This document shows, piece by piece, positions 1-64,000 of a stretch of 64,000 bases of DNA; the stretch's first letter is position 1; the number at the start of each line of letters is the position of its first letter. The position numbers and the translations under genes were made by a program. The stretch is from a virus. Taxonomy: Duplodnaviria > Heunggongvirae > Uroviricota > Caudoviricetes. The stretch lies in IMG/VR virus record IMGVR_UViG_3300044295_000306; one strand, 5' to 3'. The notes beneath the pieces are model-generated. The model was not told the origin of the DNA and did not search any database. It saw only the letters and a program-made list of their open reading frames with translations.

Positions 1-487
1 AATCAATCAATTTAAGTACCTTTTCAAGACTAATTCTATTAAATACTGGACACATTATCTCAATGAAATTGGTATATGTATAGATAATGTCTTTTTTATT
101 ACGAGTTACTGGCCATTGTGATTCAGAACCTTCAGCTAAAGAAATCTGAAATGCTTTTAAATTCTTTTCTTTTGCAAACTCAAAAGACTTATTCATTGTC
201 TGATAGTCTAAGATAACATCATCATCATAAATACCGATATATTCCCATTCTGTAAGGTCGATCATCTTATTAAGTTTCTTCAAGATTGGCCATTTGAATC
301 CTTTAATCTTGTAAAATTTATCATATGTACCTTGTTCGGGTTCATATTCGCCATATTGTACAGCAAGAATATCATAATTTCTATCTTGATTAGCTTGGCG
401 CCAATGATTTTCTTTTGAAACATTATAATTATGTAAAAATCTTTCAATAGAAGAACCTACAGGAACAATAACTAGATTATTTCTCAT
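1..487 (-). CDS. DUF707-like putative glycosyltransferase (partial, runs off window start)
   Basis: Hand-translated, not in ORF track: MRNNLVIVPVG...YIGIYDDDVILD...NFIEIMCPVFNR; ATG overlaps the upstream TGA (ATGA); DDD and MCPVF motifs resemble DUF707. Confidence 0.55.
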   Translation of the reverse strand, partial: MRNNLVIVPVGSSIERFLHNYNVSKENHWRQANQDRNYDILAVQYGEYEPEQGTYDKFYKIKGFKWPILKKLNKMIDLTEWEYIGIYDDDVILDYQTMNKSFEFAKEKNLKAFQISLAEGSESQWPVTRNKKDIIYTYTNFIEIMCPVFNRISLEKVLKLID

Positions 488-1341
488 GAGTATTTCTCTT
501 CAATAATTTTCTTCCAAGATGGAATTCTATCATATTGATGAACTAATGTAAAGGGTTTTCCTTGACTGGTATAAACTATATTATCAGGATTAAGAATAGG
601 CATAGGTTCAATAATATCATTTAAACACTTTGATGTTAATCCTGTGGTGCCTAATTGGGCACACCAGCCATCTTCTGATGAAGATACTTTTGTGATAGAT
701 TTATATGGTTCACTATTAAGAAGAATATTCATGGCAGCTTGATCTGGGCCACCACCACCAGATATTTGACCTGGCATTCCAGAACAAATAAGATAGATAT
801 TCAACATCAAATCAGTTAATTCTTTTGCATGTCCTGAAATGGTACCGGCATTACATATGATTTTATCTTTCATTGAATTATATAATTCATTACCAAATGA
901 TTGAATCATATTATTTTGACCCCATTTCTCATTAACATAAGAAATGGATTCTGATCCTACATTGATTTTATGAGAACCAATATTCTGTTCTAACCATTCA
1001 GAAGGATTAGATTGAAAAATAACGTCTTTAACGTCAGTTGCAATTAGAAATCTAATATCTTCAGTTTCAATTATCTTTTTAATGAAATACCAAGTATGAA
1101 TAAATCTTTCTACAACAATAGAAAAATCTCTTGGAAATTCAAGTCTACCTTCAACATCATTTCTTTCAAAACCAATGACATTATAATTTCTTTTAGTTAA
1201 TTCATCACAAACACTATAATCTATATTGTAGCATATCATTATCTTATGACCAGAAAAACCTGATCTATCTAATGAATTAACCCAATATTTAATAGTATCA
1301 AAATTATAATTGGTTATACAACCAACGACCACATCTTTCAT
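484..1341 (-). CDS. GT-A fold glycosyltransferase-like protein
   Basis: ATDVKDVIFQSNP (DxxD), NAGTISG, DQAAMN, HQYDR motifs typical of phage GT-A proteins. Confidence 0.6.
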   Translation of the reverse strand: MKDVVVGCITNYNFDTIKYWVNSLDRSGFSGHKIMICYNIDYSVCDELTKRNYNVIGFERNDVEGRLEFPRDFSIVVERFIHTWYFIKKIIETEDIRFLIATDVKDVIFQSNPSEWLEQNIGSHKINVGSESISYVNEKWGQNNMIQSFGNELYNSMKDKIICNAGTISGHAKELTDLMLNIYLICSGMPGQISGGGGPDQAAMNILLNSEPYKSITKVSSSEDGWCAQLGTTGLTSKCLNDIIEPMPILNPDNIVYTSQGKPFTLVHQYDRIPSWKKIIEEKYS

Positions 1342-1359
1342 AACAACCTCACATGCGAA

Positions 1360-1527
1360 TTATTTATTTACTTGTTTTTTAATATCTTTGTATTTTTGTC
1401 CTGGTGTATCGCTTGCATATTTCTTTACTACTCCATCAGTTGCATCATTACCCGCACCTGATGGAGGCAATACATCTTTAGTTTGTATCTCTGTAATGTA
1501 TGATTTAAAGTTTTTTATTTTTTCCAT
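1360..1527 (-). CDS. 55-aa putative internal head protein with GxG...YxxDTPGQ motif
   Basis: Hand-translated MEKIKNFKSYITEIQTKDVLPPSGAGNDATDGVVKKYASDTPGQKYKDIKKQVNK; fills the gap between neighbours; FKSYITE resembles a gp21 cleavage leader. Confidence 0.65.
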   Translation of the reverse strand: MEKIKNFKSYITEIQTKDVLPPSGAGNDATDGVVKKYASDTPGQKYKDIKKQVNK

Positions 1528-2264
1528 GCTTTTACTTTCAATAGATTGGCGCGAGCAAATTCTTTTCTATTTACAAGCTTGGTTGGCTTACCTTCATGAT
1601 TCACAACAAATCCTTCAGGTTTTGATTTATTATGATCAATATGATGCTCATATCCACCTTCATGTTTCTCAAGATTCTTTACTAGCACGTTTTTTGCTTG
1701 TTGGAGATGATGATGCATCGATAGGAGATGATCATAATGTTCTTTATTCTTTTCAATATGTTTAGTATGTTCTCCAGCTTCGGCTTCTTTTGCTGATTTG
1801 CTTTTTTCAGACTTTAATTTTTCTGATGCTTTAGCGAATTTTTCTTTAATATGTTTCTTCAAACCTTCAGAAGTTGGCGCTTCATCTGTTCTTACTGTAT
1901 GATTAATATAAGTCTCTAGATGATTGCCTTCACCTTGATGGCGTGCTGTAGCAGGATACATTTTTTTACCATATGTATCGTGAATATGTTTAGCGGCTGC
2001 CATGTGTTTATGGAATTCTTTTTGATCATTATGTGTATAATCTATTTTACTTGTATCATGTTCGGCTGAATGATGATATACATCTGGATGATGTTTAAAT
2101 TCTGTCGCATGATCGGTATGAGGAGATGCTTTCATTGATTCAAGATCATTGCCGTGATATTGTTGATGAACAACAATGCCGACTTTAGCTTTTTTTATCT
2201 TCTCTGCTTGTGGCCCATGAGCAGTATAAGTGATTGTGTTTGGTGTAAAAGATACTTTACTCAT
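1515..2264 (-). CDS. DUF6267-like ligase-fold protein, C-terminal half
   Basis: Begins SKVSFTPNTITY, continuing the upstream ORF in another frame; has PEGFVV and PTKLVNR (nucleotidyltransferase motif IV/V-like). Confidence 0.6.
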   Translation of the reverse strand: MSKVSFTPNTITYTAHGPQAEKIKKAKVGIVVHQQYHGNDLESMKASPHTDHATEFKHHPDVYHHSAEHDTSKIDYTHNDQKEFHKHMAAAKHIHDTYGKKMYPATARHQGEGNHLETYINHTVRTDEAPTSEGLKKHIKEKFAKASEKLKSEKSKSAKEAEAGEHTKHIEKNKEHYDHLLSMHHHLQQAKNVLVKNLEKHEGGYEHHIDHNKSKPEGFVVNHEGKPTKLVNRKEFARANLLKVKAWKK

Positions 2265-2697
2265 GTTTCAGATCCTCATGGGAAAACATCATATCGCCTT
2301 GATAAACACCTTTTTTAGGTGTTACTTTAGGAAGATGTTTAAGTGCGTGTTTTAATTTATGAGCTAGACCCGGTGAATGACCGTGATTTGTCTCAATATC
2401 TTTTTCTGAATAATTAATCTTAGGATTCTTATTGAATGCAGATTTTGATGCAACAAAGAATTTACCTGTTTTTGGATGATGACCAAAAACTAAAGAAGGT
2501 GAGCCATCATACTTCATTGTAAGATTGCTATTCTTTTCTTTGTTTGCCATGTGTTCATGTGCTTGCATTAATGCGCCATATGCATGTTCAAATCCAGCAT
2601 GACCATGATGAAGTGGATGATCCTCTGCGTGAGGAATATGTTTTAGTTTACCGTCATCATCGGTAGCTTCTGTGAGATATGTTTTAAAGTTTAGCAT
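2257..2697 (-). CDS. DUF6267-like ligase-fold protein, N-terminal half
   Basis: MLNFKTYLTEA leader; KYDG (motif I KxDG), FFVASKS, YQGDMMF (motif III-like). Confidence 0.65.
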   Translation of the reverse strand: MLNFKTYLTEATDDDGKLKHIPHAEDHPLHHGHAGFEHAYGALMQAHEHMANKEKNSNLTMKYDGSPSLVFGHHPKTGKFFVASKSAFNKNPKINYSEKDIETNHGHSPGLAHKLKHALKHLPKVTPKKGVYQGDMMFSHEDLKHE

Positions 2698-2698
2698 T

Positions 2699-3436
2699 TT
2701 ACAACCTTATAATTACGCCCGTTGATGGAACTTTATCTGTTACAACTATTCTTCCTGCACTATCTCCTTTCGAAGGAGAAATACCATAAATTTTAGGTGT
2801 ACCGTCTTTGTCTTTAGCATCTGGATCAAATCGTTGATCTTCTCTTCTTGCCCTCAAACGAAAATACAATTTGTGTGTTTTAGCATAGTGTTCAGCTTCA
2901 ATTAAATTCCCATTTAATGACAAGATATTCTTTTTTTCATCATATCTGCCAACAACATTCATTGGACCTATGTACATAAAATCTATAGGTCCACCCATCA
3001 TTTCATTTCCTATAACAATCTTCATTTTGGATGATGAACTTATTTCACCAAAAACATCAGGAACCTTATCGCCTGTTTTTAATTTTTTCTTTTTTTGCAA
3101 TTCATTAAAAGCATTTCTCATGAATTTCTTTGCTATTCCAGGAACAGCCAATTCTAATCCCCTTAGACCTCCACCAGCTAATGAGGGAGCAGATTCTCCC
3201 TTTAAAGAACAATTGAATTGCTCTATTTTTCCATTCTTTTTATAATAAATTACAACATCAGTATAAGGCTCAGAACCACCAAGCTGTCTTCCTTTAAACT
3301 TTTCAGCATCAATAACAGCTTCAATAATTACATTACCAGCCTTCAATGTTATTGGATTCTTTTTGTTTTTTTGAACAGCATTTTTTATTTTTTCAATAAC
3401 ACCATTCTCTTGTCTTTCCGCACTGGTACCAGCCAT
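2699..3436 (-). CDS. Putative PD-(D/E)xK restriction-like nuclease
   Basis: E(RQE)...PYTDVVI...CSLKG spacing fits E...D...(S)xK nuclease motifs; own SD and late promoter. Confidence 0.45.
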   Translation of the reverse strand: MAGTSAERQENGVIEKIKNAVQKNKKNPITLKAGNVIIEAVIDAEKFKGRQLGGSEPYTDVVIYYKKNGKIEQFNCSLKGESAPSLAGGGLRGLELAVPGIAKKFMRNAFNELQKKKKLKTGDKVPDVFGEISSSSKMKIVIGNEMMGGPIDFMYIGPMNVVGRYDEKKNILSLNGNLIEAEHYAKTHKLYFRLRARREDQRFDPDAKDKDGTPKIYGISPSKGDSAGRIVVTDKVPSTGVIIRL

Positions 3437-3462
3437 TTTATTTCCTATAAGATATTATCTCA

Positions 3463-3470
3463 TATTTATA
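3463..3470 (-). promoter_or_regulatory. T4-type late promoter TATAAATA
   Basis: Exact TATAAATA on minus, 26 nt upstream of the 3436 ATG. Confidence 0.75.
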
Positions 3471-4863
3471 CTTTTATCTCTTTAAACTTTGACTCAGAAT
3501 ATCTTCTTTCCCTATTTCCAAACGTATTCAACGGTCTATCTTCCTGTCCAGAATCAGAAATATTTCTCTGGGCCGACTGATCCACATCATATAATCGCAT
3601 CTTACTCTTGTCCACACCAATCACGAATCTCTTGTTCTTGTTGGGATCAGTATATCTATTTTTCAACTGTTTTACCATTATCTGATTCATCTGCTCCAAT
3701 TCTTCCGTACTAATCAAAGCAAACATCATATCAGCAGTTGCCGGCAATCCAAACGATTCGGAAGTGTCTTCCAATCCGATGTCCGTACTGGAGAAGCCTT
3801 GTCTGTTAGTCTGGGTCGCACTAAAAATAGGTACCTCATTCTCAACAGCAAGTCCTCTCAATTCCTCAGCAATAGCCTTAATATAACTATATGAATTTAC
3901 ATTAGCTCCATGTTTCAACCTTGCAGAAGTACAAATATTCAAATAATCAACAAAAATGATATCAGGACTGAAGTTCCTTTTCAATCTCAATTCATTAATC
4001 AAACTCTTGAAATGTAATGTGGATGCTGATGCTGTTGGATATTCTTTAATAATAAGCTTACCATTAGTCTTATTTCTTAAAACATCTACCTTTCGATCAT
4101 AGTCTTTCTTTGGAATATTCATCAAATCATTGATATCTATATTCAAAAGATTAGCATCAATTCTTTCTGCGATTCGTTCTTCTGCCATTTCTAATGTAAT
4201 ATACAATACATTAAGACCAGCAGCAAGACAAGCCGATGCCATATGACACATTACTAATGACTTTCCAACTCCTGTGCCCGCCAAAATGATATTCAATGTC
4301 TTGATCGGCAATCCACCCTTTGTGATCTTATTGAAGAATTCAATATCAAATGGAATTCTCTTTTCAGACTTATGATAATATTCATAACGCGATTCAGCAT
4401 CACCAATATAATCATGTCCAACATGACTATCAAAAGTTACAGCCAATGCTCTGGATAATAATTCAGGAATACTACCTTTGACTTTTGTTCCAGTTTTATC
4501 ATCAAGTATAGATACAGATTCTAATACTGCATTATAGATCGCTTTATCCTGACAGAACTTTTCAGTTTGATCAATCAACCATTGACCATGATTAGTTTCT
4601 GTATCTTTCTTGATTTCATTTAGAATATCAAAGACATTCTTTATTTCATTTTCTCTATATGAATTGGATTGATTAATGTTAATAATCAGGGATTCATGAG
4701 TTGGTAATGTATTATATGTCTCAATGTATTTGGATATTTCTTGAAATAATACCTTTTCTGTCCTTTCGGTAAAATACTCGGGCTTTATAAATGGTATTAC
4801 TTTTCGTGTGTATTCATCATTATGAATCAAATTCTTCAATATCGTCAGTTCTAGACGGTGCAT
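3466..4863 (-). CDS. 41: Replicative DnaB-like helicase gp41
   Basis: Walker A AGTGVGKS, FVDYL, ATQTNR, ESFGLPATAD. Confidence 0.97.
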   Translation of the reverse strand: MHRLELTILKNLIHNDEYTRKVIPFIKPEYFTERTEKVLFQEISKYIETYNTLPTHESLIININQSNSYRENEIKNVFDILNEIKKDTETNHGQWLIDQTEKFCQDKAIYNAVLESVSILDDKTGTKVKGSIPELLSRALAVTFDSHVGHDYIGDAESRYEYYHKSEKRIPFDIEFFNKITKGGLPIKTLNIILAGTGVGKSLVMCHMASACLAAGLNVLYITLEMAEERIAERIDANLLNIDINDLMNIPKKDYDRKVDVLRNKTNGKLIIKEYPTASASTLHFKSLINELRLKRNFSPDIIFVDYLNICTSARLKHGANVNSYSYIKAIAEELRGLAVENEVPIFSATQTNRQGFSSTDIGLEDTSESFGLPATADMMFALISTEELEQMNQIMVKQLKNRYTDPNKNKRFVIGVDKSKMRLYDVDQSAQRNISDSGQEDRPLNTFGNRERRYSESKFKEIKV

Positions 4864-5179
4864 CTACTTCTCCAAGATTATTTTCGATGATTGAGACAAG
4901 AATATCTCCTAGCATTGTAAAGAAAACTTCATCAGAAGTCAACTCTTTTTGATCTTTTGATGCGTAATCAACTATAGTATATTCATACTTCAATCTGGGT
5001 TGTTCACCATTTAAATCAACACTTACTTTACCAAAATGAAAGATAATACCGGAATAATCTCCCGATATTATCTTCACTAAAGTTAGCTGATCATCTGGTG
5101 CATCAATGAAAACAAAATCTATGTTTTCTTTATACTCACGCTTCTTCGGTTTCTTCTTCAGTTTCGAGAATAGATCCAT
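4820..5179 (-). CDS. Hypothetical protein at the gp40 position (between uvsX and 41)
   Basis: SD GAGGT; synteny only; no recognisable gp40 sequence. Confidence 0.6.
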   Translation of the reverse strand: MDLFSKLKKKPKKREYKENIDFVFIDAPDDQLTLVKIISGDYSGIIFHFGKVSVDLNGEQPRLKYEYTIVDYASKDQKELTSDEVFFTMLGDILVSIIENNLGEVDAPSRTDDIEEFDS

Positions 5180-6182
5180 TAGCTACCTCATACTTTTGTT
5201 TAATATATTCCTTAAATTTATCACTTTCGAGAATCGAATTCCAGAAATTATAATTCTGCGTATCTGCTAGTCTAACTTTGGTTGTAATTTCACCGGTTTC
5301 AGGATTCACTTTACTATACCAACCGTTTGAAGGTTTTACAACAAATCCACCTTCTATAGCGGTATCAAGCAATCCGGAATATCTGTTAATACCACCATCA
5401 AATGATACTGTGATGGGAATCTTAGACTTTTCTTTAACATATCTAGACTTCTCAACATTAATGATAAAGTTATATCCAACAACCTCAGTACCTTCCTTTT
5501 CTTGTTGTCTACCAATAACGAAAATATTATCGGAGGAATAATAACTTCCGGTACCGCCGCCGACAATATCCTTAGGAAACATACCAATTTCTTTATAGGT
5601 ATGATTGACAACAACGAGAGGAATATCCTTGATCGAAAGATGTGGTGTAATCATTCTGAATAAACTCTTGATTTGCTTCGCGCGTGTCATATCAGCAACA
5701 GCTTTTTGTTCTAGTGCATCTTCAACTTCTTTCTTTGATGCAAGATTGCCTATCGAATCAATCACAATAAAAAGCTTTTCACCTCTTTCTAGGTTGTTTA
5801 GCTGATTGATAATATCAAACTTTAATTGTTCAATATCTGTCAATGGAGTATGTAAGACTCTTTCTCTATCAATACTGAAAGTATCAAAATAAGAAATGGG
5901 TGTTCCAAACTCTGAATCATAGAAAAGGAGTACAGAATCTTCATACTTGTCCAAATAAGCTTTTGCAAGTAATAGACTAAATGCTGTCTTAAAATGCTTT
6001 GATGGACCAGCAAACATTGTTACACCTGGTGTCAAACCACCTTCTAATGAACCTGATAATGCTACATTCATCATAGGCACATCCGTTTGAACCATGTCTT
6101 TTTCAGAAAAAAACTTGGATTTAGCTAGAATAGCACTATCTTTAATTGTACTATTTTTCTTTATTTTATCTAATAAACTCAT
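5136..6182 (-). CDS. uvsX: UvsX RecA-like recombinase
   Basis: GPSKHFKT Walker A, YDSEFG, DSIGNLASKKE, GGTGSYYS. Confidence 0.97.
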   Translation of the reverse strand: MSLLDKIKKNSTIKDSAILAKSKFFSEKDMVQTDVPMMNVALSGSLEGGLTPGVTMFAGPSKHFKTAFSLLLAKAYLDKYEDSVLLFYDSEFGTPISYFDTFSIDRERVLHTPLTDIEQLKFDIINQLNNLERGEKLFIVIDSIGNLASKKEVEDALEQKAVADMTRAKQIKSLFRMITPHLSIKDIPLVVVNHTYKEIGMFPKDIVGGGTGSYYSSDNIFVIGRQQEKEGTEVVGYNFIINVEKSRYVKEKSKIPITVSFDGGINRYSGLLDTAIEGGFVVKPSNGWYSKVNPETGEITTKVRLADTQNYNFWNSILESDKFKEYIKQKYEVANGSILETEEETEEA

Positions 6183-6191
6183 ATATAATCC

Positions 6192-7550
6192 TTATGTAAA
6201 AAATGCATCTAATGTACTTATCTTCTCTGTCTTCCAACCGATACATTCTAATATTATTCTTAAAGGCTCAACAAAAGACTTCTCAAACTGTGTATCATAA
6301 TCTATTACATTACTTAAGTCAAATTCTTTCGGTATTCTATTAACAAAAGAAATCACATCAGACTTAAATACATTAGGTTCTTTCAAATATATAAACTTGA
6401 TCTTTTCACCTTCAACAATCAATTCATATCTTTTTTCTAACTTCTTTTCCTTAATGAAATGATTGTATATCAATGAACCTCTAACATGAATGGGAGTACC
6501 TTTAGAATATATCTTTTTACTATCAGCATATTGTCCTAATCCATTCATACCTCGAGGAAATGCTATATCTTCAGGAGATAATTGCTTAAACTCGTTCCGA
6601 AAATCTTCTATAAATCTATGAAGATCGCCCTCACTTTTATTAATAATTATCTTTAGTGCGGTCTTGATCTTTTCTCGACATGCACTGGGAGTTGATGATT
6701 TCACAGCCTCTAGTCCCTGAATCTTTATAGATGGCTCTTTATAAGCTACACCTTCTGAATTATAAACATTCAAAATATATCTTTTCTTTGCAGTCCAAAT
6801 AGCCTTATCTGCTAATACTTCTCTTTTCATCTTCATCTTCTGATCATATGCATGAACATAATCAGCTAGATTTTGATAACTTTTATCAATAAATGGCTGT
6901 AATTTATCTTCACAAACACGATCCATAAAATCAATAATCTTGTTTGCCTCAGGCATCTTGTTGAATACACTCTTTACGATAGGACCAAGATGAAGATAGA
7001 TTGAATCTGTGTCTGAAGCAATCACATAATCTTTCTTATCAGTTTTCAATATATTATTCATGAATCGATTAATATCATTCTCAATCCAACGAATAGATAA
7101 CTGACCAGAAAGAGTAATGGCTAAAGCAAGTCTGATATCATAAAATCTAAAATATTGTGAGCCTAAAGCACCATAAGCTGAGTTAAGACTTACTTTCTTA
7201 GCCAATTGAAGATTTTTATATCTAGATATTCTATCGTTGATATCTCTTTTATTTTTTTCATCAGTTGCCGTCTGATACTCTTTCTGTGCTTCAATCATCT
7301 TTTTCTTATAAACAGTCCGATCATCATACATCTTCTCTAGAATTTGAGGTAAAAAACCTTTAAAGTTCCTATGAAAAAATTCACCATTTGGTGTTAAAGT
7401 TAAATTATATTTTTCTAAAATTTCTAAATTTACTTTTTTCTGTAGCATTACATCGACATTAACTTTACCGGATAATTCTAGTAAGTTATTAAGTTCAAAA
7501 ATTTCATTTTCAATATCTTCATTTGACATACTACTAATTTGTCTGAACAT
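6192..7550 (-). CDS. 43: DNA polymerase gp43, C-terminal fragment (43B)
   Basis: PolB motif B KVSLNSAYG, motif C ASDTDS, KKRY, GLEAVKSSTP; start moved to ATG 7550 behind SD AGGA. Confidence 0.95.
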   Translation of the reverse strand: MFRQISSMSNEDIENEIFELNNLLELSGKVNVDVMLQKKVNLEILEKYNLTLTPNGEFFHRNFKGFLPQILEKMYDDRTVYKKKMIEAQKEYQTATDEKNKRDINDRISRYKNLQLAKKVSLNSAYGALGSQYFRFYDIRLALAITLSGQLSIRWIENDINRFMNNILKTDKKDYVIASDTDSIYLHLGPIVKSVFNKMPEANKIIDFMDRVCEDKLQPFIDKSYQNLADYVHAYDQKMKMKREVLADKAIWTAKKRYILNVYNSEGVAYKEPSIKIQGLEAVKSSTPSACREKIKTALKIIINKSEGDLHRFIEDFRNEFKQLSPEDIAFPRGMNGLGQYADSKKIYSKGTPIHVRGSLIYNHFIKEKKLEKRYELIVEGEKIKFIYLKEPNVFKSDVISFVNRIPKEFDLSNVIDYDTQFEKSFVEPLRIILECIGWKTEKISTLDAFFT

Positions 7551-8220
7551 TTTTATTCCTAAAATAACAATCACGAGAACAATATATTCTTTTCTTTACA
7601 GAGTTTGGCGTTATTATCAAATTATTACATACGACACAGAAAAATTTATTTTTCTCAGGGTATGCTAATTTTTTTGGCTTCTTAATACCAAAATACTCCA
7701 GTCTTTTTTTCACCAGGGATTCACTTATAGAATATTTTTTCGCAATCTCTTTCCTTTTCATATTTTTTTCTATAAAATCATTATATAATTCATCATAACT
7801 AGGATCATACAATCTCTTATTTTTCCAAAAATTTTTATGATTTTCATATCTCAAATTATTCCATGGTTTAGGTATTCCCTTCAAAGAACCCCCTTTTGTA
7901 TCTGAGATATTAAACAATTTTCCTTTTTCTTCAGAAAATCTTCTTCCATATTCTTTTATTAATCTAGTTTCTATATCATATGCTTCACTTTCAGATAAAT
8001 TCTCATACATTCTCTTAATAATCGGCGGCTTATTTTTATTCATCAATGAACGTATTTTATAATATAGAAAAGGATTTACAGTTTCTTTAGGATTTTTCCA
8101 TAAAGACGGCTTTAAATGTGAACTATCTCTGTATCCTGAACCTTTTCCGACATAGAAAATTTCTTTAGTATCTTGATCAATTAATGCATATACATAAAAA
8201 ACATTTAATTCTGTATCCAT
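7534..8220 (-). mobile_element. Free-standing GIY-YIG (LEM-3-like) homing endonuclease with HTH and Cys4 zinc finger
   Basis: FYVYAL...FYVGKG...R..H N-terminus, E and N catalytic positions, KEIAKKYSISESLVKKRL HTH, CVVC...CSRDC; lies between the gp43 halves. Confidence 0.85.
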
Positions 8221-8251
8221 AGATGTGTCTCCTTAGACACATCTATTTATA
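8219..8251 (-). promoter_or_regulatory. RBS-sequestering hairpin plus overlapping late promoter for the endonuclease
   Basis: Minus strand TATAAATAGATGTGTCT-AAGG-AGACACATCTATG: perfect 12-bp stem 8219-8246 covering SD AAGGAG and the AT of ATG; TATAAATA at 8244-8251. Confidence 0.85.
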
Positions 8252-9541
8252 AAACTTTCTTTTTTCCAGCTCTTTTTTCAATTGTTCTATGCGCTCCGAA
8301 ATCATGTCTTTAGAAACCAATGTCTCAGGTGAAATATTATACTGTTGCTGGAGATTTGGATAGAGTGAATTTAAATCGAAACTAGCGACATAATCAAACA
8401 TACCAATCTGTGGATCTTTTACATAAGCACCTTCATAAGCACTATCTTTTTGTGATTGTTTCTTCGGCGATATGATTATATTCTTCATTCGTAAGAAATT
8501 ATATGTAATAGTATCCCACATCCTAACTTGCATGAAAACATCATCATAATTATGTTTGTTATCATAAGCAAGTGTCAATGCCATTTCTATCAATCTGAGT
8601 TTCTTTTCGAGATTTTCCACAATCTCAGAATCTCGAATATTATACTCAATATATTTCTGAAAGTTCTGAACATATAACTGATGCAAATTATCATACTCAT
8701 CATATGTCATCTTTCTACCAACACCTTCACTCTCAGCTATAACATCCAATCTATAGGATTCTTGTTGATTACCACCAGATTGATACTTCCTATATAACTG
8801 CATATAATCAATCGTACAAATACCGACAAAATCATATGAAATCATATCTTTATTGTACAAGAATTCTTTCTTTTCATTGACTATGTTCCATGGCGATAAT
8901 CTTTTAGTTTCTTTATCACCCAAAAGTCTGAGAATTCGATTATGAAGATATGGAATATCAAAGCCTTTGATGTTCCAACCAGTAAGAATGTTTGGATAAT
9001 TCTGTGACCAATAATCAAGAAACTTCCGAATTAAATCGATTTCATCTTTACACCGAGTATAAATAACATCTTCTCTATGTTTTCTATAATCACCATAAGC
9101 AAATACATGGAACATAGAATCCATGGTAGATTTTATCGTTATAGCAGTAATAGGTTCTTTAGCTTCTTCTGGTTTGGGAAATCCATTCTCTGAACTTACT
9201 TCAATATCAAGATAAGCTATAGAAATATCACGAATATTCCATTGAATATCTTCATTCAAGTGCTCATCCGAAATAAATGCACAGTCATATCGTGTATTAC
9301 CATAAATAGAAAAACCCTCAACATCTTCATATTGGGAGACAAAATCTCTAGCTTCACGAATACTAGAAAACTTCATTTCATCAAGATATATACCATCAAG
9401 AGATTTGTATTTTGTCTCTTTCTTGGAGGGCAAATATAAAGTAGGCATGTAAGCTATTTTCAGCTTGACATGCCTACCATTTTCTACACCGCGATAATAT
9501 ATGAAGTTTCCTATACAATTTACATTTGTATAATATCTCAT
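8243..9541 (-). CDS. 43: DNA polymerase gp43, N-terminal fragment (43A: exonuclease plus motif A)
   Basis: ExoI LDIEV, ExoII GWNIKGFDIPY, ExoIII YNIRD, motif A SFDLNSLYP, NISPETL, then TAG. Confidence 0.95.
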   Translation of the reverse strand: MRYYTNVNCIGNFIYYRGVENGRHVKLKIAYMPTLYLPSKKETKYKSLDGIYLDEMKFSSIREARDFVSQYEDVEGFSIYGNTRYDCAFISDEHLNEDIQWNIRDISIAYLDIEVSSENGFPKPEEAKEPITAITIKSTMDSMFHVFAYGDYRKHREDVIYTRCKDEIDLIRKFLDYWSQNYPNILTGWNIKGFDIPYLHNRILRLLGDKETKRLSPWNIVNEKKEFLYNKDMISYDFVGICTIDYMQLYRKYQSGGNQQESYRLDVIAESEGVGRKMTYDEYDNLHQLYVQNFQKYIEYNIRDSEIVENLEKKLRLIEMALTLAYDNKHNYDDVFMQVRMWDTITYNFLRMKNIIISPKKQSQKDSAYEGAYVKDPQIGMFDYVASFDLNSLYPNLQQQYNISPETLVSKDMISERIEQLKKELEKRKFYK

Positions 9542-9867
9542 CGTTTAATTGGAGTCACATTGTTTGATTGTGCAATTTGAATACCAGAACCAAATCTACT
9601 ATTATATTCATTAATCAATTGAAGCAAAGGTGTTGTAATTGTTAATACATCATTTGGTGAAATTGGAATACCCGTTTTAAATTCTTCAGAAAACTCAAGA
9701 AAAGGAATCAATGCAATTCCAGCTTCGCCTGTCGATGATCTAGGTGGCATCATAACAACCTGAACGGGTTCTTTCATGACGATTGCACCTGGCATTTCAG
9801 GATCATCAACAATACAAGTCAAAAATGTTTTATCGTTTTTTAATGTTACAAGCTTAATATCAGACAT
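9538..9867 (-). CDS. Hypothetical, Sm-like small protein upstream of gp43
   Basis: IKLVTLKN..., SD GAGG; conserved position in T4-like phages. Confidence 0.6.
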   Translation of the reverse strand: MSDIKLVTLKNDKTFLTCIVDDPEMPGAIVMKEPVQVVMMPPRSSTGEAGIALIPFLEFSEEFKTGIPISPNDVLTITTPLLQLINEYNSRFGSGIQIAQSNNVTPIKR

Positions 9868-10081
9868 TAATTTCCTCACTTTCATGATATACAGCAAGAG
9901 TCAGCCAGCGTTTGGGAAACAACATTTCCCTACCCTCAAAATCTTTGATATCTAGTGTCGGATCAGGAACATATCCAATAAGTTCCACATCTCCATCACC
10001 CCTCAAATGAAAATCATAATCATGCGCTCTGATCAGATTATCGCGCTTAACAAGCTTCTCAGCAATTTCTTGTACAGTCAT
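9860..10081 (-). CDS. Hypothetical protein
   Basis: Tightly packed ORF; start chosen at GGAG-n5-ATG. Confidence 0.6.
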   Translation of the reverse strand: MTVQEIAEKLVKRDNLIRAHDYDFHLRGDGDVELIGYVPDPTLDIKDFEGREMLFPKRWLTLAVYHESEEINV

Positions 10082-10091
10082 TTCTACTCCA

Positions 10092-10442
10092 TTAAACATA
10101 ATTTTTAAGATTAGGTGGTTGCCATCCATCTGGCTTCATCACTTTACCATTAGCATTCTTGATTACTTTACCTGTATTTGGATCGATCTTGTTCAGATTA
10201 GTAGCGGCAACTTCATTCCATGCACCTTGAACATTGAAATTATTCATCGCACAATAACCTAAAATTACCCAAATCATGTCCATACAAGCATCAAGCTGTT
10301 CTATTCTATCATTATTTTCAATTGCTGTCAAGAACTCTTTGTATTCTTCCGTAATTAATGAAGCATATAGTTTAGAATTTTCCTGGGTAGGAACTTGATC
10401 ACATGCATGTATAAACTTTAAAACATCATAAAACATCTGCAT
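10092..10442 (-). CDS. MazG-like/PRA-PH nucleotide pyrophosphohydrolase
   Basis: LITEEYKE...LDACMD acidic helices, GKVIKNANGKVMKPDGW tail. Confidence 0.8.
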   Translation of the reverse strand: MQMFYDVLKFIHACDQVPTQENSKLYASLITEEYKEFLTAIENNDRIEQLDACMDMIWVILGYCAMNNFNVQGAWNEVAATNLNKIDPNTGKVIKNANGKVMKPDGWQPPNLKNYV

Positions 10443-10872
10443 TTTTAACTCTCCTTCTAAGCGATGATGTACTATAATTGTGTTTTCGTGTGTTGTAATA
10501 AATCTCTATTCCTCTTTCTTCACAAATATCTTTACCTGTGAAGTCTTTATCTTGATATTCTTCACCAAGAATACGAATATTAATAGGAAGTATTCTCAAA
10601 AGATTACATAATTCTTCTTCTGTATCATAAACAATATAATGATCAACAAATTTATTAGCTGAAACGGTAATCTGTCTTTCGAGAATGGATTGAATGGGTT
10701 TGTTTTTTTCATTAGGACGATTGATTGTCGGATCTGTTTGAATACCAACTATCAGATAATCACATACCGATTTAGCTTCTGCGAGCATTAATACATGACC
10801 TGCATGAAGTAAATCAAAAGTTGAACAGGTAAATCCTATTTTATCTTGTGTTTTCTTATAATTTAGAATCAT
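10426..10872 (-). CDS. tagD: TagD-like cytidylyltransferase
   Basis: STFDLLHAGH (HxGH), R-x-H-x-Y-STS C-terminal motif. Confidence 0.85.
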   Translation of the reverse strand: MILNYKKTQDKIGFTCSTFDLLHAGHVLMLAEAKSVCDYLIVGIQTDPTINRPNEKNKPIQSILERQITVSANKFVDHYIVYDTEEELCNLLRILPINIRILGEEYQDKDFTGKDICEERGIEIYYNTRKHNYSTSSLRRRVKNADVL

Positions 10873-11341
10873 ACTTTATTACCTTAACATAAGACTTAGA
10901 TAAAAAATCTAAACCATCATTTGATCTATATTCTTTATCAAAATAAACTTTTTCTATTTGTGCTTGATAGATGATCTTTGCACATTCAATGCATGGAGCG
11001 TGAGTGATGAATAACGTGGATCCAACAGACGACATGGTGGATCTTGCGATTTTCGCAATTGCGTTGCTTTCTGCATGGAGGACTTCTGGCCTAGTAACCA
11101 ACCGATATCTCTGATCTTCTTCAACATAAGGATATTCCTTTTCTTCATCTTGTTCAATAGCAGCATATACCTTGTATTCACACACATTACTCCATTTACT
11201 AGGCATTCCATTATATCCAATACCTATGATTGTATCATCCTTGACAATAACACAACCTACCTTTAATCTAACAGCAGTAGAAAGTTCTGAGAAATTCCAT
11301 GCCGTTTTCATATAAGCATGAACTAATTTATTCTTCATCAT
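10856..11341 (-). CDS. cd: dCMP deaminase
   Basis: GYNG, HAE, PCIEC zinc motifs. Confidence 0.92.
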   Translation of the reverse strand: MMKNKLVHAYMKTAWNFSELSTAVRLKVGCVIVKDDTIIGIGYNGMPSKWSNVCEYKVYAAIEQDEEKEYPYVEEDQRYRLVTRPEVLHAESNAIAKIARSTMSSVGSTLFITHAPCIECAKIIYQAQIEKVYFDKEYRSNDGLDFLSKSYVKVIKYDSKL

Positions 11342-11507
11342 TACCCTTGGATGTTTCTACTTTCATTCTCTTCTTCTTTTCTTCATATGCTGAAATAGCA
11401 TCAATAGCCATTTCTTTATATTCTCTTCGTTCAATCGGATCAAACATCATTGCAAGCATAGCTTTTGTGGTATGATCCATCTTAAAGTTCTTGTCAGTCT
11501 TTGTCAT
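11328..11507 (-). CDS. 59-aa hypothetical protein
   Basis: Hand-translated MTKTDKNFKMDHTTKAMLAMMFDPIERREYKEMAIDA...; SD AAGGA; fills a gap. Confidence 0.6.
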   Translation of the reverse strand: MTKTDKNFKMDHTTKAMLAMMFDPIERREYKEMAIDAISAYEEKKKRMKVETSKGNDEE

Positions 11508-11518
11508 ATATTTCCTTA

Positions 11519-11755
11519 TTAAAAATGTAAATTATTACCTTCCCAAACTATAGCAATATTCAATAATTCTTGCGCTCTCTCTATAGCCTTTTTCTCAGCA
11601 GTTTCTTTATTTGGTTTTGGTTTATGTGTTTCTTGTTCTAAAGTGTAACCAAACCAAAATTCTGATCTCCAAAAAATAAAATTGTTATATTCTACAATAA
11701 AGCAACGCTGGTTTGGATTATGGATTACTCTTGTTCTTTTGAATAAGTTCTTCAT
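11519..11755 (-). CDS. Hypothetical protein
   Basis: SD GAGGAGG before MKNLFKR. Confidence 0.6.
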   Translation of the reverse strand: MKNLFKRTRVIHNPNQRCFIVEYNNFIFWRSEFWFGYTLEQETHKPKPNKETAEKKAIERAQELLNIAIVWEGNNLHF

Positions 11756-12017
11756 ATCTCGCCTCCTCACTATCATATAATGCATTGTGAATAGTTAAAT
11801 AACCTGCCATCTGTGCGGGTGCATATGATTCTGGACCAAAATTAAAAATACTATATAAAACACCTCTATATGATCTTCTTTGCTTAATTTCGCCATCATA
11901 GATTCTACGAACAACAGCACAAAACACTTTTAATTGCTCTTCTTTTGATAAGCTATTCCAATAATCTTCCGATTCTTTCTCAATTCTATTCATAACTTCA
12001 GCAAAAACATCTTTCAT
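11718..12017 (-). CDS. Hypothetical protein
   Basis: ORF track, operon packing. Confidence 0.65.
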   Translation of the reverse strand: MKDVFAEVMNRIEKESEDYWNSLSKEEQLKVFCAVVRRIYDGEIKQRRSYRGVLYSIFNFGPESYAPAQMAGYLTIHNALYDSEEARYEELIQKNKSNP

Positions 12018-12018
12018 A

Positions 12019-12657
12019 TTAAGTCCAAAGATTTAAATAATGTTTACCAAATAAATTAAGTCCTTCTTGAATTCTCTTTTGATGCTTTTTAAGTCCATCC
12101 CAATCACATTCACCTTTTTGAAGCCATCTAACAGGAAAAACCTCTTTATCTTCGTCCCCCGGACGTTTTTCTAAATCTAAAATAGGCTTCTTAATCCAAT
12201 ACTGTTCTTCCCAATTTTCTTCTAAAATCTGTTCAAATGACCAAATCATCTTGTCTAAGATATCATCCCAATTCTTTTCAGCTTTTTTAAATAACATCTC
12301 GGATTTTTTATGAAGTTTACCATCTTCTTTTTCTGTATAGTATTCTTTTGACGTTGTAATATCATTATATTCTTTCGACAGAAAACACACAGGAATACCA
12401 TTTTTTTGTGCTTTAATATTCTTCAACATAGGAAGAATAATCAAAGCAAGAGTATGATCCATTGACCAAGTGTCAAAATCATCAATTTTTACTTTAACTT
12501 TTCTTTTAAATAAAGAATTAATAATCTCAAAAGGTTTTGAAGGAATTTTTTCTGCTATATTATTTCTTGTGTCCTCTGATACGCCAAAATACTTAAGTGT
12601 GTCAGTTAACTGATATGGACCAAAATAATCGGGATATTTACCTATATTAATTTTCAT
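12019..12657 (-). CDS. Hypothetical phage protein
   Basis: DTWSMDHTLALII and GLNLFGKHYLNLW segments typical of myovirus hypotheticals. Confidence 0.7.
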   Translation of the reverse strand: MKINIGKYPDYFGPYQLTDTLKYFGVSEDTRNNIAEKIPSKPFEIINSLFKRKVKVKIDDFDTWSMDHTLALIILPMLKNIKAQKNGIPVCFLSKEYNDITTSKEYYTEKEDGKLHKKSEMLFKKAEKNWDDILDKMIWSFEQILEENWEEQYWIKKPILDLEKRPGDEDKEVFPVRWLQKGECDWDGLKKHQKRIQEGLNLFGKHYLNLWT

Positions 12658-12938
12658 TTCTTTGCCTTATTAATGAATCTAAGTTTCTGACTCTTATTCC
12701 AGTTTTTCAGATATGGATTCTCTTTATCACACAATTCAATAAGTTCTTTTTGATTTACTTTCTCTGTACTAATAATATGTTCAGCCATATATCTCTGACT
12801 AAGTTCATCAAGATCGTGTTTTTCATCAACATTAATAATAAATTTCTCAACTTCCTTATTTGCGCTTGCTTCGTCATCCGCTTCAATAACATACTTATGT
12901 TTAAAAACAGTTACAGTAGATACTATAAAAATAGGCAT
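12654..12938 (-). CDS. Hypothetical protein
   Basis: ORF track, overlapping stop/start. Confidence 0.65.
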   Translation of the reverse strand: MPIFIVSTVTVFKHKYVIEADDEASANKEVEKFIINVDEKHDLDELSQRYMAEHIISTEKVNQKELIELCDKENPYLKNWNKSQKLRFINKAKK

Positions 12939-13165
12939 TACACAGTCTCCTTGAGCATCATATCAATATATTTTTTAATCAATTTATCTTTAATCATATC
13001 AGGAATAGTCAGATATGGAAACTCTAGATAGAATGGACAACCATTTTGCCATTTACCGTTTTCCATAAAATATTTGAACCAACTAATATGTTCTTTATTT
13101 TCGGTATCAAATGATTGTCTAACTTTAATGTTTGCGTAAAGATTTGGACTTAGATAATGTGTCAT
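12938..13165 (-). CDS. Hypothetical protein
   Basis: ORF track, overlapping stop/start. Confidence 0.6.
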   Translation of the reverse strand: MTHYLSPNLYANIKVRQSFDTENKEHISWFKYFMENGKWQNGCPFYLEFPYLTIPDMIKDKLIKKYIDMMLKETV

Positions 13166-13452
13166 AATACTCTCAAATAGCCTATAAAGTCAATAGTTAT
13201 TAAAAGAAAATAATTTGCAAGCATACCAAATGATTTTCTGCTCCATGCTGCCCATGCGTACAATGAACATCCTATTAACCATAAAGGATATAAAATCAAA
13301 AATGGCGGATTAGGAACAGTCAATGATACACATAAAGCACAACCAATGCTCAAAAACCATGCATGAATCTCTATCAGGAATCTATAAGGATGTGATTTCC
13401 AATCATTATAAATCCATCTAAAGAATCTATACTTCCACAATCTTTGGAGCAT
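13162..13452 (-). CDS. Small membrane protein (about 3 TM)
   Basis: Hydrophobic segments; start uncertain. Confidence 0.6.
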   Translation of the reverse strand: MLQRLWKYRFFRWIYNDWKSHPYRFLIEIHAWFLSIGCALCVSLTVPNPPFLILYPLWLIGCSLYAWAAWSRKSFGMLANYFLLITIDFIGYLRVL

Positions 13453-14170
13453 ATTCAACAGACACTTTTTCATAACCAACATAACCACGTGGATTACATA
13501 CAATCCTTGTTTCATTAATCATATAATCAAAAGAACTGTGGGTGTGTCCGTGAATCCATAACTTAATCTGCGGTCTATCAAAAATAAAATCATCTAGATT
13601 AGAATGAAAAGCACCGTTCATTATCTTTTGATTCTTAAAAGAAGGATGACATGACCGAAAACTAGGGCTGTGATGAGTTATAACTACAAATTTTTCATCA
13701 GTTTTTTCAGCCAAACAATGCTTGATATAATCAAAACTTCTTTCATGTTCATTACATGAATCTTCGGCCGAAAAGAATTTATTTTCTTTAAAAATCAAAT
13801 TAAAATCCATCATCATTCTTTGAATTGAAACCATTGTAAGCGGATCTCTTTTATTCATGTCCGTCCAGAGAACAGTACCAATAAAAGTAATATCATCGAT
13901 CTTCTTACATTCTTTTTCGAGCAAAGTAATGTTGGAAAAAGGAACAATCTTATTTCTTAGTTCTTTTTCAACTTCATTGTATTGATTCTCATAATATTCA
14001 TGATTCCCCATAATCATGATGACTTGAGGAAATTCTTCCGATACATTTTGTAAAAATTTATCTGTGGCAAGAATATCACCAGCAAGAATAAGAATATCAG
14101 CGTTTTCTTTATTTTTAAGAATCAAATCGCCAAAATCAAGATGGATATCTGAAGCAATAGCAAGTTTCAT
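13427..14170 (-). CDS. Calcineurin-like metallophosphoesterase
   Basis: SDIH, AGD, GNHE, HH-x-P, HGHTH; ATGA overlap start. Confidence 0.9.
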   Translation of the reverse strand: MKLAIASDIHLDFGDLILKNKENADILILAGDILATDKFLQNVSEEFPQVIMIMGNHEYYENQYNEVEKELRNKIVPFSNITLLEKECKKIDDITFIGTVLWTDMNKRDPLTMVSIQRMMMDFNLIFKENKFFSAEDSCNEHERSFDYIKHCLAEKTDEKFVVITHHSPSFRSCHPSFKNQKIMNGAFHSNLDDFIFDRPQIKLWIHGHTHSSFDYMINETRIVCNPRGYVGYEKVSVEYAPKIVEV

Positions 14171-14490
14171 AGAAGATTTAACCAATCAGTCTTTGCATCA
14201 ACAACTTCAACATCCGTTTTATATCTATCAAAAATCATCCGTAAAACTGGAGCGGTTTCATTTGAAACACGATAGTCACTTTCATTACAGACATAACAAT
14301 TACCTGATTGTCCATAAAAGTGATATAAACCACCTTTTTTTTCTACTTTAGTAATACCAGAATTAATGCGCCATTCATCATTTGATAAAAACGTATCGCC
14401 TTTAAATCCAGCGAGAACTTTAAAACAAGATGGCACATCGGGTACATTGATTTTCAATATGACCCAAGACGTTGGGTAATAGGTTTCCAT
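14167..14490 (-). CDS. Hypothetical phage protein (WRINSGITK type)
   Basis: ORF track; follows a consensus promoter. Confidence 0.65.
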   Translation of the reverse strand: METYYPTSWVILKINVPDVPSCFKVLAGFKGDTFLSNDEWRINSGITKVEKKGGLYHFYGQSGNCYVCNESDYRVSNETAPVLRMIFDRYKTDVEVVDAKTDWLNLL

Positions 14491-14514
14491 AATATATATT
14501 CCACAATTTATGTT

Positions 14515-14543
14515 ATTATAACATAATTAGGGGGAAAAGTCAA
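14515..14543 (-). promoter_or_regulatory. sigma70 early promoter TTGACT-17-TATAAT
   Basis: Near-consensus boxes with 17-nt spacer upstream of 14490. Confidence 0.75.
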
Positions 14544-14557
14544 GTCTTTTCCCCCTA
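14528..14557. terminator. 12-bp inverted repeat after hsp20 (terminator-like, weak U tail)
   Basis: TAGGGGGAAAAG-n6-CTTTTCCCCCTA; overlaps the -35 box. Confidence 0.55.
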
Positions 14558-14562
14558 TGATT

Positions 14563-15030
14563 TTACTCTGTTAGGAGTTTTTTCGGAATAAATGAAAGAT
14601 TGTTTTCGATTTCAATCTTTCGTGGTTTCTTATGATCTGGAATAACATTTTCTAGAGCAATACGAAGAACACCATCTTTTAGTTCGGTACCGCGAACTTC
14701 TAGCGTGTCTGCTAATGTAATAGATTTGGTAAATGCTCGGGCAGCAACACCTTTGTAGATATAATTAACATTCTTATCATTACCTTTCATAGAACCTTTA
14801 ATGATAAGTTCATTGTTTTCCACTATGATTTCAATATCATCTTTGGTAAAACCAGCAACAGCCATTTCAACGATATATTGATTAGCATCTAATTTGATAA
14901 TATTATGTGGTGGAAAGGTAGAAAAATCAAGAGATTTTGAATCAAACATTCTTTCAAATTCATCAAGAATGCTTTCAAAACCTACAGTACGAGGTAGAAG
15001 AGGTGAAAAAGTAATACGTCCCATTGTCAT
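14563..15030 (-). CDS. hsp20: Hsp20 small heat-shock protein (IbpA-like)
   Basis: FPPHNII, MAVAGF, YIYKGVAARAF, DGVLRI. Confidence 0.93.
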   Translation of the reverse strand: MTMGRITFSPLLPRTVGFESILDEFERMFDSKSLDFSTFPPHNIIKLDANQYIVEMAVAGFTKDDIEIIVENNELIIKGSMKGNDKNVNYIYKGVAARAFTKSITLADTLEVRGTELKDGVLRIALENVIPDHKKPRKIEIENNLSFIPKKLLTE

Positions 15031-15088
15031 ATAGTTCTCCTTTATTAAGCGAGTTAAAAGTTATGCGACCCATTTGGCATCGCATATT

Positions 15089-15262
15089 TTATTTAGCAAT
15101 CTGGAATGCGTTTCGATTGACTAAAAAAATTCTTTTTGGATTTTCTTCTTTAAATACTTTTAAGAAGATATAATCATCAGTTTGTACAATATCATCCATA
15201 TCATTGCAAAATACGATATCACCACTGAATTTATTCTTCAATTTTGCGGCTTTCTTTTCCAT
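15089..15262 (-). CDS. 57-aa hypothetical protein downstream of regA
   Basis: Hand-translated MEKKAAKLKNKFSGDIVFCND...KRIFLVNRNAFQIAK. Confidence 0.6.
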   Translation of the reverse strand: MEKKAAKLKNKFSGDIVFCNDMDDIVQTDDYIFLKVFKEENPKRIFLVNRNAFQIAK

Positions 15263-15274
15263 TTCGAATCACCA

Positions 15275-15679
15275 TTATGCTTTTTTCTTTCCAATATTAT
15301 ACTTTGAAACTAATTCCCATTCATCTTTTTCTTTGAAGGAAATGATTTTTATTTGATGAAGTGGAGCAAAGTTGTTTTCAAATTCACCGTTATCGACAAC
15401 TTTAATTAAACTCCAATCTTCTAACAATTTTGTTATACTATTTCTCCTAGCAATATCATTTTCAGATATATTAGATGATTTACCATCTAATGAAAATAAT
15501 TCCTTGAAATGAACTATAGCATATCTTCCTTGTTTGTGCAAGATATGACAAGACTGAAACAATTTCTTCTCTTTTCGTGAAGAAACACCCATTCTTGTTA
15601 AAGTTTCTTTTACTTTTAGGAAATCATCTTCATGATCTAAACTAATTTCTATGCCAAGACCTTTAAAAATATCACTCAT
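15275..15679 (-). CDS. regA: Translational repressor RegA
   Basis: DFLKVKETLTRMG, SCHILHKQGRYAIVHFKELF. Confidence 0.96.
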   Translation of the reverse strand: MSDIFKGLGIEISLDHEDDFLKVKETLTRMGVSSRKEKKLFQSCHILHKQGRYAIVHFKELFSLDGKSSNISENDIARRNSITKLLEDWSLIKVVDNGEFENNFAPLHQIKIISFKEKDEWELVSKYNIGKKKA

Positions 15680-16062
15680 TTTTTAAGCCCACCTTTATCA
15701 GCTTTTTCTTTTAATTGTTGTAGTTCTTTTTCAGAAAGTAAGGCAAGTGCTTCCTTGGCTTTCGTATCAGAATACTGATAAAGTGTCTTTATACATGCCA
15801 AATCTTCACTCTTTACAGGTTTTACCCACTTCATAAAGCGACGTTTTTTCGCTCTTATGCTATTTATAAGAAAATGATTTTGTAATTTGGCATCTAAATG
15901 ATGAAATTTGTTCATTTCATTCGCGTACATTACACAATCTAGATGATAAGACAGACCACGATTGATCAAAAATGGTACATATTCTTTCTCTGTTGCCTCA
16001 TCAAAAATCAGATCCTTCTTTTCTGAAAGGATCTGATTTAAATATATGAATGGATCGCTCAT
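15676..16062 (-). CDS. 62: Clamp loader small subunit gp62
   Basis: YVPFLINRGLS...D...ANEMN; synteny 44-62-regA. Confidence 0.9.
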   Translation of the reverse strand: MSDPFIYLNQILSEKKDLIFDEATEKEYVPFLINRGLSYHLDCVMYANEMNKFHHLDAKLQNHFLINSIRAKKRRFMKWVKPVKSEDLACIKTLYQYSDTKAKEALALLSEKELQQLKEKADKGGLKK

Positions 16063-16991
16063 ACAAAATCACAATTCAACATCAATTCCGTTAAACATGC
16101 AACCAGATTAACTTCACGATCCGCAACAAATGCAGCTTTATACTGGTATTCAGCAATCAAAATAACAGCACTTGGTATAGAATGTGGCTTAAGGAACTGA
16201 TAAAGATTATCATATAGTTTCCGAAAAACTATGTTAGCATCAATATCATTAGCTCCAGCCCATTTCCTCAGCGAACTAAAATCTTTCTCTTTAATGAAAC
16301 CAATCAGATCATTAATTGCAATATCGCTAATTTGAGACAGAATTCCTGAATCAATTTTACCGAATTTTGAATATCTTTGAAGTTCATTGATAACACGCCG
16401 AAAATCAGGAAAATACTTTTTAAGTAATTCGGCAATAACAACATTATCATAATCAACTTTCTCTTCACCAAGCATCCATTGAATTCTCCTGAAGAATGCT
16501 GATGCCATTGCAGCTTTCTCACCGGCCTTCAATGTAAAATCAATAACAGCACACCGTGAATGAAGAGGTTCAATGATTCTGTTCTTATAATTACAAGTGA
16601 AAATGAAAGAACAATTAGATGCAAATTCCTCAATAGCGTTTCTTAATGCTGGCTGTGTCGAATTGGGATTTAAATAATCAGCCTCATCAATAATAATTAC
16701 CTTTCTTCCACCTTGCAGCGAAAGAGAAGATGCATAGTTTTTGATCTTGTTTCGAAAAGTATCAATACCCGATTCATCTGATCCATTAATAATCAAATGA
16801 TCACAATCGATTTCTTGACACATTGCTTTTGCGACAGTTGTTTTACCTACACCAGCACCACCGGAAAGAAGAAGATTGGGTACGTTCTTTTGATGAACGT
16901 ACTCAGCAAAAGGTTTCTTTAGTCTTTCTGGTAAAATACAATCATTAATAGTTTTAGGACGATATTTCTCTACCCAAAGAAAGTGTTCCAT
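16059..16991 (-). CDS. 44: Clamp loader large subunit gp44
   Basis: WVEKYRP, GAGVGKTT, DEAD, SRC motif. Confidence 0.96.
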   Translation of the reverse strand: MEHFLWVEKYRPKTINDCILPERLKKPFAEYVHQKNVPNLLLSGGAGVGKTTVAKAMCQEIDCDHLIINGSDESGIDTFRNKIKNYASSLSLQGGRKVIIIDEADYLNPNSTQPALRNAIEEFASNCSFIFTCNYKNRIIEPLHSRCAVIDFTLKAGEKAAMASAFFRRIQWMLGEEKVDYDNVVIAELLKKYFPDFRRVINELQRYSKFGKIDSGILSQISDIAINDLIGFIKEKDFSSLRKWAGANDIDANIVFRKLYDNLYQFLKPHSIPSAVILIAEYQYKAAFVADREVNLVACLTELMLNCDFV

Positions 16992-17023
16992 AATACCTCA
17001 CATTATTCATAACAAAATTATAA

Positions 17024-17704
17024 TTACTTCTTAGTAAAAGTCGAACCCGGCTCTAAAGCAATCCAATACTTTAAATGCATATCTTTATTACTGAAATGGG
17101 ACAAACCTTTTGAAAACAATGATACATCATAGTTTCCAGATAACATCTTGAAAAGATGCGTCTTAAAGATAAACTTGTAAGTATCACCATTTCCATTACC
17201 AATCACTAAACTATTAATCTTAGCTGCATCATCTTTAACATCGGTACCAACAATACTGATATTAGTACCATCACTTTCAATAATGATATTGGGTGCAGCA
17301 ATAACACTAGCAGTTTTCATGATCCAATCAAAATCATCTTTGTTCAAAACAAATGATGCTTCTGCTCCAGAACTATCAAGTTCTTTCTCTGGCGCAACAG
17401 TAATAAGTTCTGGTGAACAAGTACGATATACAACTTTATTTCTACCACCATAACCTTTGATAATAAGATTATTATCTTCAATGGTAATATCAGGTGTCTC
17501 TTTATGAAGAGATAGTAAGGCAAGTAATTGATTCAATTCATAGATACCAAAATTGCCTGTAAATTCTTCAGCAATCTTAGCTTCTGCGAGAATGCATCTG
17601 TCATTATCAACAGTCCGTAATACACTACCTTTACGGAAATACAAACTTGTATTAATGTTGACAAAGTTCTTTAAAATTTCAATAGTCTTATCAGAAAGTT
17701 TCAT
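17024..17704 (-). CDS. 45: Sliding clamp gp45
   Basis: MKLSDKTIEILKNF, FGIYELNQLL, YWIALE; synteny. Confidence 0.92.
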   Translation of the reverse strand: MKLSDKTIEILKNFVNINTSLYFRKGSVLRTVDNDRCILAEAKIAEEFTGNFGIYELNQLLALLSLHKETPDITIEDNNLIIKGYGGRNKVVYRTCSPELITVAPEKELDSSGAEASFVLNKDDFDWIMKTASVIAAPNIIIESDGTNISIVGTDVKDDAAKINSLVIGNGNGDTYKFIFKTHLFKMLSGNYDVSLFSKGLSHFSNKDMHLKYWIALEPGSTFTKK

Positions 17705-17721
17705 AATATCTCCAAAATAAC

Positions 17722-17751
17722 ATAATATCACATAACAACTATTTCTTGCAA
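17722..17751 (-). promoter_or_regulatory. Possible sigma70 promoter TTGCAA-18-TGa-TATTAT for gene 45
   Basis: Extended -10; imperfect boxes. Confidence 0.35.
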
Positions 17752-18333
17752 CATATCGTCCACTTTTTGTTCAAGTTGATGAATGTTTCCGTCATTATTA
17801 ATCGTATAATCAAAATGACATCCTATCCAGTCAGTTTCAGATATATGAATATCATACTTCGGCTTTTCACCACCTTCTGTATTATATCTCAAATAATCTT
17901 CATACCAGATAGGTTCTGGTCCTCTTTTAATCCGAATAACTATACCATTATTCTTTTGGATATAGTTCATTTCGTTTTTAAATCTAACATCCGATACTAC
18001 AACATTCTTTCCTTTTGCACGATTAAGTAAAGAAAGAACCCATATATCAAGATGAAAGACATTCCTTCCGGCTTCAGTACCCATTAATTGTAATGCAAGT
18101 CTTGGTGTAAACGGCTTTCCAAAACTTTGACTCCAAAACGGATCGGGTTGTTCACGCCACTGCCGCGATACTTCTGTATCACCCTCTAAAAGATCCCTTG
18201 GCCATCCAAACATAATAGCAATAGCATCTTTTAGAGGTGCAGCAAAACTATCTTTATGAAATCCTCGGGTTGTAAGAATATCTCCGACTGTTCCCTTACC
18301 AGAGCCTATAAATCCAACTAACCCCAATATCAT
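17728..18333 (-). CDS. 1: Deoxynucleoside monophosphate kinase (gp1-like)
   Basis: GFIGSGKG P-loop, FAAPLKD, PRLALQLMGTEAGR, SDVRF, HISE. Confidence 0.9.
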   Translation of the reverse strand: MILGLVGFIGSGKGTVGDILTTRGFHKDSFAAPLKDAIAIMFGWPRDLLEGDTEVSRQWREQPDPFWSQSFGKPFTPRLALQLMGTEAGRNVFHLDIWVLSLLNRAKGKNVVVSDVRFKNEMNYIQKNNGIVIRIKRGPEPIWYEDYLRYNTEGGEKPKYDIHISETDWIGCHFDYTINNDGNIHQLEQKVDDMLQEIVVM

Positions 18334-19127
18334 TATAATTTACCTGTCAATTCAGCAATTTTTGGCAGATTTCCAGTAAATGGATATGTACCAATATGCT
18401 GTGTTTGCATCCATGGACATAGAAATACTTTACCACCAATCTTTCTCCACCACTGACAGAACATATAATCTTCTGACAAATATCGGTGAGAATCTGGATC
18501 AATTACTGTATCAAAGTATGCATGAATATAACGTGAACCATCAAAATGTTCTTGGCCTACATGATCTGGTTTATATCTGAATTCAGGATAAGCTTCACGA
18601 AATTTATCAAACACATGACGTTTAATCATCATATAACCTGTACCAATTTCCATAACTTCTAGTGGTTCAGATACAGAGAATTGTTGTGTACCTTTCACAA
18701 CATTAAAAACATATTCACCAACAATAGTTTCAAGTTCTTTTGGATTTAATGAGGGATGTGTCTTTACTGCATGAGAGATATTAGACCAATTGATAGATTT
18801 CTTTGGATATGGTGCACCAATAACATCTTTATCAAGTGCTAAAAGCGTAATAACATCTTTTGGATTGAAATGAATATCTGAGTCGATAAACAAAAGATGA
18901 GTATATTCTGAACGAATAAATTCATCAACAAGATAATTTCTTGCTCGGGTAATCAACGATTCATTGAAGAGAAACGAAAACTTGCATTCAATACCATATT
19001 GTTGCATTACAGTTTGCAAATCAAGACATGATTTAACATACATACCATGTGATTGCCCACCATACATTGGTGTGGCTATGAATACTTTGTTTTTTCTCAA
19101 TTCATCAATTTTAACTTGTATTTCCAT
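18333..19127 (-). CDS. GT-A fold glycosyltransferase-like protein
   Basis: IATPMYGG, ESLITRARN, LFIDSD (DxD), GTGYMMI, LSEDY. Confidence 0.7.
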   Translation of the reverse strand: MEIQVKIDELRKNKVFIATPMYGGQSHGMYVKSCLDLQTVMQQYGIECKFSFLFNESLITRARNYLVDEFIRSEYTHLLFIDSDIHFNPKDVITLLALDKDVIGAPYPKKSINWSNISHAVKTHPSLNPKELETIVGEYVFNVVKGTQQFSVSEPLEVMEIGTGYMMIKRHVFDKFREAYPEFRYKPDHVGQEHFDGSRYIHAYFDTVIDPDSHRYLSEDYMFCQWWRKIGGKVFLCPWMQTQHIGTYPFTGNLPKIAELTGKL

Positions 19128-19145
19128 AATAATCACCTACATAAT

Positions 19146-19180
19146 AAAAAGGAGAGACATATACATTATATATCTCTCCT
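19146..19180 (-). terminator. Rho-independent terminator
   Basis: Minus GGAGAGATATATA-ATG-TATATGTCTCTCC followed by TTTTTATT. Confidence 0.7.
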
Positions 19181-19201
19181 GTAACTACAACAGTAAAAAA
19201 A

Positions 19202-19465
19202 TTAAACTGTTTGTAGTTTGATACCGCGATTGCGAAGATCACGCTTCATGGCACGTGAAGGGGTTCCAATACGATAAACTGCGACTTTGCTACCATCGCC
19301 GCGAGTACGAGTATTGGTATAGATAGGATATCCATCTTCACGAAGTTCATGAACGCGAGCAGCAACATTATGAATATTAAAACGAGCGCGGGCTTGAGCA
19401 ACGCTCAGTGTATTAAATCCATCTGTCTTGGTAAGAAAATTAAGAATTTTTTGCTTTGAGTTCAT
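19202..19465 (-). CDS. Winged-helix DNA-binding protein
   Basis: LSVAQARARFNIHNVAARVHELREDGYPIYTN...YRIG; SD GGAG. Confidence 0.75.
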   Translation of the reverse strand: MNSKQKILNFLTKTDGFNTLSVAQARARFNIHNVAARVHELREDGYPIYTNTRTRGDGSKVAVYRIGTPSRAMKRDLRNRGIKLQTV

Positions 19466-19498
19466 ATAAATCTCCATTAATATAGTTAATAAAATACA

Positions 19499-19527
19499 AT
19501 GATACTACTCTAGATTCAACCTGTCAA
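19499..19527 (-). promoter_or_regulatory. sigma70 early promoter TTGACA-17-TATCAT
   Basis: Direct reading of boxes and spacer. Confidence 0.75.
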
Positions 19528-19541
19528 CACTTTATCGGAAA

Positions 19542-20657
19542 TTATGCTGTTGGTTGATTATTATTTCCCTTATCAGTATCAACATTCGAATCAATTTTAC
19601 TGTAAAGATCAATAAAAGATTTTTTAGTATCATCATCAAACCGATTAAGACAGTATTCCATTGCATTTTTAATGTTCTTGAAAATACTGTAGGTACGGGC
19701 AATATGTACTAATCGGCGAGTAGAAATTACTTCATCACAACCACCAGCATCAAAAGTTTTCCGAATACCGTTAGCCCATGTCACAAGATTATCAATAAGT
19801 TTGTCATCTGAAATACCAAGAGATTCAAATTCTTTTGTGAGAATCTTCTTTTCAACGACTTCAGTAGGCCAAACTTGCTCAAATGTAATAGGAAACCGCT
19901 CCAGAAAAGCTTCATTCAGAATATTGGTAAACATATATCGACCATCATCTGAACCTTTACCTTTTGTATTAGCAGTCGCAATAATAGTAAATCCTTCAGC
20001 AGGAACAATAAGTTCATTCTTTTTCTTCAAAAGAAATGGCTTACCTTCCAAAACACGCTGCAAAGTAGAAAGATTCTGTCCACCATAGTCGATTTCATCA
20101 ACACAGAGAACAGCACCTTCACGCGCAGCAACAGTTACAGGACCGTCGCGCCAAACCATTTGTCCATCAAGCAAAACATAATTACCAAGTAAATCCGATT
20201 CATCTGTTTCATGTGTCATCGACACACAAATAAATTTCCGTTTCAACTTAGCACATGCTTGCTCAACAGATAAAGTTTTGCCATTACCCGAATGTCCTGT
20301 AATAAAAACAGGAATAAATTGTCTTGAACTAATGATAGCAACTAGATCACCGAAATTACCAAATGGTACATAATTCTTATAAACACTCGGAACAATATCC
20401 TGTTTCTGGATATCTGTCTCAATATTATTAATTTTCTTCAAAGGAATCACACTCGCTGCCATTTGTGGACTATTAGTCGCTTGTTCAATACGAAATAAAC
20501 CTCTTCTAATTCGATTAGATGAATCATTCAAAAACCACTGCGGCACAGTCAGATTGTTACTCTTACACAATTCAACAATCTCACCGCGAGTAATACTCGA
20601 CTTACCAGTAGCAGCAAGAATATTCATAAACTTTTCACGAATCTCAGAACGCTTCAT
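19542..20657 (-). CDS. cobS: MoxR/CobS-like AAA+ ATPase
   Basis: GHSGNGKT, LCVDEID, TANTKGKGSDDGRY, EAFLERF, ISTRRLVHI. Confidence 0.88.
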   Translation of the reverse strand: MKRSEIREKFMNILAATGKSSITRGEIVELCKSNNLTVPQWFLNDSSNRIRRGLFRIEQATNSPQMAASVIPLKKINNIETDIQKQDIVPSVYKNYVPFGNFGDLVAIISSRQFIPVFITGHSGNGKTLSVEQACAKLKRKFICVSMTHETDESDLLGNYVLLDGQMVWRDGPVTVAAREGAVLCVDEIDYGGQNLSTLQRVLEGKPFLLKKKNELIVPAEGFTIIATANTKGKGSDDGRYMFTNILNEAFLERFPITFEQVWPTEVVEKKILTKEFESLGISDDKLIDNLVTWANGIRKTFDAGGCDEVISTRRLVHIARTYSIFKNIKNAMEYCLNRFDDDTKKSFIDLYSKIDSNVDTDKGNNNQPTA

Positions 20658-20686
20658 TATATAGACCTTTCATCAAAATTTCAATC

Positions 20687-20715
20687 ATTATATCACAAAA
20701 CACTATTATTGTCAA
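20687..20715 (-). promoter_or_regulatory. sigma70 early promoter TTGACA-17-TATAAT
   Basis: Perfect consensus. Confidence 0.85.
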
Positions 20716-22766
20716 TCAATGATTTGTTGAATAAATTTGTTAATAAAAATCCGATTTATAGCTCTCTTATTGTTAAATTTGGTCAATACAGTAGCTAATT
20801 GTTTCGACGTTATTTTATAAACATTTTCAAAATAATCATCCAAATAATCATCCAAATCCTCTTCATTAAAAATAGTTTTATCAGTATGTGTTACAAAAAA
20901 TCTATTATAACCGTAAATATATGATTCAAGATACTTATCTTCTGTCAATTTCTTGGAAATAAGACTAGTATCACCATTTTTATTATTAAATTTATTTCCT
21001 TTTTTATCGTAATAATAATTCATGATAAACTTACTAATAGCATGTTTTCCCTTACCCACAAGAAAATAACCAATCACATTACAATTATATTTTCGCTTGA
21101 TAATGTTAATCATACAGGATGTTAGAGATTTTGTCTCTGACATAGTTTCTTCAATATTTGTCTCTTTATCATATACAACAATCCTATCTTTAATACCCTG
21201 ATGATCAAAAGCAGTAAATCTATAATCTTTAGAATCTTTGGGATTATAAAAAGCATTAGTTGTATCTGAATCACCATCTTGTACAATTAAAAGATTAACA
21301 ATTTGAACATTATTTTTCTTCTTAAAATCTTTGATAATAGGATCTATAGCGCACAAAGCTTCATGAAGAGGTGTACTAGACATAGATTCTGATACTGGAA
21401 CATTTTGATCTGTTGTGTATAATTTTTCGAGAATCATTAATCCAGTAATAGCTTTATTATATTTCTCATTGGAAAGATTAGAATTAACAATCTCTCTTAA
21501 ACGAAAATTATCAAATTTTAAATCATTTTGATCATCAGAAAATTGTGGTCCCAATTCTTCAAAATCAGAATCTTCCGGTGTTTGGGAAACATTATTATGA
21601 AATCCATTATGAAATCCATATACCACAAAAGGAATATTTACTCTTTTACAAAAATGAATCATAATCAATATTTGTTCAATACATGCTGCAATATAATTAG
21701 ACATTGATGCTGATCTATCCAGCAACATAATCATACCATGTGATTTACCATCAGCAACAAGCATTGCTTTTTTGAAAATATCATCTTCAATTTGATAACG
21801 ACAAATCTTGTTTATATTCAAATCGCCGGTTTCTGATATTTTTGTTCTAGCATATTTTTTTGCCGCTTTTCGCATTTCAAATTCTTTGACCAATAAAGAA
21901 ATATATCGATCATTCCGTCCGTGAAATTCATTCTTAACAAAAGCTGGATCATATCTAGTCACATCATAGCCTAAACCTTTTAAAAGAGATATATGATTAA
22001 AAATATGTTTATATACTGTTTCGGGTTTATTAATGATACTTTTTAGATTTGGCTTGGGAATACTCAACCTGTAATAATTTTTGCAATTTTTATCAAGAAG
22101 AATTTCTTCATTCTTTCTAAAGTTTTCATCAGTCATACAAGAAGGAATTCTATCTTCTGTTTCAACGATAATATCTTCTCCTTCTCCTTCAATTTCAGGA
22201 AACTGTTCATCTTTCGAATATTCAAAGATAATATCTGTAACTTTTAAAACATCATTCCATGTCTGAGTGTTTTCAACCATATCCAGCATTTCCTTTTCTT
22301 TTTCAGAAAAATGCGGATTAATGATACCACAAGATTTCATGTAAAGATTAATCTTGTCAATAAAGAAAAGGGTTTCAATATCTTTATCTTTAATACCAAA
22401 AAAATCTTGTTCAAAAAGATTCTTATATCCTTCAACAAAAGATTTTTTAATTCCAGGATAGCGTTGTTTGATCATTCTTTCGATTCGAGCATCCTCAATA
22501 ACATTCAAGAAATGCTTATATTTCGGACCTTTTTCTGTTACAACATCATGCCATCCTTCAGGAGGAGTGTTTAAAGCATGGCTTACTTCATGTCCAAGAA
22601 TCAAATCATACAAATATCCATCCATATTTTTCCAAATAGGACAAACAAGAATTCGTTTTTGAAGATCAAAATAAGCAATCTTGGTATTAGCGCGAAATTC
22701 GATATTAATGTTTTCAGTCGCTAGAAGTTTAGCTAATTGTGATTTGGAACTTTCAGAATATTCCAT
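20712..22766 (-). CDS. Metallopeptidase-vWA (CobT-like) partner of the MoxR ATPase
   Basis: GHEVSH (HExxH), EDARIE, MIMLLDRSASM MIDAS, STPLHEAL, QDGDS. Confidence 0.82.
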   Translation of the reverse strand: MEYSESSKSQLAKLLATENINIEFRANTKIAYFDLQKRILVCPIWKNMDGYLYDLILGHEVSHALNTPPEGWHDVVTEKGPKYKHFLNVIEDARIERMIKQRYPGIKKSFVEGYKNLFEQDFFGIKDKDIETLFFIDKINLYMKSCGIINPHFSEKEKEMLDMVENTQTWNDVLKVTDIIFEYSKDEQFPEIEGEGEDIIVETEDRIPSCMTDENFRKNEEILLDKNCKNYYRLSIPKPNLKSIINKPETVYKHIFNHISLLKGLGYDVTRYDPAFVKNEFHGRNDRYISLLVKEFEMRKAAKKYARTKISETGDLNINKICRYQIEDDIFKKAMLVADGKSHGMIMLLDRSASMSNYIAACIEQILIMIHFCKRVNIPFVVYGFHNGFHNNVSQTPEDSDFEELGPQFSDDQNDLKFDNFRLREIVNSNLSNEKYNKAITGLMILEKLYTTDQNVPVSESMSSTPLHEALCAIDPIIKDFKKKNNVQIVNLLIVQDGDSDTTNAFYNPKDSKDYRFTAFDHQGIKDRIVVYDKETNIEETMSETKSLTSCMINIIKRKYNCNVIGYFLVGKGKHAISKFIMNYYYDKKGNKFNNKNGDTSLISKKLTEDKYLESYIYGYNRFFVTHTDKTIFNEEDLDDYLDDYFENVYKITSKQLATVLTKFNNKRAINRIFINKFIQQIID

Positions 22767-22793
22767 GTGACAACCCTAGAATGAGAATAATCT

Positions 22794-22822
22794 ATTATAT
22801 TATATTCAAGTATATTTGTCAA
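22794..22822 (-). promoter_or_regulatory. sigma70 early promoter TTGACA-17-TATAAT
   Basis: Perfect consensus. Confidence 0.85.
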
Positions 22823-22829
22823 TCTTTTT

Positions 22830-23741
22830 TTATGGAATAATTCCATTAAAATTATTGACCAATTTCATTCCGTAATTGTCTATAGTTTCTGGTACAATAA
22901 TGTCTTTTTTATAGATAAGTTGGTTATTCTTAAATGGACTATAATCAACATAATGATGCCAACGTCCATATTTCCAAACAACCTTAGCAACATCCGGATG
23001 CATATCTACAAGCATTTGAGATTTATTGATTGTTCCAGTTGCATTCAATTGGCCGTCTCTCCATTTAGACTTATCAAGATCGCCTTCAGCATGATAAAAT
23101 TCTGCGGTATTGCCACCCTTAACAGTCTGTGTTGCCGCTTTACCTTGAAGGAATATATTAAATTGAATGGTACAATCACCATCTTTTAAAACACGCAGAC
23201 ATATATCGGTATCTTCATTATATCTTCCACGCCAACGATGCTTACATTCATTGTCTATTAATAGACACGAATATATTCTCGTATTCTTTACATATGGAGG
23301 ATACTTCTGATTTGGTGCGATAAAGAATCTATATTGGAATCCAGAAATAGGAACATTATCGAATCTATCAATAAAATCTTCTGCTACCTTGAAGATAACA
23401 CCCGACTCCACTCTTATTCTTTTGTTTTGGTGAAGTCTATAGAAATCGGAGATATTATCATCAAGAACCCAATGTTTTTTGGCACCAATATGAATTGCAT
23501 GATCCCAAGCATAATTTCTTGCTCTTCCTGGACCATCACCATGATTGCTGAAAGGAGCAACAATCAATGATACATATGGACGAATCTTGAACTCATCCAA
23601 AGCTTTTTCATAAGGTTCTTTGTCTTGGGGTTCAATAATGATATAATGAGGTACTTTCATTCTTGATAAAGAACGGGAAGTAATCATTGTGTCGGCACGA
23701 CCTTTAGATACAATATAAACTGGATGAACTGGATTTGTCAT
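22830..23741 (-). CDS. TET-associated glycosyltransferase (TAGT/GREB1-like) family protein
   Basis: PVYIVSKGR start, WVLDDNI, RIYSCLLI, WRGRYNEDTD, KGGNT. Confidence 0.7.
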   Translation of the reverse strand: MTNPVHPVYIVSKGRADTMITSRSLSRMKVPHYIIIEPQDKEPYEKALDEFKIRPYVSLIVAPFSNHGDGPGRARNYAWDHAIHIGAKKHWVLDDNISDFYRLHQNKRIRVESGVIFKVAEDFIDRFDNVPISGFQYRFFIAPNQKYPPYVKNTRIYSCLLIDNECKHRWRGRYNEDTDICLRVLKDGDCTIQFNIFLQGKAATQTVKGGNTAEFYHAEGDLDKSKWRDGQLNATGTINKSQMLVDMHPDVAKVVWKYGRWHHYVDYSPFKNNQLIYKKDIIVPETIDNYGMKLVNNFNGIIP

Positions 23742-23744
23742 GAT

Positions 23745-24416
23745 TTAATTTGAGCAATAAATTGTGCTTACCCAAGCACCTTTAGGTTCTTTTCTATATT
23801 CTACATTAGAAAAATACTTTTCTAAGATACCTATAATCTCATGAAAAATAACTTCTTTTCCTATGTCATTTAAATGAGCATGATGAAATTCCATAATAAA
23901 CTCCCTAACTTTACTTAAATCATAAGTAAGATTTGTAAGACATTCATATTCACCACCTTCAATGTCCATTTTAATAACATTAGGTTTAACTTTCTCTAAT
24001 ACATCATTTATGTTGATGCATTCAACAGTTACAGTTTCTCTTCCTTTTTTATGTACTAAAGAGTGAGCACCTTTATTCTTTTTTACATTAACAGAAAAAT
24101 TTCTGGTTTTTTCATTATTACCTATCACAGCCAAGTTGTATAATTTAACATTATTGAAGTCATTCAATTTAATGTTTTCTTTAGCTAATTCATAATTTTC
24201 TTTTTCTGCCTCATATGCATATACTTCTTTAGCTCCTTTTTTTGATGCCCAACAGGTAAACATTCCTATATTTAAACCAAAATCAACTACAACATCATCA
24301 GGCTTAATCTTTAATTTATTATAAGCACCATCCATTACTTCATGAACAACAAACTCATCGGATGTTCCATCCCGAACAAATGCCTTGATTCCTTTATATG
24401 ATATATCTTTATTCAT
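23745..24416 (-). CDS. FkbM-family SAM methyltransferase
   Basis: VVDFGLNIGMF, AYEA...N, IKMDIEGGE. Confidence 0.88.
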   Translation of the reverse strand: MNKDISYKGIKAFVRDGTSDEFVVHEVMDGAYNKLKIKPDDVVVDFGLNIGMFTCWASKKGAKEVYAYEAEKENYELAKENIKLNDFNNVKLYNLAVIGNNEKTRNFSVNVKKNKGAHSLVHKKGRETVTVECININDVLEKVKPNVIKMDIEGGEYECLTNLTYDLSKVREFIMEFHHAHLNDIGKEVIFHEIIGILEKYFSNVEYRKEPKGAWVSTIYCSN

Positions 24417-24769
24417 TCTTCAATCCATCTCAATAAAGCATTCTCTTCTCTGTTCAAATGAGGGAACCACATACTCTTAGTTCTCTGTGTAATAGTCTGA
24501 TCTTTATCTATATGCTCTTTATAATTCTTACAGAATGCTTCAAAATCTTCTTTGTTCCTGAAGTGTAGATAAATCGTCTTGTAAGTCTTGTTATCTTCCT
24601 GTTCATATTCAGGCATACCTTTCCAATGCTTACGCCACTCTTCATCTGTGTCTTGTTCCTGAATTATTTCTTCTTCAATATTCAATACATCAAAGATATT
24701 ATTCTTTTTTTCAGGCTCAGCCTTTTTAGCGATAAAATTATCATAAATACCACTCTCTTTTATCGTCAT
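24413..24769 (-). CDS. Hypothetical, putative partner of the TAGT-like enzyme
   Basis: HWKGMPEYEQ...FRNKEDF...TKSMWFP; translationally coupled to the methyltransferase. Confidence 0.6.
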   Translation of the reverse strand: MTIKESGIYDNFIAKKAEPEKKNNIFDVLNIEEEIIQEQDTDEEWRKHWKGMPEYEQEDNKTYKTIYLHFRNKEDFEAFCKNYKEHIDKDQTITQRTKSMWFPHLNREENALLRWIEE

Positions 24770-25332
24770 TATCTTCTTCCTTGTCTTGTTACTTTCTTTA
24801 TAAGCTTAGACTGTTTTCTTCTAGCAGTCATCAATGAAACATTACCCACATATTCGGTAAATTTTATTCCATTCATATGATCTAATTCATGTTGGAATAT
24901 TCGTGCGGTTATTCCTTCAAATACATGCTGAACAGTCCTACCAGATGCATTCTCATATTCTACACTAATTTCGTTATCTCTGTCAACGCTTAAAAATAAT
25001 CCAGGAAAAGATAAACAACCTTCCTTATCTTTAATTTTTCTGGTACTTTCCTTAATAATTCTTGGATTAAAACAAACGAAATCAGGCGTCATAACAAATA
25101 CCCTAAACGGTAATCCACATTGATTTGCTGATAATCCTAAACCATCATACAATTTCATTGTTACTTTTAATCTACCAGCTAATTCTACTGGATCCATTTT
25201 TGGTTCATCAAAATTAAATAATGGCATTTTCATCGACAATAATGGATTAGTCTCATCAAACACAGGTAAAGGTTCATAATTCCTTACCGCAACTCTTGGA
25301 TCAGTATTAATAGTTAAAATTTCATCATTCAT
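24769..25332 (-). CDS. def: Peptide deformylase
   Basis: GLGLSANQ, EGCLS, QHELDH. Confidence 0.95.
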   Translation of the reverse strand: MNDEILTINTDPRVAVRNYEPLPVFDETNPLLSMKMPLFNFDEPKMDPVELAGRLKVTMKLYDGLGLSANQCGLPFRVFVMTPDFVCFNPRIIKESTRKIKDKEGCLSFPGLFLSVDRDNEISVEYENASGRTVQHVFEGITARIFQHELDHMNGIKFTEYVGNVSLMTARRKQSKLIKKVTRQGRR

Positions 25333-27044
25333 GATATTGTCATCCTAGAAAAATTCTGTATCTTTTCAAATCTAATTACATTAGAAAACTTGTCTTGTAA
25401 TACATCACCCTTATGAGATATTACAAATAAATTAACATCTTCCAGCATATGAAGTATCTTCATCAATTCCTCGGTACCAGAATTATCTAAAGATGAATCA
25501 AACACCTCATCTAAAATCAAAAGATTCGTATTTGATGAATTCTTCATCTTCGCAATAGCTCGCCAAGTCAACATAAGACTCATATCGATTCTTTGCTTCT
25601 CACCCTCAGAAAATGATTCATAACTGAATTCATCCCTATGTCTCGACTTAATAGATTCTTTAAACGATTCATCAAGATTAAAATTAACAAAAAAGTCCAT
25701 CGCAACCAGATGTTTATTTACCAGCTTGTTTATAATTGGTAAATATTGTTTAATTATCTTTGTCTTAATACCCGAATCTTTCAGTAACAATGCTGCAACA
25801 TCCTGATATACTTTTTTATCTATATAATCTTTCAACAAATCCTCAAGTTTCTTCAATTCTGTTTTCAAGACAATTAAATCTTCTTCTTCTTTGGAAGTAG
25901 ATTTCTTTGTTGTTAATATGACAGAAATCTTATCATTCAATTTCTTATTGAATTTGTTTATCTCTGCTATAGAGGTGTTATATCCAGTAACTTGTGTCTG
26001 AAGAACACTTATACTATTAGCAATGTCGTTTATTTCTTTAACTCGAATATTCAATCCAGTTATTCTAGATTCTATTTCCGTTAAAGCTGTTTCACACTCT
26101 TTTATTTTATCGCTATTGGAATCTATTTGTTCTTGTTTAAAATGTGATGCAATACTTTGTTTGCAAGTCGGACAAGTATCATTGGATTTAAAGAAAGACA
26201 AAGTTTTCTTGTGCTTTGAGAGATTATTCTCAATATTATTTTCCAATTGAGTAAATTTATTGACTCTTTCTCCGACTTTGTCCTTATCGGATATTTCTTC
26301 AAGTAATTTCTCAATATTTTGTGTTGTCTGCTTGATAGAGGCATTTAACTTTTCTATCTCAATAGAATTATTTGATATCTCTTTTTCATACGATTGAATA
26401 AGATCATTATCATTCTTATTAATAGACTCAATAAATTTTTCCTGCATATTTATCTTCTCTTTAGAAGAATCTATCAATAACTTAGTTTGATCGATAGCTT
26501 CCTTACTTTCAACAATCTTGTTTTTTAATATACTATTCATTGTTGAAAATATCTGAATATCCAATAAATCTTCAATTATTGATCTTCTATCAGCAGCCGT
26601 AAGTTGCATGAAAGGAGTAAATGATGCAGATCCTAATATAACTATTTGCGTAAAAGATTTGAAGTTTAGCTTGAGAATAACCTTCTCTAAAAACTCTTGA
26701 TAATCTCTCGCGGCAGCATTCTGATTCAACAACACATCATCTTGATATATCTCAAAAACATTGGGCTTTATACCACGAATTATCTTATAATGTTTGTTAT
26801 TTGTTTTAAACTCGACTTCAACTAAACAATCTCTTTGATTAATACTATTCAATAACTGTGGCTTGTTTATCTTTCTGAATGGTTTACCAAATAGACCAAA
26901 ACACAATGCATCTAACATTGTGCTTTTACCAGCACCATTAGTACCAACAACAAGGGTATTATAATTCTTGTTTAATTCTATTTCTATGAAATAATTACCG
27001 GTACTCAAAAAATTACGCCATCTAAGCTTTTCAAAGTCTATCAT
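25329..27044 (-). CDS. 46: Recombination nuclease SMC-like subunit gp46
   Basis: GTNGAGKS, CPTC zinc hook, FSEGE signature, LDEVFD, SH. Confidence 0.96.
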   Translation of the reverse strand: MIDFEKLRWRNFLSTGNYFIEIELNKNYNTLVVGTNGAGKSTMLDALCFGLFGKPFRKINKPQLLNSINQRDCLVEVEFKTNNKHYKIIRGIKPNVFEIYQDDVLLNQNAAARDYQEFLEKVILKLNFKSFTQIVILGSASFTPFMQLTAADRRSIIEDLLDIQIFSTMNSILKNKIVESKEAIDQTKLLIDSSKEKINMQEKFIESINKNDNDLIQSYEKEISNNSIEIEKLNASIKQTTQNIEKLLEEISDKDKVGERVNKFTQLENNIENNLSKHKKTLSFFKSNDTCPTCKQSIASHFKQEQIDSNSDKIKECETALTEIESRITGLNIRVKEINDIANSISVLQTQVTGYNTSIAEINKFNKKLNDKISVILTTKKSTSKEEEDLIVLKTELKKLEDLLKDYIDKKVYQDVAALLLKDSGIKTKIIKQYLPIINKLVNKHLVAMDFFVNFNLDESFKESIKSRHRDEFSYESFSEGEKQRIDMSLMLTWRAIAKMKNSSNTNLLILDEVFDSSLDNSGTEELMKILHMLEDVNLFVISHKGDVLQDKFSNVIRFEKIQNFSRMTIS

Positions 27045-28111
27045 GCATTATTTTCCGTATTCAATGCTTCAACATATAACTCTTTCATCAATGCCTTAAG
27101 CTTAACATTATTTACATTCAATGATAATGAATCTATATGATTAGATAATATTGTTATAGTATCTTCTGTCTTACCTATTTCCTCTTCTTCCTCTTCACCA
27201 ACAACATCAACTAAATCCTCAACAATATTAATATTTGATGTGCCAGCTTTGTAAAAGGAATCAATAACAGTATCAAATAAAAATGGATTCTGTTTATTAA
27301 CTACTATAATCTTTACCATACTATCTTTAAATGCTTCGATATTCTGATTTTGCCAATACTCATGGTTCTGGACAGTATCATCATAAGTTACCTTATGAAA
27401 CATTTTATATGGATTTGGAATGAATTCAAGTTGTCTCGTTTCAGTGTCAAAAACATGAAACCCTCTTTGATCATTATAATCATTCCATGTCATTTCATAT
27501 TGATTACCCAAATAAAAGATGGTACCATCAGTCGATCTATGATGAAAATGACCTGATAATACCATATCATATCGTTCAAATAGATTTCTTGATAAACCTT
27601 CATGGGAAACATTACCACGATCCATTTCAAATCCAGTTATATCAAAATGACCAAATACTATCTCAACAGGAGCATTATGCAACAAATCCATACTCTTGTC
27701 AAGATTATCTTCACATATCCATGGCATTAAAAGAATAGGCAATTCATCAAACTCAACCACAATAGGATCTTCATAGATATGAAGTTCATTATACATACCA
27801 CACAAATTCTTTATAGCATTAACTTTATTAGTATTCTTGAAATAGGTATCATGATTTCCAATTAGAATGTGAGTGTCAATATTATTCGATATTAGTCTTT
27901 TGATAAATCGATTCTGGAAATCATTAGCTATATTATGATTAATGAATTTTCGACGGTCAACAACATCGCCTAGATGAATTACCGTTTTAATATCATGTTT
28001 TTCAAGATATGGAAAGAATATGTTTTCCCAAAACTTGAAAAAGAATTCATTAAAGTTAAGATTATCTCCACGCGCACCAAAATGGGTGTCGTTTATGATT
28101 GCAAGCTTCAT
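27041..28111 (-). CDS. 47: Recombination nuclease subunit gp47
   Basis: DTHFG, GDVVD, GNHD, GHF, SGHFH. Confidence 0.95.
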   Translation of the reverse strand: MKLAIINDTHFGARGDNLNFNEFFFKFWENIFFPYLEKHDIKTVIHLGDVVDRRKFINHNIANDFQNRFIKRLISNNIDTHILIGNHDTYFKNTNKVNAIKNLCGMYNELHIYEDPIVVEFDELPILLMPWICEDNLDKSMDLLHNAPVEIVFGHFDITGFEMDRGNVSHEGLSRNLFERYDMVLSGHFHHRSTDGTIFYLGNQYEMTWNDYNDQRGFHVFDTETRQLEFIPNPYKMFHKVTYDDTVQNHEYWQNQNIEAFKDSMVKIIVVNKQNPFLFDTVIDSFYKAGTSNINIVEDLVDVVGEEEEEEIGKTEDTITILSNHIDSLSLNVNNVKLKALMKELYVEALNTENNA

Positions 28112-28113
28112 AA

Positions 28114-28644
28114 TTACTCCACTAAAAACTTATCAATACCTTTTGCTTTTTGTTTCTTTTTCTTTTTGCTATCTTCAAAGGATTGAATAAACTTTAGTAT
28201 ATTATCATGAAGCTCGAATTGATTCAAGAGCTTTCCATCTTCAAGTTCCATCATTTCAGCTTCATCGAGAATACCGAATTGTTCAGTAGCTTTATATTTT
28301 ACATATAATTGTTTTTTTTCTTTAGTGATTCTCCTCACAAATGCAAAATAAATTATCTGTGTAAAATATGCAAATGGATTTTTAGATTTCTTTGGATCAA
28401 AATTATCAATATACTGAATACAATTCTCTACACCATCAGAAATCATTTCATCCCTGAAACTATATGATATAAAGTTGGGCTTTCGTGACAAATGTTCCGC
28501 TATTTTAAGAAAACATTCACCAATATAATTAGATATAATTGGCTTTGGCTGTTTCTCACGTTTAGCTTTATTCACAGCTTTCCTATATTCCACTAAAGCT
28601 TTTAAAAATTCTTCATTTGATACATAATGTTTTGTGTTATTCAT
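28114..28644 (-). CDS. 55: Late sigma factor gp55
   Basis: HYVSNEEF, PNFISYSFRDEMISDG, NPFAYFTQI. Confidence 0.96.
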   Translation of the reverse strand: MNNTKHYVSNEEFLKALVEYRKAVNKAKREKQPKPIISNYIGECFLKIAEHLSRKPNFISYSFRDEMISDGVENCIQYIDNFDPKKSKNPFAYFTQIIYFAFVRRITKEKKQLYVKYKATEQFGILDEAEMMELEDGKLLNQFELHDNILKFIQSFEDSKKKKKQKAKGIDKFLVE

Positions 28645-28660
28645 ATTTTCTCTTTCTCAC

Positions 28661-28689
28661 TTGACAACATCAACTACCTACGGTAAAAT
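28661..28689 (+). promoter_or_regulatory. Antisense sigma70-like promoter TTGACA-17-TAAAAT
   Basis: Plus-strand near-consensus boxes in the 58-bp gap upstream of gp55. Confidence 0.6.
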
Positions 28690-28702
28690 GCTTGTGTAGC
28701 AG

Positions 28703-29107
28703 TTAATGTAATAATTTCTTATCTACTTCAGGCATAACAAACTCATCTTCTGAATCTTCTTGAAGAGATTCTGATAGTTTAGTAAGTTCATCACGAAACA
28801 TTTCATCTTTTAATAGGAAAGCATTCTGCTCTTCCAACAAAAGATTTTCATAATACTCAATAAACTCTGCCTTAGGAGTCATGATAGTTAATATATCATT
28901 TGAGTATATTTCCGTTTCATTGTTTTCTAATAATTCAATAGGCAACCAAGGCGCTAACATTAAAATCGATTTGCCATTTGGCAATCTACGAAAAACGATT
29001 CTCATAGGATCACGAACAATAGCTGAATCGTTGTTCTTTGTGCCTTCCATAGATGCTACAATATCTTCGCCAGTAATCATTCTTATTATTCTTATCTCTT
29101 TATCCAT
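28703..29107 (-). CDS. Hypothetical Sm-like protein between uvsW and 55
   Basis: IRIIRMITGEDIVA...PW; conserved synteny. Confidence 0.7.
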   Translation of the reverse strand: MDKEIRIIRMITGEDIVASMEGTKNNDSAIVRDPMRIVFRRLPNGKSILMLAPWLPIELLENNETEIYSNDILTIMTPKAEFIEYYENLLLEEQNAFLLKDEMFRDELTKLSESLQEDSEDEFVMPEVDKKLLH

Positions 29108-30566
29108 TTTTCAACTCTATATTGTAAATTTTGTATTTGAATTTCTCTTCTTCATATATCTTTACGCGCTCAATAAAGTGATTTAATGTAAAATTGGTAA
29201 ACTTACCAACCCTAAAATCATCAACAATATCAAACAATACAGCACTTTCTTTCTCATTACCTTTTCTCAATCCTCTACCAATCGATTGAAGATTTCTTAT
29301 CCGAGACTTTGAAGGCGATGAAAATATAATATTATGAAGATTTACTATATTAATTCCTGTAGAAAAAGTTCCATATGATGCTATAATTATAGCGTTATTC
29401 TCTTTCTCAGTTATTGCACGAACTTGTTCTCTTTCATCAGTTTCAACAGATCCATGAATAAAGAATACTTTCCTTTCTTTACTCACCTCACTAATCATAT
29501 TATACAATATTTGTCCATGCTTTTCAACAAATTGATACAATATCAAAGAGTTACCATTCAAGGAAACAGCCAGATTCTTAATGAATTCATTTCTAGCTGT
29601 ATTACTAACTATATAGTCTAATTCTGATTGATAATCCATCTGTCTAACTAACTTACAACTAACTTCAGGATATTTCAATACCAAACATTTTATCATTAAC
29701 TCAGCAAGAATCTTCTGTTCCATCAATTGTTTTGTGTCAACAGTTTTCTTTGACATACCAAACAAACCTTCTAATACAAGCTTATGTGTCTTAGTACCAT
29801 CCAATGTACCTGTACATCCTATCCTATAATCGGCATGAATAAGACTAGACATTATAGTAGTCAATGATTTAGCTTTAAATAAATGCGCCTCATCTCCTAG
29901 CACAAAATCAAATTGCTCAAAATATTCTTGTGGTAATGTATAAATCGATTGCCATGTAGTAATAGTCAAAAACTTATCTGTTACTTTGTCTTTACCTTGA
30001 TATTGTTTGTGACAGTATTTTTCTACATCCCAACCATATGATTTGAAATCTGAATACATCTGTTCAACAAGTGATGTAGTTGGTACAATCAAAATACCCT
30101 TCTTATGATTTAATTTGATAAATCTGGTAATCATATAAAGTAAAAGAGATTTGCCTGATGCTGTCGGAGAAACGATTAATATACGTTTCATTCTTATAGC
30201 ATCTACAAATCCCTTGATTTGATAATCTCTAGGTTCAACAGGTAGATTTAATAATTTAACAAACTCATTGGCTTCATTAACAGAAAAGTTTTTGGTTATT
30301 GTTATTTCTGGATCAATATTGATCGAATAATTTCTTTCAGTCGCAAAGATTTTTATATAATCTATTAATCCATGATATATGTTATTTGTCTGTAAATTAA
30401 ATAATCTTATGTAACCATCCCACAATTTATTCTTAAAAGCTGGCACAAATTGATAACCTGGTACTCTGAAAGAAAAATACTCAGATAATTCTTTTGCAAC
30501 ACTTCTATCACAAGTTACATGAACAAATACTTCATTTATTTTTGATATTGTTAAATCATATTCCAT
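29100..30566 (-). CDS. uvsW: UvsW SF2 helicase
   Basis: SPTASGKS, GDEAH, TGT, STGINI, QSIGRGLR. Confidence 0.96.
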   Translation of the reverse strand: MEYDLTISKINEVFVHVTCDRSVAKELSEYFSFRVPGYQFVPAFKNKLWDGYIRLFNLQTNNIYHGLIDYIKIFATERNYSINIDPEITITKNFSVNEANEFVKLLNLPVEPRDYQIKGFVDAIRMKRILIVSPTASGKSLLLYMITRFIKLNHKKGILIVPTTSLVEQMYSDFKSYGWDVEKYCHKQYQGKDKVTDKFLTITTWQSIYTLPQEYFEQFDFVLGDEAHLFKAKSLTTIMSSLIHADYRIGCTGTLDGTKTHKLVLEGLFGMSKKTVDTKQLMEQKILAELMIKCLVLKYPEVSCKLVRQMDYQSELDYIVSNTARNEFIKNLAVSLNGNSLILYQFVEKHGQILYNMISEVSKERKVFFIHGSVETDEREQVRAITEKENNAIIIASYGTFSTGINIVNLHNIIFSSPSKSRIRNLQSIGRGLRKGNEKESAVLFDIVDDFRVGKFTNFTLNHFIERVKIYEEEKFKYKIYNIELKNG

Positions 30567-30990
30567 TTATAAATTTTTCATAATCAATGAAGGAACGTAA
30601 TTGATATGTTCGTGAATTCAACTCTTTAATAATACTAGAACATAATTCAACCGCTTCTTCGTGTAGTTGTTTCTTTGCATACAGTTTAATCAATTCATCA
30701 TCACTTTCGAGATATGTCGTTATTTCAGACTTTAAAGTATATGGAAATGGTTGCCATCCATAAGTATTTAAAGTATCTTTGTCCATTTTACCCGTATAAT
30801 ATTCCCACTTAAGTTTCTTGAGTTTATTCAAATTAAACTCACAATTCTTCATAGCTAATCTATGATTAGATAATATCTTTAAATACTTCGCATGAAGAAT
30901 AGGAATATTGATTAATTCTCTTCCGGGTTCTGTTCTGTCTATGACAGAATCTTTTTGCCAAAGTTCGATAATCTCATCAACACTATACAT
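30556..30990 (-). CDS. uvsY: UvsY recombination mediator
   Basis: WQKDSVID, LHAKY, WEYYTGK; synteny. Confidence 0.88.
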   Translation of the reverse strand: MYSVDEIIELWQKDSVIDRTEPGRELINIPILHAKYLKILSNHRLAMKNCEFNLNKLKKLKWEYYTGKMDKDTLNTYGWQPFPYTLKSEITTYLESDDELIKLYAKKQLHEEAVELCSSIIKELNSRTYQLRSFIDYEKFINGI

Positions 30991-31013
30991 AATAAAACTC
31001 CAATAATTACCTA

Positions 31014-31042
31014 ATTATAGCATACTCAAAACAACTTTTCAA
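31014..31042 (-). promoter_or_regulatory. sigma70 promoter TTGAAA-17-TATAAT with extended -10 (TGc)
   Basis: Upstream of uvsY, overlapping the gene 3 stop. Confidence 0.75.
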
Positions 31043-31556
31043 TCTGGTAATAAGAAAATCTGAAGGTAGCATCTGCTGTTATTATTGTTGTTGGATCTTC
31101 TGTTGTATTCAATACAATTGAAGAGAGAGATGTTGGAAAACAGTCAACAAACTTGATTCTGTAAGTTGGTTGTTGCGAAGAATCTAATACCGTTAAAGAA
31201 GCATCAGAATATTGAGGAAAATCTTGATTAGTTACTGGAGATAATTGTTTTAATTGCTGATATTGTTCAAACTTCTCGGGGAATGTTAATGCTCTGATCC
31301 AATCATGAATCTCAAACCAACCCATTAATACTTCGTCAACAATAAAAGTAATACTTAAAAGATCATATATTACCTTTTCGCCAGGCACATAAAGATCAAC
31401 AAATGGTGTATTTCTTGGTATTTCTGATAAAGAAACGCCTGGTATGTTGACTGATTGACAAAAGAATTGAATTGATGGAGAACGAGCAAATCCTAGTTTA
31501 AACTTATTTGGTTGTAATGGATTAGGATTTCTTGGATTTCTATCTAATGCACTCAT
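31026..31556 (-). CDS. 3: Tail completion / sheath stabiliser gp3
   Basis: FFCQSVNIPG, F-x-DCFPTSLS, ATFRF; synteny after 23. Confidence 0.85.
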   Translation of the reverse strand: MSALDRNPRNPNPLQPNKFKLGFARSPSIQFFCQSVNIPGVSLSEIPRNTPFVDLYVPGEKVIYDLLSITFIVDEVLMGWFEIHDWIRALTFPEKFEQYQQLKQLSPVTNQDFPQYSDASLTVLDSSQQPTYRIKFVDCFPTSLSSIVLNTTEDPTTIITADATFRFSYYQIEKLF

Positions 31557-31574
31557 AGTAATTCCTCTTTCTAC

Positions 31575-31582
31575 TATTTATG
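31575..31582 (-). promoter_or_regulatory. Late promoter variant CATAAATA for gene 3
   Basis: ATAAATA core flanked by the inverted repeat TCTAC/GTAGA. Confidence 0.6.
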
Positions 31583-31587
31583 TAGAT

Positions 31588-31616
31588 AAAAAAAGGGGAC
31601 TTTTCAGTCCCCTTTT
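31588..31616 (-). terminator. Rho-independent terminator after gene 23
   Basis: AAAAGGGGAC-n6-GTCCCCTTTT with T-run on minus. Confidence 0.85.
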
Positions 31617-31651
31617 GAATATAATATTATTGTTATTATATTTTTTACAAC

Positions 31652-33007
31652 TTACATTATGTTTGCAACTTTCATTGCGCGGTAGTACACATTGCTCATT
31701 GCTGTTAGGGCACCAACACCTTGTGTTAGACCTTGAGCAAATGGGTTTGCGACTAGACCGTAACGAGTCTTGAAACCAATCTTAGGTTGGAATGATCCGG
31801 TATCAACTGCACGAACCATTTGGAGAGGAACGTATGGGCAGTAGAAAATACCTGCGTCATATGCGTTGCTTCCCTTATAACCAACAACGGCAAACTCTGA
31901 GGTTGTGCCTTGTGGGAAATATGGATCGATATAAACTTTGATACGACCGAACATTGTACCTGCAAAGGTATTACCAGTATCGTCAACTGTTAGGTTAACT
32001 TGACCTTGTAGGGCTGAATTGTAGTCAAGAATTCCAGCCATTGCGAAAGCTGATGCAACGTCTGAAGAACAGATTACAATATTACCCTTACCACGACGGG
32101 TATCTTTTGCAATGTAGTTAGCTTCACGTTCGATTTGGAATGCAAGACCTTTGATCTTTTCAACCATCCAACGACCGTTTGAGTCTGTATCTAGGTCAAA
32201 AGTACCTTGTGTTGTAGTACCAACTTGAGCACCAACCTTAGAAACTGCGTAGATTGTACGAACAACTTCACGGTTAATTTCAGCAAGAATTTCAGCGGAA
32301 AGAATATTGCTTAGTTCTGTTTCTGCGTCAAGACCATGAACTGCTTTAAGGTCTTGTGCAAGTTCCATTGTGTATTCTGCTTTTAGAGCGCGTGTCTTAG
32401 CAGTAACGGTAACTTTTTCAATGCTGAATGCCATTTCATTGAATGTACCACCAGCAGGTGATGAAGTTGTACCAAGAGCTTCACCAGCGGCGGTTGTTAG
32501 ACCTAGACCAGTTGTAACTGTTGATGCAAATACGTTTTGTGATCCAAGTGCTGTATTAGCAGCAAGTGAAAGGGCAGTTTGAGCACCTGTACCAGAGAAT
32601 GCGCTATTAACTTCATTGTAGAAGGTTTCTGCTGCACCTGCTGTTACGTTTGCTGTTGAGTATGTGCTACGCATTGCAAAGATAAGACCTGTAGGTCCAG
32701 TCATAGGCTGAACACCGCAGATATCATAAGCAATAAGGTTAGGCAATGAACGACGAACAAGGCTGATAAGAATTGGATCGAAACCAGCCATAGGACCTGC
32801 TGCTGCTGCGCCACCAGTTAGACCACCACCAGTTGCGTTAGCAGGTGAAGCTTCCATAAGAATCTTGTTTTCTTCTTGGAATGCTCTTTGTTGGTTTTCA
32901 AGAACCATAGCTGTAACTGCTTTACGGTATGGATCTTTAATTGGAGCTAGATCTGGATGATCAAGAACTGGACTCCATTTCTTTTGTAGTTCTTCTGTTA
33001 AGTACAT
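31652..33007 (-). CDS. 23: Major capsid protein gp23
   Basis: QPMTGPTGLIFAMR, RALKAEYTMELAQDLKAVHGLDAE, YCPYVPLQM, KTRYG. Confidence 0.99.
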   Translation of the reverse strand: MYLTEELQKKWSPVLDHPDLAPIKDPYRKAVTAMVLENQQRAFQEENKILMEASPANATGGGLTGGAAAAGPMAGFDPILISLVRRSLPNLIAYDICGVQPMTGPTGLIFAMRSTYSTANVTAGAAETFYNEVNSAFSGTGAQTALSLAANTALGSQNVFASTVTTGLGLTTAAGEALGTTSSPAGGTFNEMAFSIEKVTVTAKTRALKAEYTMELAQDLKAVHGLDAETELSNILSAEILAEINREVVRTIYAVSKVGAQVGTTTQGTFDLDTDSNGRWMVEKIKGLAFQIEREANYIAKDTRRGKGNIVICSSDVASAFAMAGILDYNSALQGQVNLTVDDTGNTFAGTMFGRIKVYIDPYFPQGTTSEFAVVGYKGSNAYDAGIFYCPYVPLQMVRAVDTGSFQPKIGFKTRYGLVANPFAQGLTQGVGALTAMSNVYYRAMKVANIM

Positions 33008-33024
33008 TTTTAAGTTCTCCTAAA

Positions 33025-34041
33025 TTAACGAGGTATTGTTTTTCTGATTGTGTCGGCATAAGCTTTCATTACTGGATCAGCAATTACTTGTTTGCCTTCA
33101 TCTTCGACTTGTTCATTCAATGAAGCTTCTGTTGCTTTCTTGATACCGGATGGGAAATAATTCTCACGAATTGTTTCAAGATTTTCCTTATATTCTTCCT
33201 CTGTGGAGAACTCAACACTTTCTGCAAGTGATCTGATTTTTTCTGCTTGAACATCGGTAAGTCCATCACATACAGTATAAAGCACTTCTGCTTTCTTTGA
33301 TTCAACAAGTTGTTTCTTGTATTCCATTCCACGTTGAATTTCTTCGTCCAACTTGGCTTCTAGAGATTCAACTTGTGTTGCTAGTTCATCAACTAGATCA
33401 ACTTTTTCTTCTGGAACATCAATATAATGTTCAGCAAATAGATTGCGTAGTCCACCAATGAAATCTTCTACTAATTCAGAACGAAGTCCTGATTCGATAG
33501 CTACCTGGTTTTCTTCCATCCATTGCTCAACAACATAGTCTAGATAATCATTAACTTTATCGGTTAAATCATTATTGATAGATTCGATTGCTTCTTGAAG
33601 TTGAGTTGCATATGAATTTTCCAATTCTTCTTTAAGTGAATTAAATTTATCTGCTACTCTTGCTTCGAAAATAACTGAAACTTTTTGTTTAAATTCTTCG
33701 GAAAGATTCTCTTCACTATTGAAAATATCATTGATATCTTCAGAAATAGTTTCTTCCTCATTTGTTTCTTCTTCTTCTCTTACAGGCTTATTAGCTGTAT
33801 TCATCTTCAACTGTGTATCAGATGATGCACCAGATGGTTTTGTTTCTGGAGCTTGTGCTTGTTTCTTGATGCCTTTTGATGCATCAATTTTAGATGAGTC
33901 ATCGGTTGGTTTCCAATTTTGTGGTGTTGGTCCGCCGAGATCATCAACTTCTGCCTTAACTTTCTCTAAAGGCATCGCAGGCGCATTACGCTTGCTTTGT
34001 GCAAGCATGTCTGCTGCTGCTTCTAAGAGTGTTTTTGCCAT
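33025..34041 (-). CDS. 22: Prohead scaffold gp22
   Basis: FKQKVSVIFEA, YLDYVVEQWMEEN; acidic coiled coil. Confidence 0.92.
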   Translation of the reverse strand: MAKTLLEAAADMLAQSKRNAPAMPLEKVKAEVDDLGGPTPQNWKPTDDSSKIDASKGIKKQAQAPETKPSGASSDTQLKMNTANKPVREEEETNEEETISEDINDIFNSEENLSEEFKQKVSVIFEARVADKFNSLKEELENSYATQLQEAIESINNDLTDKVNDYLDYVVEQWMEENQVAIESGLRSELVEDFIGGLRNLFAEHYIDVPEEKVDLVDELATQVESLEAKLDEEIQRGMEYKKQLVESKKAEVLYTVCDGLTDVQAEKIRSLAESVEFSTEEEYKENLETIRENYFPSGIKKATEASLNEQVEDEGKQVIADPVMKAYADTIRKTIPR

Positions 34042-34063
34042 TGAAAATCTCCTTATGATTTCT

Positions 34064-34071
34064 TATTTATA
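34064..34071 (-). promoter_or_regulatory. Late promoter TATAAATA (gene 22)
   Basis: Exact match. Confidence 0.8.
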
Positions 34072-34074
34072 AAA

Positions 34075-34728
34075 TTAAAGTTTTCGCAAGAAATTTTCAA
34101 AAAGTTCTACCGCTACTTTCTCAATTTCTTTACGACTTGTTTTCATTAATGTGTTTTTAGCATTATCAATGTCGACCTCTACGAACCGACCTTCTACAAA
34201 AATCCATTCCTTACCTTCCCTAATACCTTGTACAAAAGCATCAGGAGCAGATGGATCCGCTACAATGTCTGCCGCTGTCGCTAAACGATAATCGTTTTGA
34301 ACAACATTGCATCCATCTCTGCCAGGCAACAAACTGCCCATCCCTCTTGATGAAACACCCAATTGTGCACCTTCATCAATAAGATTCTTTACAATATTAC
34401 CATATGGCGTATCCATAATCTTAGCTTTACCATAAAAATCATGTCCATCACATGATAATTCCTTAATAAGATGTGATACCCTCTCCAAATTAATAGTAGG
34501 AGTATCTGGATGTCCTAACTCACCATACGCTCTGTTCTTTGATACATATTCATCATTATATCTCTGTACCTCACGATTCAATGTCTCAAATAAATACTTT
34601 CTGTTGTTCTTATTTGGTCTCTCAGACTGCATAAAAACACCCTCAATAAAGTATCCCTTCTTACCAGTCTTTTCATCAGCCTCTGTAAGATACTTTACTT
34701 GTTCAACATATTCTTTTATAAGTTTCAT
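34075..34728 (-). CDS. 21: Prohead protease gp21
   Basis: GELGHP, GVSSRGMGS, DIVADPSAPDA. Confidence 0.97.
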   Translation of the reverse strand: MKLIKEYVEQVKYLTEADEKTGKKGYFIEGVFMQSERPNKNNRKYLFETLNREVQRYNDEYVSKNRAYGELGHPDTPTINLERVSHLIKELSCDGHDFYGKAKIMDTPYGNIVKNLIDEGAQLGVSSRGMGSLLPGRDGCNVVQNDYRLATAADIVADPSAPDAFVQGIREGKEWIFVEGRFVEVDIDNAKNTLMKTSRKEIEKVAVELFENFLRKL

Positions 34729-34739
34729 GTTTTTTCCTA

Positions 34740-35084
34740 TTATAATACTGGTGAATAACTTGCTACCTTAGAAGCTTGAATAATACATGATCCACCAGAA
34801 GCAATAGTAACAACAATATTACCTGTTGAATTATTTGCCATACTATAATTAATTTCAGAAAGTCTCATCTCACCACTGTTATAGAGAGTAACAAGATTTA
34901 CCGAATCTCTAGCAATAGTAATAGAACCATTTGTTGACCAGATAATTCTCTTTACAGACGCATTGGTTACAGTTTCTTGTGATGAATTGGCAGATAAATT
35001 TGCCAATGAAATAGTATAAGATCCAACACCATCTGTTCTAATGACAGATGGACCTTTTAATGTGTTTATTACTTCATATGACAT
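34740..35084 (-). CDS. Hypothetical head-region protein
   Basis: ORF between gp68-like and gp21. Confidence 0.65.
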   Translation of the reverse strand: MSYEVINTLKGPSVIRTDGVGSYTISLANLSANSSQETVTNASVKRIIWSTNGSITIARDSVNLVTLYNSGEMRLSEINYSMANNSTGNIVVTIASGGSCIIQASKVASYSPVL

Positions 35085-35085
35085 T

Positions 35086-35487
35086 TTATTTTATCCCCAT
35101 CGTTTTTCTGCGTAATATACTTCTTGCTCTCTTCCTTACAGTTGTTGCCATATGCGAACGACGCTTTCTTGCAGCAAGTTTCTGTTTCCTACTCATATGA
35201 ATTCTCTGTATAGCAGTTATCCTCTTTAATTTACCACCCTTTAAAGTGAATCCTCTAACAGAAGATTTTCTTATATTTCTTTGTACCTTACCTTTTCTTA
35301 TTCTTCTTCTAATTAACTTAGTTCTTCCAAACTGCACCACATTAGATTCTTTAAAAAATTGTTTTCCAATTATTCTTCTCCTGAAAGACAATTTTTTCGC
35401 TAACAAAGAATCTAATTGTTCATATATAAGCTTCTTTGCCTTATCTAAATCTCCACTAAAAATACTCTCGATAATCTCATTTGTCAT
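35086..35487 (-). CDS. 68: Prohead core protein, gp68-like (Arg/Lys-rich)
   Basis: Very basic; position in the 20-67-68-21 block. Confidence 0.55.
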   Translation of the reverse strand: MTNEIIESIFSGDLDKAKKLIYEQLDSLLAKKLSFRRRIIGKQFFKESNVVQFGRTKLIRRRIRKGKVQRNIRKSSVRGFTLKGGKLKRITAIQRIHMSRKQKLAARKRRSHMATTVRKRARSILRRKTMGIK

Positions 35488-36002
35488 TTTACATGCTTGA
35501 ATGCAAAGCTTCTAGCCATCTCAAAATGTGCCGGACTCTTATGTACCATATCACTATACTTTTTCTTATTCTCATCATTAAGAGCATTATGAACTTGAAC
35601 CATAGCCGATGCTGTAAATCCATCAACTTTTTGAGACTTTCCATTTGCAAACTTAACAGTCTGTGCTTGTCTATCTTTTACAATCTTATGTAAAGTATCC
35701 ATTACCGCCTCATTAACACTCTCATGAGCCTCTACGGGGGCATCTGCCACTGGCATTACACCTGAATGTGCTGTAAAAGGCACTGAAAAATATCTTTGAA
35801 GCTTGTCATTGTAATATAATGCAACTCTGGTATTATCCGGATATACACGAACAGCTTTTCTTCTTAAAATTAATACTGTAGGTGGATTAAACTCCGCACC
35901 ATGATGATCTTCCTCAAGATTGATTTCAATTACATCTTCAGGAATTTCTTCTTGAATTTCTTCAGTAATTAAATTTTGTTTAATTGAAGATAAAGATTTC
36001 AT
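35484..36002 (-). CDS. Hypothetical head-associated protein
   Basis: Acidic leader LITEE; PPTVLILRRKAVR. Confidence 0.65.
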   Translation of the reverse strand: MKSLSSIKQNLITEEIQEEIPEDVIEINLEEDHHGAEFNPPTVLILRRKAVRVYPDNTRVALYYNDKLQRYFSVPFTAHSGVMPVADAPVEAHESVNEAVMDTLHKIVKDRQAQTVKFANGKSQKVDGFTASAMVQVHNALNDENKKKYSDMVHKSPAHFEMARSFAFKHVK

Positions 36003-36178
36003 TCTTGTTCTTCTTGTTCTTGTTCTTGACTTACGCTCACATCACCACCAAAAAGTGATGCAGCAATTTCATGTTTCTTTGCATCCAATACATCAGAAAC
36101 TTTTTGTGATAACATATTCTGCAATTCAGCATAGGCTTCTGTGTTTTGTTCTTTACCAATTAATGTTACAAAATCCAT
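35999..36178 (-). CDS. 67: Prohead core protein gp67-like (59 aa)
   Basis: Hand-translated MDFVTLIGKEQNTEAYAELQNMLSQKVSDVLDAKKHEIAASLF...; directly after the portal. Confidence 0.65.
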   Translation of the reverse strand: MDFVTLIGKEQNTEAYAELQNMLSQKVSDVLDAKKHEIAASLFGGDVSVSQEQEQEEQE

Positions 36179-36189
36179 AATATTTTCCT

Positions 36190-37878
36190 TTATTTAACAG
36201 CTTTTAATTTATTATTTCTATTTATATTAGAATATTTACTTACCAATTCGTCCAACTCAGGAGTTAATGATTCTGTGTCAGATTCTTGACTTTGTTCTTG
36301 ATCTTGATCTTGATTTTGTGCTTGTACATCACCATTTTGATTTTGATCCATACCTTGTTGATCTTCAGGCATTGGTGCAGATCCTTCTTCATCTATCTCG
36401 GCCTGCATTGTTTCGATGGTTTCATCATTCATCATTAGAACATTCTTTTTAACCCATTTTTGTGAATAATATACTCCAATAAATGGTTGAAGAACTTGTA
36501 ATGTATTAATTCTCTCGCGCAATAGTTCTGCATCACGCATTTCTGCAAAGTTATTATCCTCAACATAGTCAAATTTAATAAACTCTTGCATTTGTTCCCA
36601 TTCTTCAATAGTACAAATGCCTTTTAAAGATAATTGAACTCGAAGAATAGCATCAAACAGCATTGAGAATCGATTGCGAAGTCTATTAACAAACTTAGCA
36701 AATCTTACTTCATCCCTTGTAATTTCAGCCACACGACCCAATCCCATCATACCGCCACCAGTAGCAGCTTCTGGATCTAGTCTTGTTACAGGAACATTAA
36801 GTGCTTTATATAATACTTTTCTGAAATATATAACATCATCAATCTGACCCAAGTTTTGACCAGCTGGAAGTGTTGTAATTTCTGTACCTCTTCCACCCTC
36901 TCTTCTTGGTAACCAGAAATCTTCAAGCATTGATAGATGTTTTCTTTCATCACGAATCTCACCTGTACTTGCATCATATACAAGTTTATTACGATATTTT
37001 ATCATAATATCGCGCAAATATTGTTCTGCTTTAAGTTTTGGTAAATTACCAACATCAATATAGAACACCCTACGTTCAGGTGCGCGAGATAAACGGTAAA
37101 TAACTACCGCATCCTCTATCATTCTTAATTGATTTAATGCTTTAATTGCTTTATGTAGGTAAGAAACAACCATTACGTTCTTACCGTCCATCATACCTGA
37201 ATTGACATTAATTACAGAATCAGGTGCTATTCTTGAACCTTGATTGACTGATGCTGTATATGATTGTGCGGCTAATCCGCGTTCATTGAATACATAATAT
37301 TCAGAAACAGCTTTAATTGTTTCAAGTCCTGTTCTTATATCTCTTTGTTTTTGAATTTCACGGACTTTTCTAATCTTTCGAGGATCAATAAATCTTAATT
37401 CTTTAATACCTTGTTTTGGATTATCTTGATCTACAACGGCATGATAATACAATCTACCATCTATATACCAGCGTTTAAAGATTTCATCGCCTAAATTGGA
37501 AAAATTAAGCATTCGCTTAATAGAATCGAATTCATCACGAATTTTCTTTTTGATTGTTTCTGGTTGTTGAAGTTTATCAAGATTAATACTTACAAGTTGT
37601 CCTTGTACATCCATTGTGAAAGCTTCTGAAACAATTTCAGTAATTGCTTGTTCGCATTCTGGATGAAGAGACATTTCACGATATCTAGTAATAAGTTCAA
37701 TTTCATTTCTGACAGAACCTTCTAGATCGACATAGGTACCATAATAGGCACCTTGAGTGATGGTAATTGCACCATCTTCTATTGCTGGTTGAGGTAATGA
37801 AAATACAGGTTGTTCAGGTTTTGTAACCTGAGTTAAATCTTTTTTACCTAAACTGAAACCGAAAAGTTTGAATGACAT
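36190..37878 (-). CDS. 20: Portal protein gp20
   Basis: WYIDGR, IEDAVVIYRLSRAPERRVFYIDVGNLP, EDFWLPRREG. Confidence 0.98.
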   Translation of the reverse strand: MSFKLFGFSLGKKDLTQVTKPEQPVFSLPQPAIEDGAITITQGAYYGTYVDLEGSVRNEIELITRYREMSLHPECEQAITEIVSEAFTMDVQGQLVSINLDKLQQPETIKKKIRDEFDSIKRMLNFSNLGDEIFKRWYIDGRLYYHAVVDQDNPKQGIKELRFIDPRKIRKVREIQKQRDIRTGLETIKAVSEYYVFNERGLAAQSYTASVNQGSRIAPDSVINVNSGMMDGKNVMVVSYLHKAIKALNQLRMIEDAVVIYRLSRAPERRVFYIDVGNLPKLKAEQYLRDIMIKYRNKLVYDASTGEIRDERKHLSMLEDFWLPRREGGRGTEITTLPAGQNLGQIDDVIYFRKVLYKALNVPVTRLDPEAATGGGMMGLGRVAEITRDEVRFAKFVNRLRNRFSMLFDAILRVQLSLKGICTIEEWEQMQEFIKFDYVEDNNFAEMRDAELLRERINTLQVLQPFIGVYYSQKWVKKNVLMMNDETIETMQAEIDEEGSAPMPEDQQGMDQNQNGDVQAQNQDQDQEQSQESDTESLTPELDELVSKYSNINRNNKLKAVK

Positions 37879-37905
37879 TAGATTATACGCTCATTATGAA
37901 ATTAT

Positions 37906-37928
37906 AAAAGAGGGGAAAATCCCCTCTT
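37906..37928 (-). terminator. Terminator after gene 19
   Basis: AAGAGGGG-n5-CCCCTCTT then TT on minus. Confidence 0.65.
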
Positions 37929-37932
37929 CTAT

Positions 37933-38478
37933 TTAAACAACACCAGCTTCAACTGCTTCCCACCATTGATATGCTAATGTAACGCTGAACTCTTCGATTG
38001 TATCGTTTGCGCCCCAATCAACATCAATAGGTGCAACATCAGTTGGAAACAATCCTACAAATTTGTAAGACTTGAGTGTATTGCCTTGTTTACCAAACTG
38101 TGTCACAGAAGCATCTACTGTATAAGCTGCTGGATTAAATGCTAAAGGATTACGCACGTTTAAATTGTGACTATTAATTCCATTTAGCCAACGCTCGAAA
38201 GAATTTCTGATTTGAAAATCTTCGTCATTAATAACTGTTACTGTCCAATCAGCAAAAGTTCTATTACCAGCAAACTTAAGTTCACGACCGAAGTATTGAA
38301 CTGGCACAATACCAACAGTAGAACCTGGTAATTGTGCTGTCCTACACATAAACTTCATTTTTTGTGAAGAGTTTGCTGGAGATGAAAATGCTGGGAATGG
38401 TAACGTAACTTCAAAAAGATTTGGTCTTGCACCATCGCCCTGCATTTGAGAGCGGAATTCATTTACATTGAAAGCCAT
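37933..38478 (-). CDS. 19: Tail tube gp19
   Basis: GARPNLFEV, GRELKFAGNRTF, IEEFSVTLAYQWW. Confidence 0.95.
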   Translation of the reverse strand: MAFNVNEFRSQMQGDGARPNLFEVTLPFPAFSSPANSSQKMKFMCRTAQLPGSTVGIVPVQYFGRELKFAGNRTFADWTVTVINDEDFQIRNSFERWLNGINSHNLNVRNPLAFNPAAYTVDASVTQFGKQGNTLKSYKFVGLFPTDVAPIDVDWGANDTIEEFSVTLAYQWWEAVEAGVV

Positions 38479-38496
38479 ATTAGATTCTCCTCTCTC

Positions 38497-38503
38497 TATT
38501 TAT
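38497..38503 (-). promoter_or_regulatory. Late promoter ATAAATA (gene 19)
   Basis: Core match overlapping the gene 18 stop. Confidence 0.6.
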
Positions 38504-40173
38504 TAAAATTTGCCCACAATTTCATCAAAACTTACACCTGTTCTTACAGCAACAAAGTTAAGTTGGATAAAATTGATGGAACGTGCTGGTTTAATGTATA
38601 TATCACCCACAAATTGATTCGAATCTATAACTTGTGGTGTATTGTTTGTAGTGTCACAAACAACACGATAATCATAGATACCACGACGACCTTTAACATC
38701 ACGCAAGAATGGTTCTACAAAAGCAACAAATTGTGCGCGTGTGAAATCATCATTAAATTCAAACAACGATGAACGTGCAGCTTTTGCGATTGCCTGTTCA
38801 AGAACAATGAATAGACGACGAACATTAATTCTATCAAATGCGCTTGGACGGCTTAACATTGTCTTATCGCCGTAAAGAAGAGTGCCTTCTCCTGGGAATG
38901 TAACAACTGGATTTACACCATTCTTGTAAAGAGTATCGCGTTCAGATTTATTTGGATTCCATGCAAGTTTAACAACATTAAGAATTTGTCCTCTGTATCC
39001 TGCTGGTGAGAACCATGGATCACGTTGTAAATCGGTACGTACACACAATCCTGCAATGTCACCGTTTAGAGGTACCCAACGGTATACATCATTATACTTG
39101 TCATATTGGTATTTCCATCCACAATCCATTTCTGCATATGAAGATGAAGTATATGTGTTTCTTGTTACAACTACTGCTGCTGCTTCACCTCCAGCGTTAT
39201 TAACAACATCTGATTGTTGTGGTGAAACAAACACTAGAACATCTTTTCTTGATTCTGCAATAGCAATAACATAATTTACAATTGTTGATGAATCTGTTGA
39301 TTGACCCATCATTAGAAGTGATGTATCGCTCGAATCGGAATTATTAAATTTATCCCATGATGTTTGATAATTACCAGCGGTTGTAGTTGCTGTTGTACCA
39401 TTAGCAAGATTTAATGTTGAAATTGATGCTGTTTGTGTGAATGTTGTATTAGATGCTGGAACACCCCAAGTTGCATCAAGATGTTTACCCCACCAAATAT
39501 ATTTTGATGTTTGATTAACAACATTTACATAGTAGTTTGAAGTACCATCTGATTTCTTGGCATCTGATGCTTTTGATACATAAGAAAATGTTTCTAAGAC
39601 TGTATTGGCTGTTCCTGAAAATTTACCTAAACGATCAATAACAACAATATGCAATTCATCATTAGCACCACCTTGATTTGAAGTCCAATCGGACGTAGCG
39701 GGTGCTGATGCGATTACTGTATTACCTTGTGCCCATGTAGCAAAAAGAGAATTATTAGCACAAACACTCACTTGAAGTGAATTACCAATATCTCCTGGAT
39801 ACTTTGCGATCCAATATTCTGCTGTACCTATATTTGAAATGCTATTGTAATCGTCAATATTTTTAACTTGGCGATTTGCTGCTGTTGTGTTACTTGTTGC
39901 GTTATATGTTCCGGAATTTGCTGTACGAACAAATCTCAAGTCGCTTCCATAAGATAGGAAGTTTGACATTGTGAAAAATGTCTTATATGTGTTTGCGTCT
40001 GGCTTACCAAATACGCTAACGAATTGATCTTCACTTGAGATAGAAATTACTTGATTAACAGGACCCCATACCGCTTCACCTACTAATCCACCAACAGTTG
40101 TACCTACCGCAGGCACTACCGTTGTCAAATCTACTTCGGAGACATTAATTCCTGGTGAAAGTTGAAATGCCAT
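38503..40173 (-). CDS. 18: Tail sheath gp18
   Basis: SPGINVSEVD, PWFSPAG, DRINVRRLF, IKPARSINFI. Confidence 0.97.
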   Translation of the reverse strand: MAFQLSPGINVSEVDLTTVVPAVGTTVGGLVGEAVWGPVNQVISISSEDQFVSVFGKPDANTYKTFFTMSNFLSYGSDLRFVRTANSGTYNATSNTTAANRQVKNIDDYNSISNIGTAEYWIAKYPGDIGNSLQVSVCANNSLFATWAQGNTVIASAPATSDWTSNQGGANDELHIVVIDRLGKFSGTANTVLETFSYVSKASDAKKSDGTSNYYVNVVNQTSKYIWWGKHLDATWGVPASNTTFTQTASISTLNLANGTTATTTAGNYQTSWDKFNNSDSSDTSLLMMGQSTDSSTIVNYVIAIAESRKDVLVFVSPQQSDVVNNAGGEAAAVVVTRNTYTSSSYAEMDCGWKYQYDKYNDVYRWVPLNGDIAGLCVRTDLQRDPWFSPAGYRGQILNVVKLAWNPNKSERDTLYKNGVNPVVTFPGEGTLLYGDKTMLSRPSAFDRINVRRLFIVLEQAIAKAARSSLFEFNDDFTRAQFVAFVEPFLRDVKGRRGIYDYRVVCDTTNNTPQVIDSNQFVGDIYIKPARSINFIQLNFVAVRTGVSFDEIVGKF

Positions 40174-40227
40174 CTTGTTCTCCTTATTTACTCAGGCATA
40201 AATAATTATTTCTAATTACTTGTTCAA

Positions 40228-40235
40228 TATTTATA
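40228..40235 (-). promoter_or_regulatory. Late promoter TATAAATA (gene 18)
   Basis: Exact match. Confidence 0.8.
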
Positions 40236-40239
40236 AAAA

Positions 40240-41910
40240 TCATAATTTTGAAGGAAAATACCCTTTTCTAGACCAATCCGATACTTTCCATACATCACCA
40301 TCCTCTACAATAACATCTTCTGTCTTTCCATCTTCAATAAATCCAAAAGGTGTCATTTCTTCTTCAAAATCCATCAAAACTTCTCTTTCCAATAAAGACG
40401 GTCTTACATCTGTATCGGTCGATTCTTTAAAATATTTTTGTGAAACCATCCAAGCAAATAATACTAATGTCATAACCAAATCATCATTACTTCCTTCATC
40501 CGCAGCAAATGAATTCCTTTGAAGTGTAAAAGTATTCAATTCTGCAATAGTATCAAAATCATTAACAATTAATCGATCGGATTCAATCAGTGTCTTTAAG
40601 TTAGCACAACCTATCTTCTTTACAGCATCAGTTGTTCTCAAACCAAAAGTAATTGCTTTCTTGAATCCAGCGGAAATTTGTTGTTTCTTTGCTTTATTCT
40701 CAAAACGGAATATATTCTCATACTCCAAATCATAATGCAAAATATCAACAACTTGTTGTCCATTATCATTAATCTCTACAATAACAAAGGCATCATTATA
40801 TCTTCTAGCCAAAGCATAAATTATATTAGGTAATACCAATGGAGAAATAATATTTGATCTATATTTGGCTACTTGTTTATACGGTACCGAAGTAACATCT
40901 ATTACAGATATAGCAGAATAATCTAGTCCTGTACCCCTAGAAGGATCAACAATTACAGCATATAAATGATCGGGAGATATCTTCTTTTTGTTCTCATAAA
41001 CCGCTTTTATTGGTTGCTCATATACCGTAACACCATCACCTTCTTGAATAGGTGTTATATAGGTCAATGCTCGAAGTTTAGAACCGGAAATCAATGTATG
41101 TGAAGAACCAATAAACTCACACTCAAATTCCACTCTAAATTGCTCTTCACTTGTATTTCTGATAGTTTCTTCTCGCCATTTTTGATCCCTACCGGGTACC
41201 ATAGACCAATGAATCTCAATAGGAATATATGTTGATCTTTTTTCAATAGCATCTGTCCACATCTTATAGAATTGATTTAAACCATTTGGTGTTGATACTA
41301 TAATAACTTTTGTAGTTCTACCAGAAGAAATAACAGGATATGTGGATTGGAAGAATTCTTGTGCCATGTTATGGGGAACGAATGCAAACTCATCAAGGAA
41401 AATGCAATTATAGGTTCCTCCACGAACACCAGCTCCTGTTGTTGCATATGCATATATCTTTGAACCATTTTCTAATTCAAGATTACCTTTATTCCAGACT
41501 ATGATACCTTGTTGTAACCATATAGGTAAATTCTCATAAGCATATTGTAATCTTCCTAATATCTCGCGAGCCAATGGTCCTTTGTTAGCCAATATCGCAA
41601 CACTATAATTTTCATTAAATAAGACACACCAAAGCATATAACCAACAGTTGTTGTTGTTTTTCCAACTTGGCGAGGCATCTTACATATTGAAAATCGATT
41701 GTTATGGAATTGTCTGACCATATCTTCTTGAAATGGCCACATATCAAAATTAATTATACCTCGATCTACGTTAACAATCTTGACATAATTTTTGATGAAA
41801 TAAATCGGATCTTCAGCACACTTAAGAAATTCATTTTGATCTTCTTTAGTGAACTGTATTACTTGACCGATTCTTTTTAGTTTTGGATTACCTAAATAAC
41901 CTTCAATCAT
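40240..41910 (-). CDS. 17: Terminase large subunit gp17
   Basis: PRQVGKTT, FLDEFAF, STPNG, DPSRGTGLDYS, DDLVM. Confidence 0.97.
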   Translation of the reverse strand: MIEGYLGNPKLKRIGQVIQFTKEDQNEFLKCAEDPIYFIKNYVKIVNVDRGIINFDMWPFQEDMVRQFHNNRFSICKMPRQVGKTTTTVGYMLWCVLFNENYSVAILANKGPLAREILGRLQYAYENLPIWLQQGIIVWNKGNLELENGSKIYAYATTGAGVRGGTYNCIFLDEFAFVPHNMAQEFFQSTYPVISSGRTTKVIIVSTPNGLNQFYKMWTDAIEKRSTYIPIEIHWSMVPGRDQKWREETIRNTSEEQFRVEFECEFIGSSHTLISGSKLRALTYITPIQEGDGVTVYEQPIKAVYENKKKISPDHLYAVIVDPSRGTGLDYSAISVIDVTSVPYKQVAKYRSNIISPLVLPNIIYALARRYNDAFVIVEINDNGQQVVDILHYDLEYENIFRFENKAKKQQISAGFKKAITFGLRTTDAVKKIGCANLKTLIESDRLIVNDFDTIAELNTFTLQRNSFAADEGSNDDLVMTLVLFAWMVSQKYFKESTDTDVRPSLLEREVLMDFEEEMTPFGFIEDGKTEDVIVEDGDVWKVSDWSRKGYFPSKL

Positions 41911-42298
41911 TATTATTTTGTTTCTTCAATTTTAATAAATCTGCTGTTGTTCCTACAAATACAGCTTTATCAACATAAGTTTGTTTGGATGATGATTCTT
42001 TTGAAATAACCTTGTTTGCTTTGTGTATCTCAAGCAAATCTTTGTTCATTTCTGAAAGATTTTTTAAAAAGTTTGAAGCTACTTCATATGCTCTAGGATG
42101 TTCAGACGCAACAGCAACCTTAAGAATATTATCTAAAGCTTCATTGCCTTTTTCAATAATGTTTCGAATATTGGTCCTGGCAAATTCGGTATCATCATCA
42201 ATACTATCTTTGACAATTACAGGAAATTTATCAGATTGATTTTCCTCTAGAGGCATAATATCCAATGCCTCTGATAGTTTTTCGTTCAAATTTCTCAT
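41903..42298 (-). CDS. 16: Terminase small subunit gp16
   Basis: SEHPRAYEV, VFVGTTADL. Confidence 0.9.
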   Translation of the reverse strand: MRNLNEKLSEALDIMPLEENQSDKFPVIVKDSIDDDTEFARTNIRNIIEKGNEALDNILKVAVASEHPRAYEVASNFLKNLSEMNKDLLEIHKANKVISKESSSKQTYVDKAVFVGTTADLLKLKKQNNND

Positions 42299-43323
42299 AG
42301 TTCATATTCAATAATTGTATCTGAAAATCCATATGCATCCGTTGCTTTTGCTGTTATTGGATCCTGCACCGACGTTACAGACACCATTAATGTATTAGCA
42401 ACTGCCATTGATGCAACATTATAAGTTGCATTTGAATAATCACCAACAATCATCATTCCATTCTGGAACAATCCATTTGCTTGTGTAATATATAAAATCT
42501 TAGAGTTAGCATTCCAATCAGCAACTAAACCAAATATATTGTTTGCCTTAGATCGAACTACCTCTGACTGAGCATAATCTACATTGGCTACATTACTTGC
42601 ATTGTTTGCCATGTAAATCTTTTGAATTGCACTATTATTAGTATCATTTCTAATGTTAACTGTTGATCCACCAGTATAACCACCATGTCCATCAGAAACA
42701 CCCATTATAATAGCTGAATTACTTACAGGACCAAACATGAACGTTTTAGCTGTGAATGTCAATGTCCATGTTATAAGTCTTGTGGTTAGAAAATCTCCCT
42801 CATATTGTATATCTTGATTTACTGTGTCGAGAATAACAGGAAAATCATATGACTTGCCCATTTCAGGATTTATATTAACTGTCATAGTATAATCAGGAGT
42901 AAAATAAGGTAAAATCTGTTCTATGATTTGAGTGCCATCTTCATGATTTCTTACATATAAAGATAGACTGAATTCTATATTATAAGGAACTGGTATGTAT
43001 TGTGATTTTACTGTATTTGTTCCTGATGAACCAGCAAAATTCATTAATGTTGATTGTTGTTTTCTTGTGCTGTCATATGTCAAATTAGTCATTTCAAATG
43101 ACATTCTAGGAACAGTAATAGCTACAGATTTAGTTAATGTTGGATCTTGTGTTATTCTTTGAATATATTTTTCTTTCGGACCATAATTCAATGGTACTTT
43201 GAATCTTTCTTTAGTTAAAGATCCATCTTTAGTATATCTATAAACATAGATATTATTGAATAATGTACCAAAAGCAACAATACATTTTCTTATTGTTCTA
43301 TGATAAAAATGTGTCTGGAACAT
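42295..43323 (-). CDS. 15: Tail terminator gp15 with C-terminal extension
   Basis: FGTLFNNI, VPLNYGPKEK, PRMSFE, EQILPYF. Confidence 0.92.
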   Translation of the reverse strand: MFQTHFYHRTIRKCIVAFGTLFNNIYVYRYTKDGSLTKERFKVPLNYGPKEKYIQRITQDPTLTKSVAITVPRMSFEMTNLTYDSTRKQQSTLMNFAGSSGTNTVKSQYIPVPYNIEFSLSLYVRNHEDGTQIIEQILPYFTPDYTMTVNINPEMGKSYDFPVILDTVNQDIQYEGDFLTTRLITWTLTFTAKTFMFGPVSNSAIIMGVSDGHGGYTGGSTVNIRNDTNNSAIQKIYMANNASNVANVDYAQSEVVRSKANNIFGLVADWNANSKILYITQANGLFQNGMMIVGDYSNATYNVASMAVANTLMVSVTSVQDPITAKATDAYGFSDTIIEYEL

Positions 43324-44225
43324 TAAGGTTCTCCAAACGGATTATGTTCCGTAAAATCTAATATAGCATCACCTTCTGTTTGCAATTGTGCATTATCCGA
43401 CATATCTTCGAACATATTATCCATAGGCGTTTGATCATCTGATGATGCTAAAGTCCATCTTGCATTACTTGTATTACCAATTACTAATGAATTATTTGCA
43501 AAAACACCATTAACTTTTACAACACCAAGAGTTTGTGTTTGAAGATTCCATGAAACTACATTGGCAAATGCTGTTGCTGTATTAAGACTTGTGCCTTGAT
43601 AAACAGATTCATTATTAGCAACATCAAAATTACCAGTACCACCAGGAATAAAGATTAAATCTGTAGCTTGATAATTATCAATAACTTGTTTATCAATTTC
43701 TTGGATGCCCGTTTGTATGATTTCTTGTGAGAATACAAATTGTTTCATTTTTAGCATATAAAGATATACATTAGCATCCCTACCCCTACCGAGGGTATAG
43801 AACTGTGCAACAGGATTTTCATGTTCAACGAAAGTAATTTCAAAAAAGTTTTGAACTAATGGAACATAAACCAAATCACCTTCTCGCGCCCTTATTAGAC
43901 CTGGTACAGAAGCTTTAAATCTTCTTCTTGATACCTGAAATGTAACTTCATCAGGAATCTCTAGACCAAACTTAGATATGAAATCACCAGCGCCTTCCAT
44001 ACCCGTAACATCATATAGATACATTTCCAATGGATAAGCTTTAACATATTTCTTCAATTGATCTTCACCCATGAGTTTATCAAATGAATCATCTGTTTCA
44101 CGAGGAAGATACCATACATCCATACCATATATTTGCAAAGCTTCAATAAGCAAATCTTCAACTAGTAATTGCTCACTAGTTATTTGCCCTGCTGGAAAAT
44201 TATTAAAATATTGGTTAGTTGCCAT
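43323..44225 (-). CDS. 14: Neck protein gp14
   Basis: YGMDVWYLPRE, SKFGLEI, REGDLVY. Confidence 0.92.
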   Translation of the reverse strand: MATNQYFNNFPAGQITSEQLLVEDLLIEALQIYGMDVWYLPRETDDSFDKLMGEDQLKKYVKAYPLEMYLYDVTGMEGAGDFISKFGLEIPDEVTFQVSRRRFKASVPGLIRAREGDLVYVPLVQNFFEITFVEHENPVAQFYTLGRGRDANVYLYMLKMKQFVFSQEIIQTGIQEIDKQVIDNYQATDLIFIPGGTGNFDVANNESVYQGTSLNTATAFANVVSWNLQTQTLGVVKVNGVFANNSLVIGNTSNARWTLASSDDQTPMDNMFEDMSDNAQLQTEGDAILDFTEHNPFGEP

Positions 44226-45178
44226 TATCCAATAAGTATCTCAGGAGGTAGTACATTAAGAATTGCCATATCTTCTTCTATTTTTTCTATCTCTGCTTCT
44301 GCTTCATCATATATTTGTTGTCCATTTAATGTAACACCACCTGGCATTTGAATACCAGAAAACTTTTTAAGATTGCTTCCCCATTGACGTTTAATTAATG
44401 CAGTACCATATCTTTTGAGAAAACGATCATTCCAGACAGCAGATAGTCCTGCTTTAACTAAAGGTAAAGTTGTAAGGGTTGTACTATAAGCACTTGAAAC
44501 ATTCATTGATGTGTCTGAATCAATATTAATAATTCTTTTTGGTTCATTATTGATAGCGACTTCATCACCTATAATAAAATCTTTATAAAATGTTGTGCCT
44601 ACACCAGTTACAGTATTACTTGTTGAAGATATATTAACTGTACCATCTAATGTGATTAAATCTGGTTCTAATTGACGATAACATTCAACAACAATCCAAC
44701 TATCTTCTTTTACAAATCTTGCCCAATCTAAATCAATATATAATCTACCTAAATGTCTATTATATCTAAATTGTGGTGTTCCTGTGAATAAAAGTTGAAT
44801 TGTTCGAATATGTTGCATGGTAATTTCATATGGAACATAAGAAACTGATGTAAAATCATATAAATCATGCAAACGTAATTGATAACGTAAATCAAACATA
44901 TTAACAGTTGAATTAGAATCATCAAATGGCCATACAGAAGTAATACCTATTATCGCTGTAGGAACATAAATCCAATGTCTGTCAATATCTTCACTTGTTA
45001 ATTGGTGTCTCATATATACTTTTTCAACGCCATCAAAGTGATAATCGGCAAAATATTGAAGAGCTTCATCAATACGATCATTTATTTGATCATCATCTAC
45101 ATTGATATCAATTACTGGAAAACCTAGTTTTCTCAGACAATAATCTTTAAATTCATCTCTTGTTGTTGGTGTTGACAT
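44225..45178 (-). CDS. 13: Neck protein gp13
   Basis: YCLRKLGFPVIDINVD, QWGSNLKKF, PGGVTLNG. Confidence 0.93.
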   Translation of the reverse strand: MSTPTTRDEFKDYCLRKLGFPVIDINVDDDQINDRIDEALQYFADYHFDGVEKVYMRHQLTSEDIDRHWIYVPTAIIGITSVWPFDDSNSTVNMFDLRYQLRLHDLYDFTSVSYVPYEITMQHIRTIQLLFTGTPQFRYNRHLGRLYIDLDWARFVKEDSWIVVECYRQLEPDLITLDGTVNISSTSNTVTGVGTTFYKDFIIGDEVAINNEPKRIINIDSDTSMNVSSAYSTTLTTLPLVKAGLSAVWNDRFLKRYGTALIKRQWGSNLKKFSGIQMPGGVTLNGQQIYDEAEAEIEKIEEDMAILNVLPPEILIG

Positions 45179-45179
45179 A

Positions 45180-45356
45180 TTAGACTACCGAAAATGAGTA
45201 TTGTGGATTTACTATAGATTGATTAATTAAAGCATCAGATGTTGCTATTGTAAGAGTTTTTGTAACAGTATCATTACCTATTTTTGACACTATTGTAGAA
45301 TATGTACCAAAATTAGATAAATCAGAAGCACAGATATTATTTGCTAATGCTGCCAT
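45180..45356 (-). CDS. 58-aa hypothetical protein
   Basis: Hand-translated MAALANNICASDLSNFG...; exactly fills the gap. Confidence 0.55.
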   Translation of the reverse strand: MAALANNICASDLSNFGTYSTIVSKIGNDTVTKTLTIATSDALINQSIVNPQYSFSVV

Positions 45357-45357
45357 A

Positions 45358-46428
45358 TTAACTTGTTTTTAGTAAAAGACCGGTAATACCAGCATTAAAA
45401 AATGTGTATGTATCGCCTAGTACATTGACTGTATCACCGCTATTGCCCATATTAGCACTACAATAGTATATCGGACATATACCGGTTACAAATTGTGTAG
45501 GATATCCTCTTCTGCTAACATTAAAATATATTGGTTCTATTATATATGTTGGTGCGCCTACGGAAGAAAGAGAGTTTTGGTGGGTGCTTTCTGATATGGT
45601 TGTAACCAAATGACCATCATTCATACAAGACCAACCATTATTAAAATAAGTTGATTCTGAAACATCATATGTTCCATAATTGGTACCGGTATTAGGATCT
45701 GTTATATTAAATACAATCCAAGTACAAGTATTACCATAACTTCCATTATTTGATAAAGGAATAATATTTCCTTGTGTATAGCCGCCAGTATTAGCGGCAG
45801 CAGCACCTTTTGTTTGTCCCACTTGTATAAAGGGTGCTATATTTTGAAATGTATGTAAATCAGTTTGAGAAGTTTCCCATACACCTTGAAATCCATTTCC
45901 TTCTTGTATAATAGTTAAATGTCTCTGATTCGCAATAACATGAAATATTTTATTTGCTGTTGTAGATAAACCATAAGAATAGCCACCAATATTAGAATTA
46001 TCATTGCCATAAAGTCTAAAACCCTCATTTGTTAGTATACCTGTTGAGTTTGCTGACTGAGCGCCAGTTAGTGTAAATGTTGTGTTTCCGGTAGATGAAT
46101 TTGCAGCATAAGCAATTTTTTGTATAGTTAATGCACAATATTTTAATACACTAGCATTTGCTGATGTAGGAGCACTAAAACATAAATTAGACTGTACATT
46201 ATTTTGCCAATTAGTATTAGTGGCACAAATATTAGGCTGATCATTAGCATTTGTACTACCTACATAAGTCCATCCGGCTGGTGTTGCATCAACAATTATT
46301 GATGATGATGTGCTAAACATTGTCAGATTAGCTGTAGAAGGTGCAGAAGATGTTATCAAACGTCCAATATCTCTCATTGCGTTCATTGCAGATATATTTA
46401 AACTACCAACAACTAATTTAGCATACAT
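45358..46428 (-). CDS. Virion/fibre-associated protein, paralog A
   Basis: Ser/Thr/Asn-rich; clear paralog of the next ORF. Confidence 0.6.
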   Translation of the reverse strand: MYAKLVVGSLNISAMNAMRDIGRLITSSAPSTANLTMFSTSSSIIVDATPAGWTYVGSTNANDQPNICATNTNWQNNVQSNLCFSAPTSANASVLKYCALTIQKIAYAANSSTGNTTFTLTGAQSANSTGILTNEGFRLYGNDNSNIGGYSYGLSTTANKIFHVIANQRHLTIIQEGNGFQGVWETSQTDLHTFQNIAPFIQVGQTKGAAAANTGGYTQGNIIPLSNNGSYGNTCTWIVFNITDPNTGTNYGTYDVSESTYFNNGWSCMNDGHLVTTISESTHQNSLSSVGAPTYIIEPIYFNVSRRGYPTQFVTGICPIYYCSANMGNSGDTVNVLGDTYTFFNAGITGLLLKTS

Positions 46429-46441
46429 ATTATATTTCCTA

Positions 46442-47527
46442 TTAACTTGTTTTCATCAAAAGACCAGTAATACTCGCATTGAAAAACGTATATGTATCAC
46501 CTTGCAAATTAACAGTATCACCACTATTACCCATATTAGGACTACAATAATAAACAGGAACTATACCTGTTACAAATTGTGTTGGATATCCATGTTTGCT
46601 AACATTAAAATAAACTGGTTCAATATTATAAACGCCAGCACCTGTTACTGATAAAGAATTAGTGTGTAATAATGTTGCCATACCCATTGCTAAATGACCA
46701 TTATTAACAAGAGGTTGACCAGTAGTATAGGTTGAACATTCCGTTACATCATATGTTCCGTAATTTATTCCAGTATTAGGATTTGTAATATTGAATACTA
46801 ACCATGTTCCTGTATTACTATCAGCTGGATTAGTTTGAGGTGAAATTCTAGATGCTGTCATACTTCCCGTATTTGCAGTATAGGCAGCTAAACCTGTTGT
46901 TTGACCTACTTGAATATATGGTCCTATATTTTGTGCAGTATGTAAATCAGTTTGTGATGTTTCCCAAACTCCTTGAAATCCTGTTGCTTCTTGTATAATA
47001 GTTATATGTTGTTGATTAGCTATAACGTGAAAAACACTACTTGCTTTTGCTAATAATCCATATGGATGATTTGATGCACCAGTTGTATTTGTTTGCGGTC
47101 TATAACCTTCATTAGTAAGAACACCTGTTGAGTTTGCTGATTGTGCGCCCGTTAATGCAAATAAAGTATTTGCTGGTGCACCAGCAGTTGAATTCACTGT
47201 TGTCGGTGCTGTATATACTTGTGTTAACGCACAATACTTTAATATACTAGAATTTGCTAAAGTCGGAGCACTAAAACATAAATTGGATACATTATTGTTT
47301 ACCATTGTACCAGGATTTGTGGCTGAAATGGTTGGTCTATCGTTAGCATTTGTACTGCCTACATAAGTCCATCCAGCAGGCGTTGCGTCTATTATATACG
47401 AAGATGATGTACTAAATGCTAATAAATTAGCGGTAGAGGGCGATGTTGATGTTATTAAACGACCAATATCTCGCATTGCGTTTATTGCATAAATTGGTGT
47501 ACTTCCTGTAACTAATTTAGCATACAT
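46442..47527 (-). CDS. Virion/fibre-associated protein, paralog B
   Basis: Same N- and C-termini as paralog A (MYAKLV...LLxKTS). Confidence 0.6.
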   Translation of the reverse strand: MYAKLVTGSTPIYAINAMRDIGRLITSTSPSTANLLAFSTSSSYIIDATPAGWTYVGSTNANDRPTISATNPGTMVNNNVSNLCFSAPTLANSSILKYCALTQVYTAPTTVNSTAGAPANTLFALTGAQSANSTGVLTNEGYRPQTNTTGASNHPYGLLAKASSVFHVIANQQHITIIQEATGFQGVWETSQTDLHTAQNIGPYIQVGQTTGLAAYTANTGSMTASRISPQTNPADSNTGTWLVFNITNPNTGINYGTYDVTECSTYTTGQPLVNNGHLAMGMATLLHTNSLSVTGAGVYNIEPVYFNVSKHGYPTQFVTGIVPVYYCSPNMGNSGDTVNLQGDTYTFFNASITGLLMKTS

Positions 47528-47745
47528 TATATATTCCCATTATAAAATACTTGAATTCTTTCATCTAAATCATCAATCGGATTTCCATTAATAACAAAAT
47601 AAATTACATCTCTTACTTTTAAAGTATTAAATCCAGTACCGTTAGAATGAAGAATTCCTTCAAGTTCTTGAAAAGATCCTTCAAACTTATAAACAGGTAC
47701 TGTACCTTCATGTGAAAGATAATTGATTATTTCTGAATCTGTCAT
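47527..47745 (-). CDS. Hypothetical protein
   Basis: ORF track, tight packing. Confidence 0.6.
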   Translation of the reverse strand: MTDSEIINYLSHEGTVPVYKFEGSFQELEGILHSNGTGFNTLKVRDVIYFVINGNPIDDLDERIQVFYNGNI

Positions 47746-47747
47746 TT

Positions 47748-48212
47748 TTAACTCGCGTAATAATTAAGTGTTATTGATAAACCTTGTGCATTAGGATCAC
47801 CCGTTGTTAGATCAAAATATACATATGATCCTGCAGCAACAGATAGTGATGTTGCTGTTGATTGTGTAGTATTACTTTTTGTTATTGTATAAGTTCCTAA
47901 TGATGTTGCGTTTGCATATGTGTTAGCACTCGATTTTACTGTTATATTTATATTGGCGGTTCTATTTTTTGATATCGATAAAGTTAATCCAACACTTGTT
48001 ATTAGCGTTTGTGTCGGAAAATATGTTCCAGTACCTAGTCCTAAATTATTTGCTGCTCTAACAACAGTAGTTGATGACTGAGAAAATACTTTAGATTGTA
48101 ATTTGGTACCAGCAATCAATGAAATAGAATTTGCTGATGCAACATCATCCGCTGAAGTCCATACTTTACCTAATGTTGAATCTACTAATAATCCTCTTGT
48201 CCTTCTAGCCAT
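47748..48212 (-). CDS. Putative virion protein
   Basis: Ser/Thr-rich beta protein in the structural block. Confidence 0.55.
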   Translation of the reverse strand: MARRTRGLLVDSTLGKVWTSADDVASANSISLIAGTKLQSKVFSQSSTTVVRAANNLGLGTGTYFPTQTLITSVGLTLSISKNRTANINITVKSSANTYANATSLGTYTITKSNTTQSTATSLSVAAGSYVYFDLTTGDPNAQGLSITLNYYAS

Positions 48213-48213
48213 T

Positions 48214-48717
48214 TTATACCTCCATAGTCGTCACGATAGCTTTCCATGATACATTCTTGCTATTTGCACCTTGTACATAGATATTTAATGATTTGTTTGT
48301 ATTATCAGCTCTCGTATCTACTAACCATGTTGAATCTGTTCTAACTACAATATTTTCATATAATGAACCTTTATCAGCAACGGTTCCAGAACTATTTGCA
48401 ACAACACCTTTAATCTGAAATGCAGCAAAATCTCCAAAAGTATTACTTTTTGCAGTAAAATCAACAGTATAGTGATTTCCTGTATTTGATGTTACCGATA
48501 TTCTACTATTTGCAACCCCATTAATAAATATTTCCGTTTCTGTATTACTTGTTGTGTATCCAGTTAAAGTATATTGATTAGTATATTGTGATGATGAACC
48601 TACAGTTGAGGTATAACTCGTATAAGTTGTCCAAGAAGTACCGTTCCAAGTATATGTGGTATTACCAGAACTATAAGTTTGATTTAATATTGGTGAATTG
48701 GGAAAATTAATTGCCAT
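48214..48717 (-). CDS. Putative fibre-associated protein
   Basis: MAINFPNSP...YTWNGTSW N-terminal motif common in phage fibres. Confidence 0.6.
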   Translation of the reverse strand: MAINFPNSPILNQTYSSGNTTYTWNGTSWTTYTSYTSTVGSSSQYTNQYTLTGYTTSNTETEIFINGVANSRISVTSNTGNHYTVDFTAKSNTFGDFAAFQIKGVVANSSGTVADKGSLYENIVVRTDSTWLVDTRADNTNKSLNIYVQGANSKNVSWKAIVTTMEV

Positions 48718-48725
48718 ATTCTATC

Positions 48726-49445
48726 CTATGACATTATTGTAGCAAAAGCAAGAGCATCACTACTAATACCACTTAAAGTATTAGCACCGGTTCCACCACT
48801 AGCAACTGGCAACACACCGGTTGTAATCAAACTAGCATTTATTGTTGGTGCAGGAACAGCATCAACCCATTGTGAACTATCACCATCATTATAATAAATC
48901 TTTAAAACACCTGTATTACTCTGCCACCATAAACTATTAGCCGTTGGAGAACCAGGAGGACTATCACTAACCGAAACACTTGCTCCACCACCACCAGATG
49001 TTGTTATAGTCACATTACTAATAGCAGTTATTCTACCATTAGCTGCAACAGTAACAACAGGAACTATAGTTGCATTACCATAAGTTCCAGCAGAAACAGA
49101 AACATTAGTAACATCAGTATTTGCTTGATTGTAGGCTGCCGTTAATGTCGGCACAATATCTGTAGTACCAACAACAACATTACCTGATACTGTAAGTGTT
49201 TTTGTTGTCTTATTATATGTAAAATTAGAGTTGGATCCAAATGATCCAGAATCATTAAACTGAACTTCTGTTGTCAAACCAGCAGGTTGTGTTGTTCTAA
49301 TTGAGCCTAATGAATTGCTTGATGTTTTATAATAAATTATACCATCAGCATAATTTATAGCTAATTCACCATTAGCTATAACTCCAAGAGAAGGTGTGCT
49401 AGTTGTAGTTCCAGAAGAACGTAAAACAATTGTTGTGTTTGCCAT
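48726..49445 (-). CDS. Tail-fibre-like protein
   Basis: GELAINYADG, EVQFNDSGSF, AGTYG...ANGRIT repeat, LWWQSNTG. Confidence 0.65.
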   Translation of the reverse strand: MANTTIVLRSSGTTTSTPSLGVIANGELAINYADGIIYYKTSSNSLGSIRTTQPAGLTTEVQFNDSGSFGSNSNFTYNKTTKTLTVSGNVVVGTTDIVPTLTAAYNQANTDVTNVSVSAGTYGNATIVPVVTVAANGRITAISNVTITTSGGGGASVSVSDSPPGSPTANSLWWQSNTGVLKIYYNDGDSSQWVDAVPAPTINASLITTGVLPVASGGTGANTLSGISSDALAFATIMS

Positions 49446-49873
49446 TAAAATGTTCCGCCGTTAGACTCTATTTTATTTTCTTCCGATAGAATCTTCACAA
49501 CGTCATTATTTGGTGTTGGTTTTTTTCTTGATTGCTTCTTATTTAACTGTTCTTTTAAATCAGCATTTTCACGCGACAATTCATTTACAGAATTCTGGAG
49601 ACGATATTTTTCAGCATCACTAGAATGAAATTTACTAATCTGCTCATCCTTTGATCTAATCTGCTCATCCCTCGTTCTAATCTCAGCCTCTAAAATACCA
49701 ATACTTGTTGAAGAATTTTCTAATTCCTTAATTCTTTTTTCGTACTCAGGAATTACTTTTATTTTTTCCTCAAGAATTTTTATATTAGTTTGAAATAAAA
49801 GATTCTGTTTTAGTACCGATACAAAGTTATCAAATAATACTTCATTGTATGAATTTAAAAATTGCACGTCCAT
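49445..49873 (-). CDS. Coiled-coil hypothetical protein
   Basis: Heptad-rich sequence. Confidence 0.6.
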   Translation of the reverse strand: MDVQFLNSYNEVLFDNFVSVLKQNLLFQTNIKILEEKIKVIPEYEKRIKELENSSTSIGILEAEIRTRDEQIRSKDEQISKFHSSDAEKYRLQNSVNELSRENADLKEQLNKKQSRKKPTPNNDVVKILSEENKIESNGGTF

Positions 49874-49891
49874 TATATATTCCTTTCATAA

Positions 49892-51499
49892 TTAAAAACT
49901 TCCGCCATTCAAGAAACCAAATGTAGGTATTCCAGATGAACTAATTTGTAATACATGACCTTCTGTCGATGATGCAACAGATAATAAAGCACTTGTTGAT
50001 GTTAATCCACCATAGATAACACCATTTGCGGTAAATGATGATGCTCCTGTACCACCTCTTGATACACCTAAAGTACCTGAACTAATAGCAGATGCATCAA
50101 TAGAAACAGCGGTATTGCTTACACTTGAAATTCTTCCATAAGCATCAGTTGTAATTACTGGAATATAACTTGCTGAACCATAACTTCCAGCACTACCAGT
50201 ATTAGCTAATGATGTAATCGATGTTCCATTAAACTGAAGCATAGCTCCAGTTGTATAGCTTGTTTGATTTGTACCACCGCGAGCGATTGGCAATGTACCT
50301 GAAGTAATAGCAGAAGCATCAACAGCAATAGCTGTATTTGTAACTCCAGAAACACGACCATAAGCATCCGTCGTTACAACCGGTACATAAGCAGCATTAC
50401 CATAAGTTCCTGCTGTGCCTGTATTAGCTAATGATTTTAATGCACCTGTTCCATTTCCAACAAGAATTCTACCTGAGCTAAATGTTGCTGCTCCAGTACC
50501 ACCATCTGCAACCGCAATAGGATTCAATAAACCTGAAACATTAGCACTTGTAATATTAGCAACAAGAGTACCAACCATAAAGCTTGGATCTGTTGTATCA
50601 ATAATATTGGTTGTATTAGGTTCTGGTGTATATTGTGTAAATGCATAAAATGTATTAGAACCGTGTTTTCTGAAAATACCAGCATGTCTTTGTGTTGCAC
50701 CATCATAATAATTACCAGCAAAACCTATATCAACTAAATCTGAGGAATAATTATTCTCACCTAGATAAATTAATGGATCATTAACTTGAAGTGTTGATAC
50801 ATTAATAAGAGTTGTATTACCAGTAAGTGTTAAATTACCTGTAATGCCAAGATCACCAGTAATTGTTTGATTACCTGTTGTACGGATAACTGTATTATCA
50901 ACATCAAGAACAAAAGTATTGTTTGCATCATATACTGTTGATGTAATACCTGAACCACCTTTAACAGTTAATGTGTCTGTTGCTAATGAAAGAGAACCAC
51001 TAACTGTTGAGTTGGCAAAATTCAATGTTGTTGAAATTGCAACATTGGATGCTGAAGTGATTCTACCTTTTGCATCTACAGCAAATGTAGGTACTTGTGT
51101 TGCACCACCATATGTTCCTGCCGATACACCAGAATTTGAAAGAGTTAATGGAATATTAGCATCAGCAGAACCATCAACGGAAACGGTACCGGTTGCATCA
51201 CCAGAAACACCTATTGTTCGTGCTGTTGTCCATTGATTAGCATTATTAGCGATACCAAACAATCTTCCATAAAATGCACCATTTACATCACGTTTTACTA
51301 TTGTTGTTGCTGTATTAGAATTTGTGGCAGCATCAACAATGTCTGTATAGTATTTTCCACCAATAGCTATTACTTGGTTATCTGATAAACCAATATATAA
51401 TTTGTTTGAATTATTAGAATATGCTGGTTCAGCAACATTGAGGGAAGGTGGTATAGATGTTGTTTCTGACCATTTTAATTGAATTACTGTATTAGCCAT
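49892..51499 (-). CDS. Tail-fibre-like protein with internal repeats
   Basis: Three AG(T/S)YG...P...D..GR repeats and repeated xxGGTG motifs. Confidence 0.7.
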   Translation of the reverse strand: MANTVIQLKWSETTSIPPSLNVAEPAYSNNSNKLYIGLSDNQVIAIGGKYYTDIVDAATNSNTATTIVKRDVNGAFYGRLFGIANNANQWTTARTIGVSGDATGTVSVDGSADANIPLTLSNSGVSAGTYGGATQVPTFAVDAKGRITSASNVAISTTLNFANSTVSGSLSLATDTLTVKGGSGITSTVYDANNTFVLDVDNTVIRTTGNQTITGDLGITGNLTLTGNTTLINVSTLQVNDPLIYLGENNYSSDLVDIGFAGNYYDGATQRHAGIFRKHGSNTFYAFTQYTPEPNTTNIIDTTDPSFMVGTLVANITSANVSGLLNPIAVADGGTGAATFSSGRILVGNGTGALKSLANTGTAGTYGNAAYVPVVTTDAYGRVSGVTNTAIAVDASAITSGTLPIARGGTNQTSYTTGAMLQFNGTSITSLANTGSAGSYGSASYIPVITTDAYGRISSVSNTAVSIDASAISSGTLGVSRGGTGASSFTANGVIYGGLTSTSALLSVASSTEGHVLQISSSGIPTFGFLNGGSF

Positions 51500-51508
51500 T
51501 ATTTTTCC

Positions 51509-51751
51509 TTAGAATGAGCCGCCATTTACATTATCAACTGTAACAAGACCTTGTCCGGATCTTGGTTGAAATTTTCCGGTTCCTGCATCGTACATTAATA
51601 TATCATGATCATTTGGTGTACCTATAGTCACATCACTTAATTCTGTAAGCGAAACAATAGGTTTTGCAACAGTCGATACCGTTGCTTTAATACCACCTGA
51701 TTGTTTGAGAGAAACAGTTTGAGAAGTGTTTGTATTAACTACCACATTCAT
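51509..51751 (-). CDS. Hypothetical virion protein
   Basis: LTELSDVTI...DILMYD...F fibre-type motif. Confidence 0.55.
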   Translation of the reverse strand: MNVVVNTNTSQTVSLKQSGGIKATVSTVAKPIVSLTELSDVTIGTPNDHDILMYDAGTGKFQPRSGQGLVTVDNVNGGSF

Positions 51752-52083
51752 TATTTTGTAACTCCTGGTGTAACTGTTACAATACCTTCTACAACTCTTG
51801 TTACCACATTATTTGCATCTGTTGTTGTTAAATCAAAAACATATCTACCCGGACGTAAATTAGAAGTGTTAGCTGCTGTCATGGACAAAGTTATTACTCC
51901 ATCATAAGCATCTGTGATTGCCGCATCTAGATCATATGCTGTGGTAGAATAATATGATTTTCTTATCTGTGAATTAGCATAATGATTTGCTAAATTAACG
52001 GTTGATCCATCGGCACCATTAACATTCACGGTAGTATTGAATGTTGCAGCTTGTTCAAGTATTAATTCTACATAGCCAGCCAA
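51751..52083 (-). CDS. Ig-like/BppU-N-like virion adaptor
   Basis: LEQAATF...GVITLSMTAANT...GRYVFD...RVVEGIVTVTPGVT. Confidence 0.65.
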   Translation of the reverse strand: MAGYVELILEQAATFNTTVNVNGADGSTVNLANHYANSQIRKSYYSTTAYDLDAAITDAYDGVITLSMTAANTSNLRPGRYVFDLTTTDANNVVTRVVEGIVTVTPGVTK

Positions 52084-52143
52084 GATAAACTCCTATTTTC
52101 GATTATTCTCTATTTAGTCAAAGTATTATTTGACTTTGACAAT

Positions 52144-52171
52144 AAAAAACCCTCGACAGGCGAGGGTTTTT
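52144..52171 (-). terminator. Rho-independent terminator after the holin-like gene
   Basis: AAAAACCCTCG-n5-CGAGGGTTTTTT. Confidence 0.85.
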
Positions 52172-52186
52172 AAGAAAAAAAAGATA

Positions 52187-52369
52187 TTATTTTGCGTTTA
52201 ATGGTTGAGTTGTGACTATTCTAAGAATTGCGACGACAATTGAAATAACAAGCATTACTAGACCGGTATTTTGTTGTCCAACAAATTGGGTAATAACTGC
52301 TTGTGATTGTTCTAAAATACCAGCTACGGCTAGAAAAATTGCGAACCAGATTGTTTTAGATTTAAACAT
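52187..52369 (-). CDS. Two-TM holin-like protein (60 aa)
   Basis: KSKTIW start, two hydrophobic helices, basic tail; SD AAGGA. Confidence 0.55.
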   Translation of the reverse strand: MFKSKTIWFAIFLAVAGILEQSQAVITQFVGQQNTGLVMLVISIVVAILRIVTTQPLNAK

Positions 52370-52380
52370 TTGTTATTCCT

Positions 52381-52611
52381 TTATTTAGGATATTTGTCTT
52401 TTACTGCTTGTATCTTAGCTGCCATATCAGCAGGAAACATTCCAGCATGAAATAAAGCATCTAATTGATCACCAATACTTGGATACATAATTCGTCTTGC
52501 CATTGAGAGAGGTACAAGATATTCATCTTTCCATTTTGGATCATCATTCTTGATCCATTCATCTGGAAAATCATGAGAATTATTATTAATATCAAACCAT
52601 CTTTGTGTCAT
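52381..52611 (-). CDS. Putative fibre chaperone, copy 3
   Basis: YPSIGDQLD...KIQAVKDKYPK; start moved to MTQRWF (TAATG overlap). Confidence 0.6.
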   Translation of the reverse strand: MTQRWFDINNNSHDFPDEWIKNDDPKWKDEYLVPLSMARRIMYPSIGDQLDALFHAGMFPADMAAKIQAVKDKYPK

Positions 52612-53153
52612 TATGCAATCTCCTGTGCCCAAAATTGATAGGATTGGCTGCTGCCGCCCCGCACTGTCCAAGTTGATCCACCTGTAGTTGCTATACGCGC
52701 TTTGAAAGTGTGCGAACCAGCCGACAACACAGAAGTCATTGCCGTAAGCGTAATTCCATTATCGCTTCCACCAAAAGTAGAACCTGTGAAATAAACTCCC
52801 GTTGTGCCAAGCAAATTTGTGCCATCTACCGTAAGGTTGAAATATGCTTGACTAGCATTACCAATAACACTTGCCGTAAAACCAATCAGCACACGTCGCG
52901 CCTGAGTGGTAAGCGTAATACTTGCCCCAGTAATATCTTGAATTGCTCCACTGTAGCTGGCATCGCCTGTTGTGTAATTTACCACGCCAGATGCAGTCAA
53001 GGCATTGGTAAGTGTTAAAATTTGTCCTGTGCTGATTGAGAGTGCTGTATTGCCGTTGGTCTGTAAAGTGAGAATACCAGAATTATCTGCTGAATATTTT
53101 AAACCAGCACTACCAGAACTTACACCATTATCGGCATTAATTGTTGTTGCCAT
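52611..53153 (-). CDS. Short fibre-like protein, cassette 3
   Basis: N-terminal anchor (GILTLQTNGNTALSI) plus variable C-domain; GC-richer than flanks. Confidence 0.6.
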   Translation of the reverse strand: MATTINADNGVSSGSAGLKYSADNSGILTLQTNGNTALSISTGQILTLTNALTASGVVNYTTGDASYSGAIQDITGASITLTTQARRVLIGFTASVIGNASQAYFNLTVDGTNLLGTTGVYFTGSTFGGSDNGITLTAMTSVLSAGSHTFKARIATTGGSTWTVRGGSSQSYQFWAQEIA

Positions 53154-53170
53154 TTATAAAAATCCTTTAA

Positions 53171-53413
53171 TTATGACTTTGGATATTTGTCTTTTACTGC
53201 TTGTATCTTAGCAGCCATATTGTCAGAAAAATAACCTTTGTGAAACAAATCATCTAATTGATCACCAATACTTGGATATTCTATTCTACGATTTTCGATA
53301 TACGCAGTAGCTTGTTGTTTAGCTTCATTAGCCGCCCACTCAGCGCGAATGGCAGCTTCTTCTTCGGGGTTGCATTCAACTTCAACCCCATCGATCATTT
53401 TCTTCAATGTCAT
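53171..53413 (-). CDS. Putative fibre chaperone, copy 2 (chimeric)
   Basis: EEEAAIRAEWAANEAKQQATAYIENRR followed by YPSIGDQLD. Confidence 0.6.
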   Translation of the reverse strand: MTLKKMIDGVEVECNPEEEAAIRAEWAANEAKQQATAYIENRRIEYPSIGDQLDDLFHKGYFSDNMAAKIQAVKDKYPKS

Positions 53414-54087
53414 GATTTCTTAACTCCGTAGAGGGCAATAGTGCCGCTAGTGATGTTGCCAGAAGCAAATAAAAATCGAATACCATTAACTGCGTTACTA
53501 CTACCTTTGTATCTACCAGACATAGCGTTTACAAGAAGTATTGTGCTTGTGGTACGGTAGTAACCACCCAATGCAGTAATTACTTTTTTTGCAGTTGATC
53601 CTGATGGATTAAAAATCCGCATTTCTCCGTTATACCCACCTTCTGAAGCGGTGTTACTAACACCAGACGCAGCCAGATACATCGATGTGTCTGAAGCAGT
53701 ACCGGTACTTGCCGACCCTCCAGAATCATTAGTGCCGTTTGTCGCCCAAGAGTAATCTGAAGCCCCGCTTTTCCAAGTAGAGCCAGAATCTTCAGAAACA
53801 CGGACAACAAGACCTGATGCCTCGTTTGCAGGAACCACGTTATTTAAAGTGAACAGATACTCGTCATACGTCGAGTCAATCCCCGTGGTGAAGTCGCAAG
53901 TTGCAACCGATGATGGGGTTTGGCGTTGGATCAGCACCAGTGAAGCACCTGTAGAACCTGCCAATGCATTTGCAAAAGTAACTGCTTGTGCCGAGTTAAC
54001 AGTTACGGCATTGATTCCACTAGTTTGAAGGTTTAACGAACCTGTACTAGCATTTACACCATTTGTTCCATCAAGGACTAGAGGCAT
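53410..54087 (-). CDS. Short fibre-like protein, cassette 2
   Basis: ALAGSTGASLVLIQ junction; GNITSGTIALYGVKKS end. Confidence 0.6.
   Translation of the reverse strand: MPLVLDGTNGVNASTGSLNLQTSGINAVTVNSAQAVTFANALAGSTGASLVLIQRQTPSSVATCDFTTGIDSTYDEYLFTLNNVVPANEASGLVVRVSEDSGSTWKSGASDYSWATNGTNDSGGSASTGTASDTSMYLAASGVSNTASEGGYNGEMRIFNPSGSTAKKVITALGGYYRTTSTILLVNAMSGRYKGSSNAVNGIRFLFASGNITSGTIALYGVKKS
53926..53968. repeat. 43-bp exact direct repeat, copy 1 (copy 2 at 54855-54897)
   Basis: TTGGATCAGCACCAGTGAAGCACCTGTAGAACCTGCCAATGCA read at both sites. Confidence 0.9.
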
Positions 54088-54099
54088 TATTATTGTTCC

Positions 54100-54351
54100 T
54101 TATGATTTTGGATACTTAGCTTTAACATCACGACAAGCTTGTATATAAGCATCAATCTGTGCTTGATCGCCTTTAACTATACCATCAATATAATCCGTAA
54201 TTGGAGGATATGACATTCTGCGATTTTCGATATATGCAGTAGCTTGTTGTTTAGCTTCATTAGCCGCCCATTCTGCACGAATTTCTGCTTCTTCTTCTGG
54301 AGTGAGATAAACTTTTATCCCATCAACCATTCTATGTAATCTGTCACTCAT
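54100..54351 (-). CDS. Putative fibre chaperone, copy 1
   Basis: EEEAEIRAEWAANEAKQQATAYIENRR...YPPITD...VKAKYPKS. Confidence 0.6.
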   Translation of the reverse strand: MSDRLHRMVDGIKVYLTPEEEAEIRAEWAANEAKQQATAYIENRRMSYPPITDYIDGIVKGDQAQIDAYIQACRDVKAKYPKS

Positions 54352-55073
54352 GATTTTTTAACTCCAAAGAAAGATATTGTGCCAGAAGCAATGTTTCCAC
54401 TACCCATTAAAAATCGAACGGCATTAACTGCTGTTGTTGATGACCACAAACCAGCCATTGAACAAGAGGTATTGAGACTTGCCGCTCTCAAATAACCACC
54501 GTTTCCACAAGCAAATTTTTGGTTTGAACCTGCAGGGTCAAAAATCTGAATAATTCCGTTGATACCACCTTCGCCAGCATTGTTTGATATTTGATCACCA
54601 AAAACAATAGCTGACGTAATTCCGCTTCCTGCGCTATAGCCAGAAACGTCTGTGCCGTTAGAGTTTTGCGCTTGATTGTTGTAAGTGTAGTTTGTGGTTT
54701 GATAATTGATTCCACCATCTGTAGAAAAACGCATGTATAAACCAGCGTTAGCATTAACTGGTTTTACATTTTGTAGAAAAAATAAGTAATGTAAATATGT
54801 TGAACTAATACCACTGGTAAAATCTAAAGTAGCACTGCCACTTGCTGTTTGAGATTGGATCAGCACCAGTGAAGCACCTGTAGAACCTGCCAATGCAGTT
54901 GTAAAAGTTGCAGCACCCGCTACAGTTATACCACCTGCAAATGTAGCATTTTGATTTGTTCCAAGAGTCAATGCAGTTGTCGTACCATTAGTCTGAAATA
55001 CCAAATTACCTGTAGTATCAGATGATTGAACCAATCCTGTTGTTGATGTATTTCCTGATGCTATCGTACTCAT
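54348..55073 (-). CDS. Short fibre-like protein, cassette 1
   Basis: Paralog of 53410-54087. Confidence 0.6.
   Translation of the reverse strand: MSTIASGNTSTTGLVQSSDTTGNLVFQTNGTTTALTLGTNQNATFAGGITVAGAATFTTALAGSTGASLVLIQSQTASGSATLDFTSGISSTYLHYLFFLQNVKPVNANAGLYMRFSTDGGINYQTTNYTYNNQAQNSNGTDVSGYSAGSGITSAIVFGDQISNNAGEGGINGIIQIFDPAGSNQKFACGNGGYLRAASLNTSCSMAGLWSSTTAVNAVRFLMGSGNIASGTISFFGVKKS
54855..54897. repeat. 43-bp exact direct repeat, copy 2
   Basis: Identical to 53926-53968. Confidence 0.9.
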
Positions 55074-55083
55074 TCAATATCCC

Positions 55084-55377
55084 TTACAATATAATCCAAC
55101 GTTGATTTGCCGATACAGTAACAGTTATATTATTAGCAATAGTAATAGGTCCTACAGACAATCCATTATATCCAGTGCTTATCGTGTAATTAGCCGTTAC
55201 ATTAGCAGAATGTACCAATATACCATTATTATCAACAAACGCGGGAGCTTTAGCTTCTCCTGTAGTGTTATTCCATGTTAAATTCGCACTACCTGATAGT
55301 CTTCCATTCAAATTATATTGAATTTGTGTATTAGATGATCCAGGTAAATCATTACCAATATATTCATATCTATCCAT
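55084..55377 (-). CDS. Small fibre-associated protein
   Basis: NTQIQYN, GLSVGPITI...W motif. Confidence 0.6.
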   Translation of the reverse strand: MDRYEYIGNDLPGSSNTQIQYNLNGRLSGSANLTWNNTTGEAKAPAFVDNNGILVHSANVTANYTISTGYNGLSVGPITIANNITVTVSANQRWIIL

Positions 55378-55378
55378 G

Positions 55379-55708
55379 TTATGCTATCTCAAGTAATGAT
55401 GCTACAGCATCCACAGCAGCATTAGCTGAAGCACTAATTGTTAAACTATCCGATGCCTGTAATACAATCTTCTGTGCTCCACCAACAATAATCGCTGTCG
55501 TATTACTGCTAATAGACACATTAGAAGCAATCTGATAATTAACAGCAGACCTTGTTAACGAAACAGTAGCAGTAACAGCACTTGTAGATTTATTACATAA
55601 TGTCAAACCAATCAATGTGGTTTGTGTAGCAGCCGGAGTTGTATATACAGTATTACCTGTTGTTACAATGTTTGCAGCTACGTTCGATTTAAAAGTATTA
55701 GTTGCCAT
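55379..55708 (-). CDS. Small virion protein
   Basis: VYTTPAATQTTLIG...QKIVLQASD; SD AGGA. Confidence 0.6.
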   Translation of the reverse strand: MATNTFKSNVAANIVTTGNTVYTTPAATQTTLIGLTLCNKSTSAVTATVSLTRSAVNYQIASNVSISSNTTAIIVGGAQKIVLQASDSLTISASANAAVDAVASLLEIA

Positions 55709-55727
55709 TTATTTTCCTAAGATATTC

Positions 55728-55735
55728 TATTTATA
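55728..55735 (-). promoter_or_regulatory. Late promoter TATAAATA
   Basis: Exact match 19 nt upstream of 55708. Confidence 0.8.
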
Positions 55736-56383
55736 TTATCCTAATGCAATAGAAAAAGCTAAAGCGGTTCCAACAGCATTATCTATAGCATTATATATTC
55801 CTGTATTTGCAGTACCAATTAAATTAACTATATTCGCAGTATTTGAATTAATCGTACTAATATTACCAGTAGCCACTATACCCGTCGTAATATTAGCGGT
55901 TGTAATATTACTTATAGTTAAATTACTCGATGTAACATTAGCACTTGTAATGGTTGCAACTGTAATACTGGTTGTATTCAAAGATGTATTGCCAACAACA
56001 GAAAGATTATTAGCAAAACTACCACTACCCGAAACAACTAAATCATCAAATCCAATAGCATCAAGAGTCACATTACCTGAAACAACAAGATTACCAGAAA
56101 TTAATACGTCACTAGAAACATTCAAAGTTACAGCATTGACACCAGATGCATTCAATGTCGTTATTGAAGCACCAGACATATTAGCCGTGGATATATAACC
56201 TCTTCCTGTAACTACAATACTATCTGCTACATTAAGAGTATTACCAGAACCTGTTATATTAATAACAGCAGAAGTATTTAATGCGGGTCCATCAGTAAGA
56301 TTATTTGCAACAGTAATTAAATTCTGAGTGGCAATTAACCATTGCTGAAATGTATTAGCTGTTGTAATCTGTTGAATAGCCAT
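55736..56383 (-). CDS. Fibre-like virion protein
   Basis: TANTFQQW start (T4 wac/fibre-like), beta repeats, ALAFSIALG end. Confidence 0.6.
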   Translation of the reverse strand: MAIQQITTANTFQQWLIATQNLITVANNLTDGPALNTSAVINITGSGNTLNVADSIVVTGRGYISTANMSGASITTLNASGVNAVTLNVSSDVLISGNLVVSGNVTLDAIGFDDLVVSGSGSFANNLSVVGNTSLNTTSITVATITSANVTSSNLTISNITTANITTGIVATGNISTINSNTANIVNLIGTANTGIYNAIDNAVGTALAFSIALG

Positions 56384-56595
56384 TACTTACCTTTATTTTC
56401 TATGTGATTTAATACAGCTTTTATCATTTCTTTTATCTCATAAACATCTTTTTCAAGAGTCTCGATTCTATGCTCTTTATGTAGATGTAACTCTCTTTTC
56501 TGATTATTCAAAGCCAAATCACCTCTATTTCTATTTAGAAGAGCTTTGGAATGCAAATCTCTTTGTAAATTACTATTTTCAGTCTGTATCTTCAT
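56383..56595 (-). CDS. Hypothetical protein
   Basis: RDLHSKALLN..., conserved position after the DUF4815-type gene. Confidence 0.65.
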   Translation of the reverse strand: MKIQTENSNLQRDLHSKALLNRNRGDLALNNQKRELHLHKEHRIETLEKDVYEIKEMIKAVLNHIENKGK

Positions 56596-56596
56596 A

Positions 56597-58117
56597 TTAA
56601 TTATTCAATGCAATTGATCTAAAATTCTTTATTCTAGGCACTTTAGTCGTATCCGAACTTGTCATTACAATCTTAATTGCAAACGTCTTGTAATTGTTAT
56701 AGGTAACACCATTCGAACCCACATAACTGCAAGTAGTTGTAGTAGGAACATACAGATATTCACGATAATCTAAATCATGTTGCGATTTAGCAGTATCTAA
56801 AAGAGTTTCATTTCCTTGCTGAACACATTGCATTACCACATAAGGTCGATTGTCAAATAAATCAGGATCTTCCGCAGATAATATCTTGTAATAAACAGTA
56901 ATATCTGTTTCGGCTAGATTAACCGCATCAATATAAATTCTTAAATTAGAAGCATCAAAACCATCATTTAATGTCACTCTTCTTGTTATATATCTAGCTA
57001 ATCCATTACCACCTTTAGCTGCCAATTCATTAGCAATCGAAATAGTTGCTGTTGTATTACCAGAAGGTACAGAAGGTGCTGCAATAGTACCCGTAATAGA
57101 ACCCAAATAACCACTACCAACAGAATCTACTATAACACTAACAACATTACCATTAGCTACAACAGCATAAGCATTAGCTCCTGAACCAGTTGATCCAGAA
57201 AGAGTAATTGACGCATTAGCTGTATATCCACTACCACTATTAGTAATTGTAAAATCAGATGCTTTTAATCCACCGTCATTAATAATGTTTTCTACTGCAA
57301 TAAGATGCAATCTGGTCAAATCGATCATTGGAGATACATTAGCATCAGTTGATGAAAGATTCGCACGAAGAATGAAAGTATTGCCTGTTGGATCGATCTT
57401 TATTCTATTATTAAGTTGGATGTTTGTTTGTGTCTTTAATGGTGTAAAACTTGATAAAACGCTTGAAGTATTATCTGTACCCTCAAAATAATAATCAATT
57501 TCGGTATTTTTGAAAGTCAAATCTTGTGTGCCTATATTAATAACATCGGCATATACTTCTGAAGATGGTCCAACATCATTGAATGTAAATGATGCGGTAT
57601 TTGACGTGTAGTATGAGAAATCGCAACGATTTACTCGGAACATCAAATCGATATCTTGATATGGGGTGTATGTTGAACCATTTTGCGATTTAAAGAATGA
57701 TCCGGTATATGGTTGTTGAGAAATTAATCTCTCTGAACCATCACCCATTGTTTGACCAATTTGGGCCACATATACTTCATATTGATCGGAATTTGTTGAA
57801 AGAACTATAGCATGTTCGCCTGGTACTAGATAAACTGGTGTAGGAAAAGTAAATCTTGTAAAACTTGGTCCAGATAGATAATCTAGATTAGGATAATCTG
57901 AGATAATAATTTGTGATGATTGAAGTGATACTTGACCAAAAGGATATACAGTAGAAGCATGAGGAAAGCCATTTACTGTTGGACGTAATTGAAGAGTAAA
58001 TGGCATGAAAGTCAGATTATCTCTTTTCTTAAAGCAGATATCAATAGAACTTACAAAAATACCTTGCGGACAATCTGATGAATCAACAAAAAATGTTTGT
58101 GCTACTGGATTGATCAT
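56597..58117 (-). CDS. DUF4815-like virion protein, C-terminal part
   Basis: PVAQTFFV...GIFVSSIDICF, GSFFKSQNG, FAIKIVM...PRIKNFRSIAL; own SD AGGA. Confidence 0.7.
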   Translation of the reverse strand: MINPVAQTFFVDSSDCPQGIFVSSIDICFKKRDNLTFMPFTLQLRPTVNGFPHASTVYPFGQVSLQSSQIIISDYPNLDYLSGPSFTRFTFPTPVYLVPGEHAIVLSTNSDQYEVYVAQIGQTMGDGSERLISQQPYTGSFFKSQNGSTYTPYQDIDLMFRVNRCDFSYYTSNTASFTFNDVGPSSEVYADVINIGTQDLTFKNTEIDYYFEGTDNTSSVLSSFTPLKTQTNIQLNNRIKIDPTGNTFILRANLSSTDANVSPMIDLTRLHLIAVENIINDGGLKASDFTITNSGSGYTANASITLSGSTGSGANAYAVVANGNVVSVIVDSVGSGYLGSITGTIAAPSVPSGNTTATISIANELAAKGGNGLARYITRRVTLNDGFDASNLRIYIDAVNLAETDITVYYKILSAEDPDLFDNRPYVVMQCVQQGNETLLDTAKSQHDLDYREYLYVPTTTTCSYVGSNGVTYNNYKTFAIKIVMTSSDTTKVPRIKNFRSIALNN

Positions 58118-58142
58118 TATTTTTCCTATAAATTTTTATCTA

Positions 58143-61100
58143 TTAATCGCTTGGTGCACCATATCCATATGATGAAGATCCTGTATCGGCATATGGAATT
58201 ATTGAAGTATATGAAGCTGGCGCACCTGATGTTAGTGGATCAGATCCCGATGGTAATCCTAAAATCCAAGGTGTTGGACCAATATCCCAGCTAACTGGAT
58301 ACCAATTATAGAATGCACCTATATTAGGATTATTACCTGAATAAAAATGACCATCATATGAGAATCCACCTTGCCAAGCAACATTCTGTGTTTTCCAATA
58401 ACTAGACCAAGATGATGGAGAAACTCCTGTTGATGTTAATATCAAACTACCAACAACTAAACCATTTTCTGATCCAGGTGTTGCTGCTCTACGATAATAT
58501 GGTCCAGTAGATGCATCATTAGCTATTGTAGGATTATACTCACTTGAAGCAATTCCTGTATATTTAGAACCAATATATACAACTCTCCATGCTATTAAAC
58601 CACCAAATGCACCCATGGGTTGTCCACCATCTCTCTGACTTACATCCCAAACAGCAGTATAAGCAACAGGCGCACCAGCATAACATAATATCAAATAATT
58701 ATCATTATCCGGAGTCGGTGCAGGCATACCAGGAACAGGAGCTGGCGTATTATCACTAATAATAGTAGTTCCTACCAATGAATCCGTAACAGCATAACTT
58801 GTCTGATTTCTTGTGTCGGAAATAGTCTTTGACTGTATCACAGGTACTCTTACAGAAACAGATACATCTTCAACAGTATTCAAATAACCCTGTGCATAGT
58901 AATTAGCATCAGCAAATGATCTAATATTATTTTCATTGTCAGAACTATCATCACATATACGGAATTTTCTTTCACCTGTCCTGAACTTATATCCATTATC
59001 ATATGATGTTGCATTATAAGAAGGTAAATGAAATATACCTACTTCACCACCAACATCATCAACAGATGCATAACCAATAGAATATACAGAAGTCGAATCA
59101 GGAATTACAGACCAACTTGATGAAATAGTTGCAGTCTTTGTTGTACCATTATATGCTGTAATAATTCTTGTTTGACCTAAACCTTTTCCACTTACAATCT
59201 TTATTGTATTAAAACCTGTCAAACTATTGTAATTAGCCGCGGTAATGTTTTCACCATAATTAAATGTTTTTGTCTTAAAGAATGTATCGGCTGCAACTAA
59301 TGAAGTCATTGTATTAGCAAAATCATTGTAAATGTTATCATATGTCATACCATTGTACAATGTAACATTACTTGAATTTGCTGATGCCACATTACCTGAT
59401 ATAATAACAGGAACGTCAATCTTTGCAGTCACACCACTTATTGATCCTGTAATAGTATCATTTGCAGCAAAAGTACCCTGAACATCAACAATATAAAGCT
59501 TTGTTGCAGGTGAACTCCAGCTATTATCAACAACTTTTAACACTTTAGCTGTACCGCCTGATGTTGATGTGATTGTTTCCGAATCACTCAGATTTACTTT
59601 AAACTTACCATTCTTATCGTAAATAGACAGGAATGAAGGTTTTTCAATAAAATTATCAACATTAGTACCATCAAAGAAATGATATGAGCGCATATTAGGC
59701 ATCATATTCTTTGCTGAATAATATACTTTTTCTGCTCTCATATAAGGAACAACTGATAAATCAACTTGTCTGTTTCCAATACTCTTGATAACAGATTCTG
59801 GTACCAAAGTATTGAATGGTTGTGTTGTTCGTGTTTGAACAGAATTTACTTGTGTTGTAGTTCTTGTAATAGTATCTTGATAAGTCAAATAACCTTCAGT
59901 TCTATTCTGTGTGAATGAAGATTGATCAGTAACAAAAGGTGTTCCTTGACTTATTGTTTGCCAATCGTTCCATACAGTACCCCAACCTGGCGCACGCGAA
60001 TCATTCAATGCTTGACCAATAGCTGCCCACGCATCATTATTACCTTCAAGATTAACTAATACATCAGGACGTTGATTTGTATCAATCCACGAATCTCCGG
60101 GAGGATCTAATTGAACTGTTCCTGTAAAGTTAGAGAACATGAATGGATTAATAGCAACCGAAGAACTATAAACATTCTGTGAAACCAACGAAACTTCCGA
60201 GAACTTCATTGATACTATATTATTCGCATATATTGATCCATATACAGTATTAGCATAATCAATTGAAAAATCAATAGAATTTGAAATGAATGATGGACGT
60301 AATTCGTTAATATTAGTATCAATTGAACATACATAATCAGGATTTTGTACGTCACCAACCGAATGTCCCTTAAATGCATCAACAAGAATACCATTCTTGA
60401 ATCTCTCTAAACCAGCAGAATCAAGAATAGACATATCAGAAGCTTGTTTTTCTAAAGTATTAAGCGTAGTATAATACTCAAGATTATTGATTCTTTTCTC
60501 TAATTTACCAATATCATTCATTGTGTAACGCTTGTTCTCAAAGTAACGAACAGTTACATCACTTGGAAAGAATGTATATGGTGGAACACCAAGGGTGTAC
60601 AGAGTCATTGAATTAGATGGCTCTGATGGTGTTTGAGGATATAGATCGGGAGTACCCTCAATTATTCTAAATTGTCTTTCGGGTGTTAATACTAGACGAT
60701 CTGCTCTAGGAACATAATATGAGTAATCAGACTGTACATATTGATCTTCTTTTGGTAATGATATACCGCTTAATGTAAAGTCTGGTGTTGTATTAGCAGC
60801 ATTAGCACGAATTGGTCTAAAATCAATACAATCCCTTAATGCATATACTTGACCGTCTGTTGGACTTGTATAATTAGGAATCTTTGCATACCTGATAGAA
60901 CTGTTAGCACCCAAGTTGGTATCAGTATATGAATCGACAGAGATATAACCAGATCCGCTATGAGTAAAGTAATTAAACAATACAAGAATCTGTCCAGATG
61001 GTGGTGTAGCACCATGATTCAATACAATACCACCATGATCATAATAAGTATCGCGTTGACCATCATCCAATGTATAGCGATATGTAATATCTTTTGATGT

Positions 61101-63236
61101 ATTGGTTAAATCAGACACACTTACTGCAACAGCGGTATTTTGTGAATCAATAACTTTAAATGATGATTTTCTTGTTGTGCCGTCTGCTTTTGTTATAGTG
61201 AAATAACCGTAATTTTCTTCAAACTTACCGTCAAGTTTATAAACATCTGACACATAAAGAACATCAGTATTGCCAGGTACTTTATTAGGAGTACTGATAG
61301 CAACTTGACCATTTGCTGAATAAATGGTTGTATTACCGATAGTTGTTCCACCAGAAACAGCCACGTTTGTTGTATTGGCTAAGTTAAGTGTTTTTGTTCT
61401 TGGTGTAGAAGCAGAATAATCAACTGTTGCAATAACATCAATAGAAGTAAATTGATTGTTGCCTAGATTAATAGCTGCTTGTGTACTTCCTGTTACTGTA
61501 ACTGTTCTGCCTGTTGCAGAAACCAATGGAATTACTGAGTTAGCAGCAAAACCGGCAGCGGCGGTTCTTGTTACAACCATGAAGTGATTAAGTCTATCTG
61601 TATCGGCAAGTGAACCATTGCCAACAAAGTAATTTGATGCAGAGCCAGTATTGATTGTTACAACATTAGATACTGGAGATTGTGCTGTAAATACTTTCTT
61701 TCCGCGATAACTTTGATCTGCCATTCCATATGCAACAAAACTTTGTGGTACTTTGAATACGAGTTTGTTATAATTGGTATCAGATAAGAATGTATTACCT
61801 GAAGCATCTTTATTTGTAGTGCTTACATCAGCATTTGCTGTGAATGTTGTTGGTGTACCTGTTGTTGCAACAACAATAGATTTTACATTCTGGATATTAT
61901 TTGCAGTAAATCTTGTATCTGTTAGATATACATCATATGTGTATGTGTTTGATAATTGGGTATTAGAAGCTGCAACATAGTCAATTTGTGCTACTCTTGC
62001 TGTACCAATTCGTGTTCCTTGATATGTCGAATTGCTAGTCTTATCGATACTAGATGCAATTACATTATGTAAATCAACAATCTGGAATGTTGAGATATTG
62101 AAAGTGCCTGATACATTAGCTGCAACAAAGTAATTTCCCAATGTTGTGGAGATATCATAGTTTGAAACATTTTGTTTGGTTCTTGCTCGGTCAACAGCAA
62201 TGTTTGTGGGCGAAATAGTTTCAAACTCAAAACCATTTACATACGCTTTACCAGCAGATAATGTTGCTGTAAATAATTCTGTGTTTGCTGTTTGACCAGC
62301 GTCTGGTATATGTTCATTTAAATTAATTGTAAATGGTTTTACGGTAAAATTACCTGATTGATCGTATGTTCTACGAGCTAGTGTTTTTTCTAGATCGGCA
62401 TAGCTTGTATATACAACGGATTTAGTCAAAACACCATTTTCAACACGGGCAATTTCAATAAACTTTGAATCATCTGTTGATGTAAGAGAGCGTTTATCAA
62501 GGGTAGCTGTAATCTTATAACGTGCAGCACCCGGTGCTTGATAATTTGAAGCTTCTAGAGCAGGATCTAGTAATGAAACATCATCTACTTCTGTGACAAT
62601 TTCATCAGTTAAAGTTAAACCAATTCTATAAGAAGGACTACTACTGTATGTATCAAGAGAGATTGTTTGTGCATCAACTTTGACGAAATAGCCATCAACG
62701 TAATAAATGCCATCATTTATACTGAAACTGCTCGAATTGCCTGTTTGTGTTGAAGCTGCTGTTATAGCTGTATTTGTTGAAGTTTCGAGTGTATATACGT
62801 TTGAGCTTGTACTGAATGTGAATGAATTGGTAGAAAAAGGTACTGTATATTGAATAATCAGGGTAGGACCATTAGCTGTATCTGTTTCATCAACGGCTAG
62901 GACTTTAGCGATACCTGCATTACTTGAATTGCCTAGATCGTTGGTAATGATTTTGCCATTGAAATTATTAGCAACAATGAAATTGCCATTAGCGTCAGTT
63001 GTTTTAAGTTTTAGATATTTAACAAAATTTGAATATGTTTGTTCGCCACCTGTTATTAATGAGCCATTTTTGAATATGTTATTACCAAAACGACTTACTT
63101 GATTTTGAAGAATAGATTGAATTTGAGTAAGTTCACGGGCTTGAACTGCATAACCTGGACGAAATAGAATTTTAAGAAACTTTTTCGCTTCATCAAAATC
63201 ATCATAATATGGATTTATATTAAAATCTGTTATCAT
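58143..63236 (-). CDS. DUF4815-like giant virion structural protein, N-terminal part
   Basis: PYYDDFD...FRPGYAVQARELTQIQ, YTMNDIGKLEKRI..LEYYT, RFKNGILVDAF. Confidence 0.8.
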   Translation of the reverse strand: MITDFNINPYYDDFDEAKKFLKILFRPGYAVQARELTQIQSILQNQVSRFGNNIFKNGSLITGGEQTYSNFVKYLKLKTTDANGNFIVANNFNGKIITNDLGNSSNAGIAKVLAVDETDTANGPTLIIQYTVPFSTNSFTFSTSSNVYTLETSTNTAITAASTQTGNSSSFSINDGIYYVDGYFVKVDAQTISLDTYSSSPSYRIGLTLTDEIVTEVDDVSLLDPALEASNYQAPGAARYKITATLDKRSLTSTDDSKFIEIARVENGVLTKSVVYTSYADLEKTLARRTYDQSGNFTVKPFTINLNEHIPDAGQTANTELFTATLSAGKAYVNGFEFETISPTNIAVDRARTKQNVSNYDISTTLGNYFVAANVSGTFNISTFQIVDLHNVIASSIDKTSNSTYQGTRIGTARVAQIDYVAASNTQLSNTYTYDVYLTDTRFTANNIQNVKSIVVATTGTPTTFTANADVSTTNKDASGNTFLSDTNYNKLVFKVPQSFVAYGMADQSYRGKKVFTAQSPVSNVVTINTGSASNYFVGNGSLADTDRLNHFMVVTRTAAAGFAANSVIPLVSATGRTVTVTGSTQAAINLGNNQFTSIDVIATVDYSASTPRTKTLNLANTTNVAVSGGTTIGNTTIYSANGQVAISTPNKVPGNTDVLYVSDVYKLDGKFEENYGYFTITKADGTTRKSSFKVIDSQNTAVAVSVSDLTNTSKDITYRYTLDDGQRDTYYDHGGIVLNHGATPPSGQILVLFNYFTHSGSGYISVDSYTDTNLGANSSIRYAKIPNYTSPTDGQVYALRDCIDFRPIRANAANTTPDFTLSGISLPKEDQYVQSDYSYYVPRADRLVLTPERQFRIIEGTPDLYPQTPSEPSNSMTLYTLGVPPYTFFPSDVTVRYFENKRYTMNDIGKLEKRINNLEYYTTLNTLEKQASDMSILDSAGLERFKNGILVDAFKGHSVGDVQNPDYVCSIDTNINELRPSFISNSIDFSIDYANTVYGSIYANNIVSMKFSEVSLVSQNVYSSSVAINPFMFSNFTGTVQLDPPGDSWIDTNQRPDVLVNLEGNNDAWAAIGQALNDSRAPGWGTVWNDWQTISQGTPFVTDQSSFTQNRTEGYLTYQDTITRTTTQVNSVQTRTTQPFNTLVPESVIKSIGNRQVDLSVVPYMRAEKVYYSAKNMMPNMRSYHFFDGTNVDNFIEKPSFLSIYDKNGKFKVNLSDSETITSTSGGTAKVLKVVDNSWSSPATKLYIVDVQGTFAANDTITGSISGVTAKIDVPVIISGNVASANSSNVTLYNGMTYDNIYNDFANTMTSLVAADTFFKTKTFNYGENITAANYNSLTGFNTIKIVSGKGLGQTRIITAYNGTTKTATISSSWSVIPDSTSVYSIGYASVDDVGGEVGIFHLPSYNATSYDNGYKFRTGERKFRICDDSSDNENNIRSFADANYYAQGYLNTVEDVSVSVRVPVIQSKTISDTRNQTSYAVTDSLVGTTIISDNTPAPVPGMPAPTPDNDNYLILCYAGAPVAYTAVWDVSQRDGGQPMGAFGGLIAWRVVYIGSKYTGIASSEYNPTIANDASTGPYYRRAATPGSENGLVVGSLILTSTGVSPSSWSSYWKTQNVAWQGGFSYDGHFYSGNNPNIGAFYNWYPVSWDIGPTPWILGLPSGSDPLTSGAPASYTSIIPYADTGSSSYGYGAPSD

Positions 63237-63244
63237 CTTAACCC

Positions 63245-64000
63245 TTAAAATTTAAATACAAGTCTAATATTCTCTGATTGACCATCAACTCTTTGAACTT
63301 TCGACACATTTTCTGCATACAATATATCACCAGAATATGGTTCAAACTCTGGATTCGTGTAAGAAACAACAAATCTGTATATCCCCGATGTTTGTCCATA
63401 TAAAGCACGTCCAACAGAAGGTGTTCCTCTCACATTGGTCAATTTTATTGTTCCTGATGCTAATGAATCAACAACAAATCCACTAAATGTAGGAGCAGTC
63501 AAACTACCCTGATAAACGTACTCATTTAATGTGTAATCACTACCATATGAAACCGTAACATCTGTTGTCTGAGAAATCACAGTATTAGAAACAGATACAG
63601 TTTCAGCACTTGTTTCGTTATATTTATATGGGTTTACAAGCAATCCATATGTTCCAAAATTAGTATTTGCTGATATTAAACCGCTCTCAGAGGTATCATT
63701 TTCACCTATAATCACTGAAATCATGGCATTGTTAGCACCCAATTCAAGAGCTGGATTATAAGCATGACCATACTTTGGCGGCAATACTGCCCTTACATTA
63801 GCTCCACTTCCTGTACCATAAACATATACATTAGCATATCCATAGCCTGAACCCGGATTATTGACGTCCACTCTTGCTATGGAATTATTCGTTATTACAG
63901 AAGAACCTGTAGCTGATATGCCATCACCATCTATTGATACTCTTGTTTGGAAATTAATCTGACCATTACCTGAACTGGATGTTGGTGTTGAAAGGGTAAT
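63245..64000 (-). CDS. 8: Baseplate wedge gp8-like protein (partial, open to window end)
   Basis: GHAYNPALELGA, YSGDILYAEN...Q.ENIRLVFKF; frame stays open from 63871 to 64000. Confidence 0.8.
   Translation of the reverse strand: MTLSTPTSSSGNGQINFQTRVSIDGDGISATGSSVITNNSIARVDVNNPGSGYGYANVYVYGTGSGANVRAVLPPKYGHAYNPALELGANNAMISVIIGENDTSESGLISANTNFGTYGLLVNPYKYNETSAETVSVSNTVISQTTDVTVSYGSDYTLNEYVYQGSLTAPTFSGFVVDSLASGTIKLTNVRGTPSVGRALYGQTSGIYRFVVSYTNPEFEPYSGDILYAENVSKVQRVDGQSENIRLVFKF

What the first reader, a model, noticed from the sequence alone, without database searches (positions are those of the whole stretch)
6192..9541. DNA polymerase gp43 split in two around a free-standing GIY-YIG endonuclease
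Seen: exonuclease plus motif A end at NISPETL...TAG (8243); motifs B and C start in a separate ORF with its own SD (7550); a 228-aa GIY-YIG ORF fills the gap, with 22 nt on one side and a 17-nt overlap on the other. No room or motifs for a group I intron core, and no intein ends. Known: split gp43 exists in some Aeromonas T4-like phages (as I recall, in the fingers), and Aeh1 nrdA is split by mobE and works as a protein complex. Inference: a heterodimeric PolB broken in the palm between motif A and the fingers.
Basis: partly seen in the sequence, partly recalled or inferred. Interest (0 to 1): 0.8.

Follow-up and report, generated by a model that had tools for sequence, protein, structure and literature searches.

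The report
Phage DNA polymerase split by endonuclease
A freshwater T4-like phage carries its essential DNA polymerase as two genes separated by a mobile GIY-YIG endonuclease gene, at a break point not reported before; many uncultured relatives share this layout, which shows how an essential enzyme can tolerate a selfish insertion.

Summary
On the minus strand lie 43A (8243-9541, 432 aa: exonuclease motifs plus polymerase motif A), a 228-aa GIY-YIG gene (7534-8220) and 43B (6192-7550, 452 aa: motifs B and C, thumb). The gap is 22 nt, the overlap 17 nt, and all three genes use different frames.

The halves fit a gp43 profile end to end (positions 7-436 and 438-851). No intron model matches and no intein is possible. 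Contigs from at least six samples carry the locus at 99.97-100% identity, so it is not a misassembly.

The kind is known: Aeromonas phages 25 and 44RR have a split, active gp43. There the break lies in the fingers, about 65 residues downstream, and the endonuclease is unrelated.

New here:
- The break lies in the palm. Seventy of the best 120 43A-length homologues share it, but no deposited phage genome in the collection searched does.
- The new ends are conserved helices of opposite charge, and they are predicted to pack together.
- The insert comes and goes between near-identical polymerases (99.5%).
- The site holds other cargo elsewhere: an HNH nuclease sharing the DNA-binding module, and a SLOG protein.

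Most likely this is a working two-subunit polymerase. It is a new variant of a known kind and of moderate interest.

The parts
8243..9541 (-). 43A: N-terminal polymerase subunit (432 aa). It holds the N-terminal domain, the 3'-5' exonuclease motifs and palm motif A (DLNSLYP).
   Evidence: D112, E114, N190, F194, D195, Y300, D304, D389, L390, S392, L393, Y394 and P395 are invariant in 56 split alleles.
8246..8320 (-). 43A C-terminal tail (residues 408-432, LVSKDMISERIEQLKKELEKRKFYK), net charge +3. Intact gp43 has no such tail, and its pattern is conserved among split alleles.
   Evidence: 67 tails, mean 24 aa, mean charge +2.4. R417 is invariant and L425 at least 90% conserved. Residues 411-428 lie in the predicted interface.
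8219..8246 (-). Perfect 12-bp hairpin. The 43A stop codon is in its 5' arm, the endonuclease SD (AAGGAG, 8234-8229) is in the loop and 3' arm, and the first two bases of the ATG are in the stem. TATAAATA (8244-8251) overlaps the 5' arm.
   Evidence: -20.1 kcal/mol, z = -4.5, 0 of 200 shuffles fold as well. locates TATAAATA. The sequence is conserved in four GIY-YIG relatives, with one change on both sides of a pair (A-U to G-C in L050, beside one mismatch).
7534..8220 (-). Free-standing GIY-YIG homing endonuclease gene (228 aa): N-terminal nuclease domain, then helix-turn-helix helices, then a C-terminal four-Cys zinc ribbon.
   Evidence: Pfam PF22945. Y11, F22, Y23, G25, R31, H35, E84, N104, C195, C198, C214 and C218 are invariant in 34 homologues. 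The model has pLDDT 88.9 and a GIY-YIG fold.
7548..7560 (-). 43B ribosome-binding site (AGGA, 7560-7557) and ATG (7550-7548), inside the 3' end of the endonuclease gene.
   Evidence: The MFR N-terminus is conserved in 43B of split alleles.
7464..7550 (-). 43B N-terminal head (residues 1-29, MFRQISSMSNEDIENEIFELNNLLELSGK), net charge -4. It is an acidic amphipathic helix.
   Evidence: 46 heads, mean 29 aa, mean charge -2.8. E16 is invariant. Residues 1-27 lie in the predicted interface at heptad-like spacing.
7395..7463 (-). 43B residues 30-52. They are homologous to the intact linker but belong to the split allele type; this stretch probably travels with the cassette up to the conserved TPNG codons.
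   Evidence: L055 and L056 align at 92-93% DNA identity on both sides, but not between ISPE and TPNG. This is applied to the window by analogy.
6192..7550 (-). 43B: C-terminal polymerase subunit (452 aa): the rest of the palm, the fingers (motif B), motif C (DTDS) and the thumb.
   Evidence: K118, N123, S124, Y126, G127 and D180, T181, D182, S183 are invariant in 38 split alleles.

Best explanation
A mobile cassette sits in the gp43 polymerase gene of this freshwater T4-like phage. It lies right after the motif A codons (ISPET) and before the TPNG strand that precedes the fingers. The cassette adds a short basic tail and a stop codon to the upstream half. It carries a free-standing GIY-YIG homing endonuclease gene behind a hairpin that covers its ribosome-binding site. 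It gives the downstream half its own ribosome-binding site, a start codon and an acidic N-terminal helix.

Inferred: 43A and 43B are made as separate proteins and reassemble into one polymerase. The active site would be shared, with the motif A aspartate on 43A and the motif C aspartates on 43B. The native palm interface would hold the halves together, helped by the two new helices packing against each other. The endonuclease would cut intact alleles during co-infection and spread the cassette by recombinational repair. The hairpin would keep the endonuclease untranslated on the early polymerase mRNA.

Shown here: the anatomy, collinearity with gp43, conservation, the presence/absence polymorphism and independent assemblies. 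Not shown: activity, assembly, cleavage and regulation.
For: 1. Nothing is lost at the break. PHROG 262 is covered at 7-436 and 438-851 and Pfam DNA_pol_B at 25-95 and 92-237.
2. Relatives with intact gp43 have the same gp43-uvsX order: cyanophages and most IMG/VR relatives, including the closest one, L004, at 73-76% identity.
3. All exonuclease and polymerase catalytic residues are invariant in 56 43A and 38 43B sequences of this split type.
4. The tail and head are conserved in pattern and opposite in charge: mean +2.4 against -2.8, and +3 against -4 in the window. R417 and E16 are invariant.
5. Complex prediction scored 0.85 against a best control of 0.02. That mark was reached by 58 of 80 solved complexes and 2 of 110 mismatched pairs. 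The three runs agree in at least 96% of contacts and the partner's pLDDT is 87. Tail residues 411-428 and head residues 1-27 are in the interface. The core of this pass may come from likeness to solved intact PolB structures.
6. The endonuclease family keeps its GIY-YIG catalytic residues and a four-Cys zinc ribbon and has the GIY-YIG fold.
7. Homologues of the endonuclease at 58-64% identity sit at the same place in other phages.
8. The split state is scattered over the polymerase tree, with at least 24 changes forced by well-supported branches. A split and an unsplit allele are 99.5% identical over 390 aa.
9. The hairpin is strong (z = -4.5) and conserved.
10. The locus appears at 99.97-100% identity in at least six samples.
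11. Precedent: split gp43 of Aeromonas phage 25 co-purifies and is active, and the tails of Aeh1 NrdA are essential (PMC2988022, PMC3045599).
Against: There is no biochemical or expression evidence for this phage. No RNA run was available, so splicing is excluded only by sequence arguments. I could search only 64 kb of what may be a genome of about 307 kb for a second polymerase. Halves of a split enzyme tend to pass a complex prediction because they resemble solved intact structures. In Aeh1 NrdA the tails were not needed for the halves to bind, so the role of the tails here is a guess. TATAAATA is not enriched in the window (10 found, 12 expected), so the late-promoter part of the switch is weak. 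The window's own nearest intact relative is only 77% identical, so when this lineage gained the cassette is unknown.
Confidence: 0.8

Rival explanations
1. The insertion inactivated gp43. The two ORFs are decaying remnants, and replication depends on another polymerase encoded elsewhere or supplied by the host.
For: Only 64 kb of the genome could be searched, and the whole genome is not held. One related scaffold (L051) does carry heavily deleted 43A and 43B remnants around the endonuclease.
Against: Every catalytic residue is invariant across dozens of diverged split alleles. The tails and start sites are conserved. The arrangement is on contigs of up to 169 kb in many samples. There is no second PolB in the window. 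In T4-like phages gp43 is the sole replicative polymerase (established knowledge).
Confidence: 0.05
2. The halves are joined after transcription or translation. [quoted passage not shown] 2009.
For: Group I introns and split inteins with free-standing endonucleases occur in phage replication genes. Phage 25 has an intron in 43B, and PMC2677866 describes fractured genes. No RNA data were available to test splicing directly.
Against: No Rfam family matched at E up to 10 except chance snoRNA or miRNA hits, and no intron model matched. Only 22 nt plus the coding tails are free, which is too little for an intron core. The tails are conserved as peptides with fixed stop and start positions in 67 and 46 sequences. 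Together they total about 54 aa, have no Cys/Ser-1, no His-Asn and no +1 nucleophile, and the three ORFs are in three different frames.
Confidence: 0.04
3. The split is real and functional, but the tail and head helices do nothing. The halves assemble through the native palm interface alone, and the tails are neutral leftovers of the insertion.
For: Most predicted contacts are in the native core (43A residues 369-411 with 43B residues 57-72, 120-150, 176-192 and 234-256). In Aeh1 NrdA the tails were not required for heterodimer formation (PMC3045599, section headings).
Against: Tail length, heptad pattern, charge sign and single residues (R417, E16) are conserved across alleles whose flanking polymerase sequence is only 52-61% identical to the window's. 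This argues for selection. Both helices lie in the predicted interface.
Confidence: 0.2
4. Assembly artefact: a chimeric contig placed an endonuclease gene inside an intact polymerase gene.
For: The source is a metagenome, and one low-depth contig in run X7 shows a joint from 7109 to 8320.
Against: The same sequence, 99.97-100% identical, comes from at least six samples and several assemblers, with contigs bridging both junctions. The X7 joint has only 25 matching letters on one side at 90% likeness, which fits a related phage. Dozens of diverged loci show the same layout.
Confidence: 0.01

Closest known systems
Split gp43 (43A/43B) of Aeromonas salmonicida phages 25, 44RR and 31 (Petrov, Ratnayaka and Karam 2010, as cited in PMC2988022)
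   Same: A T4-type PolB is encoded as two adjacent cistrons. In phage 25 a free-standing GIY-YIG endonuclease gene lies between them. Motif A is on 43A and motifs B and C on 43B. The two proteins co-purify and are active.
   Different: The Aeromonas break is in the fingers (43A is 498 aa), about 65 residues downstream. PHROG 2062 and 1918 model that split, and the window's 43B covers the last 70 positions of PHROG 2062. The endonucleases share no detectable similarity beyond the motif. There is no intron in 43B here.
Aeh1 nrdA split by mobE (Friedrich 2007; Crona 2010, PMC3045599)
   Same: An essential enzyme gene is cut in two by a free-standing homing endonuclease. New C- and N-terminal tails arose with the insertion, and a hairpin sequesters the endonuclease ribosome-binding site.
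   Different: The enzyme is different, the endonuclease is HNH, and it is a single known case. Here the tails form a large conserved family and the cassette is polymorphic in natural populations.
T4 seg and mob free-standing endonucleases and I-TevI regulation (PMC2988022)
   Same: The nuclease is GIY-YIG with a separate DNA-binding module. It is inserted between or within conserved genes, rides on the host gene's transcript and is silenced by an RNA hairpin.
   Different: T4 seg genes lie between genes and do not split them. I-TevI is inside a splicing intron.
Fractured genes with split inteins (Dassa et al. 2009, PMC2677866)
   Same: Metagenomic phage replication genes are broken in two, with a free-standing endonuclease and an upstream hairpin between the parts.
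   Different: There the halves carry split-intein parts and are ligated by protein splicing. Here no intein is present.

Membership tests
T4-type family B DNA polymerase (gp43) | Exo I-III motifs and polymerase motifs A, B and C, collinear with RB69/T4 gp43 | tested here: met
   All motifs are present, divided between two ORFs, with no profile positions missing.
T4-type family B DNA polymerase (gp43) | Conserved genome context (gp43 next to uvsX, as in cyanophage-like T4 relatives) | tested here: met
Aeromonas-type split gp43 (43A/43B) | Two adjacent cistrons that together make a full gp43 | tested here: met
Aeromonas-type split gp43 (43A/43B) | Break within the fingers domain (43A about 498 aa) | tested here: not met
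   The window breaks after ISPET, about 65 residues earlier.
Aeromonas-type split gp43 (43A/43B) | 43A and 43B form an active complex | not testable with these tools
   There is only a prediction: score 0.85 against a best control of 0.02; the mark was reached by 58 of 80 solved complexes and 2 of 110 mismatched pairs. The pass may reflect likeness to solved intact PolB.
GIY-YIG homing endonuclease | GIY and YIG motifs plus catalytic Arg, Glu and Asn | tested here: met
   Y11, Y23, G25, R31, E84 and N104 are invariant in 34 homologues. Pfam PF22945.
GIY-YIG homing endonuclease | GIY-YIG fold | tested here: met
   Model pLDDT 88.9. Foldseek hits 9u75 with probability 1.0, I-TevI 1mk0 with TM 0.69 by target, and UvrC N-terminal domains.
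GIY-YIG homing endonuclease | Presence/absence polymorphism at one site among close relatives | tested here: met
GIY-YIG homing endonuclease | Site-specific cleavage of the endonuclease-less allele, and homing | not testable with these tools
   Needs an in vitro cleavage assay and mixed infections.
Group I intron with embedded endonuclease | Conserved intron core (P3-P9) flanking the ORF | tested here: not met
   No intron model matched at E up to 10, and only 22 nt are non-coding.
Split intein / fractured gene | Intein N and C blocks at the new ends, in frame with the extein | tested here: not met
   The tails are 25 and 29 aa without intein motifs.

The most novel reading that the evidence does not exclude
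The break after motif A belongs to a portable 'split-and-zip' module. The tail helix, stop codon, cargo gene, start codon and head helix would move together between T4-like phages by homing and recombination. They would carry their own heterodimerisation helices, so that an essential polymerase survives being cut. If so, the palm of gp43 has become a safe harbour for interchangeable cargo: a GIY-YIG nuclease, an HNH nuclease with the same DNA-binding module, or a SLOG-domain protein. A second such site would exist in the fingers.
Probability: 0.45. Interest if true: 0.7.

Novelty: new variant of a known kind. Interest (0 to 1): 0.55.

Why it matters
Split replicative polymerases are rare and show how far an active site can be divided between polypeptides. 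Here motif A and motif C would come from different chains. The break point is not the one studied in Aeromonas phages. It comes with a natural pair of short, oppositely charged helices that may act as a built-in zipper, which is of interest for protein engineering.

The arrangement is common in uncultured aquatic T4-like phages but absent from the deposited phage genomes I searched. Annotation pipelines and gp43 marker-gene surveys may therefore miscount or truncate these genes. Split and unsplit alleles that are nearly identical offer a natural system for studying homing without introns.

Tried and rejected
- Megablast of the locus against deposited phages found nothing.
- The endonuclease found no relative in IMG/VR by pattern scan. 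In deposited phages only its nuclease domain matched, at 40% identity or less.
- The 43B head of the common split type finds only the internal, homologous part of intact polymerases in deposited phages.
- The whole genome is not held, so I could not search for a second polymerase or further endonuclease copies outside the window. There are none inside it.
- No RNA holder was listed among the sequencing runs, so I could not test expression or splicing.
- The runs laid were contigs only. A joint from 7109 to 8320 in one low-depth X7 contig has 25 matching letters at 90% likeness. I read it as a related phage without the insert, not as a variant of this one.
- Terminator and sigma-70 promoter scans gave nothing above chance in the junction.
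- TATAAATA is not enriched in the window overall.
- I considered that the tail and head arose by duplicating the ancestral linker helix (DYTDEMR..II against SYIEDRK.KLI and TEELQKELQAI). The stretches are too short to test.
- Programmed frameshifting or bypass across 700 nt is implausible.
Full report
**What is there**

On the minus strand the window carries, in order:
- 43A (9541-8243, 432 aa);
- a 228-aa ORF (8220-7534);
- 43B (7550-6192, 452 aa from the ATG);
- uvsX (6182-5136).

The gap between the 43A stop and the middle ORF's ATG is 22 nt. The middle ORF overlaps the 43B ATG by 17 nt, and AGGA lies six nt upstream of that ATG.

Pfam finds the PolB exonuclease domain and DNA_pol_B profile positions 25-95 in 43A, positions 92-237 in 43B, and a GIY-YIG domain in the middle ORF. 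A full-length phage polymerase profile (PHROG 262) is covered at 7-436 by 43A and 438-851 by 43B, so nothing is missing at the break. RB69 gp43 aligns to 43A up to residue 433, just after motif A. T4 gp43 aligns to 43B significantly from residue 552; a weak, not significant stretch begins near residue 452. The break is therefore in the first palm segment, between motif A and the strand that leads into the fingers. The motif A aspartate would be on one chain and the motif C aspartates on the other.

**Is it real?**

The three ORFs lie in three different frames. Contigs carrying the locus at 99.97-100% identity come from at least six samples in JGI and Logan assemblies. Contigs from two further freshwater studies bridge both junctions. 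Misassembly can be set aside.

**Not an intron, not an intein**

An Rfam scan at E up to 10 finds no intron. The non-coding space is only 22 nt. The new ends are 25 and 29 aa, lack intein motifs and are out of frame with the endonuclease. No RNA run was available, so I did not test splicing directly.

**Relatives**

Deposited phages reach only 46-56% protein identity. They are cyanophages with an intact gp43 of about 830 aa followed by uvsX. In IMG/VR the closest relative, L004 (73-76%), and nearly all others also have an intact gene.

In the large protein collection, however, 70 of the best 120 homologues of 43A-like length end about 25 residues after ISPE(N/T)L. Their tails follow a conserved pattern, for example LVERSYIEDRKQKLIEELKLRNTK, and LVSKDMISERIEQLKKELEKRKFYK in the window. 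About 45 homologues of 43B begin with a conserved acidic head, MFRNVKELTTEELQKELQAIELFEQEIGK, which is MFRQISSMSNEDIENEIFELNNLLELSGK in the window. The split at this site is thus a large allele class, seen on contigs of up to 169 kb. No deposited phage genome shows the head or the full endonuclease.

A second class of about 500 aa ends in the fingers. That is where Aeromonas phage 25 43A ends.

**The cassette moves**

I built a tree from the first 390 columns of 43A from split and unsplit alleles. The split state is scattered over it, and at least 24 changes are forced by well-supported branches. Pairs of opposite state are nearly identical:
- P0113 against P0132, 99.5%;
- P0076 against P0092, 96.9%;
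- P0060 against P0069, 95.9%.

At the DNA level L055 (split) and L056 (reading through the site) align at 92-93% on both sides. They do not align between the ISPE and TPNG codons, where 795 nt replace 119 nt. The exchanged unit therefore includes the tail, the cargo, the head and a diverged copy of the next 25 or so codons.

The window's own nearest intact relative is only 77% identical, so its own history is not resolved.

**Cargo**

Homologues of the window's endonuclease (58-64% identity) sit at the same site in L049, L050, L052, L053 and L054. Other split alleles carry different cargo:
- a 177-aa ORF with an HNH motif, whose N-terminal module is 43% identical (E 1e-10) to residues 138-198 of the window's endonuclease;
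- a 117-aa SLOG (YAcAr) protein.

**The endonuclease**

The GIY-YIG residues (Y11, Y23, G25, R31, E84, N104) and four cysteines are invariant in 34 homologues. The model (pLDDT 88.9) has a GIY-YIG fold followed by helix-turn-helix helices and a zinc ribbon. It shows no sequence similarity to the phage 25 endonuclease.

**How the polymerase probably works**

All exonuclease and polymerase catalytic residues are invariant in 56 43A and 38 43B sequences of the split class. This argues for a working enzyme.

The tails carry a mean net charge of +2.4 and the heads -2.8; the window has +3 and -4. R417 in the tail and E16 in the head are invariant.

A complex prediction scored 0.85 against a best control of 0.02. 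That mark was reached by 58 of 80 solved complexes and 2 of 110 mismatched pairs. The runs agree in at least 96% of contacts, and the partner's pLDDT is 87. The interface is mostly the native palm. It also includes tail residues 411, 414-415, 417-418, 420-422, 424-425 and 428, and head residues 10, 13-14, 16-17, 20-21, 23-24 and 27. That spacing suggests two amphipathic helices packing together. Because intact PolB structures are solved, the core of this pass may reflect likeness rather than independent support.

**Control of the endonuclease**

A perfect 12-bp hairpin (8246-8219; -20.1 kcal/mol; z = -4.5) holds the 43A stop codon, the endonuclease ribosome-binding site and part of its ATG. 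TATAAATA overlaps its 5' arm. The hairpin sequence is almost unchanged in four GIY-YIG relatives, with one A-U to G-C change on both sides of a pair. The HNH cassettes have a different hairpin at the same place.

This matches the logic described for I-TevI and Aeh1 mobE (PMC2988022). The late-promoter part is weak, because the octamer is not enriched in the window.

**Comparison with what is known**

Split gp43 with a free-standing GIY-YIG gene is known from Aeromonas phage 25. There 43A and 43B co-purify and are active, and 44RR has the split without the endonuclease (PMC2988022, PMC2677866). Tails that arose with an endonuclease insertion are essential in Aeh1 NrdA (PMC3045599).

The present case differs in four ways: the break site, the endonuclease lineage, the conserved complementary tails, and the fact that it is a common polymorphic allele class with interchangeable cargo. 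My literature searches found no description of this site, though the library is incomplete.

**Verdict**

This is a new variant of a known kind. It is of moderate interest in itself, and of more interest if the portable split-and-zip reading holds.

Two earlier notes of this scan on the same window, on the charge-complementary helices and on the hairpin switch, agree with what I found. I tested them in part.

Noticed in passing
L055:4323-4856 (also L060, L061): At the same split site other phages carry a 177-aa ORF with a C-terminal HNH motif. Its N-terminal HTH and zinc module is 43% identical (E 1e-10) to residues 138-198 of the window's GIY-YIG protein. The DNA-binding module is shared and the nuclease domain swapped.
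   Followed up: partly
L058:4301-4654 and L059: A 117-aa YAcAr/SLOG-domain ORF (Pfam E 2.7e-17), not a nuclease, occupies the same gap between 43A (435 aa) and 43B (455 aa).
   Followed up: partly
L057:3501-6049; L034:5992-9722: A second recurrent split lies in the fingers, the same site as Aeromonas phage 25. L057 has 497 + 341 aa with a 30-nt gap and no cargo. L034 has 491 + 366 aa with three small ORFs (108, 67 and 208 aa) between. Twenty-six of the best 120 43A homologues fall in this length class. Their tails end ...ELEKRGL, which resembles the tails at the other site.
   Followed up: partly
L056:3740-3790: A gp43 that reads through the split site has an in-frame TAG where relatives have the conserved Tyr just before motif C (DYVIASDTDS). 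This could be a sequencing error, a nonsense mutation or a recoded stop.
   Followed up: no
L050:4397-6552; L061:6331-7206; L053:5514-5927: More insertions sit next to gp43 in relatives. In L050 uvsX appears split (RecA_N 302 aa, a 231-aa ORF, then T4_UVSX_C). In L061 a PT-HINT ORF follows 43B. In L053 an antisense HNH_3 ORF follows 43B.
   Followed up: no
L051:3024-5387: An 84-kb scaffold carries an endonuclease homologue flanked only by remnants of 43A (aa 3-53 and 365-427) and 43B (aa 1-89 and 204-447). A JGI contig with the identical endonuclease (L052) has normal halves. This is either an assembly collapse or a defective genome.
   Followed up: no
window 1-64000: The window's proteins occur on a contig of 307,349 bp from freshwater metagenomes, which is large for a T4-like phage. 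Nine of the ten TATAAATA octamers lie on the coding (minus) strand, several just upstream of ORF starts.
   Followed up: no
window 7906-8199 (nuclease domain of the endonuclease): The closest solved structure is PD-T4-3, a GIY-YIG restriction endonuclease of E. coli specific for 5hmC DNA (9u75, 29% identity, probability 1.0). It is closer than I-TevI.
   Followed up: no

What the first reader, a model, noticed from the sequence alone, without database searches (positions are those of the whole stretch)
7490..8310. Charge-complementary helices on the two new ends of the split polymerase
Seen: 43A ends DMISERIEQLKKELEKRKFYK (heptad I/I/L/L, basic tip) and 43B starts MFRQISSMSNEDIENEIFELNNLLEL (heptad I/I/L/L, acidic). 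Intact gp43 has only a short linker here. Inference: a built-in two-helix zipper that reassembles the halves, implying an old, adapted split that may predate the endonuclease. It could be a reusable natural split-protein tag.
Basis: inference. Interest (0 to 1): 0.7.

Follow-up and report, generated by a model that had tools for sequence, protein, structure and literature searches.

The report
Mobile split-polymerase cassette with paired tails
A phage DNA polymerase gene is cut in two by a selfish endonuclease gene, and the inserted cassette adds a basic helix to one new protein end and an acidic helix to the other; these probably hold the halves together, as was shown earlier for a split phage ribonucleotide reductase.

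Summary
43A (8243-9541, minus strand) ends in a basic 24-residue tail. 43B (6192-7550) starts with an acidic 28-residue head. AlphaFold2 folds each as a roughly 20-residue helix.

About 90 distinct tails and 70 distinct heads from metagenomes keep the same hydrophobic positions, the same charge polarity, one invariant Arg in the tail and one invariant Glu in the head. dN/dS is about 0.2 for both. Intact relatives carry a shorter linker of about 40 residues instead.

The interpretation needs changing. This is not an old, vertically inherited split. In a tree of the polymerase core, split and intact genes are interleaved, with at least 15 changes of state. Core pairs that are 94-97% identical differ in state, and the window's sister gene is intact. 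So tail, endonuclease gene and head behave as one mobile cassette that replaces the native linker.

The same helices flank either an HNH or a GIY-YIG endonuclease, which share a DNA-binding module, and the helices persist after the endonuclease gene is deleted. They therefore outlast any one endonuclease.

Helix-to-helix contact is inferred, not shown. The closest known case is the Aeh1 NrdA-a/NrdA-b tails (Crona et al. 2011, PMC3045599). I file this as a new member of that kind.

The parts
8243..9541 (-). gene 43A: N-terminal, exonuclease and first palm part of a T4-type family B DNA polymerase, through motif A
   Evidence: ORF. Pfam PF03104 and PF00136. Model matches RB69 gp43 residues 2-386 at Z 45. 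phmmer aligns 43A 409-411 to RB69 431-433.
8246..8317 (-). 43A C-terminal tail (residues 409-432), basic; predicted helix 411-430
   Evidence: AlphaFold2 helix. pI 9.6. Family conservation with invariant Arg at 43A residue 417. dN/dS 0.21 in the type-1 family.
8244..8251 (-). TATAAATA, a T4 late-promoter-like octamer overlapping the last codons and stop of 43A
   Evidence: Read. The same octamer sits at the tail stop in every other GIY-YIG-bearing cassette examined. Promoter function is inferred.
8219..8246 (-). 12-bp hairpin with a 4-nt loop covering the 43A stop, the AAGGAG ribosome-binding site and the first two bases of the endonuclease ATG
   Evidence: RNA fold -18.5 kcal/mol, z -6.7, no shuffle of 200 as good.
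7534..8220 (-). free-standing GIY-YIG homing endonuclease gene: N-terminal nuclease, C-terminal helix-turn-helix plus Cys-rich DNA-binding module
   Evidence: Pfam PF22945. 60-63% identical to endonucleases at the same gp43 site in L171 and L246. Residues 138-223 match the N-terminal module of the 177-aa HNH ORFs at 34% identity, E 1e-10.
7464..7550 (-). 43B N-terminal head (residues 1-29), acidic; predicted helix 10-29. Its ATG lies 14 nt inside the 3' end of the endonuclease ORF.
   Evidence: AlphaFold2 helix at pLDDT 84-88. pI 4.1. Invariant Glu16. Structural alignment to RB69 begins only at 43B residue 23, matching RB69 432-433. dN/dS 0.20.
6192..7550 (-). gene 43B: rest of palm, fingers (motif B), motif C and thumb
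   Evidence: ORF. Pfam PF00136 and PF20286. Model matches RB69 432-902 at Z 23. phmmer gives the same mapping.

Best explanation
The region is a mobile homing-endonuclease cassette sitting in gene 43 just after polymerase motif A, at a point matching RB69 residues about 432-452 in the palm, before the fingers. It replaces the native linker of about 40 residues with five things in order: a 24-residue basic helix that ends 43A, a stop codon with a hairpin and a late-promoter-like motif, a GIY-YIG endonuclease gene, a restart site, and a 28-residue acidic helix that begins 43B. Shown: the anatomy, the predicted helices, their conservation and purifying selection, their absence from intact genes, and the horizontal movement of the whole cassette among polymerase genes. 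Inferred: during mixed infection the endonuclease cuts intact alleles, and repair copies in the cassette with short flanks. Also inferred: the two helices leave the protein body at the same point and pack against each other, most likely antiparallel, with the invariant tail Arg and head Glu as candidate salt-bridge partners. This would replace the lost peptide bond with a non-covalent splint, so the insertion costs the phage little. Experimental work on the Aeh1 ribonucleotide reductase showed the same logic.
For: Anatomy and helices. The split family is large, with homologous tails and heads. Intact relatives lack them. No protein of 792 aa or more carries the head (weak evidence). Mobility: the core tree of 111 genes needs at least 15 state changes. 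Intact/split pairs have 94-97% identical cores, while split/split cores are 68-80% identical yet carry near-identical helices. DNA identity between L037 and L137 collapses only from motif A to about 100 codons past the cassette. Synonymous divergence is lower in tail and head (0.39-0.51) than in the flanks (0.67-0.80). Selection on the helices: dN/dS is about 0.2. Hydrophobic columns are 97-100% conserved, with invariant R and E. The helices are kept in alleles without the endonuclease gene: L129, L138, L140/142/143, L159 and L150. Charge polarity of +2.4 and -3.0 also holds in the diverged type-2 set. Geometry: 43B aligns to RB69 only from residue 23, at RB69 432-433, and 43A 409-411 aligns to RB69 431-433. 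Both extensions therefore start at the same site. Precedent: the Aeh1 NrdA-a tail (pI 10.4) and NrdA-b tail (pI 3.8) are essential for activity (PMC3045599).
Against: No model or experiment of the two chains together was possible, so contact between the helices is unproven. On single sequences the amphipathic pattern is not significant. In the Aeh1 precedent the tails were not needed for the two halves to bind each other, only for higher assembly and activity. A simple zipper role may therefore be wrong here too. Other split family B polymerases (Pfu, phage 25) reassemble without reported tails (PMC3061061, PMC2988022). The last tail residues and the first head residues are also constrained by the promoter, the hairpin and the overlapping reading frames. 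In the short type-3 cassettes one of three pairs (L316) lacks the charge polarity. The tree was built with FastTree only.
Confidence: 0.6

Rival explanations
1. The helices are needed, but not as a zipper between each other. Each packs on the opposite or its own half to rebuild the palm around motifs A and C, or to cover surface exposed by the cut. The halves would bind without them, as in Aeh1 NrdA.
For: [quoted passage not shown] The 43A palm fragment 370-406 is poorly ordered when modelled alone. This suggests the halves share a large native interface. The last two turns of the head helix occupy native positions.
Against: Both extensions start at one point, have similar length (about 20 residues) and carry opposite charge. 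Each holds exactly one invariant charged residue, of opposite sign.
Confidence: 0.22
2. The extensions are by-products of the cassette's DNA, with no protein-level role. They would be read-through into A-rich regulatory sequence at the 43A end and an overlap with the endonuclease ORF at the 43B start.
For: TATAAATA and the hairpin overlap the tail's last codons. The tail ending changes with the endonuclease type: RNTK with HNH, RNL with GIY-YIG. The 43B ATG lies inside the endonuclease ORF.
Against: Only the last 2-3 tail residues and the first 5 head residues overlap such signals. dN/dS is about 0.2 over the whole segments. The hydrophobic and charged columns are conserved between types that share only about 30% identity. 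The helices are intact in alleles that lost the endonuclease gene and its leader.
Confidence: 0.08
3. One reading: one ancient split, inherited vertically and adapted with a zipper, which endonucleases entered later.
For: The same helices flank two nuclease families and survive endonuclease loss. Three diverged cassette types sit at the same site in phages of 28-40% G+C.
Against: Split and intact states are interleaved in the core tree. Cores that are 94-97% identical differ in state, and the window's sister is intact.
Confidence: 0.1

Closest known systems
[quoted passage not shown] 2007; Crona et al. 2011, PMC3045599)
   Same: An essential replication-related gene is cut into two adjacent cistrons by a free-standing homing endonuclease gene. 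Unique extensions sit on the two new ends and are absent from intact homologues. The upstream fragment's tail is basic and the downstream fragment's tail is acidic (pI 10.4 and 3.8 there; 9.6-10.4 and 4.1-4.5 here). The downstream cistron overlaps the endonuclease gene.
   Different: The enzyme here is a monomeric polymerase, not a dimeric reductase. The tails are longer and predicted helical. A family of hundreds of sequences shows that they are conserved, mobile with the cassette and shared by two nuclease types. Function is untested here. In Aeh1 the tails serve dimer-of-heterodimer assembly, which has no counterpart in gp43.
Fractured genes: split inteins flanking a free-standing endonuclease gene in marine phage-like metagenome loci (Dassa et al. 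2009, PMC2677866)
   Same: Conserved replication genes of T4-like marine phages are broken at one point, with an endonuclease gene in between. A hairpin lies upstream of the endonuclease gene. Some variants have lost the endonuclease gene but keep the break.
   Different: There are no intein blocks here. The extensions total about 50 residues, and Pfam finds only PolB domains. Rejoining would be non-covalent rather than by protein splicing.
Bicistronic gp43 (43A/43B) of Aeromonas and Acinetobacter T4-like phages 44RR, 25, 31, 65 and 133 (Petrov et al. 2006, 2010; as described in PMC3061061 and PMC2988022)
   Same: A T4-type polymerase is encoded as 43A plus 43B. In phage 25 a GIY-YIG gene lies between them. 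The two products co-purify and are active.
   Different: Those splits lie in the tip of the fingers domain. This one lies about 20 residues after motif A in the palm, before the fingers. The papers I could read do not describe complementary terminal helices for those phages.
T4 topoisomerase gp39/gp60 split by mobA
   Same: Crona et al. note tail-like extensions with a similar charge distribution.
   Different: That case is only a suggestion in the literature, and I did not examine it here.

Membership tests
Endonuclease-fragmented gene with element-derived assembly tails (Aeh1 NrdA type) | Essential gene cut into two adjacent cistrons by a free-standing homing endonuclease gene | tested here: met
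   43A, GIY-YIG ORF and 43B are contiguous on the minus strand. Intact homologues are single ORFs.
Endonuclease-fragmented gene with element-derived assembly tails (Aeh1 NrdA type) | [quoted passage not shown] | tested here: met
   Tail of 24 aa and head of 28 aa, against the native linker in about 130 intact sequences. No long protein carries the head.
Endonuclease-fragmented gene with element-derived assembly tails (Aeh1 NrdA type) | Opposite net charge of the two tails | tested here: met
   pI 9.6 against 4.1 in the window. Family means are +2.4 and -3.0, and 91 of 92 tails carry a net charge of 0 or above (90 of them positive).
Endonuclease-fragmented gene with element-derived assembly tails (Aeh1 NrdA type) | Tails required for enzyme activity or assembly | not testable with these tools
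   This needs deletion mutants and polymerase or pull-down assays. The only indirect support is dN/dS of about 0.2 and retention after endonuclease loss.
Fractured gene with split intein | N- and C-intein blocks on the two new ends | tested here: not met
   Pfam finds only PolB domains in 43A and 43B. The extensions are 24 and 28 residues, predicted as single helices.
Fingertip-split gp43 of phages 44RR, 25 and 133 | Break within the loop between the two long fingers helices | tested here: not met
   The break maps to RB69 residues about 432-452, upstream of the fingers. Motif B lies about 120 residues into 43B.
Heterodimeric two-helix coiled coil | Two helices with a/d hydrophobic repeats that contact each other | tested here: inconclusive
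   Helices are predicted and the a/d-like columns are conserved. The repeat spans only about two heptads in the tail and is not significant on single sequences. Contact could not be modelled.
GIY-YIG homing endonuclease | GIY-YIG catalytic domain joined to a separate DNA-binding module, free-standing in a conserved host gene, with patchy distribution | tested here: met
   PF22945 at E 1.8e-9. A helix-turn-helix plus Cys module is shared with the HNH ORFs. The distribution is patchy on the core tree. Cleavage was not tested.

The most novel reading that the evidence does not exclude
The two helices are a selected, integral part of the selfish element. On this reading it is a self-neutralising homing cassette that carries its own protein-level splint. 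It can land in the middle of an essential polymerase domain and spread among phages whose polymerases differ by 20-45%. Nuclease modules (HNH or GIY-YIG) are exchanged on a constant helix-plus-DNA-binding platform. The helix pair would then be a natural, portable heterodimerising tag, already tested by evolution in many polymerase backgrounds.
Probability: 0.45. Interest if true: 0.72.

Novelty: new member of a known kind. Interest (0 to 1): 0.58.

Why it matters
Crona et al. proposed in 2011 that tails created by endonuclease insertion might be a general way to neutralise the fragmentation of essential genes. They had one biochemical example and no family to compare it with. This locus supplies a second enzyme, a new split point in a very well studied polymerase fold, and hundreds of natural variants. 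The variants show three things. The tails are conserved helices under selection. They move horizontally with the endonuclease gene. They persist after the gene is lost. How homing elements invade essential genes at low cost therefore becomes directly testable in a polymerase with abundant structures and assays. It also offers candidate short helix pairs for engineering split proteins. Finally, gp43 is used as a marker gene in marine virus surveys, so gene callers and marker studies should expect two-part genes here.

Tried and rejected
Metagenome proteins could therefore not be paired through their contigs, and I used IMG/VR and JGI scans instead.

2. Folding a fused 43A-43B chain was not possible. 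The three ORFs are in three different frames. In alleles without the endonuclease gene, 43A and 43B overlap out of frame. I did not build an artificial fusion.

3. I tested whether tail and head are duplicates of the native linker helix. Profile-profile comparison gave nothing significant: E 0.12 (tail against native), 0.86 (head against native) and 0.18 (tail against head).

4. Hydrophobic-moment shuffles on single sequences were not significant for the tails.

5. An alignment of the diverged type-2 heads was too variable to scan with. The window endonuclease alone found no close relative in IMG/VR. A two-sequence alignment of it did.

6. No whole genome is held for this window. The window contains no paralogue of the endonuclease.

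7. megablast against named phages found nothing. The nearest named phages are cyanomyoviruses at 46-56% protein identity, all with intact gp43.

9. Intein reading: rejected.

10. Residue covariation between tail and head: too few independent cassette types (three) to test.
Full report
**What is in the window**

On the minus strand, three ORFs follow one another.
- 43A lies at 8243-9541 and is 432 aa.
- A 228-aa ORF lies at 7534-8220.
- 43B starts at the ATG at 7550 and ends at 6192, giving 452 aa.
- uvsX-like and gp41-like genes follow.

Pfam finds the PolB exonuclease domain and the start of the polymerase domain in 43A. It finds the rest of the polymerase domain in 43B and a GIY-YIG domain in the middle ORF.

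43A stops about 20 residues after motif A. Motif B lies about 120 residues into 43B.

The split maps to RB69 gp43 residues about 432-452:
- By sequence, 43A 409-411 aligns to RB69 431-433, and the TPNG hairpin of 43B aligns to T4 residue 452.
- By structure, the 43B model aligns to RB69 from residue 432-433 onward at Z 23.

This point is in the palm, ahead of the fingers. The natural gp43 splits described for Aeromonas and Acinetobacter phages lie in the fingertip (PMC3061061; PMC2988022). This is therefore a different break point.

**Checking the observation**

The tail is 43A residues 409-432, with pI 9.6. The head is 43B residues 1-28, with pI 4.1.

AlphaFold2 was run with alignments of split-family members. 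It predicts helix 411-430 in 43A at pLDDT about 70-74 and helix 10-29 in 43B at pLDDT 84-88.

On the window sequences alone it is not beyond chance, by hydrophobic-moment shuffles. The family carries the weight of the evidence.

**The family**

Length-restricted searches of 5.8 billion proteins returned many 43A-sized proteins (about 427-436 aa) and 43B-sized proteins (about 451-456 aa). They are 52-61% identical to the window's proteins, with homologous tails and heads.

I collected 91 distinct tails and 68 distinct heads.
- Tail positions 7, 14 and 18 are hydrophobic in 99-100% of sequences, and Arg at position 10 is invariant. That Arg is 43A residue 417, which is also the only invariant column in the tail part of alignment A3.
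- Head positions 2, 8, 13, 17, 20 and 23 are hydrophobic in 97-100% of sequences, and Glu16 is invariant.

Mean net charge is +2.4 for tails and -3.0 for heads.

Among 35 distinct type-1 cassettes, dN/dS is 0.21 for the tail and 0.20 for the head.

Intact relatives have about 40 residues between the ISPE and TPNG motifs. These begin with a 17-residue acidic stretch and then a short second helix, which 43B residues 29-50 retain.

A search for proteins of 792 aa or more that contain the head found none. This is weak evidence.

**Mobility**

Scans of IMG/VR gave about 150 intact gp43 loci and about 50 split loci. I built a tree of 111 distinct genes from the 43A core plus the 43B core, with the linker removed.

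In that tree, split and intact genes are fully interleaved. Starred branches alone force at least 15 changes of state.

Several intact/split pairs have nearly identical cores:

| Intact | Split | Core identity |
|---|---|---|
| L037 | L137 | 97% |
| L049 | L005 | 96% |
| L070 | L126 | 94% |
| L007 | L152 | 94% |

By contrast, split genes that carry near-identical helices have cores only 68-80% identical.

The window's sister is the intact L003, at 79% core identity. Other split genes are about 55% identical to the window.

At the DNA level, L037 and L137 are 90-100% identical except from motif A to about 100 codons past the cassette. The window and L003 diverge exactly between the ISPE codons and the start of the second linker helix.

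Synonymous divergence is lower in the tail and head than in the flanking core. This fits recent spread.

So the unit of tail, endonuclease gene and head is horizontally mobile. It replaces the native linker by recombination in the conserved flanks. Whether each individual change was a gain by homing or a loss by recombination with an intact allele cannot be told from an unrooted count.

**The endonuclease is the variable part**

Type-1 helices flank one of two endonucleases:
- a 177-aa ORF with a C-terminal HNH motif, or
- a 171-180-aa GIY-YIG ORF.

The last two or three tail residues switch with the endonuclease leader. The ending is RNTK plus a hairpin with HNH. It is RNL, with TATAAATA over the stop, with GIY-YIG.

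The window belongs to a diverged type 2, whose heads are about 30% identical to type 1. Type 2 also includes L171 and L246, whose GIY-YIG proteins are 60-63% identical to the window's.

A third type has shorter tails and heads. It sits at the same site in phages of 28-40% G+C (L248, L313-L316). Two of its three pairs keep the basic/acidic polarity. All three keep one Arg in the tail and one Glu in the head.

All these endonucleases share a helix-turn-helix plus Cys-rich module. It lies C-terminal to GIY-YIG and N-terminal to HNH (34% identity, E 1e-10; weak Pfam hints).

**Alleles without the endonuclease gene**

- L129 and L138: 43A and 43B overlap by 11 nt.
- L140, L142 and L143: the overlap is 32 nt.
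- L159: the tail is fused in frame to the last nine codons of the HNH ORF, while its relative L161 still has the gene.
- L150: only a remnant remains.

All of them keep both helices. In these cases the state without the gene arose by deletion. It is not a state that came before the endonuclease.

**How it probably works**

Shown:
- the cassette anatomy and its mobility;
- the predicted helices;
- selection acting on them.

Inferred from established knowledge of free-standing homing endonucleases in T4-type phages (PMC2988022):
- The nuclease cuts intact alleles in mixed infections, and repair copies the cassette in.
- The hairpin over the ribosome-binding site (z -6.7) and the late-promoter-like octamer restrict endonuclease expression, as for I-TevI and mobE.

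Inferred for the helices:
- 43A's chain leaves the body at the position of RB69 431-433, and 43B joins the RB69 trace only from its residue 23, at RB69 432-433.
- The 24-residue tail and the first 22 or so residues of the head therefore project from the same point. One runs outward and the other inward.
- That is the geometry of an antiparallel helical hairpin whose loop has been cut.
- Opposite charge and the single invariant Arg and Glu fit a salt-bridged pair.

This last step is not shown. No two-chain modelling was available, and I did not build an artificial fusion.

**Comparison with what is known**

The concept already exists. In phage Aeh1, mobE splits nrdA. The unique basic C-tail of NrdA-a (pI 10.4) and the acidic N-tail of NrdA-b (pI 3.8) are essential for activity. 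The authors proposed that such tails may be a general way to neutralise fragmentation (PMC3045599).

Those tails were not needed for the two halves to bind each other. That keeps a rival reading open here: rebuilding the active site rather than acting as a simple zipper.

Dassa et al. described fractured genes, in which split inteins flank an endonuclease gene. They also described a hairpin and variants without the endonuclease gene (PMC2677866). Here nothing resembles an intein.

I therefore file the locus as a new member of the Aeh1-type solution. It differs in four ways:
- it is in a different enzyme;
- it is at a new split point;
- the tails are helical;
- for the first time there is a large natural family, and that family shows the tails travel with the element.

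**Verdict**

The helices are real and adapted, and they are older than any single resident endonuclease. But the split is a mobile cassette, not an old vertical feature.
- The zipper contact remains an inference.
- Interest is moderate to good. The principle is known, but this case is unusually well supported by comparative data and is easy to test.

Noticed in passing
window 8219-8251 (minus strand): A 12-bp hairpin (z -6.7) buries the 43A stop codon, the AAGGAG ribosome-binding site and the start of the endonuclease ATG. TATAAATA overlaps its 5' arm. All GIY-YIG-bearing cassettes in relatives have TATAAATA at the tail stop. HNH-bearing cassettes have a different 9-bp hairpin instead.
   Followed up: partly
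window 7534-7950 (endonuclease residues 138-223) and L060:4468-4760: The GIY-YIG protein and the 177-aa HNH proteins at the same gp43 site share a helix-turn-helix plus Cys-rich module (34% identity, E 1e-10). The nuclease domain sits on opposite sides of it. This looks like nuclease-domain swapping on one DNA-binding platform.
   Followed up: partly
L159 (43A/43B junction), compared with L161: The 43A tail is fused in frame to the last nine codons of the HNH ORF, and 43B follows directly. This is a clean deletion of the endonuclease gene that leaves the split gene and both helices. L129, L138 and L140/L142/L143 are further independent alleles without the gene.
   Followed up: yes
window 7550-7574: Mechanical ORF calling starts 43B at the GTG at 7574. 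All relatives start at the ATG at 7550 (Met-Phe-Arg), which has AGGA 10 nt upstream and lies inside the endonuclease ORF. This suggests translational coupling.
   Followed up: partly
L246:4382-5302: The uvsX-like ORF downstream of this split gp43 runs into a sequence that looks like the start of an intein (a Cys followed by a Hint-like block). It may be a second mobile element in the same replication module.
   Followed up: no
L248, L313-L316: More distant T4-like phages (28-40% G+C) carry related GIY-YIG genes at the same gp43 position, with much shorter tails (about 12 aa) and heads (about 16 aa). These may represent a less elaborated stage of the same solution.
   Followed up: partly
type-1 split loci compared with intact loci: Cassette-bearing alleles read Ser-Ile-Ser-Pro-Glu-Asn and Gln-Leu-Phe where intact alleles read Asn-Ile-Ser-Pro-Glu-Thr and Gln-Phe-Phe, in the flanks next to the cassette. 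These may be co-converted changes that protect the allele from cleavage.
   Followed up: no

Follow-up and report, generated by a model that had tools for sequence, protein, structure and literature searches.

A candidate DNA-glycosylating module built from a TAGT glycosyltransferase, an adaptor-like partner and an optional FkbM methyltransferase in a T4-like phage

Glycosylation of their DNA is one of the main ways in which phages escape restriction and CRISPR, and it has supplied enzymes for epigenetic sequencing. To our knowledge, every known case of DNA glycosylation begins with a hydroxylated pyrimidine, supplied either by a ThyA homologue or by a TET/JBP enzyme; canonical DNA has no hydroxyl to glycosylate. 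A 64,000-nucleotide stretch of a Caudoviricetes genome (IMG/VR record IMGVR_UViG_3300044295_000306; hereafter the window) carries adjoining genes for a small protein (P0001), an FkbM-family SAM methyltransferase (P0002) and a TAGT/JGT-like glycosyltransferase (P0003), which the initial annotation had read as a trio placing a methylated sugar on hydroxymethyl-pyrimidines in DNA. Do these genes form one system, and what would that system modify?

An ORF check of the window confirmed three minus-strand reading frames, P0001 (24413-24769; 118 aa, pI 5.1), P0002 (23745-24416; 223 aa) and P0003 (22830-23741; 303 aa, pI 9.0). They follow gp47-like (27041-28111) and gp46/SbcC-like (25329-27044) genes and a peptide deformylase gene, def (24769-25332, minus strand; PF01327, 3.9e-31). 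Stop and start codons overlap by one base at the def/P0001 junction (TAATG) and overlap again at the P0001/FkbM junction (ATGA), and 3 nt separate the FkbM stop from the TAGT start, in agreement with the earlier description of three coupled genes after gp46-def. A consensus scan found perfect sigma-70 promoter matches on both sides of the block. One of them (22794-22822, minus strand; 12/12, TTGACA-17-TATAAT) opens the next unit and sits in the gap right after the TAGT stop, indicating that the trio closes there. Upstream of P0001, within the 3′ part of def, lies a candidate early promoter (24957-24986, minus strand; 11/12, TTGACA-18-TAGAAT), which is a consensus match only. The downstream CobT-like (20712-22766) and CbbQ-like (19542-20657) genes were considered as further members and set aside as neighbours, because they have perfect promoters of their own and because TAGT-less cyanophages keep a 'peptidase' gene at the equivalent position. 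The arrangement of the trio was found again in tens of related contigs and is therefore beyond chance, and the evidence supports the view that the partner, FkbM and TAGT genes are one functional module.

P0003 matched PF20691 at 6.9e-43 (147.4 bits, cut-off 27.5), with residues 7-210 aligned to profile positions 2-205 of 205, and phrog_842 at 1.9e-44. Among 34 homologues, R15, D94-D95-N96 (23454-23462) and E176-D177-T178-D179 (23205-23216) were invariant or nearly so; the active-site variants are DDN and EDT in place of the DDD and EDY/F given by Pyle et al. Phage JGT-like GT-A enzymes put sugar on 5hmC in DNA (bioRxiv 10.1101/2023.12.21.572611). P0003 belongs to the same Pfam family as trypanosome JGT and the phage 5mYOX/ThyS-associated GT-A enzymes (bioRxiv 10.1101/2023.12.21.572611; Cell Rep 2024), and shares with the enzymes of Pyle et al. 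a probable GT-A type, the R ... DD[D/N] ... ED motifs, phage origin, a DNA-metabolism context and, at some loci, a second glycosyltransferase alongside, comparable with their disaccharide pathways. In contrast to those systems, the present one comes with an adaptor, as a subunit or a domain, that looks obligatory, and with FkbM and class-I methyltransferases dedicated to it; the portion of the Pyle et al. text covered by our search mentions neither feature. The AF2 model of P0003 had a pLDDT of 64.5, with the N-terminal 100 residues confident, and its top Foldseek matches were all GT-A enzymes (SunS, POMGnT1, TarS, LH3 and GnT-I), although these matches were weak (E ~4e-4, TM ~0.3). The TAGT profile had no match among PDB sequences, and a Pfam search of P0003 gave no match to PF09198, the T4 glucosyltransferase (GT-B) family. 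Like the module, the T4 alpha- and beta-glucosyltransferases are early genes in a replication/recombination block, with b-gt adjoining genes 42 and 43, and they are presumed to be functional analogues for the decoration of DNA with sugars against restriction. They have a GT-B fold, act alone and need hmC from gp42, whereas the window enzyme is probably of GT-A type, is accompanied by an adaptor and has no homologue of gp42 beside it in the window.

The small protein P0001 had no family above cut-off in a Pfam search, in which weak matches to MetW and UPF3 fell under the cut-off and were rejected, and no sequence match in PDB. Modelled alone it reached a pLDDT of 65.6 (AF2), too poor for a fold search and as expected of a subunit whose folding depends on binding to its partner. 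Its family comprises 2920 representatives at E<=1e-3. TAGT was preceded by the partner gene at 78 of 80 related loci. In the Aeromonas phage Aeh1 (as a 399-aa protein), phage 65, PTm1, 1.076.O, GD1, POP12, Kuja and L077, the partner makes up the N-terminal part of a TAGT fusion; such fusions were seen in cultured isolates as well as in metagenomic proteins. A core domain (residues 48-118; 24416-24628, minus strand) with the motif W-x-x-H-W-x-G-M-P-E-[FY] ... F-R ... T-K-S-x-W-x-P ... R-W was conserved across standalone, TAGT-fused, ParB_N-fused and TAGT-PolA-fused forms. The core domain beside or fused with TAGT characterises two-subunit and fused partner-TAGT systems, and P0001 is of this kind. 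The P0001-TAGT complex was modelled with an ipSAE of 0.84, a mark reached by 58 of 80 solved complexes and by 2 of 110 mismatched pairs, compared with 0.13 for the best control; contacts agreed to at least 76% between runs, with a partner pLDDT of at least 71. In the model, TAGT is contacted by P0001 residues 48-61 and 110-118 and by none of residues 62-109. The two proteins also contrast in charge: the adaptor is acidic, while TAGT, at a median pI of 8.9, is basic. From the fusions, the conserved adjacency and the predicted complex, P0001 is a genuine TAGT partner, as its first description as a 'partner protein' had it.

Other fusions of the partner domain connect it to DNA machinery. Seventeen of the 53 longer relatives of the partner are ParB_N fusions, and the ParB_N-partner genes lie immediately upstream of, and overlap, a standalone TAGT gene, beside terminase/portal or replication genes. 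The partners at L107, L108 and L122 carry ParB_N, and at L107/L108 the module gene stands before terminase; a Pfam search found no ParB_N domain in the P0001 of the window. A single 1319-aa ORF, seen in one metagenomic contig only, unites DNA_pol_A with TAGT and the partner domain. The partner-TAGT fusion gene of isolates has genes for polymerase, helicase, clamp loader and dUTPase around it, and in Vibrio phage 1.076.O it stands between portal and head-morphogenesis genes. The ParB_N and DNA polymerase A fusions, together with the location in a replication block, thus support a connection of the glycosyltransferase to DNA machinery. ParB-like proteins activate phage DNA thymine dioxygenases on dsDNA (PMC13229309). 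The 5mYOX176/ParB176 pair of that study is similar in that a DNA-base-modifying enzyme relies on a small cognate partner, and relatives of the module share with it a ParB_N-fused partner domain, encoded in them directly upstream of the enzyme; in the window, by contrast, the enzyme is a glycosyltransferase rather than a dioxygenase and the partner is without ParB_N.

A second candidate link to replicating DNA is a motif in the P0001 linker, NNIFDVLNIEEE (residues 23-34; 24668-24703, minus strand), for which the family consensus is [ST]-L-x-[DE]-F-[LM]-G-[IM]-acidic. Its position is conserved within an otherwise variable linker, with L25 present in at least 90% of members, and it falls outside the predicted TAGT interface. 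The strict motif occurs in 15 of 34 members, compared with about 1 per 2425 aa in phage proteomes; it is missing from one subclade (LPIDV forms), and the window copy is a looser, degenerate match. The function of the clamp-binding tails of gp43, gp55 and gp33 in T4 has been described (PMC2988020). The P0001 family resembles these clamp-tethered proteins in having, within a flexible linker, a short hydrophobic-acidic L-x-[DE]-F-[LM] with acidic residues after it. For comparison, the gp43 C-terminal tail is ASLDFLFG in T4, STLDAFFT in the homologous window polymerase (6195-6218, minus strand) and ASLESFFA in the related phage G001, whose gp55-like tail is KLEEFMEDDD. Unlike these T4-type clamp binders, P0001 has its motif internally and not at the extreme C-terminus, and gp45 binding is putative here. 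We regard the motif as a candidate sliding-clamp-binding motif on the grounds of family conservation and likeness to the gp43/gp55 tails, for which the gp45-like clamp of the window (17024-17704, minus strand; gp45-slide_C, 1.2e-11) would be the proposed dock.

P0002 matched PF05050 (Methyltransf_21/FkbM) at 2.1e-20 (74 bits, cut-off 22.7) and TIGR01444 (fkbM_fam, NCBIfam) at 9e-27 (94 bits, cut-off 37.7), so both enzyme families of the initial annotation hold. Its co-occurrence with TAGT was also borne out: the partner and TAGT occur at all 15 FkbM-relative loci and also at L110, whose FkbM gene overlaps that of the TAGT fusion. The linkage appears in at least three gene arrangements across unrelated phages, namely a T4-like partner-FkbM-TAGT order, a cyanophage-like partner-TAGT-X-FkbM order, a siphovirus ParB-TAGT-MT-FkbM order, and FkbM overlapping the TAGT-PolA gene. 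FkbM is not, as the trio had implied, a constant part of the system. Only 9 of the 80 close TAGT loci (~11%) have it. The place between adaptor and TAGT is a variable slot, which can be empty or can be filled by alternative inserts: FkbM, a class-I methyltransferase or a second TAGT. In G010, TAGT is followed by both methyltransferases, and the class-I methyltransferases from distant phages are homologous (3e-36). Characterised FkbM enzymes O-methylate sugars or other hydroxyls. Judging from this activity of family members and from the constant glycosyltransferase linkage, P0002 would O-methylate a sugar or hydroxyl as an optional tailoring enzyme.

If the sugar goes to a hydroxymethylated base, an enzyme for that base would be expected in the genome, and the initial annotation had called for a search for a hydroxymethylase, TET or dUMP-modifying enzyme. 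Three CheckV-100%-complete relatives served as proxies for the window genome: G001 (149.6 kb), G006 (167 kb), which is syntenic with the window and has the same FkbM trio, and G010 (35.8 kb). None had a Tet_JBP, Thymidylat_synt or C5 DNA methylase (DNA_methylase) match, and six-frame scans of each gave no ThyA-family or Tet_JBP match at E<=1. Seven partial related contigs were likewise without the three families, as were the window ORFs scanned within the 64 kb. The Thymidylat_synt family covers dCMP/dUMP hydroxymethylases and 5-hydroxy-dCMP synthases (PMC13326640). ThyX, considered as a hidden hydroxymethylase, is present in G001 and G006 and absent from G010, and is therefore not the general precursor enzyme. 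A 2OG-FeII_Oxy_3 oxygenase was also rejected as a partner, being found in G001 and G003, far from the module, and not in G002, G004 or G005. A hydroxymethyl-pyrimidine acceptor from the known precursor enzymes thus finds no support in the complete relatives; the methylated sugar on DNA first proposed stays plausible. The absence of the known base-modifying enzymes leaves a new DNA chemistry or a protein as acceptor, and places the module among the ~65% 'orphan' glycosyltransferase contigs. According to Pyle et al., about two thirds of ~25,000 phage glycosyltransferase contigs have no 5mYOX/ThyS neighbour, are less obviously DNA-modifying and were left unexplained (bioRxiv 10.1101/2023.12.21.572611).

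Most likely, the acceptor is phage DNA, but with no hydroxymethyl-pyrimidine from any known route. P0001 and TAGT would form a two-subunit glycosyltransferase, transcribed along with the early replication genes, in which TAGT, a relative of the base-J glucosyltransferase and of the phage GT-A enzymes that act on 5hmC in DNA, is the catalytic GT-A subunit and P0001 the docking adaptor. The N-terminal motif of the adaptor, its W-x-x-H-W-x-G-M-P-E-F segment and its C-terminus would clasp TAGT, leaving the remainder free for a third partner. The TAGT, ParB_N (CTPase-type) and PolA fusions and the clamp-type motif of the T4-like clade could then be alternative tethers on replicating or packaging DNA. 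FkbM in the variable slot most likely O-methylates the transferred sugar, and the class-I methyltransferase, second TAGT or pair of methyltransferases in relatives may yield strain-specific glycan variants, which would fit an arms race with host nucleases. The sugar might sit on a canonical base, on the backbone or on a base from an unrecognised enzyme. We hold it somewhat better than an even bet that an adaptor-docked TAGT glycosylates phage DNA outside the known hydroxymethyl-pyrimidine routes and that FkbM methylates the sugar. A broader proposal, which we advance tentatively, is that aquatic T4-like myoviruses and small siphoviruses, a widespread group, bear an O-methylated sugar on DNA without any hydroxymethyl- or hydroxy-pyrimidine, and that the adaptor carries the enzyme along DNA by plugging into the polymerase or into a clamp, either the sliding clamp or one of ParB type.

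Should the acceptor instead be 5hmC, 5hmU or 5-hydroxy-C from a hydroxymethylase or TET encoded outside the window, with FkbM methylating the sugar, the system would be a classical one. The TAGT family (Iyer et al. 2013) is, as papers citing that work put it, defined by its TET/JBP association, and its GT-A relatives act on 5hmC (bioRxiv 10.1101/2023.12.21.572611). The visible genome portion is 64 kb, and the window has a gp1-like dNMP kinase gene (17728-18333) that is missing from G001. Four of the five cultured phages with the fused form have a ThyA-family gene, and one of the phages with the fusion, Kuja, is a member of the Ackermannviridae, in which 5hmU-derived bases are known; the ThyA matches of the isolates, however, have the scores of ordinary thymidylate synthases (up to 1e-93). 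With the precursor genes missing from G006 despite its synteny and identical trio, and likewise from G001, G010 and the window ORFs, and with dTMP made by ThyX in G001 and G006, this explanation is distinctly unlikely. A protein target is somewhat better placed, and we consider it fairly unlikely. The adaptor would recruit a replisome, virion or host protein for O-glycosylation by TAGT, and the methyltransferases would tailor the glycan. GREB1, the only biochemically studied animal relative, is a proven protein O-GlcNAc transferase that acts on ER-alpha (PMC7968844), a homologous glycosyltransferase domain working without any hydroxymethyl-base pathway; it differs from the window module in being a cytoplasmic protein of 1949 aa and several domains, in acting on a protein and in having neither such an adaptor nor a methyltransferase. 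The absence of an enzyme for a glycosylatable base in the relatives and the gene positions in 1.076.O and L107/L108 agree with a protein acceptor, and mycobacteriophage virions are glycosylated, as cited in PMC12619734. Yet the ParB_N and DNA polymerase A fusions and the replication context in most phages point to DNA, the block is flanked by early-type rather than late promoters, and no candidate acceptor protein co-varies with the module.

The remaining explanations concern the methyltransferase and the cell surface. FkbM could be unrelated mobile or accessory cargo in a permissive gap, with another substrate, for instance in a separate pathway of the phage for surface or virion glycans: it is missing from about 89% of close loci, and the slot also takes an HNH homing endonuclease (L019) and, at some other loci, genes of no assigned family. 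Such chance cargo is quite improbable given that FkbM relatives stand beside TAGT at every locus found, in varied orders and in unrelated phages, and that the alternative inserts are again of sugar-tailoring types (methyltransferase, second TAGT). Modification of host cell-surface glycans, for seroconversion or superinfection exclusion, would accord with the surface sugars that FkbM enzymes commonly methylate. Phage glycosyltransferase clusters often act in this way (PMC7824862). We give this possibility very little weight, as the module has no membrane segments or lipid-carrier enzymes, occurs also in packaging and replication modules of other phages, and in the window pairs a soluble basic enzyme, probably GT-A and of a type fused to DNA machinery, with a position among the early replication genes of a lytic phage of T4-like kind.

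On the preferred reading of glycosylated phage DNA, the module gives the orphan glycosyltransferase class a concrete form, an adaptor-enzyme pair whose ParB_N and DNA polymerase A fusions argue for DNA, while the complete genomes exclude the known precursors for its relatives. The dedicated methyltransferases predict methylated DNA glycans, of which we found no report in the literature searched. A DNA acceptor would mean nucleic-acid chemistry of a new kind, with base modification by a clamp-tethered enzyme as a new principle; a protein acceptor would make the module the phage equivalent of GREB1. Just two to four small genes are needed, so that the system is suited to co-expression in E. coli. 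Among the slot occupants, a 350-aa protein at 9 loci (L009, L013-L021) matched no Pfam or NCBIfam family. It has a look-alike cluster in a protein atlas in which 40% of members have T4-Gluco-transf, and a kinship with T4 beta-GT found no confirmation by hhalign (probability 0.2, two-sequence profile). Homologues of this protein in the Vibrio phages pv27 and Va1 are annotated as hypothetical.

The window has a GC content of ~32%, carries nearly all of its genes on the minus strand and is syntenic with T4-like aquatic myoviruses. Downstream of its gp47-like, gp46-like and peptide deformylase (def) genes lie the three minus-strand genes that the initial annotation had described as translationally coupled: P0001 (24413-24769; 118 aa), which matched no family; P0002 (23745-24416; 223 aa), an FkbM methyltransferase (PF05050, 2.1e-20; TIGR01444, 9e-27); and P0003 (22830-23741; 303 aa), a TAGT glycosyltransferase (PF20691, 6.9e-43). 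The ORFs, the family matches and the junctions (TAATG between def and P0001, ATGA between P0001 and P0002, a 3-nt spacer between P0002 and P0003) agreed with this description. The trio is a real, coherent module within the TAGT/JGT-like phage glycosyltransferases, and its architecture was not described in the literature searched. The reading we lean towards is a two-subunit glycosyltransferase of adaptor and TAGT, with an optional sugar methyltransferase, that acts on an acceptor in phage DNA; the chance that new chemistry underlies it is substantial.

The partnership of P0001 with TAGT held up well. A P0001 homologue was located upstream in 78 of 80 IMG/VR loci whose TAGT is 73-86% identical to P0003, in most cases with the stop codon of one gene overlapping the start codon of the next. 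The TAGT gene of cultured phages encodes ~100 additional N-terminal residues, and the extension is the P0001 core domain. Such fusions were found in Aeromonas phages Aeh1 (399 aa) and 65 (398 aa), Tenacibaculum PTm1 (471 aa), Vibrio 1.076.O and 1.124.O, Paraglaciecola GD1 and Pectobacterium POP12, in metagenomic proteins and contig L077, and twice in tandem in the cultured ackermannvirus Vibrio phage Kuja (L102:4575-7263; 453 and 446 aa), where they adjoin DNA-end-protector and SSB genes. Modelled alone, P0001 folded poorly (pLDDT 65.6). The predicted P0001-TAGT complex scored 0.84 versus 0.13 for the best control. Of 80 solved complexes, 58 attained that mark, as did 2 of 110 mismatched pairs. 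Contact agreement between runs was at least 76% and partner pLDDT at least 71; this model supports binding of P0001 to TAGT. Residues 2-16, 41-61 and 110-118 of P0001 are predicted to contact TAGT, including its most conserved loop (residues 63-84), leaving 17-40 and 62-109 free. No similar solved complex was found. A profile of 34 homologues retrieved 2920 cluster representatives (E<=1e-3) among 1.84 billion proteins, so that the partner represents a large family without a Pfam description. The partner gene is also a target of mobile elements: one relative (P0064) is a tandem partner protein broken by an intein-like, LAGLIDADG-containing insert, and in another (P0093) the partner domain is joined to an HNH endonuclease.

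The slot between the partner and TAGT genes varied in content. It was empty in most loci and held FkbM in 9 of the 80 loci as well as in the window, a dedicated class-I SAM methyltransferase in six, a 350-aa protein without a family in nine, a second TAGT-family glycosyltransferase in two, and an HNH endonuclease and an unknown 252-aa protein in one each. Because the inserts include two methyltransferase families and a second glycosyltransferase, they are of the kinds expected for the tailoring of a sugar after its transfer. When the search started from FkbM, all 15 relatives in IMG/VR had partner and TAGT next to them. The order was partner-FkbM-TAGT in T4-like phages, partner-TAGT-X-FkbM in a cyanophage-like contig, and ParB_N-partner fusion, TAGT, class-I methyltransferase and FkbM in the complete 35.8-kb siphovirus G010, whose class-I enzyme is homologous to that of T4-like phages (3e-36); in contig L110, FkbM precedes a 1319-aa partner-TAGT-DNA polymerase A gene and overlaps it. 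This recurrence in different gene orders and unrelated phages argues for functional coupling, and FkbM, though optional, is a specific accessory of the TAGT module; that it is unrelated cargo in a variable slot is quite improbable. The 350-aa slot protein (e.g. L013:7281-8345, L009:8949-10004) has homologues of 34% identity in the ~190-kb Vibrio phages pv27, Va1 and phiKT1024, and a hint of relatedness to T4 beta-glucosyltransferase found no confirmation.

Several observations point to DNA as the target. ParB_N was fused to the partner core domain in 17 of 53 longer relatives, whose genes run into the start of a standalone TAGT gene, either just before terminase/portal or within replication genes. 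The L110 ORF (3506-7465) joins partner domain, TAGT and family-A DNA polymerase and could represent a naturally occurring DNA glycosyltransferase fused to the replisome; MT-A70, beta-clamp, UDG-like and Pyr_excise genes lie near it. In isolates, the fused partner-TAGT gene sits amid polymerase, helicase, clamp-loader, Dam and dUTPase genes, and TAGT proteins have a basic median pI of 8.9. Phage thymine dioxygenases are activated on dsDNA by ParB-like proteins (PMC13229309), and GT-A, JGT-like phage enzymes glycosylate 5hmC in DNA (bioRxiv 10.1101/2023.12.21.572611).

In the T4-like clade, the partner linker carries a conserved hydrophobic-acidic motif (e.g. STLDAFL, DLTDFLGIED, TLAEFLGMEE). 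It is closely similar to the gp43 tails of T4 (ASLDFLFG), the window (STLDAFFT) and the complete relative G001 (ASLESFFA), and the tail of the G001 gp55-like protein (KLEEFMEDDD), although it is internal, unlike such clamp-binding tails (reviewed in PMC2988020). The strict motif occurred in 15 of 34 partners versus ~1 per 2400 residues in phage proteomes; the P0001 copy, NNIFDVLNIEEE, is a looser match. We therefore propose that the adaptor would tether TAGT to DNA via the sliding clamp, and that in other phages this purpose would be served by ParB_N, which is a DNA clamp in its own right, or by direct polymerase fusion.

Every phage pathway known to yield a glycosylatable pyrimidine relies on a ThyA homologue or on TET/JBP, the latter sometimes accompanied by a C5-methyltransferase. 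The 5-hydroxy-C route also falls under this scheme (PMC13326640). Six-frame scans (E<=1 for Tet_JBP and ThyA family, E<=0.1 for C5 methylase) gave zero matches in the 100% complete relatives G001 (149.6 kb, terminal repeats), G006 (167.4 kb, same trio) and G010 (terminal repeats) and in seven partial related contigs. The hydroxymethyl-pyrimidine acceptor of the initial annotation was thus not borne out. G001 and G006 carry ThyX and dCMP deaminase, and neither ThyX nor ThyA was found in G010. TET/JBP was not found in cultured phages with the fused enzyme; four of five had a ThyA-family gene, scoring like ordinary thymidylate synthase. With no precursor-enzyme match, the clade belongs to the ~65% of GT contigs without a 5mYOX/ThyS neighbour (Pyle et al., bioRxiv 10.1101/2023.12.21.572611), but here the absence extends beyond the neighbourhood to whole genomes. 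Because known precursor enzymes are absent from complete relatives, the acceptor could be new DNA chemistry, a base from an unrecognised enzyme, or a protein. Protein glycosylation has a precedent in GREB1 (PMC7968844) and, set against the ParB_N and polymerase fusions, is somewhat unlikely. A classical hydroxymethyl-pyrimidine pathway with its precursor gene outside the window is clearly unlikely given the complete relatives. Surface-glycan modification is scarcely credible beside the replication context.

Other minus-strand genes of the window touch on nucleotide and sugar metabolism. T4 gp1-type dNMP kinase serves a modified-nucleotide pathway, and a gp1-like kinase (17728-18333; DNMK, 3.1e-9) is present, with no homologue in G001. 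An RfaE-domain-II-like sugar-phosphate nucleotidyltransferase (10426-10872; TIGR02199, 2.4e-25, below cut-off), which might supply an NDP-sugar donor, overlaps the end of the dCMP deaminase gene (10856-11341); in G001, the dCMP deaminase gene has def on one side and the TAGT partner on the other as its immediate neighbours.

Downstream of the trio is a CobT-like/CbbQ-like pair opened by a perfect promoter. Intergenic 12/12 sigma-70 promoters (TTGACA-17-TATAAT, minus strand) precede both CobT-like (22794-22822) and CbbQ-like (20687-20715) genes. A MoxR/CbbQ-type AAA_5 ATPase with a VWA/metallopeptidase-like protein (DUF2201 in G010, phrog_459 in the window) lies no more than a few kb from the TAGT module in both G010 (L126:11278-13661; distance counted across the terminal repeat) and the window (19542-22766). 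This may be coincidence, because cyanophages that lack TAGT keep a gene annotated 'peptidase' in the corresponding place. The window gp43 DNA polymerase (6192-9541, minus strand) is split into N-terminal (8243-9541) and C-terminal (6192-7550) ORFs, both matching a single 829-aa G001 gene, with a GIY-YIG homing-endonuclease gene (7534-8220; LEM-3_GIY-YIG, 1.8e-9) between them. Two paralogous DUF6561 proteins (9538-9885 and 28703-29107, minus strand) are encoded 19 kb apart.
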